Positions 1 to 64,000 of a stretch of DNA of 64,000 nt are shown piece by piece. The translations under genes and the position numbers were made by a program. Under the pieces are notes generated by a model. It searched no databases, had not been told where the DNA came from, and was given only the letters and a program-made list of their open reading frames with translations. Location: positions 162,837 to 226,836 of the forward strand of contig JAJUFP010000001.1 of assembly GCA_029263715.1 (NCBI GenBank). Reading direction: 5' to 3'. Numbering within the stretch: the first letter of the stretch is position 1; the number at the start of each line of letters is the position of its first letter. Origin of the DNA: Nitrososphaera sp. Lineage in GTDB: Archaea; Thermoproteota; Nitrososphaeria; Nitrososphaerales; Nitrososphaeraceae.

Positions 1-47
1 TAAAGGCAGCTCATGATTTCTACAAGAAACACTGCGAGATTCCATGA
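1..47 (+). CDS. 3' end of a truncated upstream ORF (...KAAHDFYKKHCEIP*), possible antitoxin partner of the GNAT
   Basis: Open frame from position 3 ends in TGA at 45-47, overlapping the GNAT ATG (ATGA coupling). Confidence 0.5.
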   Translation, partial: KAAHDFYKKHCEIP

Positions 48-553
48 TTGATCCTGTCAGGTTAAATTTCTCTCTTCTTTCAGATAAAGACAATTTCTCA
101 AACCTTGACTTTACAGAAAACGACGGCACTGACCCGCTCGGCGTTGATATCTTTCTAAAACAGAAGGCTTTGGGATACAGGAAAAACAACCTGAGTGCGA
201 TCTACACTGTAAGGGTTGATGGTGAACTTGCTGCATTCTTTGCGCTTTCAATGTTTGCGATACAGGTAAAGGAGCTTCATGATAAAGAAAAGATCGGAGA
301 TATGAATCTCGTTTCCTATCCTGCCATCCTGTTGGGTCAGATGGGTGTGGATAAAAGATTCAGAAACCAGGGAATAGGATATCGGATATGTCAGTTTTGC
401 TTAGGGTTGGCTCAGGAAGTGGGAAAGAAAGTGGCCTGTAGATATGTGATACTGGAAACAAATGAACAAAAAGCATCTTATTACAAGAAGTTATTATTTG
501 AACAATCTACCAAGAAATCCCAAAAAATATGGATGTATAGAAGGGTTTCATGA
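44..553 (+). CDS. GNAT-family acetyltransferase, toxin-like (TacT/AtaT type)
   Basis: Motifs 'YPAILLGQMGVDKRFRNQGIG' (acetyl-CoA loop) and 'VACRYVILE...ASYYKK'. Confidence 0.8.
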   Translation: MIDPVRLNFSLLSDKDNFSNLDFTENDGTDPLGVDIFLKQKALGYRKNNLSAIYTVRVDGELAAFFALSMFAIQVKELHDKEKIGDMNLVSYPAILLGQMGVDKRFRNQGIGYRICQFCLGLAQEVGKKVACRYVILETNEQKASYYKKLLFEQSTKKSQKIWMYRRVS

Positions 554-610
554 TTCACTCATTGTTACAGCTCTTGCCTTTTTTTTGACCCTGTAGTCTT
601 GAAAGCAGAT

Positions 611-653
611 ATTCTTCTATATGTATCTAATAACTAGATACATATAGAAGAAT
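611..653. repeat. Perfect 19-bp inverted repeat with 5-nt spacer
   Basis: attcttctatatgtatcta (611-629) / ataac / tagatacatatagaagaat (635-653). Confidence 0.95.
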
Positions 654-702
654 TGGAGACTGCTGACAATAGCAGGACCTTGCCGAAGCTTTTGATTATT
701 TA

Positions 703-1014
703 TTAGAGAATACTCACTGCAGAGACTTTCCAGCTGTAGCGACTCTTCCCGGAGTCTCTTGCCTTTTTCTTGGTATCAAGGAATTCAATAATTTGTTTCT
801 TGTCGTTTACGTCAAGAATGTGATCCTGGTACCATGGTGTTGGGCAAGGATGATGTTGGTGGAGCTCGTTTTTGATGTGGCTGTCGCTTGAGCCAATAGT
901 CTTTAGATAATCATGAGAGTCGTTTAACAGCTTGGCATTTGTGGAATTTGGGATGTTTGGAATCCTTGAAAGGATCATTTGTAGTGACATAAGTGGACAG
1001 GACTCATGTACCAA
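703..1014 (-). CDS. Hypothetical protein
   Basis: 103-aa ORF in AT-rich DNA between the GNAT gene and the tRNA; no recognisable motif. Confidence 0.45.
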   Translation of the reverse strand: MVHESCPLMSLQMILSRIPNIPNSTNAKLLNDSHDYLKTIGSSDSHIKNELHQHHPCPTPWYQDHILDVNDKKQIIEFLDTKKKARDSGKSRYSWKVSAVSIL

Positions 1015-1041
1015 CGCAAGTATATGAATCCCCCACTAAAG

Positions 1042-1114
1042 TGGACTGGGCGGGATTTGAACCCGCGACCTTTCGATTGCGAATCGAACATTACTACCCC
1101 TGAACTACCAGCCC
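1042..1114 (-). tRNA. tRNA-Ala (anticodon CGC)
   Basis: Cloverleaf on the minus strand: acceptor GGGCTGG/CCAGTCC with G3:U70, anticodon arm TTCGA-TTCGCAA-TCGAA, T arm GCGGG-TTCAAAT-CCCGC, discriminator A. Confidence 0.96.
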
Positions 1115-1278
1115 AGTGCAAAAACTGCTGTTAAAACCCGAATATAAAAGATCAGAATGATGCCGCCTTGTTTGGCGGCAGATGTTTTTCGTAGACAGAC
1201 CTAATCTATTGACACAAATTATCATTATATCTTTCCTGACAAGAAGGCATTTAACCGGGGAAGTGTGTTTTTCAGGCA

Positions 1279-1725
1279 GTGCACAAGAACAACGTCAGGC
1301 GCCGCAAGGCTGGGAGCAACTTGAACGAGACTATCAGGATCGCATCCATGGTACAGAAGGGTGTCGATGCTGGCAGATCAAGCCATGTAGAAATGCAGGC
1401 GCTCTCCAAGATTGCAAGCCAGAACATCAGATCAAAGGTGCGCTCCCTTCAAACGTCCATGCAGCATAAAGACGCCGAGCTGTCTTCTGTCCTTGATGCT
1501 GTTTCATCGGTAATGTCGGAAGGGTATGCAAAAGTCCTGGAACCCAACGGAAAAATCCGCAGGGACAGACTTGACGCCATCCTGTCTGTGGACGCTGACA
1601 TTGTCACGTGCCTTGCCATTATCGATGAAGAAATGAAATCCGGCAAGCCGCTGGCCAAATCAACGGCGGTTCTAAAAGAACTTGTAAAGCAAAGAAAAGA
1701 GTTGGTAGACGCCTCTAAAGCTTGA
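1279..1725 (+). CDS. Hypothetical helical protein
   Basis: 148-aa ORF, GTG start, host-like composition. Confidence 0.7.
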   Translation: MHKNNVRRRKAGSNLNETIRIASMVQKGVDAGRSSHVEMQALSKIASQNIRSKVRSLQTSMQHKDAELSSVLDAVSSVMSEGYAKVLEPNGKIRRDRLDAILSVDADIVTCLAIIDEEMKSGKPLAKSTAVLKELVKQRKELVDASKA

Positions 1726-2629
1726 GGTGCGTCTTTAGTCCCTTGTAACGGTTTCTGATGGTGACCTCTGTCACACCGGCTGCTTCGGCCACGTCCTTCT
1801 GGGTCTTGTTCTCTCCGTTCATGACGCAGGCAACGTACAGCGCGGCTGCTGCCAGTCCCATGGGGTCTTTGCCGGCAGATATCTTGCCTTCCTCGGCTTT
1901 CTTTAGGATCTCAAGGGCCTTGCGCTTTGTCTTTTCAGACAGGCCTGCCTTGCTTGCTATTCTGGCGACACATTTCACCGGGTCTACTACCGGCATCTTG
2001 AGGTCCAGCTCCCTTATGAGCAGCCTGTAGCATCTGGCCACGTCCTTCTTCTTTATGTTGCTTGCATTTGCAATGTCCTTGAGGGTTCTTGGAGTCTCTG
2101 TGTCACGGCATGCAGCGTACAGAGCAGCGGCAACCAGCGCGGAGATGGAGCGTCCCCTGACCAGGCCTTTTTCAAGAGCCTTTCTGTAAACGTATGCAGC
2201 CTTTTCAATCACTGCGTCTCCGACTGCAAGCTTGTCCTTGAGCCTGTCCAGTTCGCTGAATGCCTGGCGGAAGTTGCGATCCACCGGTTCGTGAACCTGG
2301 CTTCTGCTGTCCCAGGTCCTGAGCCTCTCAATGGTGCTTTTCATGGATGCTGAAAGCGGCTTGCCGGAAGCATCCTTGTCTACGGGGCCGATTATTGTGG
2401 CAAGTCCCATGTCGTGCATCGCCAGGGACGTGGGGATTCCTGCCCTGCTCCTGTCTTCGTGCTCTTCCTTTGAGAAGGCGCGCCATTCTGGTCCTAACTC
2501 TTCTATCCTTTCGCTAACTACAAAACCACAGTTTCCGCAGAACATCTCGCCGGTGGCGTTGTCTGTTACCATGGATCCTCTGCCGCAACGTGGGCAGCGG
2601 TCACCAAACATGGAGATATCTTTTACCAA
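1715..2629 (-). CDS. tfb: Transcription initiation factor IIB (TFB)
   Basis: N-terminal Zn ribbon CPRC...CGNC, 'GPEWRAF', two cyclin repeats, 'VTEVTIRNRYK'. Confidence 0.98.
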   Translation of the reverse strand: MVKDISMFGDRCPRCGRGSMVTDNATGEMFCGNCGFVVSERIEELGPEWRAFSKEEHEDRSRAGIPTSLAMHDMGLATIIGPVDKDASGKPLSASMKSTIERLRTWDSRSQVHEPVDRNFRQAFSELDRLKDKLAVGDAVIEKAAYVYRKALEKGLVRGRSISALVAAALYAACRDTETPRTLKDIANASNIKKKDVARCYRLLIRELDLKMPVVDPVKCVARIASKAGLSEKTKRKALEILKKAEEGKISAGKDPMGLAAAALYVACVMNGENKTQKDVAEAAGVTEVTIRNRYKGLKTHLKL

Positions 2630-2707
2630 TTTCCTCTCACCGAAATTTCATTTTCCCTTTGCAGGCTTATATAAATATTTTATTCTAATATTTAAACTTT
2701 CGGTATG

Positions 2708-2809
2708 TTACCTTGGCTTGCTGCGCTTGCGTCTTTCTGCCTTGGCGTACTTTTTGCTTCCAGACCGCTGGGCGCTGTAGGCGTGGGTCTTGTTGTTCTT
2801 CTTTGGCAT
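2708..2809 (-). CDS. 33-aa highly basic peptide (MPKKNNKTHAYSAQRSGSKKYAKAERRKRSKPR)
   Basis: ATG at 2809, TAA at 2708-2710; K/R-rich; lies upstream of tfb. Confidence 0.55.
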   Translation of the reverse strand: MPKKNNKTHAYSAQRSGSKKYAKAERRKRSKPR

Positions 2810-2865
2810 CTTGCAGGAATTAGAAATCAACACGCTATATATTCTATTTTCAACAAAAACAATAA

Positions 2866-3222
2866 ATGGAATTGGGTGTGATGCGTGTATCAATGGAAGA
2901 CAAGACCCGCGTTCCAAGATGGGTCGTGGAAAACGATCCGCTTTGGGTAAAGTCTGTTGATTCTGACCTTGGTATGCTAAGATGGACTAACAGGAATACC
3001 GGTGCCCATGCTGTCTGCCTGCCAACAGGCTTGTTCTGTGAAATCATCGAAGACGAGACAAGTGGAGTGGGTCTTACAGACCTTGGCAGTCTTGCAAGGC
3101 GCATGAACGCCGGCAGGACAAACGGCGCTGACGACATCCGAAAGTACCTGGCCAGCGGACATCTCAACCCTACCATCAACTGGCCGGCAGGTCTTGACAG
3201 AAACAAGCTGCGCCGGTTCTAA
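2866..3222 (+). CDS. Hypothetical protein
   Basis: 118-aa ORF filling the gap before rpiA. Confidence 0.6.
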   Translation: MELGVMRVSMEDKTRVPRWVVENDPLWVKSVDSDLGMLRWTNRNTGAHAVCLPTGLFCEIIEDETSGVGLTDLGSLARRMNAGRTNGADDIRKYLASGHLNPTINWPAGLDRNKLRRF

Positions 3223-3257
3223 CTATTTATATCAATACCGACGCCGCTAACCTGTCC

Positions 3258-3935
3258 TTGTCGCTGCAGGTTGCTCTTCAAAAGCTGGCGTATGATGTTG
3301 TTACAAGATACATCAAAGACAGCCGGGTCGTAGGCCTTGGCAGCGGAAGCACGGCTGCGTTTATCGTCAGGGAAATGGCCAGCCTTGAGAACAGATATGC
3401 CATGCAATTCGTGCCGACATCTCTGCAGATAAAGGTGGAGGCTGAAAAGATCGGACTTCAATTTGCAGACGAAAACCGCGTTCCGGACATAGACGTGGTG
3501 TTTGATGGTGCAGACCAGATAGACTCAAAATTCAACATGATAAAGGGCGGAGGAGGCGCGCTCTTGCGGGAAAAGATCCTCATCTCGTCAGCAAAGAAGG
3601 TGGTGATAATCGCCGATGAGTCCAAGTTCGTCCAGTCATTTAGCCGGTCGGTTCCCATCGAAGTGCACCCTCTGGCAAGAACCGCGGTGGCCAGAAAGCT
3701 TAAAGAGTTTGGAGGCCAGCCAGTGCTACGCACCTTGGACAAGGGCTACCCGTTTGTTACTGAAAACGGAAATGTCATACTTGACACCACGTTTGCAGCG
3801 ATATCTGATCCTGTCAGAATGGAAATGGATCTCAAAAACATAGCCGGCGTGCTTGAAGTGGGCATCTTCACCAGAAGGGCCAATGCCTACTATAAGGCCA
3901 AAAACGATGGGACCTTTGAAATCATCACTTTCTAG
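3258..3935 (+). CDS. rpiA: Ribose-5-phosphate isomerase A
   Basis: 'VGLGSGST', 'DGADQID', 'IKGGGGALLREK' signatures. Confidence 0.97.
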   Translation: MSLQVALQKLAYDVVTRYIKDSRVVGLGSGSTAAFIVREMASLENRYAMQFVPTSLQIKVEAEKIGLQFADENRVPDIDVVFDGADQIDSKFNMIKGGGGALLREKILISSAKKVVIIADESKFVQSFSRSVPIEVHPLARTAVARKLKEFGGQPVLRTLDKGYPFVTENGNVILDTTFAAISDPVRMEMDLKNIAGVLEVGIFTRRANAYYKAKNDGTFEIITF

Positions 3936-3983
3936 TACCACGGATAGTCTTATTATCTTGATTGCTGATGATAACGCGGATGC

Positions 3984-4727
3984 ATGAGTAAAAACGATGA
4001 TGACGATGATTTTACCGCGGTAGGGCTGTTGCTAGAAAAGGCTGAACAATACAAGAAAGCCGGCAAATTCGAAGATGCGTTAGAACTTCTCAACAAGGCG
4101 CGCGTCATGCAGGAAAGCAAAAAGCCCGAGAACTATTGGAAAGACAAAGGGCTTGACAAACTTGAGCTGGGAAAATATGAAGATGCAGTAAAATGCTTTG
4201 ACAACGAACTTGAAATTAACGGGAAAAGTTTTGACACGTACTTTGCAAAGGGGGTCACGCTGTATGCCTTGGGCAGTTACGTCGAGGCCGTGGAATGCTT
4301 TCAAAATGCATACGAGATCAAGCATGCTGAAGGCTTGAAACATGCCAGCAAGCTCGACCTGTTCAAAACGTACAGAAAGTTTGAAGATGCTGTCAAGTTT
4401 TCCCGGGGGATGGGAACAGAGCAGGTCGACCATACCTTTTGGTATTACATGGGCCTTGCCCTGTACGAACTCAAAAGATATAGCGAAGCAATGGATTGTT
4501 TCAGGAATGCTTCCGCGCTGAATCCAAGAGATTCTGCAATAGTGTACAGCCTTGCCAAATGCGAGCTCTTTTCAAGTGGGGCAGAAAAATGCATAGAGCT
4601 GCTGGAAAAAGCCTGTGATCTGGATTCTGCCAGCAAAAGGTTGCTGAGGGTAGATCCTACTTTTGACAGTCTGAGAAACGACAAGAAATTTAGGGTCTTG
4701 CTGGGTTACAGCACATCCTCGACGTGA
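3984..4727 (+). CDS. Tetratricopeptide-repeat protein
   Basis: Repeated 'W..KG..L..LG.YE.A..CF' TPR units. Confidence 0.92.
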   Translation: MSKNDDDDDFTAVGLLLEKAEQYKKAGKFEDALELLNKARVMQESKKPENYWKDKGLDKLELGKYEDAVKCFDNELEINGKSFDTYFAKGVTLYALGSYVEAVECFQNAYEIKHAEGLKHASKLDLFKTYRKFEDAVKFSRGMGTEQVDHTFWYYMGLALYELKRYSEAMDCFRNASALNPRDSAIVYSLAKCELFSSGAEKCIELLEKACDLDSASKRLLRVDPTFDSLRNDKKFRVLLGYSTSST

Positions 4728-4739
4728 ATATCGCCCGGA

Positions 4740-5939
4740 TTACCATTCCAAACTAATTACATCGTTTTCCTGGATGACAAAATTCTTGTCCTCCTTTCTC
4801 CACCTTGCAATGACGCGGTTGTTGGCAGTCATCATCGAATCCATGCTGACGACCATCCTTTTGTCCTGACTGACCAAATACAACACGGGCTTGACCTCGT
4901 CTTTATCTGCCTCTGGATAACTAAAGGAAACGGCAAGGCTGTTTGTGTTGCCTAAAAACAAGATGTTGTGCTTTCTTGACTGCTCGACGGTTTCATACAT
5001 CACGGAATAGGCCTTGGCAGCTTCGCTTCTGAAAACCGGGCTGTGCAGTTTCACAATAATCTCTTTTCTTTCTGGGGTGTCTGAAACTATCTCCTGTATC
5101 TTGAGCCCGTTGTTTTCTTCAAATGCTTGAAGGTTGATCTCGGAGATCGGCATTTCAACATCATTGATGGTTTCGTATACCATGAAGACCGGCTCTCTGG
5201 AGTTGTTGATTATTCGGTATGTTCTTTTGTGACTTAGAAGGCCTGCCTTGTAGTCTTTCAGACTCAGGTCAAACTCCACACTTCTTATCGAAAGATTCTT
5301 TTGCATATCTTTGACTTTGCCGGCTATCTTGCTTCCCACAGTGAGCGCCTTTGAGGGTCTGGATGGATTTCCAAAGCCCTCGCCGTGAACCGAATAGACA
5401 AGGATGTTCTGGCCGTGTTTTATCTGAAAGTCCTGAACGGGGTGGATTATCCGCCGGTACTCATCGGATAACTCCACGAGGCTTTCCGCCATGTTGGCAG
5501 TCATCAGAATGTGACCTGCATCGGCAAGGTCCATGACTCTTCTTGCAAGTATTATTCCCGGCCCCCAGATGTTTTGGTTTCCATAGATGTCACGGATAAT
5601 AAAGACGTGGCCGTCGTGGCATCCGATTCTCACCTTTACCACATCAATAGGATTTTTGTCAGCGTTGTACTGGCTTAGTTTTAGATGCAGTTCCCTGGCC
5701 AAGTTCGGGGGTTTGTCCAGTCCTTTCAGAAAGCCTATTGCCATTCCATCTCCTGTGGGAAGAATCAACAGCTCTTCTCTGGGGGTGGACCTGAATGCCA
5801 TGCATTCAAAAATGCTTCTGTTCAAAGCCCGGATCTTTCTTATCTGTGTGCTGGTCGACATCGCAGGATCCGATAGGCCAACTATGTCGACAAAGAAGAA
5901 TGCTGCATAGATGATCTTTTCTTCAGAGCTTGATGTCAT
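4740..5939 (-). CDS. Class III adenylate/guanylate cyclase-domain protein with C-terminal beta domain
   Basis: 'FFFVDIVGLS', 'PTGDGMAIGF', 'VRIGCHDG', 'NIWGPGIILARRVMD'. Confidence 0.88.
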   Translation of the reverse strand: MTSSSEEKIIYAAFFFVDIVGLSDPAMSTSTQIRKIRALNRSIFECMAFRSTPREELLILPTGDGMAIGFLKGLDKPPNLARELHLKLSQYNADKNPIDVVKVRIGCHDGHVFIIRDIYGNQNIWGPGIILARRVMDLADAGHILMTANMAESLVELSDEYRRIIHPVQDFQIKHGQNILVYSVHGEGFGNPSRPSKALTVGSKIAGKVKDMQKNLSIRSVEFDLSLKDYKAGLLSHKRTYRIINNSREPVFMVYETINDVEMPISEINLQAFEENNGLKIQEIVSDTPERKEIIVKLHSPVFRSEAAKAYSVMYETVEQSRKHNILFLGNTNSLAVSFSYPEADKDEVKPVLYLVSQDKRMVVSMDSMMTANNRVIARWRKEDKNFVIQENDVISLEW

Positions 5940-6128
5940 TTTGATTCAACCGTTTGTAAAAAGCCGGACTTCAATAGCTTTCAAAAGTACACAAAACTAT
6001 AAAAAAATTCATAAAAACTTTCGATTGGTATCACCGGTTTGTGTGATAAAAATAATTATTTCCCAAGACAAGCGATTCGAAATAAAAGTTAATCAAAAAG
6101 CAAACACTAAGCTCTGGCGGGCCCTGGC

Positions 6129-7163
6129 ATGCTTTCTGAGCGTAGCAAGCCGCTTGAAGGCAAGATAAACTACTACGTTCTGGTAGCCATAAGCCTACTT
6201 GTCCTGTTGTTTGTTATCGCCAATTCTTTTGAGCCGCAGATAGACAGCCAGCTTGATTTCTTTGAGCTGGTGTACCTGATGTCTTCAGCCGCGCCAGTAA
6301 TACTGTGCTTTGTAATCGCAAAAAGGTACTGGGGATCAAAGGTCTTTGGCAAGACGTACCTGGCGCTAGGCATTGCCTTTCTGCTGGGTCACATCGGTGA
6401 TGAACTTTTTCAGTACTATCAACTGGCCGGAATATCAAACCCGTACCCATACTACTCGGATATCTTTTTTGCCTCTTTCTTTCCGTTTGCGTTCTACCAT
6501 CTGTACAGGAATATCCGGCTTTACAAACCAAAGTTGGAAAATAAAGAAAAGATACTGATTGTTGCAATTCCGGGCACTATAACCCTTGTATACGCGTTCG
6601 CTTTGCTTACCCCGGTTTCTGTTCCAGGTGGGGTACCAGACCTCATGTCAGAAGTGTTATGGATCGGAGACAGACCGTTTAAACTGATCCCGGCCACTGG
6701 CGATGAGGGCGTCTCTGATTCTTACCAGCGCATCATAGTGGATGACACAACGTATTACCTTGTGCCAATGAATCTGACAGGTCTGGTGGGATACGAACAG
6801 GTATACGACAAGAACGCAACTGTGGACTTGGTTCCGGTTGTTATCTCTAACTTTACTATAGGGGAGACTCCTCCCTACGATCAGACTTTCTGGAACGGCT
6901 TTTACATGGGTATGTACTACAGCGCGACTACCACCACACTGTTGTCTTGGAACCTGATCGGGGTTCGGACTTTTCGCAAGACCGTGCTGGGCAACCCATG
7001 GGGGCTCTTGGTTACAGGTATGGGCATAGGCACGCTGGCCAACATAATTTACTACTACACTTCCATCTTCAGCTATGATCGGACAAGTCCGATTCTGGGT
7101 CTTTGGATACTGGGAAACTGGATAGTCTGCTACGCCCTTTATTTGCACAGAAAACAGCTGTGA
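6129..7163 (+). CDS. Multi-pass (~7 TM) membrane protein with inserted extramembrane loop
   Basis: Several hydrophobic helices flank a ~90-aa polar loop. Confidence 0.85.
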   Translation: MLSERSKPLEGKINYYVLVAISLLVLLFVIANSFEPQIDSQLDFFELVYLMSSAAPVILCFVIAKRYWGSKVFGKTYLALGIAFLLGHIGDELFQYYQLAGISNPYPYYSDIFFASFFPFAFYHLYRNIRLYKPKLENKEKILIVAIPGTITLVYAFALLTPVSVPGGVPDLMSEVLWIGDRPFKLIPATGDEGVSDSYQRIIVDDTTYYLVPMNLTGLVGYEQVYDKNATVDLVPVVISNFTIGETPPYDQTFWNGFYMGMYYSATTTTLLSWNLIGVRTFRKTVLGNPWGLLVTGMGIGTLANIIYYYTSIFSYDRTSPILGLWILGNWIVCYALYLHRKQL

Positions 7164-7247
7164 TAAACATGACAGCGCCTTTTTTAAAACATGAACTGCA
7201 TGGCATAGACACGTTATTATTAAATAGTTCACGGGTATTGTAGCTTC

Positions 7248-8255
7248 GTGGGGCTTCTCAAAGTAAACGGCTTTATCGACCTTGACCAATTTTGGCCGAA
7301 AGGCGAATCAGACGCAGATACCATCAAGATACTTGTTCAGGATACCTTTCAATTCCAAGAAAACCTGCAGTCTGAATTCAAGGTAACCCATTCCTTTGAC
7401 AAAGCAATGATGAAAGTAGATGACAAGAAGGTGCCAGTCATGGACGGCAAAAACAGGATTACAGTTCGCCTTCAAGGTGTCGATACGCCGGAACTGCACT
7501 GCGACTCGACAAGCCTGTCAAAAAAAGCGCTGAAAGCCCTGAACAAAGCACGAAAAGATGAATTCAAGAAACTAGATAAAAAATACCGCCAATACTTTGC
7601 AGAATCTTCCGTCGTTGCACTTTACGAGATGCTAAAAAAGTCCGGAACAAGTGCTGTTCCATGCGTGGTCAGGACATTTGTAAATGAACCAAACGACGTG
7701 TTTGATAAATATGCAAGACTTGTGGGAGACATTGAAGTTGAAATCGATGGAAAGAAGGTAAACATCAATCAATGGTTGGTGGAAAACGGGCTGGCCTTCC
7801 CAGCCTTTTATGCTTCGATGAATGGCGAAGAGATCAAGACTCTCCTTGAAGCTTCTCAGCTTGGACGAAAGAACCATCCAAAGTTCTGGCGCCGCATGAC
7901 AAAAACGATGAGATTTAACTTCAAACTATTGTATCGCGGAAGGGGCGCGCCTCTTGAGCCCAAAAAGGATGTTGGATCTCTGGCGTTGCCCAAGATCTAC
8001 CGCAGGCAGCGCAATTGGGCAGTCCAGAAAAAAGCAAAAATCCTGAATGATGGTTTTAAAAAGTTTCTTGCAAAAAATCACGACCATTGCTTCTTGACAG
8101 AAGAATTTCTGGTTAAAGGACGTGCATCGGCGATTCACCATCTTGACGAATTTCTTGAAAGTGGCAAGCTAAATATCGAGCCAGAAGACTTGGTGTTCAG
8201 GGACAGCCCGTCTACATTGTTATCTTATGATGGAACGCCCGTATCGAGGTGGTGA
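7248..8255 (+). CDS. Thermonuclease (SNase-like) family protein
   Basis: 'SDADTI', 'VRLQGVDTPE', 'DKYARLVG', 'NINQWLVENGLA' match SNase motifs. Confidence 0.82.
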   Translation: MGLLKVNGFIDLDQFWPKGESDADTIKILVQDTFQFQENLQSEFKVTHSFDKAMMKVDDKKVPVMDGKNRITVRLQGVDTPELHCDSTSLSKKALKALNKARKDEFKKLDKKYRQYFAESSVVALYEMLKKSGTSAVPCVVRTFVNEPNDVFDKYARLVGDIEVEIDGKKVNINQWLVENGLAFPAFYASMNGEEIKTLLEASQLGRKNHPKFWRRMTKTMRFNFKLLYRGRGAPLEPKKDVGSLALPKIYRRQRNWAVQKKAKILNDGFKKFLAKNHDHCFLTEEFLVKGRASAIHHLDEFLESGKLNIEPEDLVFRDSPSTLLSYDGTPVSRW

Positions 8256-8256
8256 C

Positions 8257-8988
8257 TTAATCCGTTAGTACCTTTAGCAGCAGGGGAAGCGATTCTGCAG
8301 CAGTGCTGCGGACTGAAATGTCCATCATCCCGCTCAACGCGGTGGGCTCTATGTTGATCTCTATCAGGTACGAGCCGTTCTTCTTTGCATAGATGGGCAG
8401 GCTGTTGGCCGGCGATACCTGCAAGGAACTGCCGACTATGACCATGACATCGCAGTCAGAAGAATGTTTTATTGCTTGCTTTAGATTGTCCTGTGGTAGC
8501 GGCTCGCCAAACCAGACAACGTCGGGCCTCAACATGTGGCCACATTTTTCACACAACGGTGGCGGTGGGGGAAATCCATCGCCCATCCTCCCGTGATAAC
8601 TGCAGGCGGTGCACTTTACTTTGAATATGTTTCCGTGAAGCTCGATGATGTTTCTGCTGCCGGCAACACGGTGCAGATCATCGACGTTTTGTGTGACAAC
8701 CTGCACTTCCTTGTAATTCTGGATGCCGGCTATGGCAAGATGGCCAGCATTTGGTCTGGCTTCAAGGGCCTTCATTCTCCTTTCATAGTACCATTCCCAT
8801 ACCAGCTTTGGGTTCTCAAAGAACGCTTCCGGCGTGGCCAGCTTCATGGGGTCATATTTTTTCCAGTAGCCGTTTCTGCCTCTGAAGGTGGCTAGGCCGC
8901 TTTCCTGAGATATGCCGGCACCGGTAAAAAAGACCATCTTTCTGCATGCTTTTATCCTGTCCTTTACGCTGTCAAAAGCGGGATTCAA
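8257..8988 (-). CDS. cobB: NAD-dependent protein deacylase (sirtuin)
   Basis: 'TGAGISQESG..TFRG', 'TQNVDDLH', 'ELHGN', two CxxC, 'RPDVVWFGE'. Confidence 0.96.
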   Translation of the reverse strand: MNPAFDSVKDRIKACRKMVFFTGAGISQESGLATFRGRNGYWKKYDPMKLATPEAFFENPKLVWEWYYERRMKALEARPNAGHLAIAGIQNYKEVQVVTQNVDDLHRVAGSRNIIELHGNIFKVKCTACSYHGRMGDGFPPPPPLCEKCGHMLRPDVVWFGEPLPQDNLKQAIKHSSDCDVMVIVGSSLQVSPANSLPIYAKKNGSYLIEINIEPTALSGMMDISVRSTAAESLPLLLKVLTD

Positions 8989-9034
8989 TCGAGGCTACAG
9001 TTTATCATGGCAGACAGGTATTTCTGTTGTCTTG

Positions 9035-9343
9035 TTACTGTACCTCAATAGCTGCCTTGTTAAAGCCCATCTTGACCAGGTAATCGCGCACATCATCCCT
9101 ATGGTCTCCCTGCAGCATGATAAAGCCGTCCTTGGCAGTGCCGCCGCAGGCAAAGGTACTTTTCAGTTCCTTGACTATCTTGTGCATATCGCTCTGCTTT
9201 GGGTTTATCCCCTCAATCAAGGTGGTTGTCTTGGAGAAACGTCTTGTTTCCCGGCGGACAACGATTCGTGCTTCTTCCTTGTCCAGCTCACCGCAGGCGC
9301 ACAGGTCGTCTGGGAGGCCGCATTTTTTGCAGATAACCGCCAT
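9035..9343 (-). CDS. Translation initiation factor SUI1 (aIF1)
   Basis: 'ICKKCGLP.DLC.C', 'ELKS.FACGGT', 'LQGDHR'. Confidence 0.95.
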   Translation of the reverse strand: MAVICKKCGLPDDLCACGELDKEEARIVVRRETRRFSKTTTLIEGINPKQSDMHKIVKELKSTFACGGTAKDGFIMLQGDHRDDVRDYLVKMGFNKAAIEVQ

Positions 9344-9400
9344 CAGGTACCACGATTTTCACAGGGCCTATTATTAAGCATTGTTCATTGACCAGCGGCA

Positions 9401-10048
9401 TTATTCTGAATAAATCACACAAACATCCGAAAGAAATCCTCTGATGTCCATTACAAACGACCTGAATTGGCTTACCGGCACTATGGGCACGCCATCGATA
9501 AACTTGACAGCCTCGGCATGCAGCGTCATTATGGCAGGAATCGCGCGACCTATGTTGTTCCGCTTGGCAACTTCTTTGGTCCTTGATACCTGTTTTCTTG
9601 CATACAGGGAAAGCGAAGAAAGGTTGTTTCTCTTCCAGTGCTTGCAGTCAATTGCGATTGCAAGGCCGCTGTCAACACCCAGTACGTCTATCTCCATGCG
9701 GGGCTTGGTGAGCCTGACATTGGTCCTGGTCTTGTAACCAAACGACCTGAGGGTTTCTGAGGCCAGCCTTTCAAAATCCTGCCACCGGAGATGCTTTGAA
9801 ACCTGCTCAACGTCACAGCCATGCCTGATGCACAGCAGCGCTGCATCAAGTCTGTCTGCGCCGGAAAACTCTATGGACCTGCCAAGTTTGCCAATGCCCT
9901 GCGAATGCAAAAATTCCAGCACACCGTCTGCAACGGTCTTGCTTGCGATCCCAGAAATGGACTGGAATTCTTCTACAGTGGTAACACCATCATTTATTGC
10001 CGACAAGGCCCTTAGCAGCAGGTCCGGATTCATCGCCGATACTGGCAT
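9401..10048 (-). CDS. Winged-helix plus Mrr-like restriction-endonuclease (PD-(D/E)xK) domain protein
   Basis: 'WQDFERLASETL..FGY', 'EIDVLG...AIDCKHW'; start moved to the ATG at 10048. Confidence 0.8.
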   Translation of the reverse strand: MPVSAMNPDLLLRALSAINDGVTTVEEFQSISGIASKTVADGVLEFLHSQGIGKLGRSIEFSGADRLDAALLCIRHGCDVEQVSKHLRWQDFERLASETLRSFGYKTRTNVRLTKPRMEIDVLGVDSGLAIAIDCKHWKRNNLSSLSLYARKQVSRTKEVAKRNNIGRAIPAIMTLHAEAVKFIDGVPIVPVSQFRSFVMDIRGFLSDVCVIYSE

Positions 10049-10106
10049 GATTCGGTATTTAACTGCAGTACAAAAGAAAATAAGCTGGACCATCCGCATT
10101 AACTCT

Positions 10107-10457
10107 GTGCTTGACTGGAGGGATCTTGCGGCCTTGTTATGTATGGCACTTGTGGTCCTTGGGGCTGCCGCGCTTTCCATATCGGCCAATTCCTTTTCCA
10201 TAGTAAGGGGCAAGGTAATCGAAAAGGGGATCGGGATACTTGATTTTGATGGAAAACCCAGAATAACAAACACAATATCGGTGTTCATCCTAGACGACGA
10301 CCGGGTTTTTGACATAAAAAGGGGGACAGTGGTCCAATACCCTGTGTCTGAGTTTGACGCAGACTCTGTGGAGGTTGGCTCAGAAATAAGGCTGCTTGTA
10401 TCATTGCAGAGCGCTACTGTGAGGGTACTGGATCATCCGTTAGGCAGCTTTGTCTAG
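10107..10457 (+). CDS. Membrane-anchored hypothetical protein (OB-like beta domain)
   Basis: N-terminal hydrophobic helix then beta-rich segment; GTG start inferred. Confidence 0.65.
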   Translation: MLDWRDLAALLCMALVVLGAAALSISANSFSIVRGKVIEKGIGILDFDGKPRITNTISVFILDDDRVFDIKRGTVVQYPVSEFDADSVEVGSEIRLLVSLQSATVRVLDHPLGSFV

Positions 10458-11117
10458 AACTTTCTTTAAAAATGAGGATGTCCGCCTGGCCGTTATCATT
10501 TCATCGGGCATGGCTGCAAGTTGGCGCACATCATCCGGCTTGTCTATGTCAAACATCAGTTTCTGCGATTCAAAAACTCTTGCTTGGACTCCAAGCTCGG
10601 CGGCAGCCTTGACGTGCATGTTGTAGCTGTTGTTGTCATAGTGGATCTTGATTACTGTCGGAGGCTTGCGAAGAAGTATGTTGGTCCCATCGTACCTAGT
10701 TGACGGGCAGATGACTATGCATCTTGAGTCCTGTCCTGCCGCCCCGCAGATTCTGTCGATCTCGCTTGCATCCAGCAGCGGCAGATCCTGCGGAATTACT
10801 ACAGTCGCATCTGCTTTCGCATCAGTACTGTACCTGTCTGCACGCATGACAGCAGAATTCACGCCGCTATCCTTTTCTTCACAGATGAATCCAGCGCCAT
10901 ACTCTTCTGCAATTTTCTTGGCGCGGATGTCGCTGGAGACCACCAGAATCTGATCAAGATGTTTGGAATTGGCAAGAGTGGCAAGGGTGTCCTGCAGCAT
11001 TAGTCCTGAAAGGGCGACGCGTTCGTCTGCGGTAAGGATCGGAGAAAGCCGGGTCTTGGAATTTTCAAATTTTTTAACGGGTATTATAGCAAACGTCTTC
11101 AATTCAGAGACTTCCAA
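10440..11117 (-). CDS. cofC: 2-phospho-L-lactate/PEP guanylyltransferase (F420 biosynthesis)
   Basis: 'IIPVK....KTRLSPIL', 'QDLPLL', 'DGTNILL', 'FDIDKPDD'. Confidence 0.94.
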   Translation of the reverse strand: MEVSELKTFAIIPVKKFENSKTRLSPILTADERVALSGLMLQDTLATLANSKHLDQILVVSSDIRAKKIAEEYGAGFICEEKDSGVNSAVMRADRYSTDAKADATVVIPQDLPLLDASEIDRICGAAGQDSRCIVICPSTRYDGTNILLRKPPTVIKIHYDNNSYNMHVKAAAELGVQARVFESQKLMFDIDKPDDVRQLAAMPDEMITARRTSSFLKKVLDKAA

Positions 11118-12033
11118 TATTCAGGAGGTACTGGCCGAGCCTGACTTCGTCTTGTCTGTCTGACATGGTTATGTTTGTTTCGTACACCTGCATGCCAAGC
11201 TCCCGTATCTGACCGGCCATTTCATGATCCGTCTCAGATATAACCATCGAGCCTACAAAATCGCGGTAGAATTCTGCCACGCCGACCGGCGAGCTTCTCA
11301 AACCTGCTGCCTTCATGTACTTTACGGCCGGCCCGCTGACTGCAGACTGGCCTATAAGGGGGGAGACTGCCACCACCCTGCTTCTGACCTTTGACAGCTC
11401 TTTTCTTATTCCGTCAAGTGCAACGATGGGTCCTATACTGGAGACTGGATTGGCCGGGGCGATTATTATTTTGTCGGCCTTTCTGATGGCATCTATGGCC
11501 TCCGTGCTGGGTTCTGCCTCTTTCGCACCTTTGTAACGTACTGCAGTTACTGAAGGTAATCCTTTCTCTTTGACCCAGAATTCCTGAAGGTGCATCTCGC
11601 CTTTGTCTGTCTGGATCCTTGTCTCAACCTGATTGTTTGTGGCAGGGATTATCCTTGGTCTTACCGCAAGTTTTTCCCTCATCCAATCGGTGATCTCGAC
11701 AAGACTCTTGCCGCTTTGCATCATACTGGTTCTAACGACGTGCGTAGCTAGATCCCTGTCGCCAAGACTGAACCATGAAGACTGGCCCATTTTGGCAAGC
11801 TGATCCAAGAAGAAGAAGGTATCATCCTTTACTCCCCAGCCTCTCTTTTCGTCTAGGATGCCTGCAAGCCCGTAGGTAACAGTATCGATGTCCGGACAGA
11901 TGTACAGTCCATAAAACCAGATGTTGTCGCCCACGTTGGATATCACCGACAGGTCGTCGGTTATTTTGGCCAGGCCTCTGACCAGTTTTACAGAGCCAGT
12001 CCCGCCAGCAAGTATTACGATCAAACGGTTCAA
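11104..12033 (-). CDS. cofD: 2-phospho-L-lactate transferase (F420 biosynthesis)
   Basis: 'LAGGTGSVKL', 'NVGDN...GL.ICPDIDTV.Y', 'LGDRDLATH', 'PANPVSSIGPI'. Confidence 0.96.
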   Translation of the reverse strand: MNRLIVILAGGTGSVKLVRGLAKITDDLSVISNVGDNIWFYGLYICPDIDTVTYGLAGILDEKRGWGVKDDTFFFLDQLAKMGQSSWFSLGDRDLATHVVRTSMMQSGKSLVEITDWMREKLAVRPRIIPATNNQVETRIQTDKGEMHLQEFWVKEKGLPSVTAVRYKGAKEAEPSTEAIDAIRKADKIIIAPANPVSSIGPIVALDGIRKELSKVRSRVVAVSPLIGQSAVSGPAVKYMKAAGLRSSPVGVAEFYRDFVGSMVISETDHEMAGQIRELGMQVYETNITMSDRQDEVRLGQYLLNIGSL

Positions 12034-12127
12034 AAGATACTTATTTTGCTATATTTGTCTAGCGTAAAGAAATTCGTTCAATATCGGGACAACAAAGATT
12101 ATAAAGAGCAGAGGCAAAATTCCCCTC

Positions 12128-13186
12128 GTGAAGTATTTACCGACTGCAGTAGCCATAACTTTTGCCGCGCTTTTGACATTCAGTTTCGTTCCAAGAGCGT
12201 TCGCTAACGACATGAACGCAGTTCTGATCCCACAGCGTAACATCGCAGAAGGTCATTACATTGCATTCTATAATCTGGAGATTCGTTACCCTGAAGGCAG
12301 CACTTTGGCCCAAGAATTTAACGGCAAGAATGAAAGATACCAGTTTACCCTCACCGGTGATCCCAGCAGCACCGATAATGGCGTAGCAAGCGCCATAGTA
12401 GCCTTTAACAAGGCAATGATAGACAAAAATAGTCCTGTTCACGTTACAAAGATGGATATTTCTTACACCGCTACAATAAAGGGCGAAGCGACCAGTACTC
12501 TGATATCGTACAAGATTGAGACTAAACCATTCCTTGAAAACTTTGTCATAGAAAAAGGTACTGAGGGAGGTAGGGCTGCCGACATTGTAGACCTGGAATG
12601 GAGATCCATTGTGGTGACCGAACCGATCACCCTGAGATCGCCGGATCTGGGTATGATCGAGGTCAACAAGCCGATTAATCTGATAAAGGCAACACATCCT
12701 GCAGTGGCCGACAAGATCGACAGCTCTGGAGCTAACGTGATTTTTGATGAGCCGATCCTGAACTTCAATGCATTCAACCTGCCAATGGAAAGATGGCACT
12801 TCCTATTTGATCCGTCTGGAAGTCTGGTAGAAACCTCGTCATTCTTTAGAGAGGAAAGTGGAGCCAAAGTCACTTCCATCTACTCTCTGGGTGAGAGCAG
12901 CTTCAGGGAAGGCACGTTTGAAGCAGAAGAAAAAGACGTCAAGGCAAACATTGATGGTCAGGAAATCCTCTTCCACTCTCAGGTCCCGGCTCCAAGCGGT
13001 CAGATACAGGTTGCGGGATTCTCAGTTATCCAGACGTCTGAAAGCGGTGAATTCGCGATGGTAACAGTAGAAGCTCCAGAAGGAGCTCAGGCAGCCACAG
13101 GCGGATTTCCGATACAGGTGCTTCTGGTTCTGGGCGGAATGATGGGCGCAATCGCCATATTCATCCTGTTCAAAGCACGAAAGTAG
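12128..13186 (+). CDS. Exported protein with C-terminal membrane anchor
   Basis: Signal peptide; C-terminal TM helix followed by 'KARK'. Confidence 0.85.
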   Translation: MKYLPTAVAITFAALLTFSFVPRAFANDMNAVLIPQRNIAEGHYIAFYNLEIRYPEGSTLAQEFNGKNERYQFTLTGDPSSTDNGVASAIVAFNKAMIDKNSPVHVTKMDISYTATIKGEATSTLISYKIETKPFLENFVIEKGTEGGRAADIVDLEWRSIVVTEPITLRSPDLGMIEVNKPINLIKATHPAVADKIDSSGANVIFDEPILNFNAFNLPMERWHFLFDPSGSLVETSSFFREESGAKVTSIYSLGESSFREGTFEAEEKDVKANIDGQEILFHSQVPAPSGQIQVAGFSVIQTSESGEFAMVTVEAPEGAQAATGGFPIQVLLVLGGMMGAIAIFILFKARK

Positions 13187-13277
13187 GGGCTTTCCCCTCA
13201 CTCAATTTTATTTTACTTTATTGTGCACAAGTTGCAGATCGATAATTCTATTATTAGAAAAATGCAATATTCCTTTG

Positions 13278-13430
13278 ATGAGGTCTGAAGAGTCAAAGTG
13301 CACGCTAGATGAGCAGATTCTCGAACTTTATGACTGCGGGATGTCGATTCAAACCATCTCACAGCGCCTTGATGCCGCGCCGGAATACATCGAACATGTG
13401 TTAAAGAACATAACCCTGGAGACCGTCTAG
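13278..13430 (+). CDS. Small helix-turn-helix-like protein
   Basis: 'QILELYDCGMSIQTISQRLDAAPEYIEHVLK' resembles a resolvase-type HTH. Confidence 0.55.
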   Translation: MRSEESKCTLDEQILELYDCGMSIQTISQRLDAAPEYIEHVLKNITLETV

Positions 13431-13987
13431 CTGCGTCTTGTCAGCTTTGATCTCTTTTCTTCGTCTTCGTCTCTCAGGTAAAGGCCTGCATCGCTGATTG
13501 TCGTAACAGTGATCCTGCCCTTTTGAAACAAAAGCCGCCCTGCAAACCTTGTCCTTCCAACGCCTATCACTTCGCCACGCATGTTTAGGATGGCCACAAA
13601 CGAATTCTCTGTAAGGGCTTCCGGCGCTTCAATTATCGAGTCGCCCATTACGTCTCTGCCATACAGCACCAGGTTTTCTGCATTCTCGTTGATCTTGATG
13701 TAGTGCTGGCTCTTTGCGCCAGCCCTGAAAAATAGATCCATGCCTTGAAGGGTGGGAGTGAACTGCTTGGTTATCTCGCCTATCACAAGACCCGATAGAC
13801 AAGGCTTATTCTGTAAAACTATCGACTCCATTTCTGGGCTGACGAGGCAGAGCTTTTTTGACACGCCCTCCTGCCTGATTAGAAAAACACTGTCTTTTAG
13901 AGCATCAAATACACCCCATTTGTCCAGTGAACGGTTCACAATGGTTCTCTCTTCCCTAGTCATACTCCGGTGGGATACAGAATTCAA
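13427..13987 (-). CDS. NIP7-like PUA-domain ribosome biogenesis protein
   Basis: 'ENLVLYGRDVMGDSI', 'GEVIGVG', 'DAGLYLR'; coupled to the m5C methyltransferase. Confidence 0.85.
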   Translation of the reverse strand: MNSVSHRSMTREERTIVNRSLDKWGVFDALKDSVFLIRQEGVSKKLCLVSPEMESIVLQNKPCLSGLVIGEITKQFTPTLQGMDLFFRAGAKSQHYIKINENAENLVLYGRDVMGDSIIEAPEALTENSFVAILNMRGEVIGVGRTRFAGRLLFQKGRITVTTISDAGLYLRDEDEEKRSKLTRRS

Positions 13988-14943
13988 TTCCTAATCCTCA
14001 ACCTGGCCACAAAAAAGCCCGTCGTGTCATGGACGTGGGGATAGAACCTGCGCGTGTTGCTCAAACTTGGATCAAACTCTGTACCGCCAAACATAGTCAG
14101 GCCTTCATTCCCATGTTTCATGGGCTCTAAAGTCAAGTTGTCGAACATGCGTATTATCTTGTCTATTGTCATCTCATTTTCTTCGGGAGCAAAGGAGCAT
14201 GTCGAGTAAACGATCAAGCCTCCAGGCTTTGCGACCTTGATGGCAGATTCAATGAGCCTTGCTTGCCTCTGGGAGCAGTAATCGATATCCTCCGGCCTGT
14301 GGTCGGTCTTTCTTGTGGGATCCTTTGCTATGACGCCTTCGCAGCTGCAGGGGGCATCAAGGAGGACCCTGTCAAACTTGATACCAAGGCTTTCAGACAT
14401 GCCGCCGTCCATGGCGCAGACAGAGGTATTGTAAACTCCAAGCCTGTTCAAGTTGAAAGTCAAAGACTTGATCCGCCTTTCGCTGGGCTCAAGAGCCATG
14501 ATTGCCCCTGTGTTTTTCATTCGCTGGGCCATAAAGCTGGTCTTGCCCCCCGGTGCAGCTGCCATGTCAAGCACCAACTGTCCTTCGCCGACATCAAGGG
14601 CTTCTACTGCCATGCACGAGCCGAGGTCCTGTATGTAATAGTGGCCCAGCAAATACTCGTTTGTGGCACCCAACGGAAGCGGCGATTCTTTGACGGCAAG
14701 CACTTCTGGAATCACCGTTTCCTGCAGCCTGAAACCTTTTAGACGGAGCCTATCGGCGAGGGCCTCCTTGCTCGTCTTCAGTGTGTTTACCCTGATATAC
14801 CGGGTGGGCGGACTCTCCATCTTGCCAAGAAATCCTTCCACGTCTGGCACATATTCTAGGAATCTGCTTACCAGCCATGAATCGTAGCCGTATTTCTTGG
14901 CCAGCGAAACTGACCTGGAAGATTCGGGGAATATTCTCGCCAA
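13984..14943 (-). CDS. NOL1/NOP2/Sun RNA cytosine-C5 methyltransferase
   Basis: 'IRVNTLK', 'LDMAAAPGGKT', 'DRVLLDAPCSCEG', 'YSTCSFAPEENE'. Confidence 0.96.
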   Translation of the reverse strand: MARIFPESSRSVSLAKKYGYDSWLVSRFLEYVPDVEGFLGKMESPPTRYIRVNTLKTSKEALADRLRLKGFRLQETVIPEVLAVKESPLPLGATNEYLLGHYYIQDLGSCMAVEALDVGEGQLVLDMAAAPGGKTSFMAQRMKNTGAIMALEPSERRIKSLTFNLNRLGVYNTSVCAMDGGMSESLGIKFDRVLLDAPCSCEGVIAKDPTRKTDHRPEDIDYCSQRQARLIESAIKVAKPGGLIVYSTCSFAPEENEMTIDKIIRMFDNLTLEPMKHGNEGLTMFGGTEFDPSLSNTRRFYPHVHDTTGFFVARLRIRN

Positions 14944-14976
14944 GCAGTGTTGATACAGGGATTTTCAGGATTTATA

Positions 14977-15357
14977 CTATCTTCCGGCACCAGGAAGGCC
15001 CAGAACCTTGACGGGGGTTCTGTAATCCGTAACTACGTCTATACCTTGGTCGGCGGTTACCCTGACCGTGGTGGTTTCGGTTTCTGGCTCTGGATAAAAG
15101 TAATACGACTGTCCTGCCTTGAGGGAGTCCTTTGTCTGCACGTCTTTGCCGCCCAAGTCCACAACGATGTTGGTTATCTCTTCAGTTCCGACGTTGGTTA
15201 CCCTTATCCTGTAAAGGGTGCCAGAAATGTCGGTGGTATCCCTCGTTGCATCCACTTCAAGGGCATACTGCGGCCGATTCAAAGTCGAGTATGCAAAATA
15301 CCCGCCGGCCAGCGCGGCCACGGTAGCTATGGCCGCGACGAGAATTTTCCTTTCCAT
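14977..15357 (-). CDS. Small membrane-anchored/exported Ig-like protein
   Basis: N-terminal hydrophobic helix; beta-rich body. Confidence 0.8.
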   Translation of the reverse strand: MERKILVAAIATVAALAGGYFAYSTLNRPQYALEVDATRDTTDISGTLYRIRVTNVGTEEITNIVVDLGGKDVQTKDSLKAGQSYYFYPEPETETTTVRVTADQGIDVVTDYRTPVKVLGLPGAGR

Positions 15358-15393
15358 CTGTCCGGAAATTTGAACAAAGATTGTAATAAAGAT

Positions 15394-15555
15394 CTACTTA
15401 TCTTCGTTCATAAAGTTCTGGCTTTTTATATAGCGGAACAACGATTCATAATTATCTTCCAGCTTGTAGTAGCGTATCATGCTTTCTATCTTTTCATCAT
15501 CGTACAGGTGGTTCTGCTTTTTTTGTTTGGAAGAATCTTTGTTCTGCTTTGCCAC
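15394..15555 (-). CDS. Small hypothetical protein (53 aa)
   Basis: GTG...TAG frame VAKQNKDSSKQKKQNHLYDDEKIESMIRYYKLEDNYESLFRYIKSQNFMNEDK; below the ORF-track cutoff. Confidence 0.45.
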   Translation of the reverse strand: MAKQNKDSSKQKKQNHLYDDEKIESMIRYYKLEDNYESLFRYIKSQNFMNEDK

Positions 15556-15658
15556 TAAATTTTGTGGGGTTTTCTAGTTGATAAACTTTTTTGAAAATCG
15601 ACTTGCCCAATCCGATAAATAACCCCGCTCGTTATACTTTGGATGCAAATCCTGATGA

Positions 15659-16534
15659 ATGATGCCTAAAGTCTTGGATTCCCAATCCTTGGAAATTGAA
15701 GCCAGCCCCTTTGTCAAGTGGGCCGGAGGCAAGACTCAGCTTTTATCGGAATTGGAGCGGCACATGCCCAGCTTTGAAAAGTATTTCGAGCCCTTTCTGG
15801 GAGGAGGGGCGCTATTCTTTCGGATAATTTCAAAGACAAAACTGACTGCCTGCGTCTCTGATGCAAACGCCGACCTGATCAATGCCTACAAGGTTGTAAG
15901 AGACGACGTGGAGGGGCTGATAAGTTTGCTTCAAAGATACGAACAAAGTTACAGAAAAGATCCACATCATTTCTACTACCGCCTGCGCTCAAAGACTGAC
16001 ATCAAAGACGCGGTTGAAAATGCCGCTCGATTCATTGCGCTTAACAAGACCTGTTACAACGGGCTTTACCGCGTCAACAGCAAGGGCGTGTTCAACGTCC
16101 CAATGGGGAGGTACAAGAACCCAAAGATATGCGACAGCCACCAGCTGAGAAAGGCCAGCACCGCGCTTGGGCGCTCCAAGACCAAGATGCTTGTCGGAGA
16201 CTACAAGGACGTTCTGAAAGACGCTAAAAGCGGCGACTTTGTTTACTTGGATCCGCCCTTCAGCCCGCTTAGCCTGACTGCGGATTTTACCCAGTACACC
16301 AACAATGGCTTTGACCAGCAGGACCAAGTGGAGCTGGCTAAGGTATTCCGAGAGCTTGACAGGAAGGGCTGCAAGGTGCTTTTGAGCAATTCCGACACGG
16401 AATTTACAAGGAATCTGTATTCCGGCTTCCCGTTCAAGTCCATCCCAGTCCAAAGGGCTATAAGTTGCAAGGGCAATGCCCGCACAGGATACCGCGAGCT
16501 TTTGGTTAGGAACTATGAAGTGCGCAGGCCATAA
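15659..16534 (+). CDS. Dam-type (D12 class) N6-adenine DNA methyltransferase
   Basis: 'PFVKWAGGK', 'EPFLGGGA', 'YNGLYRVN..G.FNVP.G', 'FVYLDPPF'. Confidence 0.95.
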   Translation: MMPKVLDSQSLEIEASPFVKWAGGKTQLLSELERHMPSFEKYFEPFLGGGALFFRIISKTKLTACVSDANADLINAYKVVRDDVEGLISLLQRYEQSYRKDPHHFYYRLRSKTDIKDAVENAARFIALNKTCYNGLYRVNSKGVFNVPMGRYKNPKICDSHQLRKASTALGRSKTKMLVGDYKDVLKDAKSGDFVYLDPPFSPLSLTADFTQYTNNGFDQQDQVELAKVFRELDRKGCKVLLSNSDTEFTRNLYSGFPFKSIPVQRAISCKGNARTGYRELLVRNYEVRRP

Positions 16535-16546
16535 CCCTGCTTGCAA

Positions 16547-16873
16547 CTAACAAACTTCTTCAACGTAATGCCATGTTATCAGGACGGACTCTTGACGCAG
16601 CTCGCTTTTTATTTTTTCTTTGAACTTTTGCAAATCAGCTTCAAAAGATCTATCGTGCTCAGTAATTATGGAAAGCACATAACTCTCAGTGATCTCGTCT
16701 TTACCTGACTTGCTGCGGTAATAGCCTATGCCTGTTAACTTTGTAGCACCCTGGTACTTGGGCCAGATCTGATCTATTATGCTGTTTACCTTCTCTGGGT
16801 CTATATTCTCGCCACCCTTTGTTTTTGTAGGTATGTAGAAATCAATCTTTATCGTTCGAGGGCGGTCAGTCAT
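16547..16873 (-). CDS. DUF3574-like / PII-like small protein, paralog A
   Basis: 'YIPT', 'GAT..TGIGYY', 'E.S.VLSI', 'KSELRQESVL' pattern. Confidence 0.75.
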   Translation of the reverse strand: MTDRPRTIKIDFYIPTKTKGGENIDPEKVNSIIDQIWPKYQGATKLTGIGYYRSKSGKDEITESYVLSIITEHDRSFEADLQKFKEKIKSELRQESVLITWHYVEEVC

Positions 16874-17227
16874 GCACTAGTGTTCTGCCATAGCGGTAAC
16901 AAGTCTATAAAGCTACAGAGCATTTATGCTTGTTTTTTCCCTAGCGCAGAGGTCGAATTACATGCAAAATTCACGTTTGGGTTTTTTGGCCTGTGTGGTT
17001 GTATTGCGAAATACCACATAACATGTTGCAAAGTGCATTGCTGGCTCTTGGTGGTGCTCAACAGGCGAAGCTGTTAACAAAAAATCGGATTTTAGATACA
17101 TTGAAAAAAATGACGATGCCGCAGAGATTGAGGTGGTGGCAGACTAAACGACAGCTTTATTCGTAATGGAGAAACAGGATTGGGCGCAAATAATTTAATA
17201 CACAGCCTTCGCGCAACAGAACATGGT

Positions 17228-17560
17228 ATGACCTCGCGCCATATGGTTGAATTCACCTGTTACATACCTACGAGAACACGGTCAGGCACAAAGATCGATG
17301 ATCAAAAAGTTCAAGATATGATAAACAAAATTTGGCCTAAATACAGAGGTGCGACGGTGCTAAATGGCACAGGTTATTACAGGCCGACCAATGGTGATGA
17401 TGAAGTCGCCGAATGTCATGTCCTATCTATTGTCACAGAACTAACTAGATCAATTAAGAAGAATGGCGAAGGCGAACTGGCGAAGCTCAAAGAGGAAATA
17501 AAGAATGAACTCGATCAAGAAGAGGTACTAATTAGATGGCAAAGTGTAAATGTAGTGTAA
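17228..17560 (+). CDS. DUF3574-like / PII-like small protein, paralog B
   Basis: About 50% identical by manual alignment to 16547-16873 (IWPKY.GAT.L.G.GYYR; ELDQEEVL). Confidence 0.75.
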   Translation: MTSRHMVEFTCYIPTRTRSGTKIDDQKVQDMINKIWPKYRGATVLNGTGYYRPTNGDDEVAECHVLSIVTELTRSIKKNGEGELAKLKEEIKNELDQEEVLIRWQSVNVV

Positions 17561-17589
17561 TAGCTTTTCATCGGCGCAATTTTGGCATA

Positions 17590-18507
17590 TTATAATCTTG
17601 CCAGCAGCATGGTTTTTGCACAATCTCGAACTTTTACATTCATTTGCGGCAATTGGTCACGACCTTTAAGAAAAGCATCAACGTGTTCAGTCTTGAAATC
17701 GACGTGCTTGGACCTATTATACAACTCTCGCCACAACTTCACATCACTTTCATCTGCACCAGTTAATGCGCTGATTTTCTTGTCTAAATCTGTGCCGCCA
17801 TCTTTACTGCCATCATAATTTGCGGCCAATTCTACTGCGTTGTAAAGGTGCTTGAAAATCATTAACCTGTCAAGACTGTTCATGGCGTTTTCAAATTCTT
17901 TTAATGCTTTAGCTGTATTCGCCGCTACAATCGTAGAGGTTGACGTAATTTTGAACCTATCAGAATTTTGCAAGTTGCGAAATATTGCAATTACCTTCTG
18001 TTCGTCGAGGTCTTCTTTCATACCAAAGCCAATGCTGACATAATCTGTAAACAGAATAGTGTCTTGCACCTCGATTGTAAAATGATTGCCATTTTGCTTA
18101 ACAGCCGCTGGTTTCTGTGGTAATGGTTTGTATTTTACATTATTCTGACCAAAATCTATCTTTGTTGGCAATACACACGTATGTGTCAATGACAAGTTCA
18201 TTGCTAGAACTAGATTTGTCATACCATTTTCTATTTCGTGATCGCCACTGTTTGAAAAACCCAATTGCAGCGGATTTTCTATTTCTAGTATGTACTCTGT
18301 CTGATACCCGCCGCCATATTTTGTCAATTGGAATGCGTCGGTTGAATTAACTTGATTCAGCGTAATAGAACAAGTCAGGTCTTTGTGTGGCGGGTTGTCT
18401 ATACTATGTAAGAATATGGCCCGTTCTAATGTAAAATCGTATACCATATCGAAATTCTCACTAAGGTATCTAATTAAGCCAGCGTCAATTTCAGAACATC
18501 TTAACAT
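17590..18507 (-). CDS. ApeA/MauJ-like protein with C-terminal HEPN-like domain
   Basis: 'FKHLYNAVELA' followed by 'RELYNRSKH' near the C-terminus; AT-rich. Confidence 0.6.
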   Translation of the reverse strand: MLRCSEIDAGLIRYLSENFDMVYDFTLERAIFLHSIDNPPHKDLTCSITLNQVNSTDAFQLTKYGGGYQTEYILEIENPLQLGFSNSGDHEIENGMTNLVLAMNLSLTHTCVLPTKIDFGQNNVKYKPLPQKPAAVKQNGNHFTIEVQDTILFTDYVSIGFGMKEDLDEQKVIAIFRNLQNSDRFKITSTSTIVAANTAKALKEFENAMNSLDRLMIFKHLYNAVELAANYDGSKDGGTDLDKKISALTGADESDVKLWRELYNRSKHVDFKTEHVDAFLKGRDQLPQMNVKVRDCAKTMLLARL

Positions 18508-18695
18508 CGTAGCAGCTTTATCGAACTAATGCATTTTTGTGTATAAGATGGGCTGTACATGTAGCAGCTTGTCTGATTGAATAAACTCCTCGCAAAAAGT
18601 CGCACCAGACTGACATCACAGGCATTGAATTACATATAAAAACCATGTTTCTGCTTGGCTTTTGATCGAAATAACCTGCGCATCTCCATATTATT

Positions 18696-19160
18696 TCAAA
18701 GCCCTATTATTTTTTTGACGGTGTCTGCAAAAATCGGCATAAATGGAGCAGCATAGTCTTTTATGTGCTTTAAAACACCTTTTAATTGCGCTTTTTGGTC
18801 GTCGCTAATACTGTTTGTCTTATCGATCATTTCGATTGTTTCGTTGTAAATGTTTGTTGTGTTAACGTCGCCGCCGAAAGCAACGCTGCCATAAACATTA
18901 CCGATATTTATAGAAGGGTTATTAGTGTGAGTGTCGCCGCTTGTGGGCGTGTGTTGCTGATAGCGCGCTTGCATCAATTTTTCAACGCCGATTAGTCTGC
19001 CTATGCGAATAGGCGCACCAGAACTGTCTACCACTATGCCCACCAATTTCTTGCAGGCAATACATATGACTTCACTTTCTGCGCCTTTATAGACGCTTCT
19101 GGTTTGATACGCATCGCACCACGGGCAATTGAATTCTACCCAGCGCTTATCGTCTGCCAA
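18696..19160 (-). CDS. Zn-finger protein with Gly/Asn-rich linker and helical C-terminus
   Basis: CPWC...CIAC; 'NPSINIGNVYGSVAFGGDVNTTNIYN'. Confidence 0.7.
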   Translation of the reverse strand: MADDKRWVEFNCPWCDAYQTRSVYKGAESEVICIACKKLVGIVVDSSGAPIRIGRLIGVEKLMQARYQQHTPTSGDTHTNNPSINIGNVYGSVAFGGDVNTTNIYNETIEMIDKTNSISDDQKAQLKGVLKHIKDYAAPFMPIFADTVKKIIGL

Positions 19161-19375
19161 TCTCGATGATTTGTAACATTGCTAAATAAAAAGAATATGA
19201 TAGCCGGGCGTATTTCACACCATTCTTTGTCTTCTATTACAAATAGCCGTACTATCTAGAACGAACTTACGATTTGCTGTAACGATTATTCAGTTTGTCT
19301 TTGTTGTGTATTCTGACATGTCTTCGTCTTTTGCGGACAGCCTAGTTCTTTAACGCTGTGAAGAATGTCTAGATT

Positions 19376-19457
19376 TGTGTTTGCGGACAAGCCTGCACAT
19401 GACTTGATTTTAAATATCAAGACCCCGTTTTGTACTTGCAGGCTTTATACAAACACA
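19376..19457. repeat. Long imperfect stem-loop downstream of rnpB
   Basis: Nested arms tgtgtttg/caaacaca, aagcctgca/tgcaggctt, cttgat/atcaag. Confidence 0.75.
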
Positions 19458-19471
19458 TATCAAAAAAGTAT

Positions 19472-19752
19472 GCGTGCCAGCTGTAACCCTCCTTCTGTTT
19501 TAGGCGGGATTCCGCTGAGCAGCCAACCTGAGCCGGTGCAGGACCTTTGCGCTCGATTTGGCCTTGCTCCACCCGGGTCGGCAGTTGCATTCCATGGCTA
19601 GGAACCTCAGGCTATGCGCCATCACCGTGTATTCTAGATGGATTTCTTTTCTGTTCCGTTGCCAGCCGTCTCCGGCTAACCATCGCTAGTTCGGGTGCCT
19701 GCAGCGAGGGAGGAGTTTCCTCTCTTCTCGAGTTACCCGCTCACTGGCTCGC
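19472..19752 (-). ncRNA. rnpB: RNase P RNA
   Basis: Minus strand carries GAGGAAACTCC (CR-I) and AAACAGAAGGAGGGTTA (CR-V); 5' gcgagccag pairs with 3' ctggcacgc; followed by a T6 tract. Confidence 0.93.
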
Positions 19753-19778
19753 AGGATGTGATATCCAAACTAGGTATT

Positions 19779-20288
19779 TTAAGATAGGTTTGGAAAATAC
19801 TGGACAACTATTTCGGGTATTTCTTGCTGTTTTTGAGCCTGCGCATAGTCCTCAAGCAGGTTGGCGTTCAGCTCAAGAAATGTATGGCCCCACTTGAACT
19901 TGTCCATCAATTCTGCCGCCTGGTCTTTTTGGCCTAGTATGTACAGCGCCCCTGCCAGGGCCTCGGCGCTGGACAGCTTGCCCAGCTTTGAATAGTTAAT
20001 GGGGTTTGCCGCCAACAGAGGCGGAAGCTTTCTTCCTATCCCGCCGGCAATGATCCGCTGGTGCTTGAATTCGCCGTCTGCCTTCTCCCAGGAGCAGTCG
20101 ATGGCGCAGATGTAATCTGCCACTGTTGCATCGCTTTTCAGTAGGAAATCAGAGGCGTACGGGTTTAGCACTATCCAGTTACTGCGGATGGTGCGGACAG
20201 GCTCGACCAGCCTGAACTTGACAAGCTTTGCGGCCGTGCACTTGAATGGGTCATCCTGCCGCATCATGTAGACAAGGGGCTTCAACAA
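19779..20288 (-). CDS. tsr3: 16S rRNA aminocarboxypropyltransferase Tsr3 (DUF367)
   Basis: 'QDDPFKCTAAKL', 'IDCSW', 'RKLPPLLAANPINY.K..KLSSAEALA', 'FKWGHTFLELN'. Confidence 0.95.
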   Translation of the reverse strand: MLKPLVYMMRQDDPFKCTAAKLVKFRLVEPVRTIRSNWIVLNPYASDFLLKSDATVADYICAIDCSWEKADGEFKHQRIIAGGIGRKLPPLLAANPINYSKLGKLSSAEALAGALYILGQKDQAAELMDKFKWGHTFLELNANLLEDYAQAQKQQEIPEIVVQYFPNLS

Positions 20289-20345
20289 TAATCTAGCTGC
20301 AGAATAATCATTAAAGTTTTTAGTCTCTTTTCAAACACCTTATTC

Positions 20346-21641
20346 GTGCCGGCAATTTCAAGCCTCAGATTCCCCTTCGATTTGAAGAGGGACCAGCTCG
20401 AAGCAGTGGAAGCATGGATCCAGAACAACTGTCGGGGCTCTGTGATCTTTAGCACCGGCACCGGCAAGACCGAGATCGCGTTTGAATGTGCGCGCAGGGC
20501 TGCGGAACTTTACAAAAAAGACCGGTTTTCAATCCTGTTTCTGGTGCCTCGCATCGTGCTTATCAATCAAAACATTCGCCGGCTTTTGAATTACGGCGTC
20601 GACGCGGCTTCGGTCGGCGCGTACTACGGCGAGCGCAAGGAAATCCGGGAGATAACCATCAGCACATACCAGAGCGTCATCAACAACTTTGATCTTGTGC
20701 GCAGATCCGATATGGTGGTTCTAGACGAAATCCACCTTGCCAGCGAAAGCGCAGTCGAGTACGACAAGATCTTTGATGTAATAGTTGAAGACCCACGCCG
20801 GGCCCTGCTTGGGCTGACTGCCACCATCGATGAAAAAGACCCGCGTTATCGGACCATCATGGTGGTCGTGCCGCCGGTCAAAAAGTACATGATAAAGGAG
20901 GCGGTAAACGACGGACGACTTGCCAAGCCCGTGGTGATAGAGGAAAAGGTTGCGTTCACCGGCGAGGAGCAAAAGATCTACGACGAGACCAGCGCTACAA
21001 TAAAAGAGATCTCTAGAAAACTGCAGGCATACGACCCGCAAAAGATGACAAGGATACTGATGCGGGGCGGGACAAGGGCGTCCATGGCAAAGACCTGGTT
21101 TGCCATGGTCCGCAAACGTAAGGAGGTTCTAAGCTCCAGCCGGCAGAAACTGATCAGAACCCTGGAGCTGGTAAAGAAGCACCCCAAAGAGCGGATAATG
21201 ATCTTTAGCGAGACCGTGGATTCAATACAGCAGCTGCGCGATATGCTTGAAGGCAGCGGGATACCTGCCAGGACCATCCACAATGGGATCAAAAGGCAGG
21301 AAAGAGAAGAGATCCTGCAAAGCTGGGGCCATGACTATTACCCGCTGCTCTCGGTGCATACCCTGGAGATAGGCTACGACGTTCCGCAGGTGGGCATTGC
21401 GATAATCATTGCCAGCACGTCTAACATGAACCAGGTGGCACAGAGAATAGGCAGGGTGGTCAGAAAGGTGGATGGAAAGGAGCATGCCTTAGTGTACGTC
21501 GTCTACGTCAACGATACAAAGGACGACAAGGTCATCAAAACCGTCAGGGCGGCCATAGAAAAAGAAGGCGACGCTGACAAGCTGCCGCGGCAAAAGACAA
21601 GAAGGCCGTCTGCTGGCCAAAAGACCATTACAAAGTACTAG
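20346..21641 (+). CDS. XPB/Rad25-like superfamily II helicase
   Basis: 'STGTGKT', 'LDEIH', 'LGLTAT', 'QRIGRVVR'. Confidence 0.92.
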   Translation: MPAISSLRFPFDLKRDQLEAVEAWIQNNCRGSVIFSTGTGKTEIAFECARRAAELYKKDRFSILFLVPRIVLINQNIRRLLNYGVDAASVGAYYGERKEIREITISTYQSVINNFDLVRRSDMVVLDEIHLASESAVEYDKIFDVIVEDPRRALLGLTATIDEKDPRYRTIMVVVPPVKKYMIKEAVNDGRLAKPVVIEEKVAFTGEEQKIYDETSATIKEISRKLQAYDPQKMTRILMRGGTRASMAKTWFAMVRKRKEVLSSSRQKLIRTLELVKKHPKERIMIFSETVDSIQQLRDMLEGSGIPARTIHNGIKRQEREEILQSWGHDYYPLLSVHTLEIGYDVPQVGIAIIIASTSNMNQVAQRIGRVVRKVDGKEHALVYVVYVNDTKDDKVIKTVRAAIEKEGDADKLPRQKTRRPSAGQKTITKY

Positions 21642-22297
21642 AGACGGGACATTCCCCTTGAAAGCATGCCACCGACGTTCTCCAGGTACGAGTCTATGTC
21701 CATCTCAGCCACCCGGCCAGCATCGGTGTTGATTATGTACACCATATGCAGCCTGGCATTTAGCACATCGTCCTCGGTGACCGGCGGGTTCTTGTAGTAT
21801 CTGTCGCAGAAAAGTTTGACTTCTTTGACGTCTTCTAGGTTCCTGTCGCGGGGCGGCTTTCTGAACAGGCTTGGTATGGGAAGCACGCTTACCGGCGGCG
21901 TGGCCAGAACAAACTGGTTTGCATACTTGCTGTACCTGGATATCTTGCTTGCAATTCTGGCAACATAGTACGACAGCGGGTCCAGCGCGTGTTCCGGCGG
22001 GATAAAGCCGGTTTCTATTTCCACGATGGCCGCGCCGTCGCCCTTGGTTGCGTAGACGTCGCAGACCAGTATGTCTGTCAGCTGTTTTTCTACATCCACC
22101 GTGTAGCCGTATTTGATGAGGTGCTTTGCGCAGACCAGCTCCATGACGGAGTGGTTTATCTTCACCAGATTTCTCTGGTACAGTTCGATGAGCCTGTTCT
22201 TGACAAAATCTAGTCTTTCCACGGTTTCAGGCGGCTCGCCGGCGGACATCTTGTCTGCAAGGTGTGTGACGTCAAGAACAAAACTCTCTATATCCAA
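21638..22297 (-). CDS. Hypothetical protein with PD-(D/E)xK-like motif
   Basis: 'VDVEKQL...VCDVYA....IVEIETG'. Confidence 0.8.
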   Translation of the reverse strand: MDIESFVLDVTHLADKMSAGEPPETVERLDFVKNRLIELYQRNLVKINHSVMELVCAKHLIKYGYTVDVEKQLTDILVCDVYATKGDGAAIVEIETGFIPPEHALDPLSYYVARIASKISRYSKYANQFVLATPPVSVLPIPSLFRKPPRDRNLEDVKEVKLFCDRYYKNPPVTEDDVLNARLHMVYIINTDAGRVAEMDIDSYLENVGGMLSRGMSRL

Positions 22298-22361
22298 TGC
22301 TTCAGTCTTAGTTATTCCCTGAGGCTTTAAAGATTATTCGATGGCTTGCTGAAATTCCATA

Positions 22362-22376
22362 CAGAAAATCTTATAT
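22362..22376 (+). promoter_or_regulatory. BRE + TATA box (cagaaaa-tc-TTATAT) ~25 nt upstream of the structured RNA candidate
   Basis: Purine-rich BRE then TTATAT at 22371-22376. The neighbouring minus-strand gene has its own tttaaa at 22326-22331. Confidence 0.65.
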
Positions 22377-22398
22377 CCTTTCAATACGTATAGAATAT

Positions 22399-22601
22399 GC
22401 CGAGCGGTCCAAGGAGAACCGACTCTGTCAGCAAGTGCAGCGGGTATAGGCTCGCAGCATCCTGATGGAGATGGCCGAAACACAAAACAAGGGCGTCTTG
22501 TGGCGCATTTGTTGCTGTGTTCCGGCAAGGGCAGCAATCGCAGGGTTGCAACGGTGGTAGCCCTGAAGGCGATGTCCTCGAGTCTTCAAGGACCAACTCG
22601 G
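22399..22601 (+). ncRNA. Candidate ~200-nt structured non-coding RNA of unknown class
   Basis: Terminal helices ccgag/ctcgg, ggtcc/ggacc, gactc/gagtc enclose four hairpins; upstream BRE-TATA; pyrimidine tract downstream; no credible ORF. Confidence 0.7.
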
Positions 22602-22605
22602 TTTC

Positions 22606-23115
22606 TCAATCCTTCTTTATGCTGTCCAGTATGGTCTGGACGGCCGTCTTGGCGTCTTTTGCCATCATGATGGGAACGCGGTTTCGCTCATCAAGATACT
22701 TGCCGCCGTACGAGTCGGCAGTCCCTCCGCTTCCGGATATCACGACCAGCGGCTTTTTTATCATGTAGCCCACTGAAAGTTCTATCAATGTTCCAACCCC
22801 TCCACCGATGGCGATTATCCCGTCCGCAGAGGAAGCAACGACAAAGTCACGGGCGAAACCAATGCCGGTGCACACAACGATATCGCAGTACTTGTTGGCG
22901 TATGAAAAGTCATCCTGCGGTATGATGCCAATTGCAGTGCCGCCGGCATCCTTTGCACCCTTGCAGGCGGCTTCCATGACGCCACCCAGCCCGCCGCATA
23001 CCAACGCTGCTCCGGCCTTTGCAATCTCTATGCCTGTAGAGTAGGCAACATCTCTGGCGACATCGGTGCATCTGTCGCCGTTGTAACCTATCACAGCGAT
23101 CTGTATCTTGCGCAC
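22606..23115 (-). CDS. LOG/TIGR00725 family Rossmann-fold protein
   Basis: 'LVCGGLGGVMEAACKGA', 'GGGVGTLIEL', 'SGSGG'. Confidence 0.92.
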   Translation of the reverse strand: MRKIQIAVIGYNGDRCTDVARDVAYSTGIEIAKAGAALVCGGLGGVMEAACKGAKDAGGTAIGIIPQDDFSYANKYCDIVVCTGIGFARDFVVASSADGIIAIGGGVGTLIELSVGYMIKKPLVVISGSGGTADSYGGKYLDERNRVPIMMAKDAKTAVQTILDSIKKD

Positions 23116-23394
23116 AAATCCTGCATCGGCATTCCAGAATTATAGTGTTGTGCAGCAACTTGAAAACCACTTAGCAGGTTTTGGAGGCAAAAATTATGGG
23201 TCAAAAATAGTTGTCATGGAGTTGTACGCGCCTCGGAGGGCTAAACAGTTACTATTATTCTATGTGTAATGTCACTAAATTAAATAATTTGTTAGTTATT
23301 ACTTAGCATTGAATATATCCTATCATAATCGTATAAAGTATGCAATTATAGATTGATAGCGGTTTAATTATATAAGTTTTGTACTATATAACAC

Positions 23395-24777
23395 ATGGGA
23401 ATAACGCGAAAACAATTAGCTGGTTCAAAGTACAGCTTGTTAGCATTCATTATTTCTTTTGGATTCTTGTCCTCTATTTTTATAGTAACTGCAGGTCATG
23501 CGTATGCGGAGGGCGATTCTGACAACACCATAACTCAAAGCGAAATTTGCAAATCTGCCGACAAAAAAATTGATTTGAGTCAGAACCTTTCCGTAACTGT
23601 TCTCACGGACAAGTTCAAGTATTTTATTGATTCGCTCGTTAGCATTAGTGGTGAAGTACGCACTTTATCGCCAGACCCGGTCAAAGTCACAGTGGTTGTT
23701 TGTTTTAGTAAATTCTACAGTAATGAGATGCATGGCATTTACACAATTTCCCAGTTGTTAGAAGATGCTAATGAGATAACCGAATCAAATACAGACACAG
23801 TTCTAACGTCATATCAAAAGAACCCTTCGGATCCCATCTTTGAAACTAATTTTTTCAAGAATTCAATCGCATTCTCGAACATCAATCAGAACAAAGTACG
23901 GACTCTCTCTTATTTAGACAACGGATTGAATGCTAATCGAGCCGGTTCCTATATTGTTGTAGCTTCTGTCACAAGCGGTGACATGACTGAAACCGCCGTA
24001 TCGAACTTTGAAGTTTATGATTATTTTACGCATAAATCTGCATTCTTTTTGTATCTAGGCGCGGGATTCTTTATCTCTCTGATGTTGTTAATTGCTTGGA
24101 GGGCAGACAAAAATCAAAGCTGCATTCATTTGTATAAAAAAGTAGGAAGGCTTATCCTTCTTTCAGGAATAGCCGTCTCCCCGATCTTGAGCCTCCTATT
24201 TAATGACCTAGAGCTCGGATATGGGCCAATAGGTCTAGTTAGAACATACGTTGATACCGATAGTAAAGCCCCTGAGTGGGTTCTAAATATCGGCGGGGAT
24301 TTCGTCGATCAGACTGCTCTTAATGAACTACCCGGAGACGAGACTGCTGGAATTCAAATTCCAGTATACATAGTGGTATTTGGCATTGCGGGTGGCTATC
24401 TGAGGTTCTTGTATGATATTGCCAAGGGGGGATGGGATAAAGCCAAGAATGAAAATAGTGCAACTGAAAACTCACAAAACTCTGCAGCAAAGGAATTCAA
24501 AGAATCCTTGAGCGATGTTGTTTTGTTCTTGCTGGCGCCCCTGCTTGCCATAGCGATATGGTTTATCCTCAATCAAAGCGGCATTGAAGGCGAGAGCGGA
24601 AAATGGACTTTGGCAGCAACTAGTTTTACCATCGGTCTGGTTACCAATGAAGTGATACAGAGGCTCACGGAATTCAGCAGTAGGGTCATCCGGGGAGACA
24701 AAGGTTCAAGTGATGAATCTGCAGCTGCCGAGAAGACAATAGAAAAAGGAGGATCTGCTAATACTGGTGCGACATAA
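23395..24777 (+). CDS. Exported Ig-like domain plus multi-TM membrane protein (AT-rich)
   Basis: Signal-like N-terminus, beta-rich ectodomain, five to six C-terminal TM helices with 'VFGIAGGYLRFLY'. Confidence 0.8.
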   Translation: MGITRKQLAGSKYSLLAFIISFGFLSSIFIVTAGHAYAEGDSDNTITQSEICKSADKKIDLSQNLSVTVLTDKFKYFIDSLVSISGEVRTLSPDPVKVTVVVCFSKFYSNEMHGIYTISQLLEDANEITESNTDTVLTSYQKNPSDPIFETNFFKNSIAFSNINQNKVRTLSYLDNGLNANRAGSYIVVASVTSGDMTETAVSNFEVYDYFTHKSAFFLYLGAGFFISLMLLIAWRADKNQSCIHLYKKVGRLILLSGIAVSPILSLLFNDLELGYGPIGLVRTYVDTDSKAPEWVLNIGGDFVDQTALNELPGDETAGIQIPVYIVVFGIAGGYLRFLYDIAKGGWDKAKNENSATENSQNSAAKEFKESLSDVVLFLLAPLLAIAIWFILNQSGIEGESGKWTLAATSFTIGLVTNEVIQRLTEFSSRVIRGDKGSSDESAAAEKTIEKGGSANTGAT

Positions 24778-25104
24778 CCCGCTATCAGCTTCACTTGTCG
24801 CTACATGAGATATGGCTCCTGCGAGGGCAGAATTAGAACATCTGCACAAGACAGAACCAAAACCTGACGTAAAGGACCGCTCTGGTACTCAGGGACGAAG
24901 ACGACAACGTGTTTCCAGCCAGTACAGCAAATAAGATCAATAGGAGTAGGTATCTGCGTAATTACACAACTTGGCATGTGAATTCTTGAAAATCCGTTTA
25001 AAGAAACGGATACTAAAATTAAGACAGGGTGTGCGCCAGTTGATGCACGAAAATAAATTGATCTAAAGTTGAGTTTATAGGTCATTAGTACTTTGCCCAT
25101 CCAG

Positions 25105-26376
25105 ATGGAGTATCGTATCAAGGACATTTCCCTTGCAGAAGAGGGTAGGAGACGGATCGACTGGGCAGAATCACACATGCCCGTGCTTGTTGCTTTACGC
25201 AAAAAATACGGTGAGACCAAGCCCCTCAAGGGAATCCGGGTGGCTGGATGTTTGCATGTCACCAAGGAAACCGGGGTGCTTGTCAGGACGCTAAAGGCTG
25301 CTGGAGCCGAGATTTCATGGTGTGGCTGCAACCCGCTTAGCACCCAGGACGACGTAGCAGCCTCCCTAGCAAAACATGAAGAGGTTTCCGTCTTTGCAAG
25401 CAAGGGCGTGTCAACGGAGGAATACTACGATGACATTCATTCAGCGATGAGGCTGAATCCCCATATCACCATCGACGACGGGGCAGACCTCACAGTTGAG
25501 ATGCACAAGGCCCTTGAGCAGGGAAAGAAGAGTGGCCTGACCGGACCCCTTTTCGGCGGGACGGAAGAAACCACCACCGGCGTTATTAGACTGCGGGCCA
25601 TGCAAAAGGCCGGCAAACTGCTCTATCCTATAATTGCGGTAAACGATGCGGAGACAAAGCACGACTTTGACAACGTTTACGGTACCGGCCAGTCCGCGCT
25701 GGACGGGATAATCCGTGCCACCAACGTCCTGCTGTCGGGCAAGAACGTGGTGGTGGCCGGCTACGGTCACGTGGGCAAGGGCGTGGCGCGCAAAGCGGCA
25801 GGCCTTGGCGCAAACGTGATTGTGACTGAAGTGGATCCCATAGCAGCACTCAAGGCCAAGCTTGACGGATTTTCTGTCGCCACAATGAAAAACGCCTCAA
25901 AGATTGGCGACATCTTCATAACCGCTACTGGATGCAAGGACGTGATACTGGGCGAGGATATATCCCAGATGAAGGACGGCGCAATACTGGCAAATGCCGG
26001 TCATTTCAACGTCGAGATCTCTATCCCGGACTTGGAGAAACAATCCACTGCCAAAAAATCCATCAACGACAGCACCATGCAGTACGACCTGCATACCGGC
26101 AACCGAGTCTACCTGATAGGCGAGGGGCGGCTGGTAAACCTTGCCGCAGCAGAGGGCCATCCATCGGAGGTCATGGACATGAGCTTTGCAAACCAGTTCC
26201 TGTCAGTATTGAAATTGGCGGCGTCAAAGGGCAGCCTAAAGCCAATGGTCTACAATATAGACAAGGAGCAGGATCAGCAGATTGCCATGGCCAAGCTCCA
26301 GTCTATGGGCGTGGAAATAGACCAGTTAACGGCAGAGCAAAAGGCTTACCTAGAAGGATTTAGCGAAGGAACCTGA
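25105..26376 (+). CDS. ahcY: Adenosylhomocysteinase
   Basis: 'GCLHVTKET', 'CNPLSTQD', 'DDGADL', 'EETTTG', 'KHDFDNVYGTGQS', 'GHPSEVMDMSF'. Confidence 0.98.
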   Translation: MEYRIKDISLAEEGRRRIDWAESHMPVLVALRKKYGETKPLKGIRVAGCLHVTKETGVLVRTLKAAGAEISWCGCNPLSTQDDVAASLAKHEEVSVFASKGVSTEEYYDDIHSAMRLNPHITIDDGADLTVEMHKALEQGKKSGLTGPLFGGTEETTTGVIRLRAMQKAGKLLYPIIAVNDAETKHDFDNVYGTGQSALDGIIRATNVLLSGKNVVVAGYGHVGKGVARKAAGLGANVIVTEVDPIAALKAKLDGFSVATMKNASKIGDIFITATGCKDVILGEDISQMKDGAILANAGHFNVEISIPDLEKQSTAKKSINDSTMQYDLHTGNRVYLIGEGRLVNLAAAEGHPSEVMDMSFANQFLSVLKLAASKGSLKPMVYNIDKEQDQQIAMAKLQSMGVEIDQLTAEQKAYLEGFSEGT

Positions 26377-26451
26377 TATCAAAGTACACATGAATAAAGG
26401 GTCTTCGTTACCCTAAATCACATCAACCAAAAGAGGGCCAGAAGGCCAGTT

Positions 26452-26619
26452 TTACTTCTTGGCTCCCAGCGTTCTATTCTTCAGCCTCATCTGGTCGCTG
26501 TGGCATTTCCTGCATCTTCCTGCAGAGATCGGGTTTTTAGCTCCACACCTAAAGCAGATCTTGAAGAACAGCCGTCGCTGCTGAGCAATCTGTTTCTTGG
26601 CTGCATCAGTAATTGGCAT
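26452..26619 (-). CDS. rpl40e: 50S ribosomal protein L40e
   Basis: MPITDAAKKQIAQQRRLFFKICFRCGAKNPISAGRCRKCHSDQMRLKNRTLGAKK; missed by the ORF track. Confidence 0.96.
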   Translation of the reverse strand: MPITDAAKKQIAQQRRLFFKICFRCGAKNPISAGRCRKCHSDQMRLKNRTLGAKK

Positions 26620-26661
26620 TGTAGTCTTGCTTGCTTATAGGGAAGGATGATTTTTACCTTT

Positions 26662-26979
26662 CTATTCTGCAAACATGTAAAGCACGACGAGTTCCTTTTT
26701 GTTTCCGTAAAAGTGGTGGTTCATGCCTGCCGGAACAAAGATCGTCGAGCCCCGCTTCACCGGCTTGCGTTCATCGCCCATCTCGATAAAGCCGTCGCCT
26801 TCCACGACAAAGTACAGTTCATCGGCAGAGTGCGGCTCCTGGGTATCCTCCTGGCCAGGGTAAAGGCGCAGGACGCCGGCTTCCAGATCCCTTATCTTCA
26901 GAAAGTCAAAGAAATAGCTCCCCTTTTCTATCTTGGATAGCAGGTCCTCCAGTTCAAATATCATGCCTTTTTCCTTCAT
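26662..26979 (-). CDS. Cupin domain protein
   Basis: 'QEPHSADELYFVVEGDG', 'IFVPAGMNHHF'. Confidence 0.92.
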   Translation of the reverse strand: MKEKGMIFELEDLLSKIEKGSYFFDFLKIRDLEAGVLRLYPGQEDTQEPHSADELYFVVEGDGFIEMGDERKPVKRGSTIFVPAGMNHHFYGNKKELVVLYMFAE

Positions 26980-27104
26980 TCCTTTCTTGCACCCCTGCTC
27001 AGAATGGACGTGACCAGCTTCATGACAAGCTCTTGAGTCTGTTGATGGTTTTTCATCATGTAATAGTAACGCTCATCTGCAGCGGCCTGCATCTTCTGCT
27101 TCAT
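26976..27104 (-). CDS. Small ORF (42 aa) translationally coupled to the cupin
   Basis: MKQKMQAAADERYYYMMKNHQQTQELVMKLVTSILSRGARKE*; its TGA overlaps the cupin ATG. Confidence 0.4.
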   Translation of the reverse strand: MKQKMQAAADERYYYMMKNHQQTQELVMKLVTSILSRGARKE

Positions 27105-27248
27105 GTATGTTTTCCCATAGATCGTTAAACTGTATTCATAATATGCATTTTTCTTGATCGGATCTAATCAGCCGAAATTGGTTGAATTTTTTTACAATAA
27201 AGTCCTTTTACCGTGCTTTAAAAAAAGAATTGGGGGTTAGGATTACCC

Positions 27249-27797
27249 TCACTCTGGACCGGTAGCAACCACCACTGTGTCAGTCGATCCGTCCCCATTA
27301 GTTGGTGCGCTTACACAGTGAACATTTACAGTATTTGTAGGACCGCTCGTAATGGGCGGAACATTTGAAAGTGTGCAGTCAACCGATTCCCCGTCATCAT
27401 TACGGGATTGAACATGTATGACATAGGCGCCTTCAGATGGCTTCGTTATTCCTTCCTCCTGCGTCACTCCCTTTGTGATTCCCAGTGCAGAGAATTGCAT
27501 AGCACCTTGACAATCCGTTTCATATGAATGGGAATTCAGGCCTTCGGTATTCTTGCACCAAATCCAGAAAGCAGCTGTTCCTTCTTTTCCACCAAAAGTT
27601 CCAGTTGAAGAACCAGAAAATACTACTTGCTCTTGGCTATGGTTCGGATCTTCTTTGGAGATTCTGCCAATCAATGGCTCAGTTGCAGCTCCAGAAAATA
27701 CTGCTTGATTATTTGCTGCGAACGCTATCGTGGGACCTAACCAAATCATGAGCGCGGCTGCCATTGCAAAAATCGCGCCCGAGATTTGTTTTTTCAT
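27249..27797 (-). CDS. Exported beta-rich protein with four Cys
   Basis: Signal peptide ending AFA; 'FWIWC...DCQG', 'DCTLSN...HC'. Confidence 0.8.
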   Translation of the reverse strand: MKKQISGAIFAMAAALMIWLGPTIAFAANNQAVFSGAATEPLIGRISKEDPNHSQEQVVFSGSSTGTFGGKEGTAAFWIWCKNTEGLNSHSYETDCQGAMQFSALGITKGVTQEEGITKPSEGAYVIHVQSRNDDGESVDCTLSNVPPITSGPTNTVNVHCVSAPTNGDGSTDTVVVATGPE

Positions 27798-28161
27798 ATA
27801 GCAATATGGGCATTGACGAAGATAAATCTAGCGACAAATCCCATAAATGAATTCCAATACTGGGATTATAAAGAATGTTTTCGGAAACTGCCACGTTGGA
27901 TGACGTTATGATAAGGAGAACAAATTCATGCAAAGTTGCTGGATCTCAGCTACCTGTAGAACAGCAGTTGTTGTCCCTCTACGAGTCTTCAGCCAAGTGG
28001 TTTTTGCTTTCTCCAATAGAACAACCAGCATCTTTGTTGTTTGCAACAACCCTCAGCTCTTGCATACGCATCTAATTGTTGGATACATATTGGCCGCCAG
28101 AACCTTCATTTTTTCTCCTAGCATTGCATGTTTGGATAAGACTAATAGAGTACTGTAGCCA

Positions 28162-28701
28162 CTACTTGCGCATTAGCGAATTAATCAGCTGCATCAATTC
28201 TTCATGGGTCTCCGCGTCTTTCTTTCGCATATGGTAGTACAGCTCCTCTGTGGCTGCATGATAGTCTATTCCCAGATTCTGCGCCAATGCTATAGCCATA
28301 TGGGCCAGTATCAGCTTTCTGAGGACAATTTCAAGGCCATAGCTGGAAGCGTCTCCTTGCAATTCAGCCAAAACATTCTTGAAATTGGCATCAATGTACC
28401 TGTCCTTGGCCTCTCTGGTCTTTATTACAAATCCCGTACCCATTAACCTGGATTTCATATGAATATTCTCCACTAGTTCGATAAACTGGTCATTTAACTC
28501 CGAATTCTTTAACAATACTTCAGAAAGTAAATCTGCAGCATCTTGTTCGCTGATCTTCATCTTATCCGCCATGGTAAAAAGAATGTGGCATGCAGCACAT
28601 CCATTTCCTTTGATAACAGACGGATTATGGTTGACGTTAGAGATCTCATTGGTGATTATGCTGGCAGCTTGTTCTGTAATGTTATCATCTAGTTCTACCA
28701 T
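28162..28701 (-). CDS. Hypothetical helical protein with CxxCH motif
   Basis: Start likely MVELDD (28701); contains 'GCAACHILF'. Confidence 0.8.
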   Translation of the reverse strand: MVELDDNITEQAASIITNEISNVNHNPSVIKGNGCAACHILFTMADKMKISEQDAADLLSEVLLKNSELNDQFIELVENIHMKSRLMGTGFVIKTREAKDRYIDANFKNVLAELQGDASSYGLEIVLRKLILAHMAIALAQNLGIDYHAATEELYYHMRKKDAETHEELMQLINSLMRK

Positions 28702-28995
28702 GCCTTTTGATAGTATCAAGCCATAATAAATGACTGTTTGGCGCAGCCATTTGTATTCATTCCGCCATCTTGATGAACTTGATTGTTTAGGCCAGTTTTT
28801 CAGCAAGACTTCAGTCGGCAGGTCAGCTGCATCAACGTTTGCATCTTGTCTAACAGTACGTAGCAGGCAGCGCAGCCGTTTTCTTATTCTGCAGGAATCT
28901 GCATTGACTTCATGCAAGATTATCTGTTCTGCATCTTTGGATTCAAACGATAAGAAATTCTAAAAGGATTGCTAAAAATATGATGTAATGGCAGG

Positions 28996-29178
28996 CTAGC
29001 CTGCATTTTCCTCTATCACCGCGCCAGTCTGCTCTTCCATGCTAGCAGCGGTGCTGTTTGTGCCCAAAGATTCCACTGTGCGCTCTTGCTGCGGCTGGGT
29101 TTCAAGGCTTGCAGCAAATCCAAGAAGCAGGCCCAGAGCTGCAAAAACAAGTATGAAAAGCACGATGCTGGATATCAT
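28996..29178 (-). CDS. Small single-TM protein
   Basis: N-terminal hydrophobic helix with polar tail. Confidence 0.6.
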   Translation of the reverse strand: MISSIVLFILVFAALGLLLGFAASLETQPQQERTVESLGTNSTAASMEEQTGAVIEENAG

Positions 29179-29219
29179 AGGGCACGGTAATGTTCGAACC
29201 CTTTAAAAATATTGCACAA

Positions 29220-29987
29220 TCACATGAAGTACCCTGTGTACCTTGCCTTGCCCATGATAAGGCCGCTGGCCTTGTCGCGTACAAAGGCAGTATCGTCCTT
29301 TGGCACCAGCCCTGTTGGCTTGACAAGGTGCGGCGTCCCGTAGATGTTTGCCAGAACGTATTCGTACCTCCAAAGCAGGTAGCGGTCCTGGTCCGTCATC
29401 AAGCTTTTCACCGGCACCATCTTCTCTCGGAATCCTCCCACAAGCTTGACGTTGTCGTACCATATGGGGTACTGAGACCACGCGTCTTCAAGAGGTTTTG
29501 GACGATTCTTGGCAAAAAAGAGCGATGGTTTGTAGGCAGTGATGATGCTGAATGCAACCATTGCAAGTCCCAAGAAGAAATGCATCTGGGCGGCAACGCC
29601 GATGGATACCTCCGTTGAGGGACTTGCTGTCGGATTTTGGCTGTAGAAAAATTCAGGAAATACAGGATCGGCCGGCGGGAAGAATGGAAGAATTATTGCG
29701 TTGTGCATCAGAACAATGCCCAACATGCAGATGACGGCTGGCATGATACCCTTCCACACAACGGTGAGGAAGATAAAAGACACCATCACCACTGCAAATA
29801 CCTGGACCACGCCGGCCATGGCCGGCACAACAGAAAAAGTTGAAATGAAAATATGCAAGACAGATAAAAGAACGATGTTGATCACGCTGACCAAGAGTAA
29901 CGTAGAGCTGTGCCTCTGAAACCATGTATGAATGGCGCCAGGTGACTTTTGAGCAGGAGGTTTTCCTGCCATGGTGTTTTTACCCAA
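29220..29987 (-). CDS. Membrane protein with soluble C-terminal domain
   Basis: Four hydrophobic helices then a soluble domain. Confidence 0.8.
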   Translation of the reverse strand: MGKNTMAGKPPAQKSPGAIHTWFQRHSSTLLLVSVINIVLLSVLHIFISTFSVVPAMAGVVQVFAVVMVSFIFLTVVWKGIMPAVICMLGIVLMHNAIILPFFPPADPVFPEFFYSQNPTASPSTEVSIGVAAQMHFFLGLAMVAFSIITAYKPSLFFAKNRPKPLEDAWSQYPIWYDNVKLVGGFREKMVPVKSLMTDQDRYLLWRYEYVLANIYGTPHLVKPTGLVPKDDTAFVRDKASGLIMGKARYTGYFM

Positions 29988-30049
29988 AACTGGGCATTAA
30001 GCATTTCTAAAACATAACAATTTATTGGAACGTCTGCAGATTCAGGGTA

Positions 30050-31369
30050 GTGGCCCCACCTTTTGGATTTTTCAAGAAAAAAGATAGAACAGAACCCGAC
30101 AAAGACAGCCCGGCAAACCCTGCCATGGCCGGGTTAAAGGATCAGCCTGAAGCCGGCGAGCTTGCGATACAGGAAGCGCAGACGCTCTTGCAGGATGTAG
30201 AGGATGCAAAGGTCCGGGTGCTGTGCTCACGTCTGGCAGAGATCCGCAGTTCTGCATCAGCGTCCTTCAGGAACCTGGCCAGAATAGCGGAGGAAATGGA
30301 GCGTGAAAAGTTCAAGCTTGAAAACGTTGAACAAAGGTTCGGCTCCACCGTTGAAAATTCTAAAAAGACCATTGTTTCGACCTTAAGACGGGAAGCATCA
30401 TCTGAACTGCCAAACCCGCAGTCAATAAACGATGCCAAAAAGTTCCGCGATAGGCTGGAAGCTACCATGAACCGTTTCGGAGAAGTCAGCGGATCCCACA
30501 GCAAGGTTCTCAACTACTTTATGAACAAGTATGCCGAAAAGATGAGAGAAGAATTCGAGACCTTGTCCGGACTACTGAAGGATACCCGGTCCGTTATGGC
30601 CGAGTTTGAGCAAGACCGCGCACCAGTAGTAAAGTGCAACAATATACTGAACACGGTTCTGCAGAAAGCCTCGTCTGCAAAATCCGCAGAGGTGTCTATG
30701 CAGAACCTGGCTGAGCGGATCCAGACGACAGAAAAAGAATTGGAAAAAACCAAGATGGAGCATGATTCGATTAGGGGTTCTCCGGACTTTGCGCAGGCAG
30801 AGTCATCTATTGCAAAGCTTTCTGGAGTCGAGCAGCGCATACAAGAATTCCACACGCGCGTATCGGATCTCTTTTCGCACGCTTCGCGAGCCTTTGGAAA
30901 ATACTCTTACGGCGTCACAAAGGAGACAGAGAAACGGCTCCTTGTCATGACCGATGAGCCATGGAGGATCTTGTACGAAGATGACGTATCGCCGTACACC
31001 GCGCTTCTTGCTGAAATCCAGAAATCCATCAGTTCTGGTCAGATCCAGTTGAAGGACTCTGAGCGGGTTCTCCGGCACATCGGCGCCATCCTTGCATCCG
31101 TGTCTGACCTTCAGGCTACGGCCAAGGCTCTTACTGAAGAACATGCAAGCCTTAGCAGCGACAGCCGGTCCAAAGACTTGGTCGTGCAGGTAAAGAAGAT
31201 GGAGGATTCTTTAGCCCTCTATACAGAAGATCTTGCTCAGTACCGACGTGAACTGGCCCTGCAGAAAAAGCAGGCACAGGAAAGAAGCGAGGAGATACAG
31301 TCACAGCTATCAGAAGCATCCCAGGCACTTTCTTCGATTGCAGGCAAGAGATATTCAATACGCCTTTAA
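30050..31369 (+). CDS. Long coiled-coil protein
   Basis: E/K/Q/L-rich heptad character over 439 aa. Confidence 0.85.
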   Translation: MAPPFGFFKKKDRTEPDKDSPANPAMAGLKDQPEAGELAIQEAQTLLQDVEDAKVRVLCSRLAEIRSSASASFRNLARIAEEMEREKFKLENVEQRFGSTVENSKKTIVSTLRREASSELPNPQSINDAKKFRDRLEATMNRFGEVSGSHSKVLNYFMNKYAEKMREEFETLSGLLKDTRSVMAEFEQDRAPVVKCNNILNTVLQKASSAKSAEVSMQNLAERIQTTEKELEKTKMEHDSIRGSPDFAQAESSIAKLSGVEQRIQEFHTRVSDLFSHASRAFGKYSYGVTKETEKRLLVMTDEPWRILYEDDVSPYTALLAEIQKSISSGQIQLKDSERVLRHIGAILASVSDLQATAKALTEEHASLSSDSRSKDLVVQVKKMEDSLALYTEDLAQYRRELALQKKQAQERSEEIQSQLSEASQALSSIAGKRYSIRL

Positions 31370-32073
31370 GAAACCTCGTCAAGCACCTGCTGGAAAGTCT
31401 GGTAGGGGTATGCTCCCTGCAGCAGCTGCGGCTGGTCGTTTTCGGGGATGATTATGAAACTTGGAGTTGCGTTCAACCCAATGTTCTTGGCAAGGATGTA
31501 GTTGTCACGTACGACGCTGGCATACTTGCCGGAATCAAGGCACTGGCCGAAGGCCGCCTGATCGGAGATGCCGACGTTTGAAGCAAACTGCCTAAGGCTA
31601 TCCTTTGTGACCCATCCTGTGTTCTCTCCGTTCCAGTTGTGGTACAGCTCGTTGTGGTATTCCCAGTACTTGCCCTGATCGGCAGCGCAGTAGGAAGCCT
31701 CGGCTGCAAGTGACGAAGCCCTGTCTGAAAGGTCGTTTATCGGAAAGTCCTTGAAAAGGAATCTGACCTTGCCGGTGTCCACATAGTTTGTCATGATGTC
31801 ATCGCGGGTTTCTTTGTGAAAACGCATGCACCATGTGCATTGGTAGTCCCCAAACTCGACGATGGTTGTTCTGGCAGAATCGCTTCCCAAGGCCATTGCA
31901 CTTGGAATCGTCGGCGTGGTCAGCTTTGCCAGTATCACGCCTGCCTGCTGATCGCCACCGGCGGCCTTTGGAGCAAATGCACCGGACATCAGGGCGGCAA
32001 ATAAGCCCACTACAATTACACCAGCCGCTACGGCAGCAATGACAATGCTCTTTGGCTGTCTTTTTTCCACCAT
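31366..32073 (-). CDS. DsbA-like membrane-anchored thioredoxin-fold oxidoreductase
   Basis: 'VEFGDYQCTWC', 'FLFKDFP', 'GLNATPSF', 'GAYPY'. Confidence 0.93.
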   Translation of the reverse strand: MVEKRQPKSIVIAAVAAGVIVVGLFAALMSGAFAPKAAGGDQQAGVILAKLTTPTIPSAMALGSDSARTTIVEFGDYQCTWCMRFHKETRDDIMTNYVDTGKVRFLFKDFPINDLSDRASSLAAEASYCAADQGKYWEYHNELYHNWNGENTGWVTKDSLRQFASNVGISDQAAFGQCLDSGKYASVVRDNYILAKNIGLNATPSFIIIPENDQPQLLQGAYPYQTFQQVLDEVS

Positions 32074-32079
32074 CGATTG

Positions 32080-32247
32080 CTATCTCCAGAATATCGAAAA
32101 GATGCCAAGACCGATGATGCAGAGGCCTCCATATGAAATCTGTGGTATGTTAAGAACCAAACCCAGTATTCCTAGGCCTATTCCACTTACAATGGTTATT
32201 GCTTCTCCCACTCTTCTCTGGTTACGGAGAACGCGCCTCTGACGCAT
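32080..32247 (-). CDS. Small two-TM membrane protein (55 aa)
   Basis: MRQRRVLRNQRRVGEAITIVSGIGLGILGLVLNIPQISYGGLCIIGLGIFSIFWR*; missed by the ORF track. Confidence 0.7.
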   Translation of the reverse strand: MRQRRVLRNQRRVGEAITIVSGIGLGILGLVLNIPQISYGGLCIIGLGIFSIFWR

Positions 32248-32271
32248 GGACCAAAGGATTGGATGCAGGTC

Positions 32272-32889
32272 TTATAAAACTACCTGTGGCTTCCTTTCCA
32301 GTATGGCTGATGCAAAGGACTTTGTCAGAATAAGCGCCAGCAGGCCGTAAAATGCATTGAACACAAGGGCCATGTACACGACGCGGTCTATCATGGTCAG
32401 CAGCTCGCTTGTTGCAGCCCTGAACAGGTCGCCGATGGGTGCCCGCTGGCTTATCTCTGCCTGGCCATCAAGGGACTGAAGCAGGGGTAGCATAACTCCA
32501 TAGGTTACTGGCAAAAAGAGCACAAGCCAGATTGCAACTCCTGCTGCCAGCCCGTACGCCGGGGCATACTTGCCAAGCGATACGTACGCCTTCTGCGAGA
32601 CTGCAAAGGGGATGGACATGATGAGCCCTATTACCGAACCGGTCGCCAGGTGCAGCAGCAACCCTTGGGCTATGGAAAAGAGGCTGTACTCCTGCGTCTG
32701 CGTTATTGCCGATACAAGCATCAGGTAGAATGTCCCTACAGGCAGCAGCGCCACCCTTTCTGCCAAAAGTATCAGCGCGCTTACTGCCAGTGACGCGATA
32801 AGTCCGGCGGCAACCCCGGATCCAAGGATGGTCAATACGTTCTTTCCCTTGCTTTTGGAGCCTGGACCCATCTTTTCTGAAACCGTCAT
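32272..32889 (-). CDS. Multi-TM membrane protein (paralog 2)
   Basis: Hydrophobic; shares 'G.LLHL.TG..IG' and 'WLVLFLP' with the upstream gene. Confidence 0.85.
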   Translation of the reverse strand: MTVSEKMGPGSKSKGKNVLTILGSGVAAGLIASLAVSALILLAERVALLPVGTFYLMLVSAITQTQEYSLFSIAQGLLLHLATGSVIGLIMSIPFAVSQKAYVSLGKYAPAYGLAAGVAIWLVLFLPVTYGVMLPLLQSLDGQAEISQRAPIGDLFRAATSELLTMIDRVVYMALVFNAFYGLLALILTKSFASAILERKPQVVL

Positions 32890-33479
32890 TGCATTGTCTC
32901 TCCTTTGGTGCGCGTAACACGGAAAGCCTTGATCCTTACCAGCGAGCTAAAAATGTAGCCAAAGATCGCACCCCATACAAGATGGAATGCTATTGCGCTC
33001 AGACCAATGCCCCAGACCATCTGGCCAGTGTTGCCAGAAAGCATCGCGCTTTGGGAGGGGAAACTCTCCGCCAAAAGAAAACTTATCCTCTGTATTGAAG
33101 GCTGGACCAAAAGTGCGGTGATTGGCAGGAACAGGACCAGCCATACTGCCATTCCCGTGGCCATGCCCATCAGCACGGCCTTGTAGGGATTCAGCACAAC
33201 CCTTGCCATAAGACGGCTTGAAACAAAGCCAATGATGATGCCCAGAATTGCTCCGGTGAGGAGGTGCAGTCCAAAACCAAGATAGGCAGCTGACACGAAA
33301 TCGTTGTAGCCAAGGCTCATCCCCATTATTGCGTAAAAGGTGCTTATCGGCAGTCCAAGCTCAAGCTCGGAAGCGGCTATAGCGCTTGATATCGACCACG
33401 TGGCTATCAGTCCAGCTATTGCTCCGTACTTTATTCCAGTTCGTACTACATCGACACCAGAGATCGATTGCGGATGCAT
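32886..33479 (-). CDS. Multi-TM membrane protein (paralog 1)
   Basis: 'GLHLLTGAILG', 'WLVLFLPI', 'FHLVWG'; ATGA overlap with the next gene. Confidence 0.85.
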   Translation of the reverse strand: MHPQSISGVDVVRTGIKYGAIAGLIATWSISSAIAASELELGLPISTFYAIMGMSLGYNDFVSAAYLGFGLHLLTGAILGIIIGFVSSRLMARVVLNPYKAVLMGMATGMAVWLVLFLPITALLVQPSIQRISFLLAESFPSQSAMLSGNTGQMVWGIGLSAIAFHLVWGAIFGYIFSSLVRIKAFRVTRTKGETMQ

Positions 33480-33617
33480 GTAACATATTAGTGAATGTAA
33501 TATTTCTGCTTTTATTCTGGGTACGATCGATTTAATGGGATAATAAACATTGGATGTATAATATAATAGACCTGGCTGGATGTTTAATGTAATATTTATA
33601 ATATCACATTATATGCC

Positions 33618-34508
33618 TTAGACTGGTTTTGGAACGACGACGGCGTCTTCGGTCTGGAACTCTTTGATCAGCGATTCCCGTATCTTGGCCATTAGCTCGT
33701 CTGCCTGGTCCAGAGTCATATTCCTGTCCAGTTCAATGTGAACCTGCGCAAAAAAGTCCTGCCCTATTGGACGCAAAAGTATCTTTTCGACCTTGACGTT
33801 GTACCTTGACTGGATGTGTTCAGCCATCTGCGCCTGAAGCTCGGGATTTCTGACCGCGTCTACTAGCACCAGTGCCGATTCTTTGAGCGCAGAAAATGCC
33901 ATGTAAAAGATGTATCCTGCTATCATGATGCTACCCACCGCGTCCATGTACGGTATCCCAAAAAAGTAGGCCGCTGCTATGCTGCCAAGACCCACAAAGG
34001 ATGCAGTCCCGTCTTTGATGGAGTTCTTGGCATCCAAGTTTAGCGATATCAAGTCGTACTTTTTTGCTATGCTTCTTACCTTGAAGGCGCGGTGAAGGGA
34101 CACGCTTCCTGCTCCGGCCAGGGCGATCATGGTCACCTCCGGATTGGTGATTTCCTCTGGCTTTATGAAGTGCAGATAGGCATTGTAAACGATTGAAGCA
34201 CCAAGGAGAAGAATTATCACCGCTGCCACAAAAGCTGCAAAACTCTCTATCTTGGCGTACCCGAAATGAAACAACCTACTCCGTGGTTTGTGAAGCATCT
34301 TGATCCCAAACCAGACGACGAAGGAGACCAGCGCATCTGCAAGCGAGTCAAGGCCGTCTGCAAAAAGGGTAAGGCTGCCGGTAAACGTCGATATCAGAAC
34401 CTCTACAACGCCGATGCTTACCAGTGTCCAGATGGAAACCCATGCTGCCTTTCTGGCCTCCTTAAACACCTCTGACTTGTCCAAAAAACGATTACCATCA
34501 AACACCAC
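33618..34508 (-). CDS. Cation diffusion facilitator family transporter
   Basis: 'SLTLFADGLDSLAD', 'FHFGYAKIE', 'DAKNSIKD', C-terminal ZT dimerisation-like domain. Confidence 0.93.
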   Translation of the reverse strand: MVFDGNRFLDKSEVFKEARKAAWVSIWTLVSIGVVEVLISTFTGSLTLFADGLDSLADALVSFVVWFGIKMLHKPRSRLFHFGYAKIESFAAFVAAVIILLLGASIVYNAYLHFIKPEEITNPEVTMIALAGAGSVSLHRAFKVRSIAKKYDLISLNLDAKNSIKDGTASFVGLGSIAAAYFFGIPYMDAVGSIMIAGYIFYMAFSALKESALVLVDAVRNPELQAQMAEHIQSRYNVKVEKILLRPIGQDFFAQVHIELDRNMTLDQADELMAKIRESLIKEFQTEDAVVVPKPV

Positions 34509-34577
34509 TGAACATCTATTATACCTTTGTACACGTCGATTCCTTTCTATAACCGGACGCCTTTACGCGGCGCAGCG

Positions 34578-34931
34578 ATGGAAGTATCAATAGAACCGTG
34601 GAAAAAGCTGGTGGTGCATGAAGTGATAGAGTACGAGTTTGAAGAACTGGTGCACATCGTGCTTTCCCAGTCCCGTGCTGCCGGCGGTGGAATTGCGTCC
34701 ATGAACTGGTGCAACGGAATCGTGTTTCAGCACACGATATTTCCGGACACCGACAGCGTCGTTCAGGAGAAGCTGAAAGGGGTTATCCATTATTCATCGG
34801 TAGTCTTTGCAGTCAAGGATAAGTTCGAAAAGAAGGTTGTAAGGGAAACCGGGACGCTGAACCTTTTGGACGTGAGTGCCAACAGCGTTTTTAGAGGGCT
34901 GACCGGTGTGTTGAAGCAATCAAAGCCGTAA
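34578..34931 (+). CDS. Conserved hypothetical protein
   Basis: 'IEPWKKLVVHEVIEY', 'NWCNGIVF'. Confidence 0.8.
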   Translation: MEVSIEPWKKLVVHEVIEYEFEELVHIVLSQSRAAGGGIASMNWCNGIVFQHTIFPDTDSVVQEKLKGVIHYSSVVFAVKDKFEKKVVRETGTLNLLDVSANSVFRGLTGVLKQSKP

Positions 34932-35128
34932 AATGTGATGGTTGTGAAGCCGGCAGGGCATGCAAGCAGCAAGTCCCATGAACGGCGCATGCAATTAGAA
35001 TTCCGTCGGCTGGGATTGTTTGCCACCGCAGCCTGTTGCTAGACTTCTGTTGCATACTAGGGCGTCTTAACTGATTGTTGCACCACGGGAGGTAGGTATT
35101 GCAGATTAGATGTCGAGAAATCTGCCAG

Positions 35129-35425
35129 TCAGGCAATTTCCCGCCGCGATGCGCTTTCTGCCTGAATGGAGACCACGGAGTATAACAGTACTATCAATCC
35201 TGCCACGATGGTGAACAGGAACACGTATGAATTCATTTCAAACACCTTGCCTCGCTCGGCTGTATAATCTCCTTCTTGGATGGTCTTCAGAGTGTCAGAG
35301 CCTACTGAAATCATTCCCCACACTCCTATGGCCATAAGCGCTACGCCTACCATGACGCCAAGCTTTCTGTTTCTCAGTATTGAATGCCGGCCAACGTTGC
35401 CTGCTTCCGATACCGTTGCTCTCAA
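35129..35425 (-). CDS. Small two-TM membrane protein
   Basis: Two hydrophobic helices. Confidence 0.7.
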   Translation of the reverse strand: MRATVSEAGNVGRHSILRNRKLGVMVGVALMAIGVWGMISVGSDTLKTIQEGDYTAERGKVFEMNSYVFLFTIVAGLIVLLYSVVSIQAESASRREIA

Positions 35426-35488
35426 TTTTTTTCACCTTACTTATCCGGCGGCAAAATGATACTAAAGAGTTAAGTAAATGCGGTCTTG

Positions 35489-35534
35489 TCGCTAGCGATA
35501 TCTTAATATGTCACTAGTGATATTACTAGTGATA
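35489..35534. promoter_or_regulatory. Three palindromic boxes T(C/T)RCTAGYGATA, candidate PadR operator
   Basis: tcgctagcga (35489-98), tcactagtga (35511-20), ttactagtga (35523-32), each followed by TA. Confidence 0.65.
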
Positions 35535-36046
35535 TGATAAGTGAATGGCTTTCAAGAGTTGGAAGCGCTGTCCCAAGAGGTTTTTCCAGGTTCTACATCT
35601 TGAGCCTGCTCAAGGAAAAGCCCATGACCGGCAAGGAGATCATAGACACGGCCATAGCCCAGACGGAAGGCCGGTGGAAGCCGTCGCCCGGTCTCATTTA
35701 CCCTCTGCTTGGTAGGCTGCTGGATGACGGCCTTGTGGCCGAAAACGAGAGTGGCAAGTATACCATCACAAAAAAAGGACTGGATATTATGGAAGACCTG
35801 GAATCGCTGAACAACGTCGTCAGAAAACAGCTGGATGTCATGCTCCGCGTTGGCAGCATCGGAGCGGCTGTCGCAACCGATCTCGTGGACCGGGTCATAA
35901 CCATTGGCTCGTCTCTGACCTCCCGTCCGGACATCATGACTAAAGATGAGCGGAAGAAATATCGCGAGTTCTTGCTTTCAGAGCTGAAAAAACTAGACGA
36001 GCAGGATGGGAAAAGGGAACGCAAAGAAAAGGTGGACGTTGAATAG
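35534..36046 (+). CDS. PadR-family transcriptional regulator
   Basis: 'ILSLLKEKPMTGKEI', 'WKPSPGLIYPLL', 'Y.IT.KG'. Confidence 0.93.
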   Translation: MISEWLSRVGSAVPRGFSRFYILSLLKEKPMTGKEIIDTAIAQTEGRWKPSPGLIYPLLGRLLDDGLVAENESGKYTITKKGLDIMEDLESLNNVVRKQLDVMLRVGSIGAAVATDLVDRVITIGSSLTSRPDIMTKDERKKYREFLLSELKKLDEQDGKRERKEKVDVE

Positions 36047-36049
36047 GCT

Positions 36050-36328
36050 TCAAAGCCATGGCCAGTAGGGGATGCCGCGAATGGCGCACTGCTTGCGCAC
36101 TATGGCCCTGGCCTTCTTTGCGGCTTCTTCTTCAGTTGAACCGGCCTTGAGGTATTGGAGCATGACCTCTTCGTACAACTTTTTTGCCCTCTCTTCTGTA
36201 AATTCTTTGTACTTCTTTTCAACACTGGCCGGCTCGCCGGCACCCTTCATCTCTAGGTATTCCTGACGGCAATCCTTGCAAGTATCGTCAAAAAAGTCGG
36301 TATGAACAGGACACGGAGCCATCATCAC
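36050..36328 (-). CDS. Small Cys/His protein
   Basis: 'CPVH...CKDC' and C-terminal 'KQC...IPYWPWL'. Confidence 0.8.
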   Translation of the reverse strand: MMMAPCPVHTDFFDDTCKDCRQEYLEMKGAGEPASVEKKYKEFTEERAKKLYEEVMLQYLKAGSTEEEAAKKARAIVRKQCAIRGIPYWPWL

Positions 36329-37005
36329 ATCTCCGGCTCGTTTCTTGCCTCAAGGTTGCCGTTCCTGTCCACGTCAATGCCCATTATGGCAAGGATGGGT
36401 CTGGCAGTTTCTAACCCCTCCCTTTCAATTATGCTGCGGGCCATTCTCAGTCTATAGGGAGCAGACCACTGCTGACCTATCTTGTATTTGCCGCGCATGT
36501 CTTTTGGGATCACTTTTATCACAGCAACTTCCCTGACCACCGGCATACCTTCGTCCAGTCTTTCGTACCGGCCCTCTTTCTGGTATTTCTCCATCAGGGC
36601 GTTGAGCGCCACGGCTTTTTCATGGTTGTCCTCTACCAGGACCGCCCTTCCCTTTATCACCACACTGATGTACAGGGTGTCGGCCTGCGAAGCGTCGGTG
36701 GGATGAAAGTAGTATGAAGGCAAAAAGCAGACATGCTGGTCTACTTCAAAGCCCACGCTTGGGTTACGCAATATGTTGTCAATCTTTTCTCCAACCGGGT
36801 GGGAGTGCATGTATATCGCGTCGTTGGCATAAACAAAATTCATCGGGATCACCTGCGGGTATCCGTCCTTGTCTATGGATGCAATCCTGCCAGCTGGCTG
36901 GCTGTTGAGAAAGTCAATGATCTTTTGTTTTGAGCGAATTTCGTATTTCTTGAGCAGCTGCATCCAATACAAATGGCTTGATCGTTCATTAAAAATTATG
37001 CGCAA
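36325..37005 (-). CDS. Pyridoxamine 5'-phosphate oxidase-like flavin/F420-binding protein (NimA-like)
   Basis: 'GYPQVIPMNFVY', 'GEKIDNI..NP.VGFEV', 'YISVVIKG', 'GKYK'. Confidence 0.9.
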   Translation of the reverse strand: MRIIFNERSSHLYWMQLLKKYEIRSKQKIIDFLNSQPAGRIASIDKDGYPQVIPMNFVYANDAIYMHSHPVGEKIDNILRNPSVGFEVDQHVCFLPSYYFHPTDASQADTLYISVVIKGRAVLVEDNHEKAVALNALMEKYQKEGRYERLDEGMPVVREVAVIKVIPKDMRGKYKIGQQWSAPYRLRMARSIIEREGLETARPILAIMGIDVDRNGNLEARNEPEM

Positions 37006-37040
37006 GTAAGGTTATACGCCAGCATTGCGAAAGAACGGCG

Positions 37041-37259
37041 ATGCAGAAAAGGACTATCCGCCTTGGGATTTTTGGCTGCATAGCCGCAATGATAGCCGCG
37101 GTTGGCTACGCATTTACGCGCCTGTACATCATGAACCTGCGCGTTGACCTTTCCATCCTGATCGTAAACATTGTGGTCTTTAGCATCAGTGCTGGCCTGC
37201 TAGTTTACCTTACCAGAAAAGAACGCGACATAGAAGAGGAAGAGTTGTTCAGGGATTGA
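37041..37259 (+). CDS. Small two-TM membrane protein
   Basis: Two hydrophobic helices, acidic tail. Confidence 0.7.
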   Translation: MQKRTIRLGIFGCIAAMIAAVGYAFTRLYIMNLRVDLSILIVNIVVFSISAGLLVYLTRKERDIEEEELFRD

Positions 37260-37289
37260 TTTAGTAGGGGCCTTTGACATCCTACTGCC

Positions 37290-37616
37290 ATGCAGGATGA
37301 CTCGGCAAGGTTCAAGATAACCCAGCTTACTGACACTGGAAGCAGCGTGACTTTGGCATTGTCTGAAGACGTGGAGCTTGAAATGGTATCACAGCAGCAG
37401 ATGATGCTTGAGGCAGTGGACAGGGCCGTTGCTGACAAGGAGGTAAAGGAACAGCTAAAGCCGATACTTGAGGCATTACTCCGGTCCCAGCCGCAGACGG
37501 TGATCAAGACCTACTCGCAGACCGTCATACAGATCACCATGCCCAAGCGGCGTTATGAAAAGATAGGCAGCCCAAGGGTCGGCGAGAAGCTGACCATAGA
37601 CATCAGGAAGGTGTAG
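37290..37616 (+). CDS. Conserved hypothetical protein
   Basis: 108-aa ORF with host-like codon usage. Confidence 0.8.
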
Positions 37617-39687
37617 CCGGCTGGCCCAGCTGCCTTGCCAGCTCTTTTTGGGCGGTTATGGGAAGCGAGCAGGTAAAGTTCCTGCACACAAAGGCAGTCT
37701 CGGCGCTTTCAGCTGATCGGCCTTTGAAGAAAGTATAGTTCTGCAACTCTTTCAAATCTTGCTCGCCTACCCCGGCCGTTATGGCGTCCGGCAGAAAGAT
37801 GCCGTTTAGCCATCGCGACATCTCGTTGCTGGATTTCGTTATGATGGTGACCTCGACTGGCTTTTTTACGTAAAGGTAAATGGCCATCAGCAGCTGGCCA
37901 AACCCAAACGGGTTTTCTGCCGCCGGTTTGGCTCCTGCCGTCATTATCCTTACAGACCTGTCCAGGTAGTCGTTGTTTTGCGTGTAGTGATACAGCCGCA
38001 GCAGGTTGGATGCGGCCATGGAATTGCCAGATGGAATGGCCAGGTCGTAAAAGTTCTTTGTGCGCACGATCAGCTTTTCGTGATCGTCGGATGTGAAGTA
38101 AAGCGTCCCCTCCTCTTCGTCCCAGAAGTGCTTGAGCACGAAATCCATGTACCGGATTGCACTGGCCAAAAGTTCTGGCTTGGAATGCACGGAAAACAGG
38201 TCCAGCAGGCCGTTTACATAGAAAGTATAGTCGTCAAGGTACGCGTTCAGCCTGGACTGGCCATCCTTAAACGTCCGCACAAGCCTGTCGCCCTGCGAAA
38301 GTCTTGTCTCTATGAATCTGACGGCGTTTAATGCTGCCTCAAGATACCTGCTGTCACCGGTCACTGCATACCCCTTTGCAAAGCCGGAGATCATCAGCCC
38401 ATTCCACGAGGTAAGGATCTTTTCGTCTCTTCCCGGCCTGATCCTTTTCTCCCTTGCCTCAAAGAGCTTGGCGGACGCGTTGGCTATCGTCTCTTCTACT
38501 TCGGCTTCGGTCCTGCCGTACCTCTGGGCAAGGTTCTTGAACGTCGACCGGACATTTAGAATGTTCTTGCCCTCAAAGTTGCCGCCGTCCGTCACGCCAT
38601 AGTACTCGCAGAAAATGTCTACTGATGAAGAGTCCAGAATCTCGCGGATCTCTTTTTTTGACCAGACGTAGAACTTGCCTTCCTCGCCTTCCGAGTCGGC
38701 ATCCTGCGCGGAGTAAAATCCGCCCTCCGGGTGGGTCATCTCGCGGACCACAAAATCTAGGGTCTTGCGCACCGTGGTCAGATGCCTTGGTTCCTTGGTG
38801 ATCTGGTACAGCTCAGCATACAGCTGCGTCAAAAGTGCGTTGTCATAAAGCATCTTTTCGAAATGCGGCACCAGCCATTTCTGGTCCGTCGAGTACCGGG
38901 CAAAGCCTCCTCCCAGCTGGTCGTGTATCCCGCCGGCGGCCATCTTGTCGGCCGTAAAGATCACAAAATCCTTGAACCGGTTGATGCCGGATATATCGTA
39001 GTATCTTAGCAGGAACATCAGGTTGGACGCGTTTGGAAACTTGGGAGCCTGCCCAAACCCGCCGTAGATGGTGTCGCCCATCTGTAGGAGACCAACGGCG
39101 GCCTCGTCCAGTATGGATCGCTCAAGGGTGGATTTTTTGCCTGGCAGGGCAACATCTCCTGCCGTCTGCACCAGGGCATCCATGAACTCCTTGCTGGCAG
39201 CAACTATCTCGTGCTTTTTGGCCTTGTATGCCTCGGACAGCTGGGTCAGGACCGTGGTAAATCCCGGCATCCCGTAGTGTTTGCCGTCCTTGGGAAAGTA
39301 CGTGCCCACGTAGAAGGGCTTTTGATCCGATGTCAGGAAAACAGAAAGCGGCCAGCCGCCGGTCCCTGTGGCCAGCTGGCATACCCGCTGGTAAATATCG
39401 TCAATGTCTGGGCGCTCCTCTCGGTCAACCTTGATGTTGATGAAGTTCTCGTTCATTATCCTGGCGGTCTGCTCATCTTCAAACGACTCGTGGGCCATGA
39501 CGTGGCACCAGTGGCATGAGCTGTAACCGATGCTGAGAAAGATGGGCTTGTCCTCCTTTCTGGCCCGCTCCAGAGCTTCTTGCCCCCACGCATACCAGTC
39601 CACTGGATTGTATGCATGCTGCAAAAGATATGGACTTGTCTCCTTTGCAAGACGGTTTGGTTTACCGAGATTAGCACGATCGTGCAT
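37603..39687 (-). CDS. Thioredoxin-domain / six-hairpin glycosidase-like protein (YyaL, DUF255)
   Basis: '[21 protein letters not shown]', '[13 protein letters not shown]', '[11 protein letters not shown]', 'DADSEGEEG'. Confidence 0.96.
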
Positions 39688-40046
39688 CGAGAGGGATCTT
39701 GCCCTGACAGTATTTAGACTTTGTATTGTGCTGCGGGTCGGGCGGTTATAAATGATCCATATAAATCATGATGCAAAAAGGAGAATTTGAGCAAAGACTT
39801 TATTAACAAGCTTTGCCAAGCTTAAGGTAACACTAAATCCGGCAAGAGCATTGGGCTGTATTGATGTGTTGTCTCACGTTTTACGCTCGTTGAAAAGATT
39901 TATATCGCTGGGCTGTAAAGGTTAGTGACGAACGTAACATCAAGGCGGCGTCAGTGATGATGTTGGTGTTGTGCCATTTTGTGATTCACTGACCTCCAGT
40001 TGCGCTCATAACATGGGGATCCGATGTCAACATTGGATCCGACATA

Positions 40047-41662
<1,616 letters not shown>

Positions 41663-41720
41663 AAGTATGCAATCCCTCATGTGAATGCGGGATGAAGGAC
41701 GCAGCAGACGCTGTCTGCGA

Positions 41721-44940
<3,220 letters not shown>

Positions 44941-44990
44941 ACCGTTTTTCATTTTTCCTCAAGCATTAAATCAGGCACCTAGAGGATACC

Positions 44991-45971
44991 TTGGATATGT
45001 CTATTGTTTGCATGTCTCACAAGGAAGATGTTGATGGCCTGTCATCCGCCGCGCTTGTCAAGGCGGCATTTAAAGCCGATCAAACAATACTTTCTGATTA
45101 CCCGTCCCTCATACCAAAACTTGAGCGCCTGTCTGAGAATAATGTGGACAAGCTGTTCATCTGCGACCTCGGACTATCAAAAAGGAACGAGGAAAGGTTT
45201 GTCCAGCTGCTGTCAAAAATGGCCTCTGCCGGGACAGAGATAACGTACATCGATCACCATGACATTGGCAAGGCGATCCTGCAGGCGCTTAGAAAGGCCG
45301 GCGTCAAAGTAATCCACACAATAAACGAATGCACCAGCGCGCAGGTCTATAGAAAATACCGTGACCGCCTTCCAGAAAATGCAGCCTTTCTTGCCGCCAT
45401 GGGCGCGCTGACCGATTACATGGAGCGAAAGCCCTTTGCCTCAAAGGTGGTCTCGCGCTACGACCGGCAATTCTTGATGCTTGAGGCCGGCGCCCTGTCC
45501 TACATGATCTCGTCTAGCCAGAAGGACGAAGACTTCCTTGTTCGGATGGTCGACTCCCTTGCCAGGATGAAGTACCCTCATGAAATCAAGGGCGGTTTTG
45601 AATTGGCCAAAAAATACGCCAAAAAAGTATCCGAAGCAGTAGAAACCATACAGCAATCCATAATCAAGCTTGATAACCTGGCCCACGCGCAGAGCACAGT
45701 GGACCTGTCCTCAAGCATGGTGGTCAACTTTGTTCTTGGCTCATCGGGCAAGCCGGCAGCGATGGTGTACAAGCTTAAAAACGGCCTTGACTCGTACGTG
45801 GTGTCTATCCGTGGGTCCAAGGACTGCAAAGTGCACCTTGGCAGGATCGTAAACGAGATTGCATCAGGCATCGGTGGAAGCGGCGGCGGCCACGACAAGG
45901 CCTGTGGAGCCGTGGTTCCAAAGAACCATCTCGATGAATTCGTCCGCCTGCTTGACAGCCGGATTTCCTAG
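44991..45971 (+). CDS. DHH/DHHA1 family phosphoesterase
   Basis: 'SHKEDVDG', 'ICDLG', 'YIDHHD', 'GGGHDKACGA'. Confidence 0.93.
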   Translation: MDMSIVCMSHKEDVDGLSSAALVKAAFKADQTILSDYPSLIPKLERLSENNVDKLFICDLGLSKRNEERFVQLLSKMASAGTEITYIDHHDIGKAILQALRKAGVKVIHTINECTSAQVYRKYRDRLPENAAFLAAMGALTDYMERKPFASKVVSRYDRQFLMLEAGALSYMISSSQKDEDFLVRMVDSLARMKYPHEIKGGFELAKKYAKKVSEAVETIQQSIIKLDNLAHAQSTVDLSSSMVVNFVLGSSGKPAAMVYKLKNGLDSYVVSIRGSKDCKVHLGRIVNEIASGIGGSGGGHDKACGAVVPKNHLDEFVRLLDSRIS

Positions 45972-46423
45972 ATCTCTGCTATGAACTCTACTTCGACTGC
46001 GCTGTCCAGCGGAAGGCTGTTCACTCCTACGGCTGCCCGCGCATGCCTGCCTTTCTCTTCAAATACCTGGACCAGAAAATCAGAGGCGCCGTTGATGACC
46101 TTGGGCTGATCGCTAAACGTTGGATCGCAGCTGACAAAACCGGTTACCTTGACAAACCTCTTGATCCTGTCAAGGCTTCCAAGCGCGGACTTTAGCTGTG
46201 CCAGCGCGTTTATCGTGCAAAGCCTGGCTGCCTGCTGGCCTGCCTCCACAGACAGGTCTTTACCCACCTTGCCTCTGAACTTGACCTGCCCGGCTTCCAT
46301 GGGGATCTGTCCTGCAACAAAGGCCAGGTTGCCGCTGACAACGACGGGCACATAAGAGCCAGCGGGGGCGGGGGGAGACGGAAGCGTGATTCCAAGCTGG
46401 GAAAGGGTGTCTTCTACTGTCAT
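45968..46423 (-). CDS. RidA/YjgF family protein
   Basis: 'PAGSYVPVV', 'AGQIP', 'HARAAVGVNSLPL...VEVE'. Confidence 0.94.
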   Translation of the reverse strand: MTVEDTLSQLGITLPSPPAPAGSYVPVVVSGNLAFVAGQIPMEAGQVKFRGKVGKDLSVEAGQQAARLCTINALAQLKSALGSLDRIKRFVKVTGFVSCDPTFSDQPKVINGASDFLVQVFEEKGRHARAAVGVNSLPLDSAVEVEFIAEI

Positions 46424-46510
46424 GGCCGGTATGAAGCAAGGATGTCGTTATGTACCTTACTCAAAAAAGCGAATATTTTTAAAAAGCATCTGATCCAATT
46501 ATGGCAGAGT

Positions 46511-46762
46511 ATGTGCGCGCACCAAGAAAAGTCGCAAGGTGGCTACCATCTTACTACTGTGGCTGCCTCGATTCTGGTCATGGGGATATCCCTTGCCATA
46601 ATATTCCTTCTCTGGATGTGGTTTGGATACATCGGTCCAAAATTCTCCGATGAGGTGATGCTAGAGCAGCAGGAAACCCTGCGCGAGCAGTATGGACTTC
46701 CGCCTCTTGAACAGATAACGCCAGAAGAAGCCCAGATCCCACCTTCCCTAAGGGGCAAGTAG
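46511..46762 (+). CDS. Small single-TM protein
   Basis: One TM helix followed by 'GPKFSDEV..EQQ..LREQYGLPP'. Confidence 0.75.
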   Translation: MCAHQEKSQGGYHLTTVAASILVMGISLAIIFLLWMWFGYIGPKFSDEVMLEQQETLREQYGLPPLEQITPEEAQIPPSLRGK

Positions 46763-46918
46763 CTACAGCAGATCCTCGTCAATAGTTTGTATCCTGTCAA
46801 CGTACTGGGAACAGTCGCAACCCGGTACAAGACACTTGCCTACCCGCAGAAGGGAGTCTATCCGCGATTCATCAAATTCATGAACCTGGTGGGCGTGGTG
46901 ACATCTGATGCAGATCAA
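46763..46918 (-). CDS. Small Cys/His Zn-binding protein
   Basis: TTG start: MICIRCHHAHQVH...GKCLVPGCDCSQYVD...DEDLL. Confidence 0.7.
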   Translation of the reverse strand: MICIRCHHAHQVHEFDESRIDSLLRVGKCLVPGCDCSQYVDRIQTIDEDLL

Positions 46919-47001
46919 GACATGGGGACATTGCAGAACTGTAAGATAAATGCTGTGAAACAAAAGATTATACGCCAATTCGTTTTCACGCGGTTACATT
47001 C

Positions 47002-48345
47002 ATGAAGTATGACGACTACCTAAAAAAATATGAACGCAAGACCGGCAAGTCAAGACGCCTGTACTCCAGGTCTGCTGATATTTTCCCCGGCGGGATCAGT
47101 CATAACATAAGATACTTTGAGCCCTACCCCTTCTACGTCAACTCTGCGAAGGGAAAGTACCTTCGTGATGTTGATGGTAACCGTTATACCGATTACTGGA
47201 TGGGCCACTGGGCCCTGATACTTGGGCATTCTCCGGCCGTTGTCTCGTCGGCCCTTGCCCGGCAGGTGAGAAATGGTACGCTTTATGGCGTCGTAAACGA
47301 TGTCAGCGTCAAGCTTGGCGAGGCCATCCAAAAGTTCATGCCCCGTGCCGAGATGATGCGGTTCTGCAGCACCGGCTCTGAGGCCACAATGTATGCTGTC
47401 CGGCTTGCCCGGGCCAAGACCGGTAGGCGTGTCATAGCAAAGGCGATAGGCGGCTGGCACGGCTTTAACACCACGCTGATGCAGACCGTGAACTACCCCT
47501 ACGAGGTGGAAGAAGGCCCCGGCCTTGTACAGGACGAGGGCCAGTACGTCGAATCCCTGCAGTTCAACGATCTGGAATCATCGCTTAAGGTGCTTGAGAC
47601 GATAAAAGACGACCTTGCCTGCATAATCATTGAACCTGTTCTGGGCGGGGCAGGATGCATACCGCCGGTGGCCGGCTACCTTCAGGGTCTGCAGGAATTT
47701 GCAAAAAAGAACGACGTGCTGTTCATACTGGATGAAATAGTCACCGGCTTTAGGCTTTCTCCAAATGGTGCGGCAAGCGTATACGGCCTTGAGCCGGACC
47801 TGTTCACTCTGGGCAAGATCTGCGGAGGCGGCCTTCCAATCGGCGTTGTCTGCGGAAGCAAGGAGCTCATGTCCCTTGCCGACCCGGTCCAAAGGCCAGA
47901 CAAGGAAGCCCGGTGCGCGATAGGCGGCGGAACGTTCTCGGCAAACCCGGTCACCATGACTGCCGGTCTGGCCACCCTGGACTTTTTAAAGAAGAACAAG
48001 GGCAGCATCTACCCCAAGATCAGCCGGCTTGGCGAGATGGCCCGAAACGGCCTGTCCAAGATCTTTTCAGACGCCAAGATTCCGTGCAGGGTAACGGGCA
48101 CACACTCGGTGTTCCTGACCCACTTTGTGAGCGATGACAGGTCCATAGCCAATGCAACGGATGTGGCAACCTCTGACAAGAAAAAGCTGATTCAGTACCA
48201 TATGGCGCTGATGGCAGAGCACGGCATGTTCTTCCTGCCAACAAAGATGGGGGCCGTTTCGTACGTTCATGAAGAGTCAGACATAAAGAAACTACTCTCC
48301 GCCACCCAGGACATAGTGGACTCGGGCCTGTTCAAGCAAACCTGA
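47002..48345 (+). CDS. hemL: Glutamate-1-semialdehyde 2,1-aminomutase (class III aminotransferase)
   Basis: 'DVDGNRYTDY', 'STGSEATMYA.RLAR', 'FILDEIVTGFR', 'GKICGGGLPIG', 'GTFSANP'. Confidence 0.88.
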   Translation: MKYDDYLKKYERKTGKSRRLYSRSADIFPGGISHNIRYFEPYPFYVNSAKGKYLRDVDGNRYTDYWMGHWALILGHSPAVVSSALARQVRNGTLYGVVNDVSVKLGEAIQKFMPRAEMMRFCSTGSEATMYAVRLARAKTGRRVIAKAIGGWHGFNTTLMQTVNYPYEVEEGPGLVQDEGQYVESLQFNDLESSLKVLETIKDDLACIIIEPVLGGAGCIPPVAGYLQGLQEFAKKNDVLFILDEIVTGFRLSPNGAASVYGLEPDLFTLGKICGGGLPIGVVCGSKELMSLADPVQRPDKEARCAIGGGTFSANPVTMTAGLATLDFLKKNKGSIYPKISRLGEMARNGLSKIFSDAKIPCRVTGTHSVFLTHFVSDDRSIANATDVATSDKKKLIQYHMALMAEHGMFFLPTKMGAVSYVHEESDIKKLLSATQDIVDSGLFKQT

Positions 48346-49237
48346 CAAGGCTCTTTAGGACCGTGTTTCTTGGTGGCTCCCCAAGCCAATTTCCAGCAAA
48401 AGAGCCGCGGACGGACTTGAGCTTGCATTCAAAGACGATGATATTTGCCCTGAGACTGGACTTGTTGTCCTTGAACACACTCCGTTCTATTCCTAGCATT
48501 TTCACAACTTTGGCATCGATTCCCACAGATTCAAGGTGTGCTCTGATGGCTGATTTGTAGTCCTTGCCCCTGTCGACTGCAACCAGTGGTATTGTCCATG
48601 ACCTGCCAAACCTAACAAAAAGCGTCTTGCTGTCCTTTCTTACCATGGCAGCTGCTGCCTTCAAGACAAACTGGCCGGCAGCCATCCTCTTGAATTCGGC
48701 CATCTGCGACTTGGTGATGCGAATTGTTTTTCTTCCTGACGGGATCTTGCCGGCAAGCTTCCAGTAGTTGCCGCGGGTGTAAATCAGGGGCTTTCTGCTT
48801 TCATCAAACCTAGCCCTTAGCACCTCTCCTATCACCATAACGTGGTCGCCGACCTTGCTGATGGACTTGACTTTGCACTCGGCATCAAGGACGCAACCCT
48901 CTATCATGGGCACGTCGATTCTCTTGGCCCGGTACGTCTTGAAGGTGCCGGGGATCTCTAGCTTTTGGATCTCTGTGCCAGAGTATCCGCCGGCTACGTT
49001 GACCAGCCCTGACTGCCCGTCCGAGGAGATGTTGACTCCAAACACTCTTGTCTCCTTTATGTTCCAGAGGGTGGGCGAGTCATGGACGAAAACAGCCACA
49101 AGCATGGGGTCGTACGAGACCTGCATGGTCCATTCTGCGGCCATGACGTTTGGCCCATGCCTGCCGTTAGTGGTGATGAGGCCCACAGTTGTAGCAAAAT
49201 GCCGGTGGACATTTTCCTGTATCTCTGAGCCGACCAT
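48332..49237 (-). CDS. Flavin reductase-like protein with C-terminal NUDIX-like domain
   Basis: 'NVMAAEWTMQVS.DP', 'GDH..VIGEV', 'PLIY..G.Y'; extra C-terminal domain. Confidence 0.88.
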   Translation of the reverse strand: MVGSEIQENVHRHFATTVGLITTNGRHGPNVMAAEWTMQVSYDPMLVAVFVHDSPTLWNIKETRVFGVNISSDGQSGLVNVAGGYSGTEIQKLEIPGTFKTYRAKRIDVPMIEGCVLDAECKVKSISKVGDHVMVIGEVLRARFDESRKPLIYTRGNYWKLAGKIPSGRKTIRITKSQMAEFKRMAAGQFVLKAAAAMVRKDSKTLFVRFGRSWTIPLVAVDRGKDYKSAIRAHLESVGIDAKVVKMLGIERSVFKDNKSSLRANIIVFECKLKSVRGSFAGNWLGEPPRNTVLKSLVRFA

Positions 49238-49289
49238 TGTTCTGGCATGGTACGTCTGCCTAAATATAATCAACGGTCGCGGCCTAAAC

Positions 49290-50339
49290 GGTTCTGTAAA
49301 ATCTTCAGATCATCACTGCCTCGCATGAACAGCTAACGTGACATTTCCCTAGAGAGATACTCTATGCGAAATTAAGCATCACACTACCTATTTTGATAAT
49401 TAGTGTATATCCCTGAGCCGATCTGTTGCACCTTTAGAATGAGCCAAAGATGTTACAGAACCCAACGGATGAAGAATTGAAAGTACATACCAAATAGAAC
49501 CTTATGAGAATACCGTCTTTCTGGATCACGCCCGCGCCGGCCTTATCGGTCGATCTTCTTTGGCCTCCTAGGGTAAGGCCTTAACTCTTATGAAGTCGAA
49601 TATCGTAGACCTGAATGGATATGCCTGAGCAACAAGCCTCTGATCAAAATAAAAAAATTGTGGAAGCATCTGATTCCGCAACAACGATACCGTTGGCAAA
49701 TCCCTTCCTTTATGTTCCTAAGATCATGTTTTTCACAAAAGGAAAAGGGATCCATAAAGATCATCTTACCAGTTTTGAGCTAGCGTTACGCGATGCACAA
49801 ATCTCAGACCTGAATCTAGTGAGTGTTTCCAGTATAAAGCCTCCTGGCTGCAAGATAGTTAGTATTCAGGAAGGAAGGAAGCATCTTGTGCCGGGACAAA
49901 TAGTATTTGCCATTACGGCGCGTTCGTCCACAAATGAACCCAACAGGTTAATTGCAGCATCAATTGGCCTTGCAAGGCCTGTCGATGATGCGAGCCATCA
50001 TGGTTATCTGTCTGAGCATCATAGTACTGGAGAAACCGCTCAGAAAGCAGGAGATTACGCGGAAGATATGGCCATGGAAATGCTTGCAACGACACTCGGC
50101 TTGCCTGACGATCCTAGCCTTACATGGGATCAGAGAGAAGAACAGTGGAAGCTGTCGGGCAAGATTTACAGAACACAAAACTTTACGCAGTCAGCAGAAG
50201 GAAACAAGGATGGCCTTTGGACAACGGTTCTAAGTGCAGCCGTCTTAATACTCTAGACACTGGTGATTCTCCGTCGTATAGGAAATGTCATCTTAGCTGT
50301 TCATGCGAGGCAGTGATGATCTGAAGATTTTACAGAACC
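49290..50339. mobile_element. Non-autonomous transposon-like cassette: 59-bp terminal inverted repeats (IS6-like ends), 8-bp target duplication, pdaD passenger
   Basis: 49290-49336 is the exact reverse complement of 50293-50339 (47 bp). After 2 mismatches, a further 10 bp match (49339-48 / 50281-90). Flanks gcctaaac / acctaaac. No transposase inside. Confidence 0.85.
49615..50256 (+). CDS. pdaD: Pyruvoyl-dependent arginine decarboxylase
   Basis: 'LTSFELALRDA.I...NLV.VSSI.PP' (S-S self-cleavage site), 'NEPNRLIAASIG', 'GYLSEHH', 'WTTVLSAAV'. Confidence 0.95.
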   Translation: MDMPEQQASDQNKKIVEASDSATTIPLANPFLYVPKIMFFTKGKGIHKDHLTSFELALRDAQISDLNLVSVSSIKPPGCKIVSIQEGRKHLVPGQIVFAITARSSTNEPNRLIAASIGLARPVDDASHHGYLSEHHSTGETAQKAGDYAEDMAMEMLATTLGLPDDPSLTWDQREEQWKLSGKIYRTQNFTQSAEGNKDGLWTTVLSAAVLIL

Positions 50340-50388
50340 ACCTAAACCAACATTTAAAAAGCGGAAGAAAACCATCCTACGAACGTAT

Positions 50389-50547
50389 ATGGCTGCGCGT
50401 AAGAACACGTCGCGCAAGAAGCGACTGATGAAGAAGACAAAGCAGAACCAGCCGGTTCCTGCATGGATAATCATCAGGACTCATCGCAAGGTAAGAACCA
50501 ATCCAAAGCGGAGGCTTTGGCGCGCGTCAGACGTAAATGTTGGTTAA
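50389..50547 (+). CDS. rpl39e: 50S ribosomal protein L39e
   Basis: MAARKNTSRKKRLMKKTKQNQPVPAWIIIRTHRKVRTNPKRRLWR...; missed by the ORF track. Confidence 0.96.
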   Translation: MAARKNTSRKKRLMKKTKQNQPVPAWIIIRTHRKVRTNPKRRLWRASDVNVG

Positions 50548-50557
50548 GTGATAAAAA

Positions 50558-50917
50558 ATGTCAGAAGAAAGTCTATCCCGTGTTTACACTATAAACCTTG
50601 GAAGGGCCTGGCTCACTCCAGAGTACAGGAGGACCGACCGGGTGGTCAACATGATCAAAGAGTTCGCAGAGAAGCACATGAAGAGCAGCGAGATCAAGCT
50701 CGACCAGGACCTCAACAGGCAGGTCTGGAGCAGGGGCAAGACCAATCCGCCGCGCAAAGTCCGCGTCAAAATGGTCAAAGACGAGGACGATGTCGTGACT
50801 GTCTCGTTGTATGAAGAACCAGAGACAACCGTCAGTACGACTCCGGCTATCGAAAGCAAACCCGCTGAAGAAAGCAAGCCGGCAGAAACGACTGAAAAGA
50901 CCGAAGAAAGTAAATGA
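50558..50917 (+). CDS. rpl31e: 50S ribosomal protein L31e
   Basis: 'RVYTINLG', 'IKEFAEKHMK', 'LDQDLNRQVWSRG..NPPRKVRV'. Confidence 0.97.
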   Translation: MSEESLSRVYTINLGRAWLTPEYRRTDRVVNMIKEFAEKHMKSSEIKLDQDLNRQVWSRGKTNPPRKVRVKMVKDEDDVVTVSLYEEPETTVSTTPAIESKPAEESKPAETTEKTEESK

Positions 50918-51106
50918 GAGCAAGCACTCATTATTTGCAAAAACATGCCGGCATTTTATCATTTTTGATAAGTCGGCTTGACAAAGGTTCTTTAGTTACA
51001 GGAATACTTGAAGGTCGAACCGTTCAAAAGAACGAAGCGGATAATCGACATAATTGAGGAATAACTATATGAGATTCGCATAGGAATAATCTAAAGACTC
51101 TAAAAT

Positions 51107-51964
51107 ATGTCCAATGATGATGTATACGTACTAGAAGATGTATTTACCCACGATCCCTTAGAATGGATTTCTTTGAGTAGATACGGTGAGCCAGCTATAT
51201 CGGAAGCATACCATGATTACAAGCATTATTTTCGCTACTTGGTTGAGACGTGGCGAAGGTTGCAAGAAGATTACGCCAGATTGGGTTCCTATGCCAAGAA
51301 ACTTGATCAATCGATGGATGCTGGCATAGAAAACGATGATGGAGCCATTCAAGAATACTTCCGAACCGTGCTTCTTGTTCAGATGGATACCGAAAGTTTC
51401 ATTATGTTTTCTAATAGGTTCATGGATAAGGCCGGCAAATTCATAGAGCGAATAATTAAGTCTAATGACGACAAGACGGTTGGTAACACCTTTGGAAAAC
51501 ATAAGGATTTCTTTATCGCGCCAAACAACCATCACTACAATCCTGCTTATTCACAATTTCTAAAGGACAACACTGCATGGTATGGACAATTGTCTGCCAT
51601 GCGCGACAAGTTGATAGAACATGGTGCAAGGAGTTTTAACAACGCCCTTCTCACATCGCCAAAAAAAGGTAGAATATACGTACTAAAGAACCATTCCTTT
51701 TTCCGTGTTACTCCAGAGGATGGATCAACGCTATCTGAAATAAAGAAAAACTATGAAGGCAAATATCCTGAGCTTGTTAAGGTTGTTGATAATGCATGGG
51801 AAATATTAAGATGTATCATGGAGAATAATATTGAATTAAACAGCAAAGATACAAAAAAAGTAATGGAAATAAACACAAGGATGGGCGGCTTGCTAGATGC
51901 ACCTGGCATTGCGAGAAACATCAAACATTTCCTTGAAGAGGTTGCTAGGATGGTGGGTTCTTAA
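51107..51964 (+). CDS. HEPN-like (Cthe_2314-type) helical protein
   Basis: All-helical; 'ESFIMFSNRFMDK' and 'MRDKLIEH' (Rx5H); AT-rich. Confidence 0.6.
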   Translation: MSNDDVYVLEDVFTHDPLEWISLSRYGEPAISEAYHDYKHYFRYLVETWRRLQEDYARLGSYAKKLDQSMDAGIENDDGAIQEYFRTVLLVQMDTESFIMFSNRFMDKAGKFIERIIKSNDDKTVGNTFGKHKDFFIAPNNHHYNPAYSQFLKDNTAWYGQLSAMRDKLIEHGARSFNNALLTSPKKGRIYVLKNHSFFRVTPEDGSTLSEIKKNYEGKYPELVKVVDNAWEILRCIMENNIELNSKDTKKVMEINTRMGGLLDAPGIARNIKHFLEEVARMVGS

Positions 51965-52126
51965 GTCCATAAAACTAAGATTATGGAAAATTACAAGATA
52001 TCAGCGCATCAATGTCGTTGAACGAAAACATTCTCACCTGAAATATAGTTGATGCTAATTTACACAACTGTACAAAAATCTTGAACTTTGTTATTACAAA
52101 AATAGGAGGGGTTGAACCTCCAACCC

Positions 52127-54550
52127 TTACTGTTGTGTTTCTCTCAGGCAGAGGCCAACCACGGCAGACGCGTAAAAGCCTACGAAGCCGCTGTTGACTA
52201 TCGTCCTGTCCCACACGTGAAGGGTTACCACGTATCCGCACCTTGGCATCAGCAGGGTATCCAGAGACCAGGTTCCAGCTTCTCCAGTCGTGGGCACCAC
52301 GGGGTACGCTCTTGGCAGTGGCGACGGGCTTGTAAAGTTGACCCCTCCCAGGTTGGGCGAGACCGTGAGGGTGAGGCTTCCAAAGTGAAGGTCGCCGGCA
52401 GAATACGTGCCCGATATCGTGTCGCCGATGAGGAAGTCTGCGCAACCGCCTCCTCCAGACGTGATTGCGATGCTGGCCGATGGTCCCACGTTGTCGAGTC
52501 TGACGTTGATGGTCTGAACTCCTGGGTAGATGATGTCTGTTACAGGATCCTTTGCCTCTATCTTGATCTTCCACATCCCGTTCATGCCGCCACTGGTTAT
52601 CCAGTGTGCCAGGACGTTCTGGGAAACAAAGCGCTGTGGGTTTCCGGGTCCTCCAGTAAGGTCCTCCTTGTACTCGTACCAGCCTTCGTCGTCGGCAATC
52701 TGGTCTGCAGCAGTGGGGCCGGTCCATATCCCGTCGGTAAGCTCTGTCAGCCATATGGTGAACTTGTTGTTCACCCGCTGCCATGTCAGGCCGCCGTCGT
52801 CGCTGACCGACACCCTGTACTTTACAGGCGCCGCGCCTCCTCCCACCACGTCCGGTGGGTACGCGATGTGGCCAGTGATGGCAATCAAGCCTCCAAACGG
52901 GCTGTCGTTTGCGGTAAAGCCTGCCCCTACGGCCGGGCCGTCGGCTAGGCCTGTGAGGCTGTCAATGCTTGCCACGGACATGTTTCCAACAGTCTCGATG
53001 AACGGCGTGTAGACCGTGACTGAGGGTCCCGGCAGTATCTGGATCCGCGTCTCTTCTCTGTTGCCCCATGTGGGGACATAGTTCGGATCAGCCGGCGGTG
53101 GTGGAGTCTGCCAGGAAAGTATTGCCCGCACCTTGGGAGTAACAGCTCCCAGCCCGCACGGCCTGCGCCGACTAAACGAGTTCAGCGGCAGGAACACGGC
53201 GTAATCAAGCCCTTCTACCGGGATGTTGCTAAAGTCGTGGGTGTTTACTGAAGTGGTGCCAGCATAGGTCCATCCTGCCCCATCGCCCCAGTCCACCCAG
53301 AAGGCCACGTACTCTGTGCTGCCTGCCGAGCAGGGGCCGCCGGAATATCCGTTGGGCAGTTTCACCTTGATTATGCCCACCAGAGTATCCTGATCTCTGT
53401 TCAGGCCCACGCATGTTAACTCTTCATACCTTGTGTCGCCGTCCGTCTTGATGATGACGTCTATTATGTCTGCTAGGTTTATGTCAAGGCCCTGGAAGAT
53501 TGTCTTGGGGCCGGCCAGCATCAGGGGTTCTGCAAATGCCGGTTTGGACATCATCTTGGCTACCTCTGAAAAGGCAAAGCGGTGCACTGGCACTCCCTTT
53601 TCCTTGTACATCTCTGCCAGCTGGACTACGCCGAGGGGCTTGGGCTTTGGAATCGGGATGGGCTTTTCAATCTCAACTATGGGTCCTATGTCTGGAATCT
53701 TGACCTTCAGGATGTCAAATATGTCCTTGGGGAGTATGAACTTGATCGAGTCTATCTGTATGCGCGACTCTCTGACGTTGCCCCAGACCGGTATGAAGCC
53801 CGGTGTGTTGGCCGGCGGCGGAAAGTTCCATGAAAGTATGGCCCGAACCTTGGGCAGGTTTTCAACGGTGCAAAACTTTTCAGTCGGGTCGATGTTCAGG
53901 GTGACGTCGTATTCCAGCGGCTTTAGGCCGGGGATGTTGTACGCGTTAAAACTAACCAGTCCCAGGTCGGTCCATGTTCCGTTATTGTTCCAGTCAATGT
54001 AAAAGCGCACGTACTCCGGCGTGCCAACAGAGCATATGCCCGTGCCGTAGCCGGACTGCTGCTTGATGTGGACCACTGCTTCAAGTCGTTCAAACTGCGG
54101 GTTGTAACCCACACACTTGAGCTCTTCGTAGCTGGTGTTTGAAGCTATTATCTTGACTGGTTCAAATGGTGCCTTGATGTTGCCAAAGTAGTTGGGGTTC
54201 TTTAGGATCAGGGCTCTGAACTGCAGCCTCTCCGGCTCAACCTGGATGTTCCTACCAGCGGCTGCCAGGACAATGTCTGTAAACCTTTTTGGTCCTACGG
54301 TCTTGACGTCCTCGACGTCCTGTAAAGACCTGAACTGGCCGCCAAGCTCTGCCCTCCTGCTGATAATCCTCTCGGCCACTTTGATTCCGATGTCCTTCTC
54401 GCCATGAAACTCGATCGCTTCGGCTATCTCTTTTGAAGTCTTTGCACTGTTGAGAAATTCAAGGATCTTCCTTGTGTCTTCCTCTGAAACATCTTTTGGA
54501 GAAATTGTAGAGAATGTTTCTCTTCCTTTTGCAATTAGTTCGTGCTTCAT
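52127..54550 (-). CDS. 807-aa protein: N-terminal helix-hairpin-helix, two tandem Cys-containing beta repeats, C-terminal beta module
   Basis: HhH 'IGIKVAERII..R...GQF.SLQDV.DV..VGPKRF'; repeats 'YEELxCVG...EYVxFxxDW...PKVRAILSW..PPP...PxWGN..E.RIQI'. Confidence 0.9.
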   Translation of the reverse strand: MKHELIAKGRETFSTISPKDVSEEDTRKILEFLNSAKTSKEIAEAIEFHGEKDIGIKVAERIISRRAELGGQFRSLQDVEDVKTVGPKRFTDIVLAAAGRNIQVEPERLQFRALILKNPNYFGNIKAPFEPVKIIASNTSYEELKCVGYNPQFERLEAVVHIKQQSGYGTGICSVGTPEYVRFYIDWNNNGTWTDLGLVSFNAYNIPGLKPLEYDVTLNIDPTEKFCTVENLPKVRAILSWNFPPPANTPGFIPVWGNVRESRIQIDSIKFILPKDIFDILKVKIPDIGPIVEIEKPIPIPKPKPLGVVQLAEMYKEKGVPVHRFAFSEVAKMMSKPAFAEPLMLAGPKTIFQGLDINLADIIDVIIKTDGDTRYEELTCVGLNRDQDTLVGIIKVKLPNGYSGGPCSAGSTEYVAFWVDWGDGAGWTYAGTTSVNTHDFSNIPVEGLDYAVFLPLNSFSRRRPCGLGAVTPKVRAILSWQTPPPPADPNYVPTWGNREETRIQILPGPSVTVYTPFIETVGNMSVASIDSLTGLADGPAVGAGFTANDSPFGGLIAITGHIAYPPDVVGGGAAPVKYRVSVSDDGGLTWQRVNNKFTIWLTELTDGIWTGPTAADQIADDEGWYEYKEDLTGGPGNPQRFVSQNVLAHWITSGGMNGMWKIKIEAKDPVTDIIYPGVQTINVRLDNVGPSASIAITSGGGGCADFLIGDTISGTYSAGDLHFGSLTLTVSPNLGGVNFTSPSPLPRAYPVVPTTGEAGTWSLDTLLMPRCGYVVTLHVWDRTIVNSGFVGFYASAVVGLCLRETQQ

Positions 54551-54637
54551 TACAACCTAATACAGGTACTTTGTAATAAAATTACTGGAAATAGATACTG
54601 GCAAAAATTATGTAAAAATAACAGACATGATTACTAT

Positions 54638-54846
54638 ATGCCGGAAATCTGTGATCAATGCTTTCTCGAGATAGCAGGTAAGTTTTTAAAAAAAGGCAAT
54701 TTAGTTACTGCGTGCCAATCGACGTCTGTCCTGTCTGCTACAAGTTCCTGCAGACGATTTACGATAAGAAAAAGATGAAGGAAGTGCGGCTCAGCCCTGA
54801 CCAGCCATGCAAAAGTACATACCACAAGAAACTTGTCGATAGGTAG
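54638..54846 (+). pseudogene. Small CxxC/CxxC Zn-finger ORF split by a -1 frameshift at T TTA AAA AAA G (programmed shift or homopolymer indel)
   Basis: Frame 0 MPEICDQCFLEIAGKFLKK joins -1 frame RQFSYCVPIDVCPVCYKFL...DR*; the -1 frame is closed upstream by TAA at 54679-81. Confidence 0.55.
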
Positions 54847-54912
54847 AGCTTGTTAGAAAAGCTCGAAGATATGGCAATGACACATTCGAAAATAGGAGGA
54901 ACCCTTTATACG

Positions 54913-57198
54913 TCATTTCGGACAGCTCTGATCCAAGGACACTGCAGCGGTGTCTTGACTATCATAACCTTCAATTCTGCTAGAACCATTTGTGTGCTTT
55001 GCATACGCATAAAGTCTTATGGCGAAGGTACACCTTATGTGTACGGTATCCGGCGTGGTTGAAGTATCGGTGAGCATATCCTCGAACGCCAACGCATTGG
55101 ATTCCTTGGCGTTTGTAGAGTTTAGGACAGCTGGTATTGGAGTTGGCGCATTGCTAGTTCCAGTCTCTATAGTACCTCCATTTCCGCTCAATCCTCTATG
55201 ATACCAAAGAATGTAATTGTTCATGAATTCGTCTTCATGGAAGGCATAGAATCCTACTGAGAAGGTATCAGCCGGGCATCCTACTATATACTGGCACTCT
55301 TCCAGCGACGCAATACCGTTCTTCCTGAAATCTACGATGTCAGCATAGCAATGCACGTTATTAACATGAAACATGTGTGTCAATGCTGCAAAATTTACCA
55401 CTTCTGTATTGTCAAAATCCTCCCATTTTCTGTAATTGAACGCAATTCCAGTACCAGCTCCAGGTGCTGCGCCTGGTTTCAGTCTATTCTTGGCAGCATC
55501 AAATATCTCAACAATTACAAGGTATTTGCCATTGCTGATAAAACCAATTCCTGGATCTGACGATGTGGTATCTGATGACACAGTATTCCATCTTTGATGG
55601 TACTGCAACCAAAGCCATCCCAGAGGTGCATCAGCCTCGTATGGTATCTCTATAAATCCATCTGCGTCGGGTCCAAGATGCACTGGTACAGGCTTTATGT
55701 CTCCACCCACGTTTTCCCATTTGTACCATGTAACATTGCCAAGCAAAGATACAGGAGTGCCTATGGGATTCCCATCTGAATCTGACTCCACAATACTTAC
55801 CTTATAATATTTGGCGCCCTTGACCTTCAACCCTTCTGTGAACTTCAGTCTTAATGCCAGCGTTTGACCCCATGGAGCATTTGTGATGGTACCTGTATTG
55901 CCATCATAATAACTGTCAAGCAACCCGTCGGTTGGATCTGCTGATGATACGCCATATTCCGAATCCTGATCAGGGCTTTGAAGTTTGTAGCTTGGTGTTG
56001 ATCCAACATATTCAAGCAATACGAAATCATCACCAGTATCCGGGACATCGCTTGGTGGCTGGCATGCCTGTCCCTTCCATGTGCTTATAGCAGCTTCCTC
56101 ATCTGCCTTGAAATATTCATTGACAGTGCTGCCATCATATATGTACACCCACTTGTTTACCTGGAACTGTTTAACCTTGTAGTAATATGTCGTCGTGCAT
56201 ATCTTAAGACGTATCTTAGGTATGTTAGGGAAGCAGAAGCTGAACTCGCCACTTTCATTCACGGTTGTTTCTCCAATCTTCTTTGAACTACAGCTGCAGA
56301 AGAGTGGTTTCAGATAGTAATGTTCGTCTATGTATTCAAGCTGTTTCTCAGGAGCGAGTCTGCTCATTACAACGGCATCTGAAATCAGTCTCTCTGGTAT
56401 GTTCCCAAGAGGCAGTTCTTTACCTACTGCAAGCGTCTGCTTTAGCGATTTTGAGAGTAATTTGAATGGTGCTGGATCCGGTCCTGGACCGGGTTTCGGT
56501 ATCGGTTCTGGCTTTGGCGGTATGTCAAATATTGGTCCCGGATCTGGTATCGGAGGCTGCTCCTCCAGCCATTCAAAGATCTTGCACGGTATACACTCAT
56601 CAATTATTATCCGTGGATCACAACAGCAAGTCTTCTGGTAGATCTCAACTACGGCGTTGCAGATAGGGGCGCATGTCTTCAGCTCAGAGATCTCTGGATT
56701 TATTGCGGCACCTTTTACTCGTGCAGCTATGCTCTTACTCAAAGCTCTCGTTGTTATGCTCCTCTCGAACTTCGAAAACAACTTGTCTGTAATAACCAAA
56801 GGCCACCAGATTGGGGTGCATTTCCTGACACTCCCATGGACACACGTGTAGATGAATAGCCAGTCTCTCCATTTTGGAATGACTTCAATTATTCCACTGT
56901 TCTTCCATTCATCAAACTTGCTTGCTCGGTATGTTACAAGCATCTCTTTTGTGACCAGTTTCTCATCTATGTCTGGACCTATTGCAAAGGTTCCTTTCTG
57001 AGATGCTATAAGACGGGATAACTCTTCTGCTTCGATACTGTTACCCTCGATCGATTTGAACTTCTTGATGATGCCCTTCGAGCCTATTACAAATAGCGCT
57101 ATCTTTGGTTGTTTCTCATCAGGTTTAATTCCAATAAAATTGAATTCAAGCGTCCGTCTACTGATTTTACCTTCAGAGCGGCTTTTCTTTTCAGCCAC
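54913..57198 (-). CDS. 761-aa Cys/Pro-rich beta protein (carboxypeptidase-regulatory/transthyretin-like segment plus C-terminal module)
   Basis: 'CNAVVEIYQ...GETTVNESGEFSFCF', Pro-rich 'PIPDPGP...PGPGPDPAPF'; no signal peptide. Confidence 0.88.
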   Translation of the reverse strand: MAEKKSRSEGKISRRTLEFNFIGIKPDEKQPKIALFVIGSKGIIKKFKSIEGNSIEAEELSRLIASQKGTFAIGPDIDEKLVTKEMLVTYRASKFDEWKNSGIIEVIPKWRDWLFIYTCVHGSVRKCTPIWWPLVITDKLFSKFERSITTRALSKSIAARVKGAAINPEISELKTCAPICNAVVEIYQKTCCCDPRIIIDECIPCKIFEWLEEQPPIPDPGPIFDIPPKPEPIPKPGPGPDPAPFKLLSKSLKQTLAVGKELPLGNIPERLISDAVVMSRLAPEKQLEYIDEHYYLKPLFCSCSSKKIGETTVNESGEFSFCFPNIPKIRLKICTTTYYYKVKQFQVNKWVYIYDGSTVNEYFKADEEAAISTWKGQACQPPSDVPDTGDDFVLLEYVGSTPSYKLQSPDQDSEYGVSSADPTDGLLDSYYDGNTGTITNAPWGQTLALRLKFTEGLKVKGAKYYKVSIVESDSDGNPIGTPVSLLGNVTWYKWENVGGDIKPVPVHLGPDADGFIEIPYEADAPLGWLWLQYHQRWNTVSSDTTSSDPGIGFISNGKYLVIVEIFDAAKNRLKPGAAPGAGTGIAFNYRKWEDFDNTEVVNFAALTHMFHVNNVHCYADIVDFRKNGIASLEECQYIVGCPADTFSVGFYAFHEDEFMNNYILWYHRGLSGNGGTIETGTSNAPTPIPAVLNSTNAKESNALAFEDMLTDTSTTPDTVHIRCTFAIRLYAYAKHTNGSSRIEGYDSQDTAAVSLDQSCPK

Positions 57199-57281
57199 GT
57201 CGATATTGCTATATAAGGACCAAATAGATAAGGATTCTCATAACCAAACAAAGCCGCCTCTGTTACCAAGAATGTAAACCG

Positions 57282-57297
57282 TATCGTACATACGATA
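57282..57297. promoter_or_regulatory. 16-bp palindrome upstream of the 761-aa gene
   Basis: tatcgta-ca-tacgata, ~85 bp upstream of the start codon. Confidence 0.45.
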
Positions 57298-57579
57298 ACT
57301 TCGCCAGTTCCAGACATGTTGTCTGCCACAATTTTCTTTCCTGCATGGAAAATGGTCATCGACCTTCAAATGAGTTAAAATTATAACATATGAATCCTAG
57401 TTGCAACCGGCTATGTTGGGATTCATGTTGTTGTAGAACTTTGCAGTATGAACGATATTACCTGCTTTCCTAAGTGACGGGTATGCCCTTAACGGATAGT
57501 TCACCAATTCACAGGATTGGATAAGTCATTTGCCGAATTAAACCTGTTACAATATACCACAAGAAGCTAACCGACTCGT

Positions 57580-57762
57580 TCAAGTCTTAAATCCGCAGAT
57601 ATCGCACTTTTCAAACACAGTCCCGTCAAGGTGGTCAAAATGCGCACCGCACGCCCTGCAGGTGTGGTGGATATCGGTATAGCCGTCTGAGGCGACAAAG
57701 CTCTTGCCCTCAAGATCCTTGCTCTTGCAAACTATGCAGCGACAGCCGCAGACGATCTCCAA
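57580..57762 (-). CDS. Small multi-Cys Zn-finger protein
   Basis: 'CRCIVC', 'HTCRACG.HFDH', 'CDIC'. Confidence 0.8.
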   Translation of the reverse strand: MEIVCGCRCIVCKSKDLEGKSFVASDGYTDIHHTCRACGAHFDHLDGTVFEKCDICGFKT

Positions 57763-57795
57763 CGCCCTTGCAATTGTGGTTGTTGGTATAATAAC

Positions 57796-58782
57796 CTACT
57801 CAAGGACGGGGATTGCCAGCTGGATGTCTGGCGTGGATTCCAGTTCGTTCCAGTCCAGATAATTGTCGGTCGGGATGATGCCCAGCGGGTCGTAGGAATC
57901 AAACCTTGTCTTTTGGGTTGCCGAAACAACCATGTGGGTCCTTATGCCGCCAGACGAGGCCATGGTGGACATGGCAACGTGTGTGGTGCCCTCCTCCTTG
58001 AATATCCCCTGAGCGTAACTGACAATCCTGTCCAGCGAACTTAATGGCAGCTTTTCTCCGCCTGCGACGTAAATCATTGCCCTTTTGATGGCACCGGTAT
58101 CGGAGATTTGCTGGTGCAGCATCGCAGCCGAGTCCCGCAGCGCGGTTTCAGAGTCGCCGCTCTCCTTGCTGGTGCAAAGCAGGCTCATCTGGGGATCTAT
58201 TCCGCCTGTATGAATGGATGAGAGCACCTCAACGATCGCAGTGTTGGTTATGGCAAAGCATTCTTCCTTTGTCAGTTCGGGGTTGTTTTCAAGAAAAGAG
58301 TCGTTGTCCATGACAACGACAGAGTGGGAGGACTCGCGGACCCTTTTCAGAGCGACGCCGGATGCAAAAATCCTGTCCTTTTCAAAGCCAAACGGCATTA
58401 TTGCCACGGAGATGACAGTTGAACTCTCTTTGGCTATGCTGCAGACAACCGGCGCCATTGCGGCCCCGGCGCGGCCGGCAAGGTTGGAAACAACAATTAT
58501 CGTGTTAAATCCTTCAACGGCCGACCTGATCTGGTCTTCCTTTCCGCTGGCAAAAGAGCGAAGCTTGTAAGTTGACGGGTTGAGCCACTGCCCTGATTTT
58601 ATCAGGATGTGGTTGTCGTTGACAAGGTCGTTCTTGTCGTTGCTTATCAAAAGGCACCTGCAGCCGATGGATTTGCTTGCCGCCATGGCAATCCTGCTTC
58701 CGGCGCCACCAATCCCAACAATTAACAACGGATCCTTTACTGGAAGGCTGTCTGACATGATACTCCCGAGATCCCCCGACAT
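57796..58782 (-). CDS. ftsZ: Divergent FtsZ/tubulin-like GTPase-fold protein
   Basis: 'IVGIGGAG', 'LAGRAGAAMAP', 'IMPFGFE', 'VMDND', 'FAITN'. Confidence 0.85.
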   Translation of the reverse strand: MSGDLGSIMSDSLPVKDPLLIVGIGGAGSRIAMAASKSIGCRCLLISNDKNDLVNDNHILIKSGQWLNPSTYKLRSFASGKEDQIRSAVEGFNTIIVVSNLAGRAGAAMAPVVCSIAKESSTVISVAIMPFGFEKDRIFASGVALKRVRESSHSVVVMDNDSFLENNPELTKEECFAITNTAIVEVLSSIHTGGIDPQMSLLCTSKESGDSETALRDSAAMLHQQISDTGAIKRAMIYVAGGEKLPLSSLDRIVSYAQGIFKEEGTTHVAMSTMASSGGIRTHMVVSATQKTRFDSYDPLGIIPTDNYLDWNELESTPDIQLAIPVLE

Positions 58783-58851
58783 TCATGGAAGGATTTGGTT
58801 AAAAAGCTTTGGAGGTTAATTACAGGCTGCCTGTAGTTTAACAAATTTGAG

Positions 58852-60207
58852 CTATGCAAGAACTCTAGCTTTTAGCGAAAGACTTGTGTAATCGACTACC
58901 TGCACCTGCAGTTTTGAGCCCAGCGTCGCTGGTTCGGACAGAACGACCGGCTTGTAGGCATAGTTGCGGCCCTGAACCGCCTTGCCCGCCTCGTCTATTG
59001 TTATCTGGCCCTGCCAGCCTGCCCAAAGCGCGTTTCGCTTTCTGGATATCTCCCTTGCAACGGTGTGCAGGCGTTCGGATCGTTCCTTGGCAACCTTGGT
59101 GCTTACACGCACTCCCTTCCACTTCGCCGCCTCGGTGCCCGGCCTGGCGCTGTACCGCGAGATGTTGACAATGTCCGGCTCTGTCCCTCGGAGGAGGTCG
59201 ATGGTTTTCTGCAGGTCGTTTTCCGTCTCGGTTGGGAATCCCACTATCACGTCCGTTGAGATGGTAAAGTCCGGCATCCTGTCTCGAAAAGCCCGGACCA
59301 CGTCTGAAAACAGTTCCGCGGTGTGGCCGCGCTTCATCCTTCCAAGAATCCGGTTGCTTCCGGATTGCACCGGCACGTGCAGGAACCTGAACAGCTTGTC
59401 GTTTTTGTAGAAAACGTCTACTAGCTCATCAAGCATTTCCGGCACGTACTGCGGGTTCATCATGCCTACCCGGATCTTAAAGTCGCCGTCTATGCTGCAG
59501 CACTCCCTAAGCAGTTCTGTAAGACTGGAGCCATGGTCACGGCCGTAGCAACCGTTGTCAGTGGAGGTAAGCCAGATCTCCTTGCAGCCAGCCTCCACGT
59601 CGGTCTTGATCTGCCTTGCGATGTCTCCGATTCGGTAGCTGCGAAGCCACCCCTTGGCCAGCTTGGTCTGGCAGAACGTGCACTCACTCATACATCCGCT
59701 GGCAATCTCTACTATGCCTACCACGGGATTTAGCCTGACTTTTGGAATGTTTATCTTGCCTGCGGTCGAGTCGTCAAGGGCCACCAGCCTGGCGCCGGCA
59801 AAGGTGGAATCGACAACATCCACGGACCTGTCTATGGAATGCGGCCCCATCAGGCTTGCCTGCGGGTTTAGCAGTTCCACCTTGCCCCTGTCGGCCTTTG
59901 GCAGGCAGCCTGCAACAACCAGCGGCTTGCCGGTCTTGCTCAACTGCTTTATCCTGTGAACCATCTTGTGCTCAGTCGTGTCCTTAACAGAGCACGTCAC
60001 TATGAGGTTCAGGCTGCCTTCCTTTCTGCTTGAGGCGATCTCGTACCCTGCACCCTTTAAAAGCCCGGTTATCATCTCTGAATCTGCCATGCTGGCAGAA
60101 CAGCCGTAGGCCTCTATCCAGACCTTCTTTGACTGCCTTTCCGTCTGGGGTTTTTTGATAATCTTGATGGACGGGATCAGCCGCGGCTTGAGAGACCGGA
60201 CAAACAT
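58852..60207 (-). CDS. tRNA methylthiotransferase (MtaB/CDKAL1-type radical SAM)
   Basis: UPF0004 'YGCSASMADSE..TCSVK..GCL', 'CMSECTFC', 'DVIVGFPTET', TRAM tail. Confidence 0.94.
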   Translation of the reverse strand: MFVRSLKPRLIPSIKIIKKPQTERQSKKVWIEAYGCSASMADSEMITGLLKGAGYEIASSRKEGSLNLIVTCSVKDTTEHKMVHRIKQLSKTGKPLVVAGCLPKADRGKVELLNPQASLMGPHSIDRSVDVVDSTFAGARLVALDDSTAGKINIPKVRLNPVVGIVEIASGCMSECTFCQTKLAKGWLRSYRIGDIARQIKTDVEAGCKEIWLTSTDNGCYGRDHGSSLTELLRECCSIDGDFKIRVGMMNPQYVPEMLDELVDVFYKNDKLFRFLHVPVQSGSNRILGRMKRGHTAELFSDVVRAFRDRMPDFTISTDVIVGFPTETENDLQKTIDLLRGTEPDIVNISRYSARPGTEAAKWKGVRVSTKVAKERSERLHTVAREISRKRNALWAGWQGQITIDEAGKAVQGRNYAYKPVVLSEPATLGSKLQVQVVDYTSLSLKARVLA

Positions 60208-60247
60208 CAGGGGGTCTGTAGAATTTGATGCTTTAAAAAAGTTGTTT

Positions 60248-60604
60248 TTATTGTACCGAACTGTTCTGCGACCAGATCTCAGACAGCACGGCAACGTAGT
60301 TGGTTACAAGCGTGCCGGATTCCATGCTCTCCCGGTGGCTTTCCATGTCGTTTCCAAGGGCCATGGTCAGGGATTTTGGCAGTTTCAGCTGCTCGTTCAT
60401 GTATATCAAAAGTGAATAGTACATCATCTTCATCACGTCTTCTCGGCTGGCGACTTGCATCTTCATGCTGTCCCTTATGTTGGACACGACTAGAGAGAAC
60501 TTTGGCGACAGGATGGCCTTGTCTTTCTCAAGCCTGATGGCGCCCATGTACAGCAGGTCCTCGATGGCCGAGGCCATCTCTTCAATACGCTCTTGATCTG
60601 ACAC
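60248..60604 (-). CDS. Conserved hypothetical helical protein
   Basis: 118-aa ORF with host-like codon usage. Confidence 0.8.
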   Translation of the reverse strand: MSDQERIEEMASAIEDLLYMGAIRLEKDKAILSPKFSLVVSNIRDSMKMQVASREDVMKMMYYSLLIYMNEQLKLPKSLTMALGNDMESHRESMESGTLVTNYVAVLSEIWSQNSSVQ

Positions 60605-60628
60605 TTACGCATCGTATCGTTCTGCAGG

Positions 60629-61015
60629 CTATTTTAGGTTGCTTATAACGTCCCGGTAAGCCCTGACAAATTCAGGGTCGACTATTCCCTGCACCACGTA
60701 GGGCTGGCCGTCTGAAAGCCGGATGTCCATGGCCACCGCGCTGTATGGCACGTCAAAGAGCTCGATCTTTTGCTGGTCGCCGGTTTCAAAGAACTTTGTG
60801 CATTGGCCGTTATTGCATGAAAAACCAAGAACCATGCTTATCCTTCTATGGCCAGACCCCGCAGCCCTGCCGCCGGCCGAACCTCTGGATTCTTCAACCA
60901 TCAGGATAAAGATCTCGTTTTCGCCCTGCTTGTCAAGGTACACGTCGTTGTTTGCAACAACCAACTTGCGCTGCGGCAGCTGCAGAATTTCATCGATGGA
61001 GTCTGCCTGGGACAT
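60629..61015 (-). CDS. Conserved hypothetical protein
   Basis: 128-aa ORF; 'SRGSAGGRAAGSG'. Confidence 0.8.
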   Translation of the reverse strand: MSQADSIDEILQLPQRKLVVANNDVYLDKQGENEIFILMVEESRGSAGGRAAGSGHRRISMVLGFSCNNGQCTKFFETGDQQKIELFDVPYSAVAMDIRLSDGQPYVVQGIVDPEFVRAYRDVISNLK

Positions 61016-61342
61016 TGCAGGTTATCGACAATCATCCGCTATAATACATTATTGATAGGGTATCAATCCGTCAAGATATGAGGCGTGATATGGTTTAACC
61101 ACAATTATCGGCTCGCCTTTCATAGCCTCTCTCCGGTTGACTCAAGTGATCTGTGTCTCTATCCTGTGGCGTAATAGACAAGTCACTCAGCTCTAACGCA
61201 GTAAGAAGTACTGCACCGAACTCTGTTAACAATGATGGGCGCGAATTGTTATACTCTACACCTGTGTGTGAAAGTACAACAATTAGGCAACAACTCCATT
61301 GGCAGCATAAGTCTTTTAAATAGAAACCATGCCTTATTAGTA

Positions 61343-62575
61343 ATGCACCTCAAGGTATTATCGATACCGTTAAGCTTGGTGCTCCTGACTGGAATGATTT
61401 CTATTAACAACCTGGGGCAAGCATATGCAACCGTTTCTACCGCATGTACAGCGTCTCTCGATGGTTCACAAGAAGTGCCACCTGTTGAGACAGAGGGTAC
61501 CGGATCGGCAACGATGACTTTTGATCCGTCCAGTAACGAATTGTCTTGGTCTATAGAGTTTTCTGGGCTGTCAGGTCCTGCCACTGCAGCGCATTTCCAT
61601 GGGCCTGCAGCTGCCGGAACAAACACCGGGGTACAAGTGAATATAGGAGACGTCTCGGGCCTCGTCTCACCAATGGAGGGGTCTGTTGAATTAACTCCAG
61701 AGCAGGCATCTTTCTTGCTCGACGGGCAGATGTACATTAACATTCACACCGCGGCGAATACTGATGGGGAAATTAGAGGGCAAGTGTCGTGCGAGCCGTC
61801 TCCTCCCCTCCCCGAAGAGTCAGCGACTGCCACGCTAATAATTGGTGGCAACGAATTTGATATACAGTACATGATCAGTGGAGGTACTTTAGACGAGCTG
61901 AATGCAGACCCAGCAGTGCGGACATTGTTACTTAGCATTTCCTCCACTTCAGACGGCACACTAACTGTCTGGCTCCCAAGCGACGTGATAGACGCAGACG
62001 ACGAGTTCGCTGTGTTCGTTGACAGTCAATTCGGGAATTTTGTCGTTGACGAGCTGGATCCTACCACCGATGCTAGGGTTCTCCAGATTGAATTCGAGAA
62101 TGGAGCTAGGGAAATCGAGATAGTGGGTACATTCATGGTGGGAGGAGAAGAACCTGCACAACAGACAATTTCTGTAGAGATAGAAGGACAGACATACGAG
62201 ATTCCGTACGAGGTCACCGAAGCCTCTGTACAAGGTATGACCGCAGATACCGATTCAAAGAGTCTAATGATGAGCATTTCCTCCACTTCAGACGGCACAC
62301 TAACTGTCTGGCTCCCAAGTGACGTGATAGACGCAGATGAGGAATTCTCCGTACTCGTTGATGGTGAATCGGGAAATTTCATTGAACTGGATCCTACCAC
62401 CGATGCTAGGGTTCTCCAGATTGAATTCGAGAATGGAGCTAGGGAAATCGAGATGATAGGTACCTTCATAGTACCAGAATTTGGCGCGATAGGAATACTG
62501 GTAATGGGAATCGCGATTGTTGGAGCAATCGTTGCGACGACAAGATTCCACAAATTCGGGGGCCTACGAACGTAG
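61343..62575 (+). CDS. CHRD domain plus two tandem thaumarchaeal surface domains with PEFG-CTERM sorting signal
   Basis: Signal peptide; CHRD 'L.GSQEVPP...AAHFHGPA...MYINIHT....GEIRGQ'; C-terminal 'VPEFG' plus TM plus basic tail. Confidence 0.93.
   Translation: MHLKVLSIPLSLVLLTGMISINNLGQAYATVSTACTASLDGSQEVPPVETEGTGSATMTFDPSSNELSWSIEFSGLSGPATAAHFHGPAAAGTNTGVQVNIGDVSGLVSPMEGSVELTPEQASFLLDGQMYINIHTAANTDGEIRGQVSCEPSPPLPEESATATLIIGGNEFDIQYMISGGTLDELNADPAVRTLLLSISSTSDGTLTVWLPSDVIDADDEFAVFVDSQFGNFVVDELDPTTDARVLQIEFENGAREIEIVGTFMVGGEEPAQQTISVEIEGQTYEIPYEVTEASVQGMTADTDSKSLMMSISSTSDGTLTVWLPSDVIDADEEFSVLVDGESGNFIELDPTTDARVLQIEFENGAREIEMIGTFIVPEFGAIGILVMGIAIVGAIVATTRFHKFGGLRT
61934..62454 (+). repeat. 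Intragenic direct repeat with near-identical DNA blocks
   Basis: 47 bp starting at 61934 equals that at 62273; 68 bp at 62054-62121 equals 62387-62454. Confidence 0.92.
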
Positions 62576-62643
62576 CAGAGCTTTTTTTATCTGCATCCTT
62601 TTTCTTGATTTCTACAGCTCGCCGATGATTAGTCTGGCTCTCC

Positions 62644-62853
62644 TTAGCGCAGATCCTCAACATTCCACTGTTTTTTGGCGTTTCTCTTCCAGAGCCGTTT
62701 TACCGACCAGGGTATTCCAAAGGTGATGGGGAGGAAGAAAAAGAAGAAGTAGATGCCGTAGAACAACAAGACAACGGTGGCGATTATAGCTGCGGCTGAC
62801 AATGCAAGCAGTATTATCGGCAATGTCTTGCTCTCTTGTCTGCCGGACATCAC
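62644..62853 (-). CDS. Small membrane protein
   Basis: Long hydrophobic, Phe-rich segment. Confidence 0.7.
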   Translation of the reverse strand: MMSGRQESKTLPIILLALSAAAIIATVVLLFYGIYFFFFFLPITFGIPWSVKRLWKRNAKKQWNVEDLR

Positions 62854-62932
62854 TACAAAATACGGCGATTTGTCTTTTAACTCTTCAGATCAAGTTAATT
62901 AGCAAGATCGACGCTAATAGTCCTGATATGAT

Positions 62933-63529
62933 GTGAACTGGACATCATATGCGTCGGTGATCACCGCGTCTGCAATCCTTATCTTTAGCGCACCGTCTGC
63001 CTACGCCTACTTTTACTCGCAAGAATCAGAAGTCCGGCCGGTGGCAGAGTGCGGTAGCGGCTGCACGTACGAACTTGTCGTTGGAGAGCAGACATACGTT
63101 CTAAGTTATGGCGTAGCCGCCTACCAAAAGTCTGGCACAGACACCAAGACTGTCCAAGTCAATAGCATCACGCTAAACCCGGACACCAAGGCGCTGGTAG
63201 TTGACCTCAACGCCACAAGCTACGGCAAGTTTTACATCAACCTACCAAGAAGCCTCATACAGGCGTCGGACGGTGCAAACGATGCAGCGTACACGGTCCT
63301 TGTCAACGGCCAGGAAGCAAACGACGACGTGATAGAGCTTACTCGTGTAAGCGAGGTTGTTGGCCCCGACGAGCGGCGGCTTTCCATAGCCTTTGACAGC
63401 AATACTAGGAGGATCGAGATAATCGGGACGCACGTTGCACCAGAATTCGCGGCACCGGCTGCGCTGGCAGCCGCGGTCGGAATCATCGCCATACTGCTTC
63501 GTTTTAGAATGCGAAAATTATCGCAATAG
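62933..63529 (+). CDS. Exported surface protein with PEF(A)-CTERM-like anchor
   Basis: Signal peptide; same surface domain as the CHRD protein; 'APEFA' plus TM plus basic tail. Confidence 0.88.
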   Translation: MNWTSYASVITASAILIFSAPSAYAYFYSQESEVRPVAECGSGCTYELVVGEQTYVLSYGVAAYQKSGTDTKTVQVNSITLNPDTKALVVDLNATSYGKFYINLPRSLIQASDGANDAAYTVLVNGQEANDDVIELTRVSEVVGPDERRLSIAFDSNTRRIEIIGTHVAPEFAAPAALAAAVGIIAILLRFRMRKLSQ

Positions 63530-63558
63530 ATATAATATCTTCAAAACGATCTTGGAGC

Positions 63559-64000
63559 ATGGCCAAGACACTATCATCACCGCAGGTTCTCAAGACAGGA
63601 ATGAAAGCTCCTGAATTTTCGCTAAAGGGCGTTGACGGCAAGACTCACTCTTTGTCAGAGTACAAGGCCGGGGCAAAACTTGTGGTCTTTATCTGCAACC
63701 ACTGCCCGTACGTCAAGGCAAGGATCAACGATATTGTGGCACTCCAATCAAAGTTCAAGCCGTCCGAGCTTCAGGTGATTGGAATCAACAGCAACGATCC
63801 CAATTACCAGGATGAGGGCTTTGACAACATGGTCAAGTTCTCACAGCAATACAAGCTAAACTTCCCGTACCTGATAGACGAAAGTCAGGATGTTGCCAGG
63901 GCATACGGCGCGGTCTGCACGCCGGACCCGTTTCTGTTTGACGCTGACGGCAAGCTGGTCTTCCATGGCAGGATAAACGATGCCATGGACCCTGAAGCCA
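63559..64000 (+). CDS. Thioredoxin/AhpC-TSA family protein (3' truncated)
   Basis: 'APEFSLKGVDGK', 'FICNHCPYV', 'INSND', 'YGAVCTPDPFLF'. Confidence 0.93.
   Translation, partial: MAKTLSSPQVLKTGMKAPEFSLKGVDGKTHSLSEYKAGAKLVVFICNHCPYVKARINDIVALQSKFKPSELQVIGINSNDPNYQDEGFDNMVKFSQQYKLNFPYLIDESQDVARAYGAVCTPDPFLFDADGKLVFHGRINDAMDPEA

Follow-up and report, generated by a model that had tools for sequence, protein, structure and literature searches.

The RNA locus and its flanking genes

In the 64,000-nucleotide stretch of Nitrososphaera sp. DNA analysed here (the window), a predicted plus-strand RNA gene lies between two minus-strand genes, and its parts are collected together with these neighbours in Table 1. 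For the 219-aa protein encoded on one side, no Pfam, NCBIfam or PDB sequence match was obtained, while its AlphaFold2 model (pLDDT 91.8) was matched by Foldseek to restriction-endonuclease-fold proteins; a TATA-like CTTTAAA belonging to this gene is found at about 22322-22328. Since both flanking genes are on the minus strand, a plus-strand transcript needs a promoter of its own, and the plus-strand BRE/TATA that the initial annotation had proposed was recovered, with TTATAT at 22371-22376 and the same layout in the upstream regions of the RNA family described below. The pyrimidine tract which it had reported at the 3' end is also present, as the T-rich 22603-22625.

Table 1. Features of the RNA locus and of the adjoining genes (positions in the window)
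Feature	Position	Strand	Basis
BRE-like element AGAAAAT, purine-rich, directly 5' of the TATA box	22363..22369	+	sequence; family upstream profile
TATA box TTATAT, -28 to -23 from the RNA 5' end	22371..22376	+	sequence; family upstream profile
RNA gene, 204 nt; derived, shortened member of the new family	22399..22602	+	fold z -6.74; R1 and R2 matches; without Rfam match
P1, 5' strand: GCCGAG with 22597-22602, GGUCC with 22590-22594; closing stem joining the 5' and 3' ends	22399..22410	+	minimum-energy fold; family covariation
P2, 5' strand: GGAGA with UCUUC 22583-22587, CG with CG 22579-22580	22413..22421	+	fold; equals family P2a/P2b
P3 (22423-22431/22462-22470) around the P4 hairpin (22435-22445/22450-22460)	22423..22470	+	fold
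Signature P4 loop in derived form, GGGUAUAGGCUC	22442-22453	+	fold; comparison with family loop
Long P5-like hairpin (GCCG/CGGC, AACACA/UGUGUU, AACAAG/UUUGUU, GCGUC/GGCGC) in place of the standard P5/P6 region	22474..22526	+	fold
AAGGGCA, remnant of the conserved family J5/8 joiner (AAGGGCAAACC)	22527..22533	+	R2 alignment; family comparison
9-bp hairpin CAGGGUUGC/GUAGCCCUG, aligned by R2 to family helix P8; loop without both pseudoknot partners	22541..22565	+	fold; R2
AAGGCGAUGUCCUCGAG, in place of the lost joiner GAAAGCCACAU, which is invariant across the family	22566..22582	+	R2 alignment; family comparison
T-rich tract (TTCTCAATCCTTCTTTATGC...), probable oligo-T terminator; antisense overlap with the last SLOG codons	22603..22625	+	sequence; family downstream profile
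Gene of the 219-aa PD-(D/E)XK-fold protein, divergent from the RNA	21638..22297	-	AlphaFold2 and Foldseek
Gene of a SLOG cluster-4/TIGR00725 protein, tail to tail with the RNA	22606..23115	-	PF18306 at 5.8e-39; TIGR00725

Folding of the plus strand of 22395-22612 gave -100.6 kcal/mol, compared with -73.1 +/- 4.1 kcal/mol for 200 dinucleotide shuffles (z -6.74), none of which was as good, and the description of the locus as a highly structured RNA is thereby borne out. The minus strand reached -80.2 kcal/mol (z -3.5), about 20 kcal/mol poorer. G-U pairs, which make up 12 of the 75 in the minimum-energy fold, explain this asymmetry and identify plus as the strand of the RNA. One might consider that the element belongs to the minus strand, as part of the SLOG mRNA (its 3' UTR or terminator) or as a leader for the 219-aa gene, or that it is a palindromic repeat acting at the DNA level (a MITE), given the position between two minus-strand genes and the fact that the family is multi-copy in some genomes, often at contig ends. 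Such an origin is nevertheless highly improbable: on the minus strand the 12 G-U pairs turn into C-A mismatches, G-U is frequent at the covarying positions of the family, the 219-aa gene has its own CTTTAAA, the RNA does not adjoin the SLOG gene in other genera, and the unit shared by paralogues, as judged from its boundaries, has a one-sided promoter and imprecise ends.

All segments named in the initial annotation were found where it had placed them, both those proposed to close the molecule (ccgag 22400-22404 and ctcgg 22597-22601, ggtcc 22406-22410 and ggacc 22590-22594, gactc 22421-22425 and gagtc 22580-22584) and those of the hairpins (gcggg 22440-22444 and ctcgc 22451-22455, gcgtc 22493-22497 and ggcgc 22502-22506, ttgctg 22512-22517 and cagcaa 22532-22537, cagggttgc 22541-22549 and gtagccctg 22557-22565). 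The pairings themselves stood in part: gactc/gagtc and ttgctg/cagcaa are absent from both the minimum-energy fold and the homology-based model, and in their place the fold has GGAGA/UCUUC together with CG/CG, and UUUGUU/AACAAG, while the remaining pairings, including the 9-bp hairpin, are present in the fold.

A cis riboswitch had been regarded as unlikely for want of a plus-strand gene downstream, and this agrees with our data, as the gene that follows (22606-23115) is read from the minus strand, its convergent arrangement with the RNA is kept in relatives of the genus, and the neighbours vary in multi-copy genomes. On the other side, the RNA lies within about 1 kb of a homologue of the 219-aa gene in four further families (f4, f6, f9 and f10). 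A functional link between the RNA and the PD-(D/E)XK protein was considered and rejected; since the 219-aa gene also occurs in genomes without the RNA (e.g. G036, G035 and G038), the shared neighbourhood most probably reflects conserved synteny. In relatives, a 3-hydroxyacyl-CoA dehydrogenase gene is located between the 219-aa gene and the RNA, and it is missing from that position here.

Comparison with known RNA classes

At the gathering thresholds of Rfam 15, only rRNAs, one tRNA and the RNase P RNA were matched in the 64-kb window, the last of these at 19472-19752 on the minus strand (178 bits), as had been noted before. Nothing credible was returned for region 22250-22700 at E<=10, and seven standard members of the family gave zero matches at E<=5, which places the window copy and the standard members outside every Rfam family even at these permissive thresholds (E<=5-10). 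On this basis identities as C/D, H/ACA, 6S, HEARO, riboswitch, SRP, tRNA or RNase P RNA were all rejected.

Two of these identities deserve separate comment. The initial annotation had left room for a strongly diverged SRP-type RNA, and ccggcaagggcagcaa does bear a loose resemblance to helix-8 motifs; however, the Archaea_SRP model (RF01857) is unmatched at E<=10, the family architecture is devoid of SRP helices, and the bona fide SRP RNA of this genome is encoded on another contig (G000:C3:215521-215831, 109 bits, above the cut-off), so that we give this identity practically no credence. An intron-rich or atypical tRNA gene might be suspected, as ARAGORN lists only 32 tRNAs in the genome, a set that looks incomplete, and the 5' end GCCGAGCGGUCCAAGG resembles the D-arm of class II tRNAs (tRNA-Ser/Leu). 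Here too the probability is negligible: neither ARAGORN nor the Rfam tRNA model (E<=10) detects a tRNA at the locus, acceptor stem and T-arm are lacking, and the covarying structure of the family is unrelated to the cloverleaf.

A published description of the family was not found in our literature search, and the one paper found on the N. viennensis transcriptome that refers to ncRNAs (PMC13475601) restricts its count to the annotated SRP and RNase P RNAs. The view that the RNA family is new and uncatalogued is well supported by these comparisons.

Homologues and their distribution

A BLASTN search of the window RNA against 40 related genomes gave no match, and homologues were reached via synteny with the 219-aa gene combined with a motif regular expression, and then with two covariance models. 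Short matches about 1.4 kb upstream of the 219-aa gene in several genomes of the same genus led to full homologues, the relatives identified by protein search being N. gargensis (G118), N. evergladensis (G236) and N. viennensis (G208), all of the genus Nitrososphaera. The examination of syntenic intervals that had been proposed for relatives was therefore productive, with homologues located beside the SLOG gene in Nitrososphaera and tail to tail with it, as in the window. These genus homologues share the promoter cagaaaatcTTAAAT followed after 23 nt by the RNA 5' end (in the form cagaaa(a/g)tcttaaat it precedes them too), the closing stem with compensatory changes, the hairpin GCRRCGGGUAWAGGCUCG and the motif GGCAAGGGCA.

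Model R1 was built from six Nitrososphaera sequences, the window sequence included, and matched 65 of 151 Nitrososphaeraceae genomes in 12 of 18 genera, the matches being full-length with E-values down to 1e-58 (rough values, owing to shortened calibration). Model R2, built from 74 standard members without the window sequence, matched 32 of 301 genomes of the class, in 13 of 67 genera, the positive families including f4, f9, f10, one genus (g75) of f13, and f24, which belongs to another order; family f6 was added through a search of the locus. In all, about 130 homologues were found, which belong to Nitrososphaeraceae, to five or more other families of Nitrososphaerales and to a single family from another order. 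When R2 was applied to a sample of 401 genomes from the phylum, three genomes were matched, all from the RNA's own order, with zero matches in other classes. With lax filters (E<=0.1) nothing was found in 19 genomes of the Nitrosopumilaceae type (f13), nor in the Nitrososphaeraceae genera g18, g20, g21 and g22. The family is thus old within Nitrososphaerales, yet dispensable rather than essential, since most Nitrosopumilaceae and four genera of Nitrososphaeraceae lack it.

The number of copies per genome ranges from 0 to 10, usually one in Nitrososphaera and up to 10 (G156), 9 (G185) and 7 (G175) in other genera, although copy numbers based on MAGs are approximate. Many copies are situated at contig ends, as expected for a dispersed repeat of about 240 nt in short-read assemblies. 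Within a genome, what paralogues have in common is limited to about 50-100 nt of upstream promoter, of which there are two types, the RNA itself and a T-rich tail of about 15 nt, and truncated copies are present in multi-copy genomes. Among 18 loci no neighbouring ORF is common to all, and no protein gene travels with the RNA.

The regions bordering the family members are consistent with independent transcription. In 85 unique upstream regions the commonest base is A at -37 to -32 (49-72%), T at -31 to -28 and A at -27 to -25, with a further A/T-rich patch at -11 to -8 (about -10), and TATA-like hexamers, which start mostly at -31 to -28 (64 occurrences), begin somewhere between -36 and -26 in 58 of these regions. 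This profile is the BRE/TATA/proximal-element layout of archaeal promoters. Downstream, the first 15 nt are 55% T, and a run of at least three T is present in 63 of 88 members. The window copy has the corresponding parts, namely a BRE/TATA about 25-30 nt upstream, the closing stem P1 and the T-rich tail. The earlier proposal of a new, independently transcribed, trans-acting RNA therefore gains comparative support from some 130 homologues, a BRE/TATA at a fixed distance, a T-rich 3' flank, strong covariation and the negative Rfam result, all of which make it a plausible one.

Structure of the standard form

The standard form of the RNA is about 235 nt long and has eight nested helices (P1, P2a/b, P3-P6 and P8), a four-way junction and two pseudoknots. 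P1 closes the molecule, while P2, P3-P4, P5-P6 and P8 radiate from the four-way junction, and the loop of P8 pairs with both strands of the internal loop of P5/P6, which gives the two pseudoknot helices. In a simple covariation scan of every column against every other, phylogenetic signal drowned the result; helices were then proposed by hand and tested as a 72-pair model, inclusive of the two pseudoknots, on A4, a structure-blind MAFFT alignment. A second alignment, A6, comprises 88 sequences fitted to R2, including those from other families.

In A4, 87.6% of cells were paired, compared with 35-43% when the 3' partners were slid by 1-3 columns, and 59 of the 72 pairs had changed on both sides. 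The covariation score of 0.431 exceeded the maximum of slid partners (0.119) and that of shuffles (0.249), with none of 500 shuffles reaching the observed value. In A6 the paired proportion was 90.4% (about 38% with slid partners), with compensatory changes in 67 of the 72 pairs, and covariation in relatives, which the initial annotation had named as a check, is thus found in 59 (A4) and 67 (A6) pairs.

Individual helices in A6 follow the same pattern. All ten pairs of P1 show compensatory changes (94% of cells paired), P2a and P2b, which are helices 2 and 3 of this alignment, are 93-98% paired, and nine of the ten P4 pairs have double changes; the G-C pair 63/70 of P4 is invariant and a U-G pair at 64/69 occurs in 79 of 88 sequences. 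G-U is the commonest or the intermediate pair at many covarying positions. The first pseudoknot, in which AUAGGU of the P5/P6 internal loop pairs with ACCUAU of the P8 loop, is not encoded in the model and is 94% paired, with all five contiguous pairs covarying; its variants include ACAGGU/ACCUGU, AUGGGU/ACCCGU, GCAGGU/ACCUGC and AAUAGGUU/AACUUAUU. For the second pseudoknot (AGUCCAA with UUGGA, replaced for example by UAAGAA/UUCUUA in L139) the support is weaker but real. Apart from the helices, the joiners GGGCAAACC and GAAAGCCACAU and the P4 loop GGUAAAGGC are invariant or nearly so, and across all families this holds for the unpaired strands GGGC(A/C)AAC and GAAAGCCACAU and for the P4 loop.

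The window copy as a derived paralogue

The window RNA is a derived, shortened paralogue situated at the SLOG-adjacent locus of Nitrososphaera. The R1 score of the window copy (139.7 bits) is high by construction, as its sequence is in the training set, while R2, which was built without it, gives 25.6 bits (E 1.1e-5 in the 64-kb window, model positions 1-235), a weak score compared with the 150-230 bits of standard members. A second, canonical copy is present in the same genome (G000:C9:46262-46493) and scores 63 bits with R2.

The promoter, P1, P2, P3-P4, the basal part of P5 (the only stem of the P5-like hairpin that R2 aligns to P5), AAGGGCA and a P8-like hairpin are all retained by the window copy. 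Its P3-P4 arm carries the family loop GG(U)AAAGGC in the form GGGUAUAGGCUC, with UAUAG where the standard is UAAAG. All other members in alignment A7, the C9 copy among them, keep the J8/2 joiner GAAAGCCACAU; the window copy has AAGGCGAUGUCCUCGAG in its place. Also lost are P6 and both pseudoknots, the P6 region being absent and the P8-like loop AACGGUG being without partners, and because the pseudoknots are missing the copy is filed as a derived paralogue and not as a standard member.

Nitrososphaera species with a second copy have differently reduced RNAs which share the promoter and the UAUAG loop of the window copy, UAUAG being common to all derived SLOG-adjacent copies except L074. For L073 and L074 the location next to the SLOG gene was checked, and for the others it is inferred from the shared promoter. 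In N. gargensis a single standard copy, at about 1,090,766-1,091,002 (+) in G118, occupies the SLOG-adjacent locus. N. viennensis EN76 has its canonical copy at about 1,608,929-1,609,161 (+) and a derived one at about 923,703-923,917 (-), in G208 coordinates. The one close relative of the window copy is L088/L194, which is 88% identical, and only 4 of the 25 differences fall in the 128 paired columns, all four of them preserving pairing, although the alifold structure behind this comparison came from these two sequences themselves, which tilts the count towards conservation. A change from ACAC/GUGU to AUAC/GUAU between the window copy and its sister L088 is compensatory. One genome scan and two metagenome scans for further copies of the window type returned only the known sister copy.

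These observations bear on the question of whether the window copy is a decaying pseudogene, the function having been kept by the C9 copy and the fold inherited from a structured ancestor. We judge this unlikely, though it deserves serious consideration. It would account for the loss of the invariant GAAAGCCACAU, of P6 and of both pseudoknots and for a score of 25.6 bits where the C9 copy reaches 63 bits, and it is in line with the differing ways in which the SLOG-adjacent copies of other Nitrososphaera species have diverged and with the truncated copies of multi-copy genomes; a subtype with only one known relative might likewise be a slowly decaying relic. On the other hand, the promoter, P1-P4 and a very stable fold (z -6.7) have been kept, and the differences from the sister copy avoid stems or keep pairing. 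The UAUAG loop and the promoter are, moreover, common to derived copies across species, which implies long retention, because the 219-aa protein of these species is only 73-83% identical to that of the window. From this pattern of substitutions, the window copy looks to be under structural constraint rather than neutral.

Possible function

The reading that we favour, with modest confidence, is that 22399-22602 of the plus strand is a genuine ncRNA gene, served by an archaeal BRE/TATA promoter of its own and ending at an oligo-T terminator, that it belongs to an uncatalogued family of structured RNAs of the class Nitrososphaeria which would act in trans as a pre-organised binding platform, and that the window copy is a derived paralogue still in use. 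The platform would bind a protein, a small ligand or another RNA, with the invariant joiners forming a functional pocket, and would probably not serve as an antisense regulator. The window copy may still be in use as a decoy or in a sub-functionalised role, probably by way of the P4 loop and the 5' domain that it has kept. Our best guess, and what would be the most likely mode, is a scaffold, RNP or sensor RNA acting in trans, because the RNA forms a transcription unit of its own, its junction is compact and pseudoknotted, and it has single strands that are invariant.

A ribozyme or an RNA-only assembly, with the four-way junction, the double pseudoknot and the joiners forming an active site or an oligomerisation interface, would also be compatible with such an architecture, with the absolute conservation of unpaired joiners across families and with the lack of a conserved protein neighbour. 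Known Rfam ribozyme models are, however, unmatched and a conserved cleavage-site context was not identified, and we consider this rather improbable. Scarcely less speculative is a bolder form of the idea, in which the standard RNA of about 235 nt would lie at the heart of a new RNA machine for catalysis or ligand sensing in terrestrial ammonia-oxidising archaea, with the invariant GGGCAAACC and GAAAGCCACAU held as the active or binding site by the double-pseudoknotted four-way junction, and in which the expansion to 10 copies and the derived copies, including that of the window, would reflect functional diversification.

Several more specific roles were considered and rejected. A guide RNA of a transposon (the omega RNA of IscB/TnpB, HEARO or the IS110 bridge RNA) does not agree with the absence of a common ORF beside 18 loci, and the HEARO model is unmatched; a mobile-element RNA is opposed by a repeat unit that consists merely of promoter, RNA and tail, and a phage RNA by the finding that the single pattern match in a viral contig turned out not to be the RNA. 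Pairing of GAAAGCCACAU with pre-rRNA was suggested by its complement AUGUGGCUUUA in the 16S-23S spacer (window position 41774), which is conserved only in genera g1 and g68, and was dropped as a general mechanism because the site is absent from the spacers of g70, g59, g69, g63, g65 and other RNA-carrying genera.

Comparison with other structured RNAs and significance

To our knowledge, few large structured ncRNAs are known in Archaea besides rRNA, tRNA, RNase P RNA, SRP RNA and guide RNAs. The orphan "ornate" bacterial ncRNAs (raiA motif RNA, OLE, ROOL and GOLLD) resemble the new family in being stand-alone genes of at least 200 nt with covarying helices, pseudoknots and invariant joiners, in their lineage-restricted and patchy occurrence, and in that their function cannot be deduced from gene context. 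The new family differs from them in being archaeal, with archaeal promoters and 0-10 dispersed copies that each have their own promoter; there is no sequence or model match between them, and a phage or prophage link was not found for the new family.

Within Archaea, Tan1 is a 229-nt ncRNA of marine group II Euryarchaeota that was found through its high expression (PMC5069720). It is comparable, by description only, as an archaeal, lineage-specific RNA of about 230 nt with a complex structure, outside Rfam and with no function assigned, whereas it belongs to a different phylum and the new family is known from comparative genomics alone. The archaeal RNase P RNA (RF00373), an RNP core as the new family may be, likewise has paired ends, a multi-helix junction, a long-range pseudoknot and conserved purine-rich joiners; the new family lacks its P4-type CR-I/CR-V motif, does not match its model and is not universal. 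With the archaeal SRP RNA (RF01857) the family shares paired termini and, probably, independent transcription as a stable RNA, but SRP RNA is encoded by a separate gene on contig C3, and its helix 5/6/8 architecture and model are unmatched by the family.

Y RNAs, the partners of Ro60/Rsr, are similar in their terminal stem, U-rich tail, multi-copy state with pseudogene-like copies, non-essential nature and patchy distribution, whereas the new RNA is twice their size and pseudoknotted, and the Y_RNA model is unmatched. A Y RNA/Ro60 system was rejected as a functional candidate, the TROVE domain (PF05731) of Ro60 being absent from 25 genomes with or without the RNA, in a search with positive controls.

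Absolutely conserved unpaired strands, a patchy distribution and 0 to 10 copies per genome suggest a function that is dispensable yet under strong selection, a combination that existing RNA classes leave unexplained. The host archaea perform much of soil nitrification. The locus is skipped by current annotation and transcriptome pipelines, and covariance models R1 and R2 would permit its annotation and quantification in existing data. The family is present in the cultured strains N. viennensis, N. gargensis and N. evergladensis, and it is therefore directly testable.

RNA copies, promoters and gene order

Outside the window, the source genome (G000) carries a second, canonical copy of the RNA family on contig C9, scoring 63 bits with R2, the covariance model built from 74 standard members without the window copy. 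This copy keeps GAAAGCCACAU, has a TTAAAT box upstream, and is unusual in its P8 region, in the same way as the RNA at G252:C17:1323-1552. Among the multi-copy RNA genes two promoter classes were found, each conserved over about 70 nt, which suggests two RNA sub-families under different regulation.

In relatives (loci L004-L024), the gene for the 219-aa PD-(D/E)XK-fold protein is separated from the RNA or the SLOG gene by one for 3-hydroxyacyl-CoA dehydrogenase, which the window lacks at this position (22298-22398). Owing to this local deletion or rearrangement, the distance between the RNA promoter and the divergently oriented 219-aa gene is about 75 nt here.

Features discussed, in window coordinates unless a contig is named
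Feature	Location	Strand	Remark
Canonical RNA copy	G000:C9:46262-46493	+	
Promoter class 1	loci L098-L116 (G156, G185)		...tttaaacatgatattataaatca...
Promoter class 2	loci L098-L116 (G156, G185)		...aaaaaayytaaggcataatcttaaatcyttgaatatac...
XPB-like SF2 helicase	within 20346-22297	+	431 aa
Low-GC island	23100-24400		30-40% GC vs ~50%
Predicted membrane protein	23395-24777	+	460 aa
Spacer segment	41721-41756		
AUGUGGCUUUA	41774-41784		16S-23S spacer
36-nt stretch 3' of 23S	44905-44940 (G000:C1:207741-207776)	-	

Ribosomal RNA spacer

Within the spacer, AUGUGGCUUUA is complementary to the invariant AAAGCCACAU of the RNA family; it is conserved, at one and the same place in the spacer, in Nitrososphaera and genus g68 but not in the other RNA-carrying genera. 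The 36-nt stretch that directly follows the 23S gene shows 92% complementarity to the spacer segment, and the two probably form the 23S processing stem.

Neighbouring genes and tRNA set

The helicase and the 219-aa protein (minus strand) are encoded convergently with a 4-nt overlap. The latter is conserved across Nitrososphaerales, has no sequence match in Pfam, NCBIfam or PDB, and bears a weak fold-level likeness to the Bax1 nuclease domain; possibly it serves as a minimal nuclease partner of XPB. The low-GC island, which may be acquired or hypervariable, carries the predicted membrane protein, for which Pfam gave no match.

In the whole source genome ARAGORN detected no more than 32 tRNA genes, several of which contain long introns, and many isoacceptors were missed; thaumarchaeal tRNAs are intron-rich and missed isoacceptors are expected, so that the genome should hold further unannotated tRNA genes.

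Follow-up and report, generated by a model that had tools for sequence, protein, structure and literature searches.

The window analysed here, a stretch of 64,000 nucleotides from the Nitrososphaera genome G000, contains a 1,050-bp element (positions 49290-50339) delimited by long inverted repeats. To its left lies a flavin-reductase-domain gene (PF01613; 48332-49238, minus strand) with a TATA-like aaatataa at ~49262-49270, and to its right are rpl39e (50389-50547, plus strand), with a TATA-like tttaaaaa at ~50353-50360, and rpl31e; the flavin-reductase gene and rpl39e both lie outside the element. The left terminal inverted repeat (IRL; 49290-49348, plus strand) is 59 nt long, starts with GGTTCTGTAAAATC and includes a subterminal GAACAGCT block. 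The right repeat (IRR; 50281-50339, minus strand) is the same at 57 of 59 positions (97% complementary), with 47 nt of perfect match followed by a 2-nt mismatch and 10 further matching nucleotides, which leaves 932 bp between the arms. A 30-nt end probe matched only IRL and IRR in the window and returned no matches in 100 shuffled sequences, and a blastn-short search with the 59-mer found no further copy in the whole 1.92-Mb genome.

Immediately outside the repeats lie the two copies of a target-site duplication (TSD), GCCTAAAC on the left (49282-49289, gcctaaac) and ACCTAAAC on the right (50340-50347, acctaaac), which differ by one change and thus agree at seven of eight positions, not at all eight. 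An original prediction made from the sequence had described this repeat structure, the one-mismatch direct repeat and the location between the TATA-like elements of the flavin-reductase and rpl39e genes, and each of these was recovered. It had also named pdaD as the sole cargo, without a transposase; a PF01862 match and the open reading frames of the element bear this out, since they include one real gene only and no transposase. A nearby open reading frame, orf285 (51107-51964), was considered as a related feature and rejected, as it lacks terminal inverted repeats (TIRs) and has no kinship to the cargo of the C9a cassette.

Internal architecture and the pdaD cargo

Within the left part of the element we identified a third, inward-facing IS6-like end on the minus strand (49418-49462; the inner limit at 49418 is approximate), which the original prediction had missed. 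It reads GGTTCTGTAACATCTTTGGCTCAT...GCAACAGATCGG and shares the subterminal block of IRL. Its terminal portion (49439-49462) is a diverged copy that matches the IRL terminus at 20 of 24 positions and the GGTTCTGTAACGTCATAGGCTCAT ends found in genomes G132 and G247 at 21 of 24. IRL and this inward-facing end make up a 173-bp MITE-like module (49290-49462). If MITEs are taken as non-coding, TIR-bounded elements of under about 0.5 kb, only this left module fits the definition, and the coding 1,050-bp element as a whole falls outside it.

The cargo gene pdaD (49621-50256, plus strand) is intact and encodes a pyruvoyl-dependent arginine decarboxylase of 211 aa; its open reading frame spans 49615-50256, and the conserved start at 49621 is the second ATG. 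The predicted protein matches PF01862 over profile positions 1-161 of 161 (E 1e-57) and shares 80-95% identity with PdaD proteins from elsewhere in Nitrososphaera. The pyruvoyl group of PdaD is generated by self-cleavage between two serines, and this Ser-Ser site is kept in the cassette protein, where VSVSSIKPP aligns with RIS(A)IMPP of the S53A mutant structure 1n2m. Domain and cleavage-site alignments identify the product as a full-length, putatively active PdaD.

Comparison with the native pdaD loci of relatives delimits a native-type segment at 49463-50262 (plus strand), consisting of ~150 bp of upstream sequence and the gene. Homology starts at the internal end and ends just past the stop codon, with 85.5% nucleotide identity to native loci L051-L054 over 49550-50252 and weaker homology from ~49446; no homology to native loci was found outside the segment. 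A putative TATA box, CTTATGAA (49584-49591, plus strand), lies ~30 nt before the start codon and aligns with TTTATTAA in locus L056. As this candidate box falls within the captured segment, the cassette may bring its own promoter, from which pdaD would be expressed.

The search for a second, chromosomal pdaD proposed in the original prediction found G000 to hold a single copy. The gene is absent from the closest relative, G016, and patchy or pseudogenised elsewhere in the genus, and in many relatives it occupies a different conserved neighbourhood, not the site between flavin reductase and rpl39e. Since the lineage otherwise lacks pdaD, the cassette would give G000 its only pyruvoyl arginine decarboxylase. 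As for alternative arginine decarboxylases, PF02675 is absent across 13 Nitrososphaera genomes, and PF02784 is represented in each of them by one protein only, probably LysA. Three members of the 90% PdaD protein cluster (P0122, P0123 and P0127) were set aside as further cassette copies, their genes lying at native-type loci (81-85% nucleotide identity) without IS6-like ends. In a pdaD tree the G000 gene falls into a clade (96% support) with soil metagenome sequences and the genes of G078 and G226; the marker tree likewise makes G226 the sister lineage, so that the trees fit horizontal transfer and capture within the lineage alike.

Related ends, sister cassettes and transposases in the genus

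The original prediction had called the ends IS6-like. Ends of the IS6 family begin with GG followed by a conserved cTGTt motif, in inverted repeats that are usually 15-20 bp long (PMC7986276). Both outer ends of the pdaD element and its internal end begin with GGTTCTGTAA, that is, GG and then the cTGTt motif. In the 59-bp repeats the GGTTCTGT tip is followed by AAAATCTTC and not TGCAAA, so that the internal 'caaa' motif of IS6 repeats is missing. These ends fit a family of ends present in the genus, GGYTCTGTAAC...GG.T.AT...GTAACAG, whose members align with IRL and have the terminus and the subterminal GTAACAG block in common. The pattern GGYTCTGTAANNTNNNNNGNTNAT was matched 17 times, in nine of the 72 genomes of the genus, and its reversed control once.

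Members of this end family also bound autonomous elements. Two of these were delimited, L101 in G078 (3,069 bp) and L134 in the closed 2.53-Mb genome G117 (3,079 bp), each flanked by a perfect 8-bp TSD (CGCAAGCG and GAGATTCG, respectively) and with TIRs of at least 45-50 bp, whose two arms do not differ over the 40-50 nt that were compared. Both elements contain the gene of a DDE transposase (385 aa in G078, 373 aa in G117) whose best family is IS6: the matches to NF033587 reach 114.8 and 118.1 bits (E 4e-33 to 4e-34) with full profile coverage, just under the curated cut-off of 125 bits, whereas the next-best family scores at most 50 bits; PF13610 is matched at 59 bits. The genus transposases have additional N-terminal SWIM and zinc-ribbon domains, and the autonomous elements, at ~3.07 kb, carry passenger genes.

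The end family recurs around other genes as well. Cassettes without a transposase, with family ends, 8-bp TSDs and unrelated cargo, occur in G003 (L089), G020 (L110) and G249 (L132), and two more are present in G000: one at C9:137685-138774, which carries a DUF1326 protein gene, and one at C1:275573-276395, whose site is unoccupied in both G016 and G226. When G000 was scanned specifically for ends combined with a TSD, three matches resulted, against none in five controls. Self-BLAST of G000 in search of multicopy insertion sequences revealed almost no repeats, and an inverted repeat pair at C3:176306-178675 was discarded as two similar tRNA-like genes.

A further check proposed in the original prediction, the search for the TIR elsewhere, was positive for the wider end family, with its varied cargo and cognate transposases within the genus, and negative for the 59-bp repeat itself. 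Probing 200 family genomes with 25 nt, at up to 3 mismatches, revealed no copy of the exact TIR, and a degenerate 19-of-24 pattern yielded only chance-rate singletons in GTDB species genomes and JGI/ENA metagenomes. The most promising of these, L046, sits on an unrelated GC-rich contig, within a pseudogene region resembling IS200/605 TnpB, and was judged to be due to chance. The outer TIR reaches only 18 of 24 identical positions with the nearest genus ends, so that none of these marks a parent IS, and the link to IS6 thus runs through a diverged end family and not through an identical parent IS. The tip, the 8-bp TSD and the membership in an end family with an IS6-like transposase speak for the predicted IS6 character, whereas the length of the TIRs, the missing 'caaa' and the transposase scores below the cut-off do not; the putative IS6 membership of the pdaD element is one by association.

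Transposition by another DDE family that makes 8-bp duplications (such as ISL3, IS256, IS1595 or a hAT-like family), with the GGTTCTGT similarity coincidental or convergent, is an improbable alternative, and yet the one that fares best. In its favour are the failure of our searches to find a parent IS with the exact TIR, 59-bp TIRs that are unlike those of classical IS6, and a G000 cassette at C9:144052-145016 with ends of another type (TACACCATTC...) and likewise an 8-bp TSD, from which it follows that 8-bp duplications in G000 are also made by at least one further type of end. On the other side, the terminus and subterminal block of the pdaD element can be aligned with ends in the genus that immediately enclose IS6-like transposase genes, the end pattern exceeds its control by 17 matches to one, and the internal end agrees at 21 of 24 positions with members of the family.

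Empty sites and the timing of insertion

In G016, whose flanking sequences are 93% identical at the nucleotide level, the homologous region reads ...ggcctacaccaacatttaaaaa... and the flavin-reductase gene and rpl39e lie ~60 bp apart, with a single GCCTACAC in place of the two TSD copies; in G226 the corresponding position has TCCAAAC once. The same arrangement, in which the two genes are adjacent, without pdaD between them, and the target is present once, is found in G016, G226, G009 and G003, as expected of the empty sites that the original prediction had proposed to look for. Relatives with pdaD at this position but without the repeats, which would have spoken against an insertion, were not seen among these genomes. 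The pdaD cassette is therefore a real insertion: a TSD coincides with a presence/absence polymorphism, with empty sites in four relatives, and the insertion-cassette interpretation put forward in the original prediction is supported. The cassette itself is known from one copy in G000 and from a contig of another sample that covers its interior without the flanks. On the marker tree the three closest genomes branch as (G226,(G000,G016)), with 99/97 support.

That contig (Logan L055, 1,014 bp) is 99.1% identical to the interior of the cassette and stops 17 nt inside each arm. Its ends fit a break of the k=31 graph at the 47-bp perfect inverted repeat, and the contig hence carries no information on flanks or orientation; its presence in a different sample places the cassette in more than one population. 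Look-ups of the exact rpl39e and rpl31e proteins in other samples returned no junction-spanning contigs.

An ancestral pdaD that was lost from this site in relatives, or import of a larger, already-transposed fragment by homologous recombination, would account for the locus without transposition in this lineage. Such a history would agree with the grouping of the cargo with the pdaD genes of its own subclade, including that of G226, and with the near-identical interior in another sample. We nonetheless consider it quite unlikely, given that ancestral presence calls for independent excisions in G016, G226, G009 and G003, each base-precise and leaving the target only once, and that import by recombination would leave the nature of the element unchanged, the TSD at the junctions still recording transposition into exactly that site. 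It is very improbable that the repeats have a role in the host instead of in mobility, be it as recombination sites of an invertible switch or as a long RNA stem around the pdaD transcript, or that they are an assembly artefact, even though long near-perfect inverted repeats enclose exactly one gene and L055 breaks in both arms: no recombinase was found near the element, an Rfam search of it gave no match, its left arm lies upstream of pdaD's own conserved promoter region, the L055 break is expected graph behaviour at such a repeat, an assembler would not create a TSD matching the empty site of relatives, and unrelated genes elsewhere are enclosed by ends of this type, again with TSDs.

Proposed origin and comparison with known elements

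We regard it as likely that the locus is a non-autonomous cassette of the MIC type, derived from a Nitrososphaera-resident IS6-like family and inserted after the split from G016. It would have been assembled from the MITE-like 173-bp module, a segment taken from a native pdaD locus together with the promoter region and, as IRR, a near-copy of IRL. An IS6-like DDE transposase would have recognised the two outer ends. None was found in the G000 assembly, so mobilisation would have been in trans; G000 is a MAG of 14 contigs and 93.6% completeness, and this absence is accordingly not proof. The target would have been the spacer of ~25 bp that separates the core promoters of the divergent flavin-reductase and rpl39e genes, of which 8 bp (GCCTAAAC) were duplicated, in a lineage that had separated from its sister species G016 and otherwise lacked pdaD. 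IS6 elements have been described as forming only cointegrates (PMC7986276), which counts against the proposed origin. If the enzyme resembles the characterised IS6 transposases, a cointegrate may have formed first and been resolved by homologous recombination between the cassette copies, a route with which the observed simple insertion and TSD are compatible.

Among known systems, the pdaD cassette most resembles the MICs, such as MIC231 of the Bacillus cereus group and the MITE-bounded qnrS2 MIC of Aeromonas plasmids (PMC5444012, PMC6199540), which have IS-related TIRs, a TSD, no transposase and one or a few unrelated passengers, and for which mobilisation in trans is presumed as it is here. 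With TIRs related to those of autonomous elements, no transposase and an unrelated passenger (pdaD, PF01862), the cassette corresponds to the definition of a MIC. It differs from the described examples in its archaeal host, in ends that are IS6-like and not IS231/IS4-like, in a cargo that is a core metabolic gene and not a resistance or accessory one, in its three-ended architecture and in being single-copy.

With the IS6/IS26 family (IS26, IS257, IS6100; PMC7986276) the element shares tips of GG followed by CTGT, GGTTCTGT being the tip of IS257, as well as the 8-bp duplication; genus ends of the same type bound DDE transposases whose best match is IS6 (PF13610, NF033587). In contrast to that family, the TIRs of the cassette and its genus relatives measure about 50-64 bp instead of 15-20 bp and lack the 'caaa' motif, the genus transposases are extended by SWIM and zinc-ribbon domains (the pdaD element itself having no transposase), and the passenger-carrying autonomous elements of ~3.07 kb compare with a typical IS6 size of 0.7-0.9 kb. 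Non-autonomous and passenger forms are rare in the IS6 family, with two MITEs and one tIS described (PMC7986276), a rarity that likewise counts against the proposed origin. IS6 pseudo-compound transposons and translocatable units, such as the IS26-bounded resistance modules, likewise hold a chromosomal gene between IS6-type ends and move it as a unit, but they consist of complete IS copies in direct orientation and proceed through cointegrates and inter-IS recombination; no complete IS copies bound pdaD, whose boundaries are bare ends in inverted orientation. The archaeal MITEs of Sulfolobus (SM1-4), Halobacterium and Haloquadratum (PMC10969869) are similar in being non-autonomous, with IS-derived TIRs and a TSD, and the 173-bp module fits among them; classical MITEs are gene-free, whereas the pdaD element carries an intact enzyme gene equipped with a putative promoter.

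In bacteria, passenger-carrying transposons rank among the main routes by which genes spread. In archaea, agmatine is tied to polyamines and, through the agmatidine modification, to tRNA-Ile. According to a 2019 survey of the integrated mobile elements of Thaumarchaeota, passenger-carrying transposons had gone undetected in archaea (PMC6563490), and the pdaD locus is apparently the first instance in this domain of an insertion cassette that carries a gene. It provides a base-precise example, with filled and empty sites, in a soil ammonia-oxidising archaeon, in which a metabolic gene, together with its putative promoter, arrived on a minimal cassette with IS6-like ends in a genome whose sister species lacks pdaD. 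Whether Nitrososphaera hosts a previously undescribed IS6-like system, with long TIRs, a zinc-finger-extended transposase, passenger-carrying autonomous copies and derivatives that shuttle single genes, one of which would here have restored a lost agmatine-synthesis gene, is a broader proposition on which we are evenly divided; if it is true, passenger-carrying transposons exist in archaea and move housekeeping metabolism. Sibling cassettes with other cargo and 3-kb autonomous elements are also present in cultured strains (G145, recognised by its pdaD as Ca. N. evergladensis, and G117), and the system is therefore open to experiment. Its defined ends and transposase make it a candidate natural vector for an archaeal group that has no genetic tools.

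Structure of the pdaD cassette

A repeat search of the window located two 59-nt terminal inverted repeat (TIR) arms, at 49290-49348 and 50281-50339, that are 97% complementary and lie 932 nt apart. From the tips inward, a perfect match of 47 nt is followed by two mismatches (CG versus GA) and ten matching bases. A 30-nt end probe matched the window only at these two arms and found nothing in 100 dinucleotide shuffles, and the 59-mer is present in the source genome, G000 (1.92 Mb, 14 contigs), at this pair only. The octamers gcctaaac and acctaaac stand on either side of the cassette (49290-50339), and the sole credible gene within it is pdaD (49621-50256; PF01862, E 1e-57), with a minus-strand flavin-reductase-domain gene as left neighbor and rpl39e and rpl31e to the right. 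The inverted repeat, the near-identical 8-bp flanks and the single cargo gene claimed in the original prediction, which read the segment as a transposase-less cassette with IS6-like ends mobilized in trans, were all borne out, and that interpretation is supported. A third, inward-facing copy of the terminus, absent from the prediction, was identified at 49439-49462 (20/24 identical to the end). In the sequence, the cassette reads as sitting within the ~25-bp spacer between two TATA-like boxes, where the duplication would keep the original upstream bases of both.

Directly downstream of rpl31e, at 51107-51964, lies a 285-aa ORF without Pfam match. No TIRs were found flanking it, and the sister genome G016 (locus L014) showed no homolog within 1.5 kb past rpl31e; it may be another lineage-specific insertion.

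IS6-like ends and related elements in the genus

IS6 family elements show GG tips followed by cTGTt, 8-bp direct repeats and inverted repeats of 15-20 bp, with one known member carrying passengers and two known MITEs (PMC7986276). The exact TIR (25 nt, up to 3 mismatches) had no match in 200 genomes of the archaeal family, and a degenerate 19-of-24 pattern returned singletons at chance rate only in GTDB species genomes and a metagenome collection. A looser pattern composed of the positions common to the outer and inner cassette ends, GGYTCTGTAANNTNNNNNGNTNAT, gave 17 matches in 9 of 72 genus genomes, versus one for the reversed control. The inner cassette end is 21/24 identical to ends in genomes G132 and G247 (18/24 for the outer TIR), and both end types share a second conserved block near positions 35-45 (GTAACAG / GAACAGCT).

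Autonomous elements bounded by ends of this kind were found in G078 (locus L101; 3069 bp, TIRs GGCTCTGTAACGTTGGCGGGTGATATTCTGGCTGTAACAGCTCGG, perfect 8-bp duplication CGCAAGCG) and G117 (L134; 3079 bp, perfect TIRs of 50 bp, duplication GAGATTCG). Both code for a protein of 373-385 aa that combines N-terminal SWIM and zinc-ribbon domains with a DDE domain and for which IS6 is the best family (NF033587, 114.8 and 118.1 bits, E 4e-33 and 4e-34, full profile coverage, both below the curated cut-off of 125 bits; next-best family at most 50 bits; PF13610, 59 bits). Passenger ORFs without family match accompany the transposases (a 342-aa membrane-like protein at L101:2220-3248; 188-aa and 259-aa ORFs within L134:1641-2963), so that these elements would count as passenger-carrying 'tIS', for which the IS6 family lists one member. 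A candidate cognate transposase was recovered within related ends; the exact 59-bp TIR is unique. Another outward-facing IS6-like end lies at L101:258-281 (G078:C21), 8 bp from the 3069-bp element (ACAGAACC-CGCAAGCG-GGCTCTGT); this arrangement suggests insertion beside a pre-existing end and resembles the targeted insertion described for IS26.

When the whole of G000 was scanned for ends of the GG..CTGT type flanked by 8-bp repeats, three hits emerged, the pdaD cassette among them, versus none in five offset controls. On contig C9 (137685-138774; L088:3686-4775), a 1090-bp cassette without transposase has TIRs G(A/G)CGCTGGTGAAAAATCGGGTGAAAAC, a perfect 8-bp target-site duplication (TSD; CTTTTGCA) and a GC-rich DUF1326 gene as cargo. 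Its end type recurs in G003 around a different cargo gene, in a ~1.09-kb element (L089:1629-2717, TSD GGGATTAT), and further such ends occur in G006 and G003. On contig C1 (275573-276395; L163:1274-2096), an element of 823 bp has the IS6-like ends GGTGTTGTCAAGAATCTGCC / GGTTCTGTCAAGAATTCGCC, a perfect TSD GGTATTGT and a 110-aa ORF as its only sizeable one, and its site is empty, with one target copy, in both G016 and G226. Cassettes with pdaD-type ends were also found in G020 (932 bp, TSD TCCGATTA, one 272-aa ORF) and G249 (1647 bp, TSD TTATTTTT, two ORFs). Neither a PF13610 search nor tblastn using the G078 protein detected an IS6-like transposase in G000; since this MAG is 93.6% complete and nearly free of repeated DNA, a copy may be missing from the assembly. 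A solo IS6-like end (GGTTCTGTAACATTGGCTTGTG...TAACAGC) occurs at C2:1442, 1.4 kb from the contig start, with no partner within 7 kb. At C6:170093-172862, a 129-bp inverted repeat (96% identity) surrounds 2.5 kb of DNA with the gene for a 650-aa multicopper-oxidase-like protein, with no obvious TSD and ends that are not IS6-like.

That the pdaD cassette was moved by a different DDE family making 8-bp duplications seems improbable, even with one G000 cassette of unrelated ends in its favor: a 965-bp element at C9:144052-145016 (L088:10053-11017) with TIRs TACACCATTCATCTGCATATTCAAAC (TACACC...), a perfect 8-bp TSD ATGAAGAA and a 246-aa ORF without Pfam match, whose site in G016 is empty with one ATGAAGAA. 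The best-supported reading is that the pdaD cassette is a non-autonomous derivative of the IS6-like family seen in G078 and G117. The claim of IS6-like ends stands for the GG/CTGT-type tips and 8-bp duplications; a strict IS6 assignment does not extend to the element, whose inverted repeats are not of the short, caaa-containing type and for which no transposase scoring above the curated cut-off was found.

Empty sites and origin of the cargo

Relatives were searched with the rpl39e-rpl31e DNA as query. In G016, the closest genome (93% nt identity), rpl39e and the flavin reductase gene are direct neighbors, separated by ~60 bp. The site reads ...ctgcctaaatataatcggctatcatggcctacaccaacatttaaaaagcgg... 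in G016 and ...ggcctaaac[ GGTTCTGT...ACAGAACC ]acctaaaccaacatttaaaaagcgg in the window (element in brackets), a comparison that gives one octamer in G016 and two flanking the element in G000. The two genes are likewise adjacent, without pdaD, in G226 (the next lineage), G009 and G003, and the neighboring-aminotransferase tree is (G226,(G000,G016)), with SH-aLRT support of 99 and 97%. It follows that the site was ancestrally empty and that the element was inserted in the G000 lineage alone. The octamer has G at its first position in G016 and A at its fifth in G226, which gives GCCTAAAC as the ancestral target and places a single change in the right copy after insertion. The rival explanation, ancestral presence of the pdaD segment at this site, would require four independent excisions, each precise to the base. 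The TSD matches the relatives' empty sites, ends of this type recur around unrelated genes, and neither a nearby recombinase nor an Rfam match was found; these observations contradict an inversion switch, an RNA stem or an assembly artefact.

Our search for a second chromosomal pdaD in G000 found none; the gene is single-copy. It is present in 44 of 72 genus genomes; G003, G132, G013 and G009 have it as a pseudogene or remnant, and it was not found in G016 or in several genomes that are 93-99% complete. Several genus members have a native order of a ~130-aa gene, pdaD, a 285-aa dihydropteroate-synthase-like gene and a 148-aa gene, and the G000 counterparts of these neighbors lie on C9 and C10 without adjacent pdaD; the locus C10:23741-24625 is noted alongside the patchy distribution. 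Among 13 genomes tested, none has an AdoMet_dc-type arginine decarboxylase (PF02675), and each has a single PF02784 protein, probably LysA.

The best match to the cargo is provided by native metagenome pdaD loci (L051-L054), with 85.5% nt identity across the coding sequence and the ~65 bp preceding it. Weaker homology reaches back to ~49446-49463, the site of the inward-facing third end, and homology ends a few bases past the stop codon. A piece of a native locus is therefore enclosed in the cassette, together with a conserved TATA-like block ~30 nt ahead of the start codon. PdaD keeps the Ser-Ser self-cleavage site in alignment with the M. jannaschii enzyme, and we infer that the gene is expressed and the enzyme active. 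In the pdaD phylogeny, G000 joins G226, G078 and soil metagenome sequences in a clade with 96% support, and its nearest protein is P0003 (95% identical over the core); because G226 is also the sister lineage on the marker tree, this placement fits both horizontal transfer and within-lineage capture. G145 and Ca. Nitrososphaera evergladensis SR1 have identical PdaD proteins, a match that assigns the genus to Nitrososphaera.

Possible assembly route and comparison with known systems

On this route, the donor would have had a small module with two ends (now 49290-49462) ~150 bp upstream of a native pdaD, and a second copy of the module's outer end would have arrived, inverted, just downstream of the gene, perhaps by another insertion or by an intramolecular replicative event with subsequent deletion. 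Such copying of the module's outer end would explain why the outer ends are 57/59 identical and the inner end is diverged. A transposase supplied in trans could then have acted on this outer pair of ends, placing the 1050-bp unit in GCCTAAAC. If this enzyme behaved like that of IS26 or IS257, a cointegrate would presumably have formed first, with later resolution by homologous recombination (PMC7986276).

The definition of a pseudo-compound transposon does not cover the pdaD cassette. A 2019 survey of integrated elements of Thaumarchaeota stated that passenger-gene transposons were undetected in archaea (PMC6563490), and the part of the later literature covered here contained no report of such archaeal cassettes, which is absence of evidence only. 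Functionally, the pdaD cassette is of the same kind as the mobile insertion cassettes of the Bacillus cereus group and some plasmids (PMC6199540, PMC5444012), with ends that are IS6-like.

Follow-up and report, generated by a model that had tools for sequence, protein, structure and literature searches.

A 64,000-nucleotide stretch of the Nitrososphaera sp. genome (GenBank assembly GCA_029263715.1, contig JAJUFP010000001.1, positions 162,837 to 226,836; hereafter, the window) carries two large neighboring genes, and the question is whether their products form one system or act separately. Gene A807 (positions 52127 to 54550 of the window, minus strand), recognized by its ORF, homologs, and AF2 model, encodes an 807-aa member of a family marked by the motif NPNYFGN (A family). 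Gene B761 (54913 to 57198, minus strand), recognized by its ORF, profile searches, and AF2 model, encodes a 761-aa protein of a sister family that is more divergent (B family). The initial annotation took the two proteins for distant paralogs that co-assemble. On balance, it seems likely, if far from certain, that A807 and B761 function independently, were acquired separately, and belong to one undescribed superfamily, and that they are not a two-component machine.

Gene arrangement and domain architecture

The A807 and B761 ORFs are intact, lie in the same orientation, and are separated by a gap of 362 bp. A hydropathy scan revealed no N-terminal hydrophobic segment and no transmembrane (TM)-like stretch in either protein (KD19 maxima of 1.74, in a C-terminal beta strand, for A807 and 1.16 for B761), in agreement with their earlier description as products of large co-oriented genes without a signal peptide or TM anchor. 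The dN/dS values of 0.08 for A807 (versus relative L014) and 0.10 for B761 indicate purifying selection on each gene. The GC3 of A807 (0.66) equals that of host core genes, and that of B761 is 0.43. The spacer (54551 to 54912, unstranded), which is kept in relatives L013 and L014, contains an AT-rich TATA-like stretch directly 5' of the A807 start, and its opposite strand carries small Zn-ribbon-like ORFs; this content suggests that A807 and B761 are separate transcription units. Proline accounts for 7.7% of A807 and 7.1% of B761, and the Pro-rich linkers reported for both proteins were found. The description of both as Cys-rich holds for B761 (19 Cys, 2.5%) but not for A807 (9 Cys, 1.1%); six of the A807 Cys residues are invariant and two are nearly invariant in the A family alignment.

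All domains described here are encoded on the minus strand. A807 (AF2 pLDDT, 87.6; pTM, 0.80) begins with a putative ComEA-like (HhH)2 helical domain at residues 23 to 97 (54260 to 54484), as the initial annotation had proposed. The AF2 model places paired helices at residues 54 to 97 in the HhH region, and there are weak matches to PF12836 (HHH_3; 23.5 bits) and to the comEA model TIGR01259 (E, 3e-4; 20.7 bits), but both scores fall below the curated cutoffs of 27 and 152, respectively. HHH_3 is matched by 21 of 58 A family members (best E, 4e-8), and the HhH is an optional module that most members lack. It is followed by a helix and the invariant NPNYFGN motif at residues 106 to 124 (54179 to 54235), with R108, F111, N118, N120, Y121, F122, and G123 invariant in the family alignment. 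Two beta-sandwich repeats, defined by the AF2 model and repeat comparison, share 41% identity (E, 1e-28): R1, which is GEVED-like and contains 3 Cys (residues 137 to 263, with AF2 strands at 142 to 263; 53762 to 54142), and R2 (residues 371 to 503; 53042 to 53440). Weak GEVED matches were also obtained for 22 of the 58 family members. Between the repeats lies the Pro-rich linker PIPIPKPKP with a helical region (residues 264 to 370; 53441 to 53761), which has low pLDDT at 280 to 300 and AF2 helices at 308 to 368. The C-terminal two-sandwich module (residues 514 to 807; 52130 to 53011), delimited by hhalign against the B family and by secondary structure, contains the Asp-box SDDGGLTW (583 to 590) and an LDNxxP domain start, and BNR/Asp-box matches occur in 16 of the 58 members.

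B761 (AF2 pLDDT, 84.1) has no Pfam match and no recognizable localizer module. Its N-terminal alpha/beta domain in the AF2 model (residues 16 to 129; 56812 to 57153) is kept across B subgroups and is followed by a Cys-cluster hairpin (C176, C180, C191 to C193, C202, and C205; 56584 to 56679), in which C176, C180, C191, and C192 are invariant in 73 B family sequences. The disordered Pro-rich linker PIPDPGP...PGPGPDPAPF (56461 to 56559) has pLDDT values of <50 at residues 219 to 246, and its PGPGPDPAPF segment is conserved in the B family. The AF2 strands at residues 301 to 373 (56080 to 56298) form a small transthyretin (TTR)/CarboxypepD_reg-like sandwich, and the corresponding positions of the B34 profile match the TTR-like N-terminal domain of cyanobacterial A proteins (E, 1e-3). 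Residues 410 to 759 (54922 to 55971) constitute the two-sandwich module shared with A807, as delimited by hhalign and secondary structure.

Homology and distribution of the two families

The relationship between the A and B families is detectable solely by profile-profile comparison. Pairwise BLASTP between A807 and B761 was not significant (E, 1.3), and HMM-versus-sequence searches between the families gave E values of ≥0.04. Profile-profile comparison yielded probabilities of 54 to 85% (E, 1e-4 to 6e-6), and a divergent B subgroup (P0203 to P0210) bridges to the A family at 94.5% (E, 8e-8); reversed or block-shuffled control profiles remained below 1.5%. The hhalign alignment joins A807 residues 514 to 797 with B761 residues 424 to 751 over 271 columns and brings together all five motif pairs that the initial annotation had listed for the last ~300 aa. 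In the two independent AF2 models, the DSSP state is equal at 77% of 266 aligned positions, compared with 40 to 49% for shifted alignments. The shared C-terminal module of ~300 aa is thus a case of remote but genuine homology, and the proposal that A807 and B761 are distant paralogs is borne out; they belong to one previously undescribed beta-sandwich superfamily with members of ~700 to 800 aa.

Both families are large. The A family contains more than 2985 homologs with 47 to 74% identity in archaea, cyanobacteria, and proteobacteria, forms >3000 clusters at 90% identity, and retains >50% identity between archaea and bacteria. For the B family, 899 representatives at 50% identity were retrieved (E ≤1e-3 among 1.84 billion proteins), and the full-length representatives are all ~700 to 800 aa long. 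Among 301 genomes of the phylum, A occurs in 2 and B in 1, which agrees with the placement of the pair in an accessory island. This sporadic spread also fits the horizontal acquisition suggested earlier, and the view of A807 and B761 as horizontally spread accessory genes is supported. Plasmid collections contain the A family on three Ralstonia megaplasmids and no B family member, and relatives of either are absent from the 2.9 million viral contigs of IMG/VR. An apparent truncation of the A gene in L013 proved to be a scaffold N-run.

Neither family is covered by Pfam, NCBIfam, or the PDB, and searches of PDB sequences and NCBIfam with A807 and B761 returned nothing meaningful. Whole-chain Foldseek searches of the PDB and BFVD gave only generic multi-Ig, MG, FN3, arrestin-like, and S-layer-type folds and no enzyme (TM ≤0.3), with the BFVD matches being generic Ig/FN3 only. 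No nuclease, ATPase, or other effector domain was found in either protein with Pfam or Foldseek, and no PADLOC-DB 2.0 defense model was matched by A807, B761, or the neighboring 285-aa gene product. A literature search for NPNYFGN returned no papers.

Genomic pairing and the DUF1360-like neighbor

Co-occurrence, counted as an A gene within 10 kb of a B family gene, was surveyed at 80 B loci (retrieved with a narrowed B alignment) and 80 A loci. An A gene is present at 2 of the 80 B loci, both from ~91%-identical relatives, and a B gene is present at none of the A loci. No full-length A homolog was found in any of 50 B-bearing genomes searched in their entirety, no tandem superfamily pair was counted in the 160 loci, the closest A homologs (72%, 63%, and 53% identity) lack a B neighbor, and other Nitrososphaera B homologs are located elsewhere, without A. 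An absence of co-occurrence among homologs had been named beforehand as refuting a two-component, co-assembling system, and this reading fails because A and B homologs do not co-occur outside the ~91%-identical relatives. Nor did any evidence point to a filament, shell, or lattice. The supposed HEPN-like neighbor, the 285-aa gene g285, has no HEPN Pfam hit and is missing in L013 and L014, both of which retain the pair. Relative to these two genomes, g285 and a pdaD cassette are insertion polymorphisms that lie no more than 6 kb from the two genes.

Instead of each other, members of the two families recurrently adjoin a small gene for a protein with three TM segments that matches DUF1360 (PF07098; E, 1e-5) and has many homologs already annotated as PF07098. 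It adjoins A in 24 of 71 loci (34%) and B in 8 of 69 loci (12%). Nine of the 10 copies in the 50 B-bearing genomes adjoin a superfamily gene, and all four partner-first loci have an A- or B-type gene of 711 to 749 aa directly upstream. Luteimonas panaciterrae Gsoil 068 (L084) offers an example of a B-type gene with this neighbor, and B genes are also carried by Roseobacter sinensis and Sedimentitalea xiamensis. The partner family comprises at least 7900 clusters and has invariant WRxxH, EDGP, and CxxC residues and a net acidic C-terminal tail. Its tree contains two clades (support, 100/99), each mixing A-linked and B-linked partners. The partner is therefore interchangeable between the families, which would make A and B functional equivalents and not partners of each other. 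The likeness to DUF1360 concerns this neighbor of A- and B-type genes and not A807 or B761 themselves, and the gene is absent from the window and from the whole source genome in a search that recovered all eight known copies as a positive control. An apparent A-DUF1360 fusion in L144 was an alternative-frame ORF, and mutual exclusion of the HhH and the partner was rejected by L130, L149, and L153, which have both a divergent HhH-like N-domain and the partner. A literature search for DUF1360 returned no functional data and no paper tying it to large beta-sandwich proteins. Through its gene-order link to both families, DUF1360 gains its first consistent genomic partner.

A co-assembly in which A807 and B761 join by their C-terminal modules, build a hetero-oligomeric filament, shell, or lattice, and use the HhH to bind nucleic acid is consequently very improbable. 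Adjacency, shared orientation, the homologous module, purifying selection, retention in three related genomes, and the lack in both genes of the partner seen elsewhere speak for it; against these stand the absence of co-occurrence across loci and genomes, B-less neighborhoods of the closest A homologs, A-less Nitrososphaera B homologs, the unlike GC3 values, the opposite-strand ORFs within the spacer, and the third partner used interchangeably by both families. Each gene occurs in <1% of the phylum, yet the two are adjacent, co-oriented, homologous, and kept in three genomes, so that coincidence is unlikely, and a lineage-specific cooperation may exist. Under the favored reading of independent members, their side-by-side position in the Nitrososphaera lineage would follow from an insertion hot spot located between cetZ and the L31e gene. 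Elsewhere in bacteria and archaea, each family would act as a one-gene unit, and a sizeable minority would have joined a cassette with the DUF1360-like protein. As a pair, the two genes are of modest interest, since the claim of a two-component nucleic acid-binding lattice is not upheld.

Candidate functions and comparison with known systems

Members of the A/B superfamily are probably envelope-associated binding or scaffold proteins. The conserved core, with its GEVED-like, Asp-box, and Big-like sandwiches and conserved Cys, would serve as the binding or scaffold part at the envelope, and exchangeable additions would determine where it is located, namely, an HhH (DNA), PG_binding_1, a Sec or lipoprotein signal peptide, or the DUF1360-like partner, which may provide tethering or export. 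In A807, the HhH would tether the core to DNA. An envelope role is favored by a Sec or lipoprotein signal peptide in 5 of 120 A members, by PG_binding_1 (E, 4e-18) or an HhH at the N terminus of some members, by the occurrence of GEVED in adhesin stalks, and by the multi-Ig, MG, or S-layer-type character of the Foldseek matches. However, ~95% of family members, including A807 and B761, lack a signal peptide, and the PG_binding_1 variants begin at residue 1 without one, both of which count against it. Identity of >50% between archaea and bacteria is atypical of surface proteins, and HhH domains occur just as readily in the cytoplasm. The conservation of the A family is itself unusual.

Three further readings bear on the partner and on localization. 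An undescribed two-gene module of bacteria and archaea, in which the partner exports, oxidatively folds (through its invariant CxxC), or tethers to the membrane the signal-peptide-less beta-sandwich protein, is unlikely; it is similarly doubtful that A807 and B761 are partner-less derivatives of such a module. If true, the module would constitute a new nonclassical route of envelope targeting, and the cassette makes the targeting of large signal-peptide-less proteins experimentally tractable. The superfamily might alternatively consist of intracellular, membrane-proximal, DNA-associated or stress/defense sensors, with the HhH binding chromosomal or invading DNA and the DUF1360-like protein serving as a tether at the inner membrane face. 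The general lack of signal peptides, the HhH itself, and a sporadic, HGT-like spread with integrases, toxin-antitoxin genes, or transposases at some loci are consistent with such sensors. This assignment is nevertheless improbable given the absence of a PADLOC match, of nuclease, ATPase, or effector domains, and of recurrent defense neighbors in the loci surveyed, together with the existence of variants with a signal peptide, lipobox, or PG_binding_1 and the fact that the domains all belong to types usually seen in extracytoplasmic proteins.

The layout of a large signal-peptide-less protein beside a small 3-TM protein resembles endolysin-holin pairs, which raises the possibility that A and B proteins are cargo of nonclassical export through a holin- or type 10 secretion-like pore formed by the DUF1360-like protein. 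Besides this layout, the tight cassette (all four partner-first loci), the start of PG_binding_1 at residue 1 in certain A members, and the use of Sec by a few others favor export. The partner tail, however, is net acidic whereas holin tails are basic, the invariant WRxxH, EDGP, and CxxC suggest a cofactor or redox role and not a pore, an adjacent partner is lacking for two-thirds of the A and nearly 90% of the B genes, and the literature search gave no experiment that ties DUF1360 to export. Export through such a pore is thus quite unlikely, and it is just as hard to credit that copies lacking the partner, A807 and B761 among them, leave the cell by another route or by lysis.

The favored envelope-associated binding or scaffold proteins can be set beside several known systems. 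In relatives of A807 and B761, a small 3-TM protein is encoded beside a large one that has no signal peptide and in some cases carries PG_binding_1, a layout shared with holin-endolysin and type 10 secretion pairs; these pairs differ in that A and B have no lytic enzyme domain and are absent from viral contigs, the partner has an acidic tail and invariant WRxxH and CxxC, and the source genome lacks the partner. Multi-Ig/MG proteins (bacterial alpha-2-macroglobulin, PrgB Ig-like domains, Deinococcus HPI S-layer, and arrestin/Vps26 double sandwiches) have similar tandem beta-sandwiches and gave the best Foldseek matches for both models, but TM scores of ≤0.30 and rmsd values of >12 Å indicate a generic fold only, and neither a thioester nor a bait region nor any sign of S-layer anchoring was seen in A807 or B761. 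ComEA resembles A807 in the predicted helical HhH pair of ~75 aa at the N terminus, whereas A807 has no membrane anchor or signal peptide, and its HhH is an optional addition to a 700-aa core. Fibrillar adhesins have GEVED as a stalk domain (PMC10952558), and a literature search for the GEVED domain returned only an adhesin paper. Like these adhesins (CshA type, PF20009), A807 is a wholly beta-sandwich protein with tandem R1/R2 sandwiches and no enzyme fold. It scores 16.4 bits against the PF20009 cutoff of 24.4 and differs in having no signal peptide, wall anchor, or long repeat stalk, and the A family is far more conserved and is accompanied in relatives by the DUF1360-like partner.

Gene pair and domain architecture

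The window's ORFs include two intact reverse-strand genes, A807 (52127 to 54550) and B761 (54913 to 57198), encoding proteins of 807 and 761 aa and flanked by archaeal core genes (tubulin/FtsZ-family, MiaB-like, and L31e-like, as read from the ORFs) in a 1.92-Mb Nitrososphaera-type assembly. The dN/dS values against L014, which with L013 is one of two relatives of ~91% nucleotide identity and the same synteny, are 0.08 for A807 and 0.10 for B761, which indicates that both genes are functional. The 362-bp spacer between B and A is kept in both relatives and holds small opposite-strand ORFs, two of which contain Cys pairs (CDQC... and CPVC...; 54638 to 54846, + strand) and, if expressed, would make A and B separate transcription units. 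The interval from B to the tubulin/FtsZ-family gene contains a 60-aa, four-Cys, zinc-ribbon-like ORF (57580 to 57762, - strand), which is 93% conserved in L014.

As the initial annotation stated, signal peptides and transmembrane segments are absent from both proteins. Proline makes up 7.7% of A807 and 7.1% of B761, and cysteine 1.1% (9 residues, of which the family alignment shows six as invariant and two as nearly so) and 2.5% (19 residues), respectively. AlphaFold2 models built from family alignments were confident for both A807 (pLDDT 87.6, pTM 0.80) and B761 (pLDDT 84.1, pTM 0.72). A807 comprises an HhH-like helical domain (residues 23 to 97), a helix with the invariant NPNYFGN motif, sandwich R1 (137 to 263), a Pro-rich linker with helices, sandwich R2 (371 to 503; 41% identical to R1, E 1e-28), and a C-terminal sandwich pair with an Asp-box (514 to 807). 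In B761, an N-terminal alpha/beta domain precedes a hairpin whose Cys cluster is invariant (C176, C180, C191, and C192); a disordered linker, PGPGPDPAPF, leads on to a helical region and then a small transthyretin-like sandwich, and a C-terminal sandwich pair (410 to 759) completes the protein. Pfam gave only subthreshold HHH_3 and GEVED matches for A807 and none for B761; NCBIfam, PADLOC, and PDB sequence searches yielded nothing usable for either protein, and Foldseek hits were limited to generic folds (multi-Ig, MG, arrestin, or S-layer; TM<=0.3).

In three cyanobacterial A homologues (L001 to L003), a transthyretin-like sandwich stands in place of the N-terminal HhH domain and matches (E 1e-3) the small sandwich found inside B-family proteins, which indicates domain exchange between the families. 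Standalone proteins of ~220 to 250 aa in Thiodiazotropha/Chromatiales genomes (L173 to L176) are made up of one R-type (GEVED-like) domain only, 32 to 40% identical to R1 or R2 of A807.

Remote homology and probable separate acquisition of A and B

BLASTP between A and B was not significant (E 1.3), and HMM-against-sequence searches between the families gave no significant match. Profile-profile comparison aligned the C termini collinearly to their very ends (271 columns, E 1.3e-4; 85% probability and E 6e-6 in a local run) and placed opposite each other all five motif pairs noticed in the initial annotation. A divergent B subgroup (P0203 to P0210), certainly homologous to B (E 1e-74), gave 94.5% (E 8e-8) against the A profile, and reversed or block-shuffled A profiles stayed below 1.5% with alignments of 14 to 52 columns. 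DSSP states of the two models agreed at 77% of 266 aligned positions (84% of strand residues), compared with 40 to 49% in shifted registers. The C-terminal modules are therefore accepted as remote homologues. The initial observation is confirmed, and the proposed paralogy is supported.

The A family is strikingly conserved (>2985 clusters, 47 to 74% identical) and occurs in Nitrososphaerota, Methanosarcinaceae, cyanobacteria, and proteobacteria. B is the rarer family and is divergent, numbering 899 representatives at E<=1e-3 among 1.84 billion proteins, with a complete length of ~700 to 800 aa. Within the phylum, A was found in 2 and B in 1 of 301 genomes. Horizontal spread, also proposed initially, is supported for both.

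The further proposal that A and B form a co-assembling two-component system is unsupported. With flanks of up to 10 kb, an A gene was present in only 2 of 80 B-family genome loci, namely, L013 and L014; no B gene was found in 80 A-family metagenome loci, and no full-length A occurred anywhere in 50 B-bearing genomes, four of which had only a standalone R-type domain of ~220 to 250 aa. No B gene adjoins the A homologues of highest identity (72%, 63%, and 53%), and other Nitrososphaera B homologues (45 to 50% identity) occupy different loci without A. The GC3 of A (0.66) matches that of host core genes (0.65 to 0.68), whereas that of B is 0.43, a gap that fits separate acquisition. Nor does the 285-aa "HEPN-like" neighbor belong to any unit, since both this gene and the adjacent pdaD cassette are missing from L013 and L014, which marks the site as an insertion hot spot. 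The adjacency is best explained if two related genes, each a unit by itself, inserted independently at a single hot spot. Cooperation of A and B confined to this lineage is conceivable, given the pair's retention in both relatives.

The pdaD (pyruvoyl arginine decarboxylase) segment (49290 to 50340) is precisely missing from L013 and L014, which are ~91 to 94% identical here and whose alignment skips from position 50341 to 49289, as fits a mobile cassette. The 285-aa gene (51107 to 51964, + strand; GC3 0.41, low) lies in an insertion found in this genome only (50906 to 52097), where the relatives hold ~130 bp, and has no Pfam, NCBIfam, or PADLOC match. Another indel polymorphism near the pair, ~1.6 kb (61052 to 62643), has no counterpart in L014 (alignment skipping from 61051 to 62644).

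A DUF1360-like membrane partner

Clustering of neighbors first revealed, beside A genes, a small protein that matches DUF1360. Its sequence has three hydrophobic stretches, and W-R-x-x-H, E-x-G-P, R, C-x-x-C-x-S, and E are invariant in it. In profile searches, it lay directly beside A in 24 of the 71 loci whose flanks sufficed, usually immediately downstream in the same orientation, and beside B in 8 of 69, an archaeal locus among them; an A gene on a Ralstonia megaplasmid also has it. Ten copies were found in the 50 B genomes: eight beside B, one beside a superfamily member (L179), and one orphan. Conversely, four arbitrarily chosen DUF1360-like homologues on long contigs all had a gene of 711 to 749 aa immediately upstream (one A-type, one B3/B4-type, and two divergent B-type). 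The partner tree has two clades (support 100/99), each containing A-linked and B-linked members; both families thus use the same partner interchangeably. A search with a positive control found no DUF1360-like gene in the window genome.

In the Ralstonia case, the PSI07 megaplasmid (NC_014310.1, 1592862 to 1594889) of Ralstonia solanacearum, a species both cultured and well studied, carries an A homologue of 41% identity with a DUF1360-like gene after it; the homologue is unannotated in the PLSDB table. The L179 gene (8815 to 10875, - strand; Gemmatimonadaceae), directly followed by a DUF1360-like gene, encodes a 687-aa A/B intermediate whose PGPGPDPAPF linker is like that of B and whose Asp-box and DNTAP start are like those of A. 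This protein is a third branch of the superfamily. The orphan copy (L178, 8520 to 8906, + strand; Acidobacteriaceae) has no large beta-sandwich neighbor and adjoins a sigma-54 activator and a phage-tail-sheath-like gene.

Possible roles

No catalytic fold or motif was seen, and the clues on an envelope location point both ways. Against it, HhH domains are frequently cytoplasmic, ~95% of members lack a signal peptide, PG_binding_1 variants begin at residue 1, and surface proteins are not usually so well conserved; membrane-proximal action inside the cell is an unlikely but serious candidate. The more novel idea, in which the recurrent DUF1360-like protein would be dedicated to export or folding, is, if anything, slightly less probable. 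We give about an even chance to A and B being envelope-associated binding or scaffold proteins that swappable add-ons direct to their location. Clues to the envelope are the conserved Cys triads, Sec or lipoprotein signal peptides (5 of 120 A members), PG_binding_1 (E 4e-18) or HhH modules at the N terminus of other members, the recurrent membrane partner, and the domain types (GEVED-like, Asp-box sandwich, "DNxAP" Big-like start, and TTR-like). The transferable result is a new superfamily with its DUF1360-like partner, and, among its domain types, GEVED is known as an adhesin stalk domain (PMC10952558).
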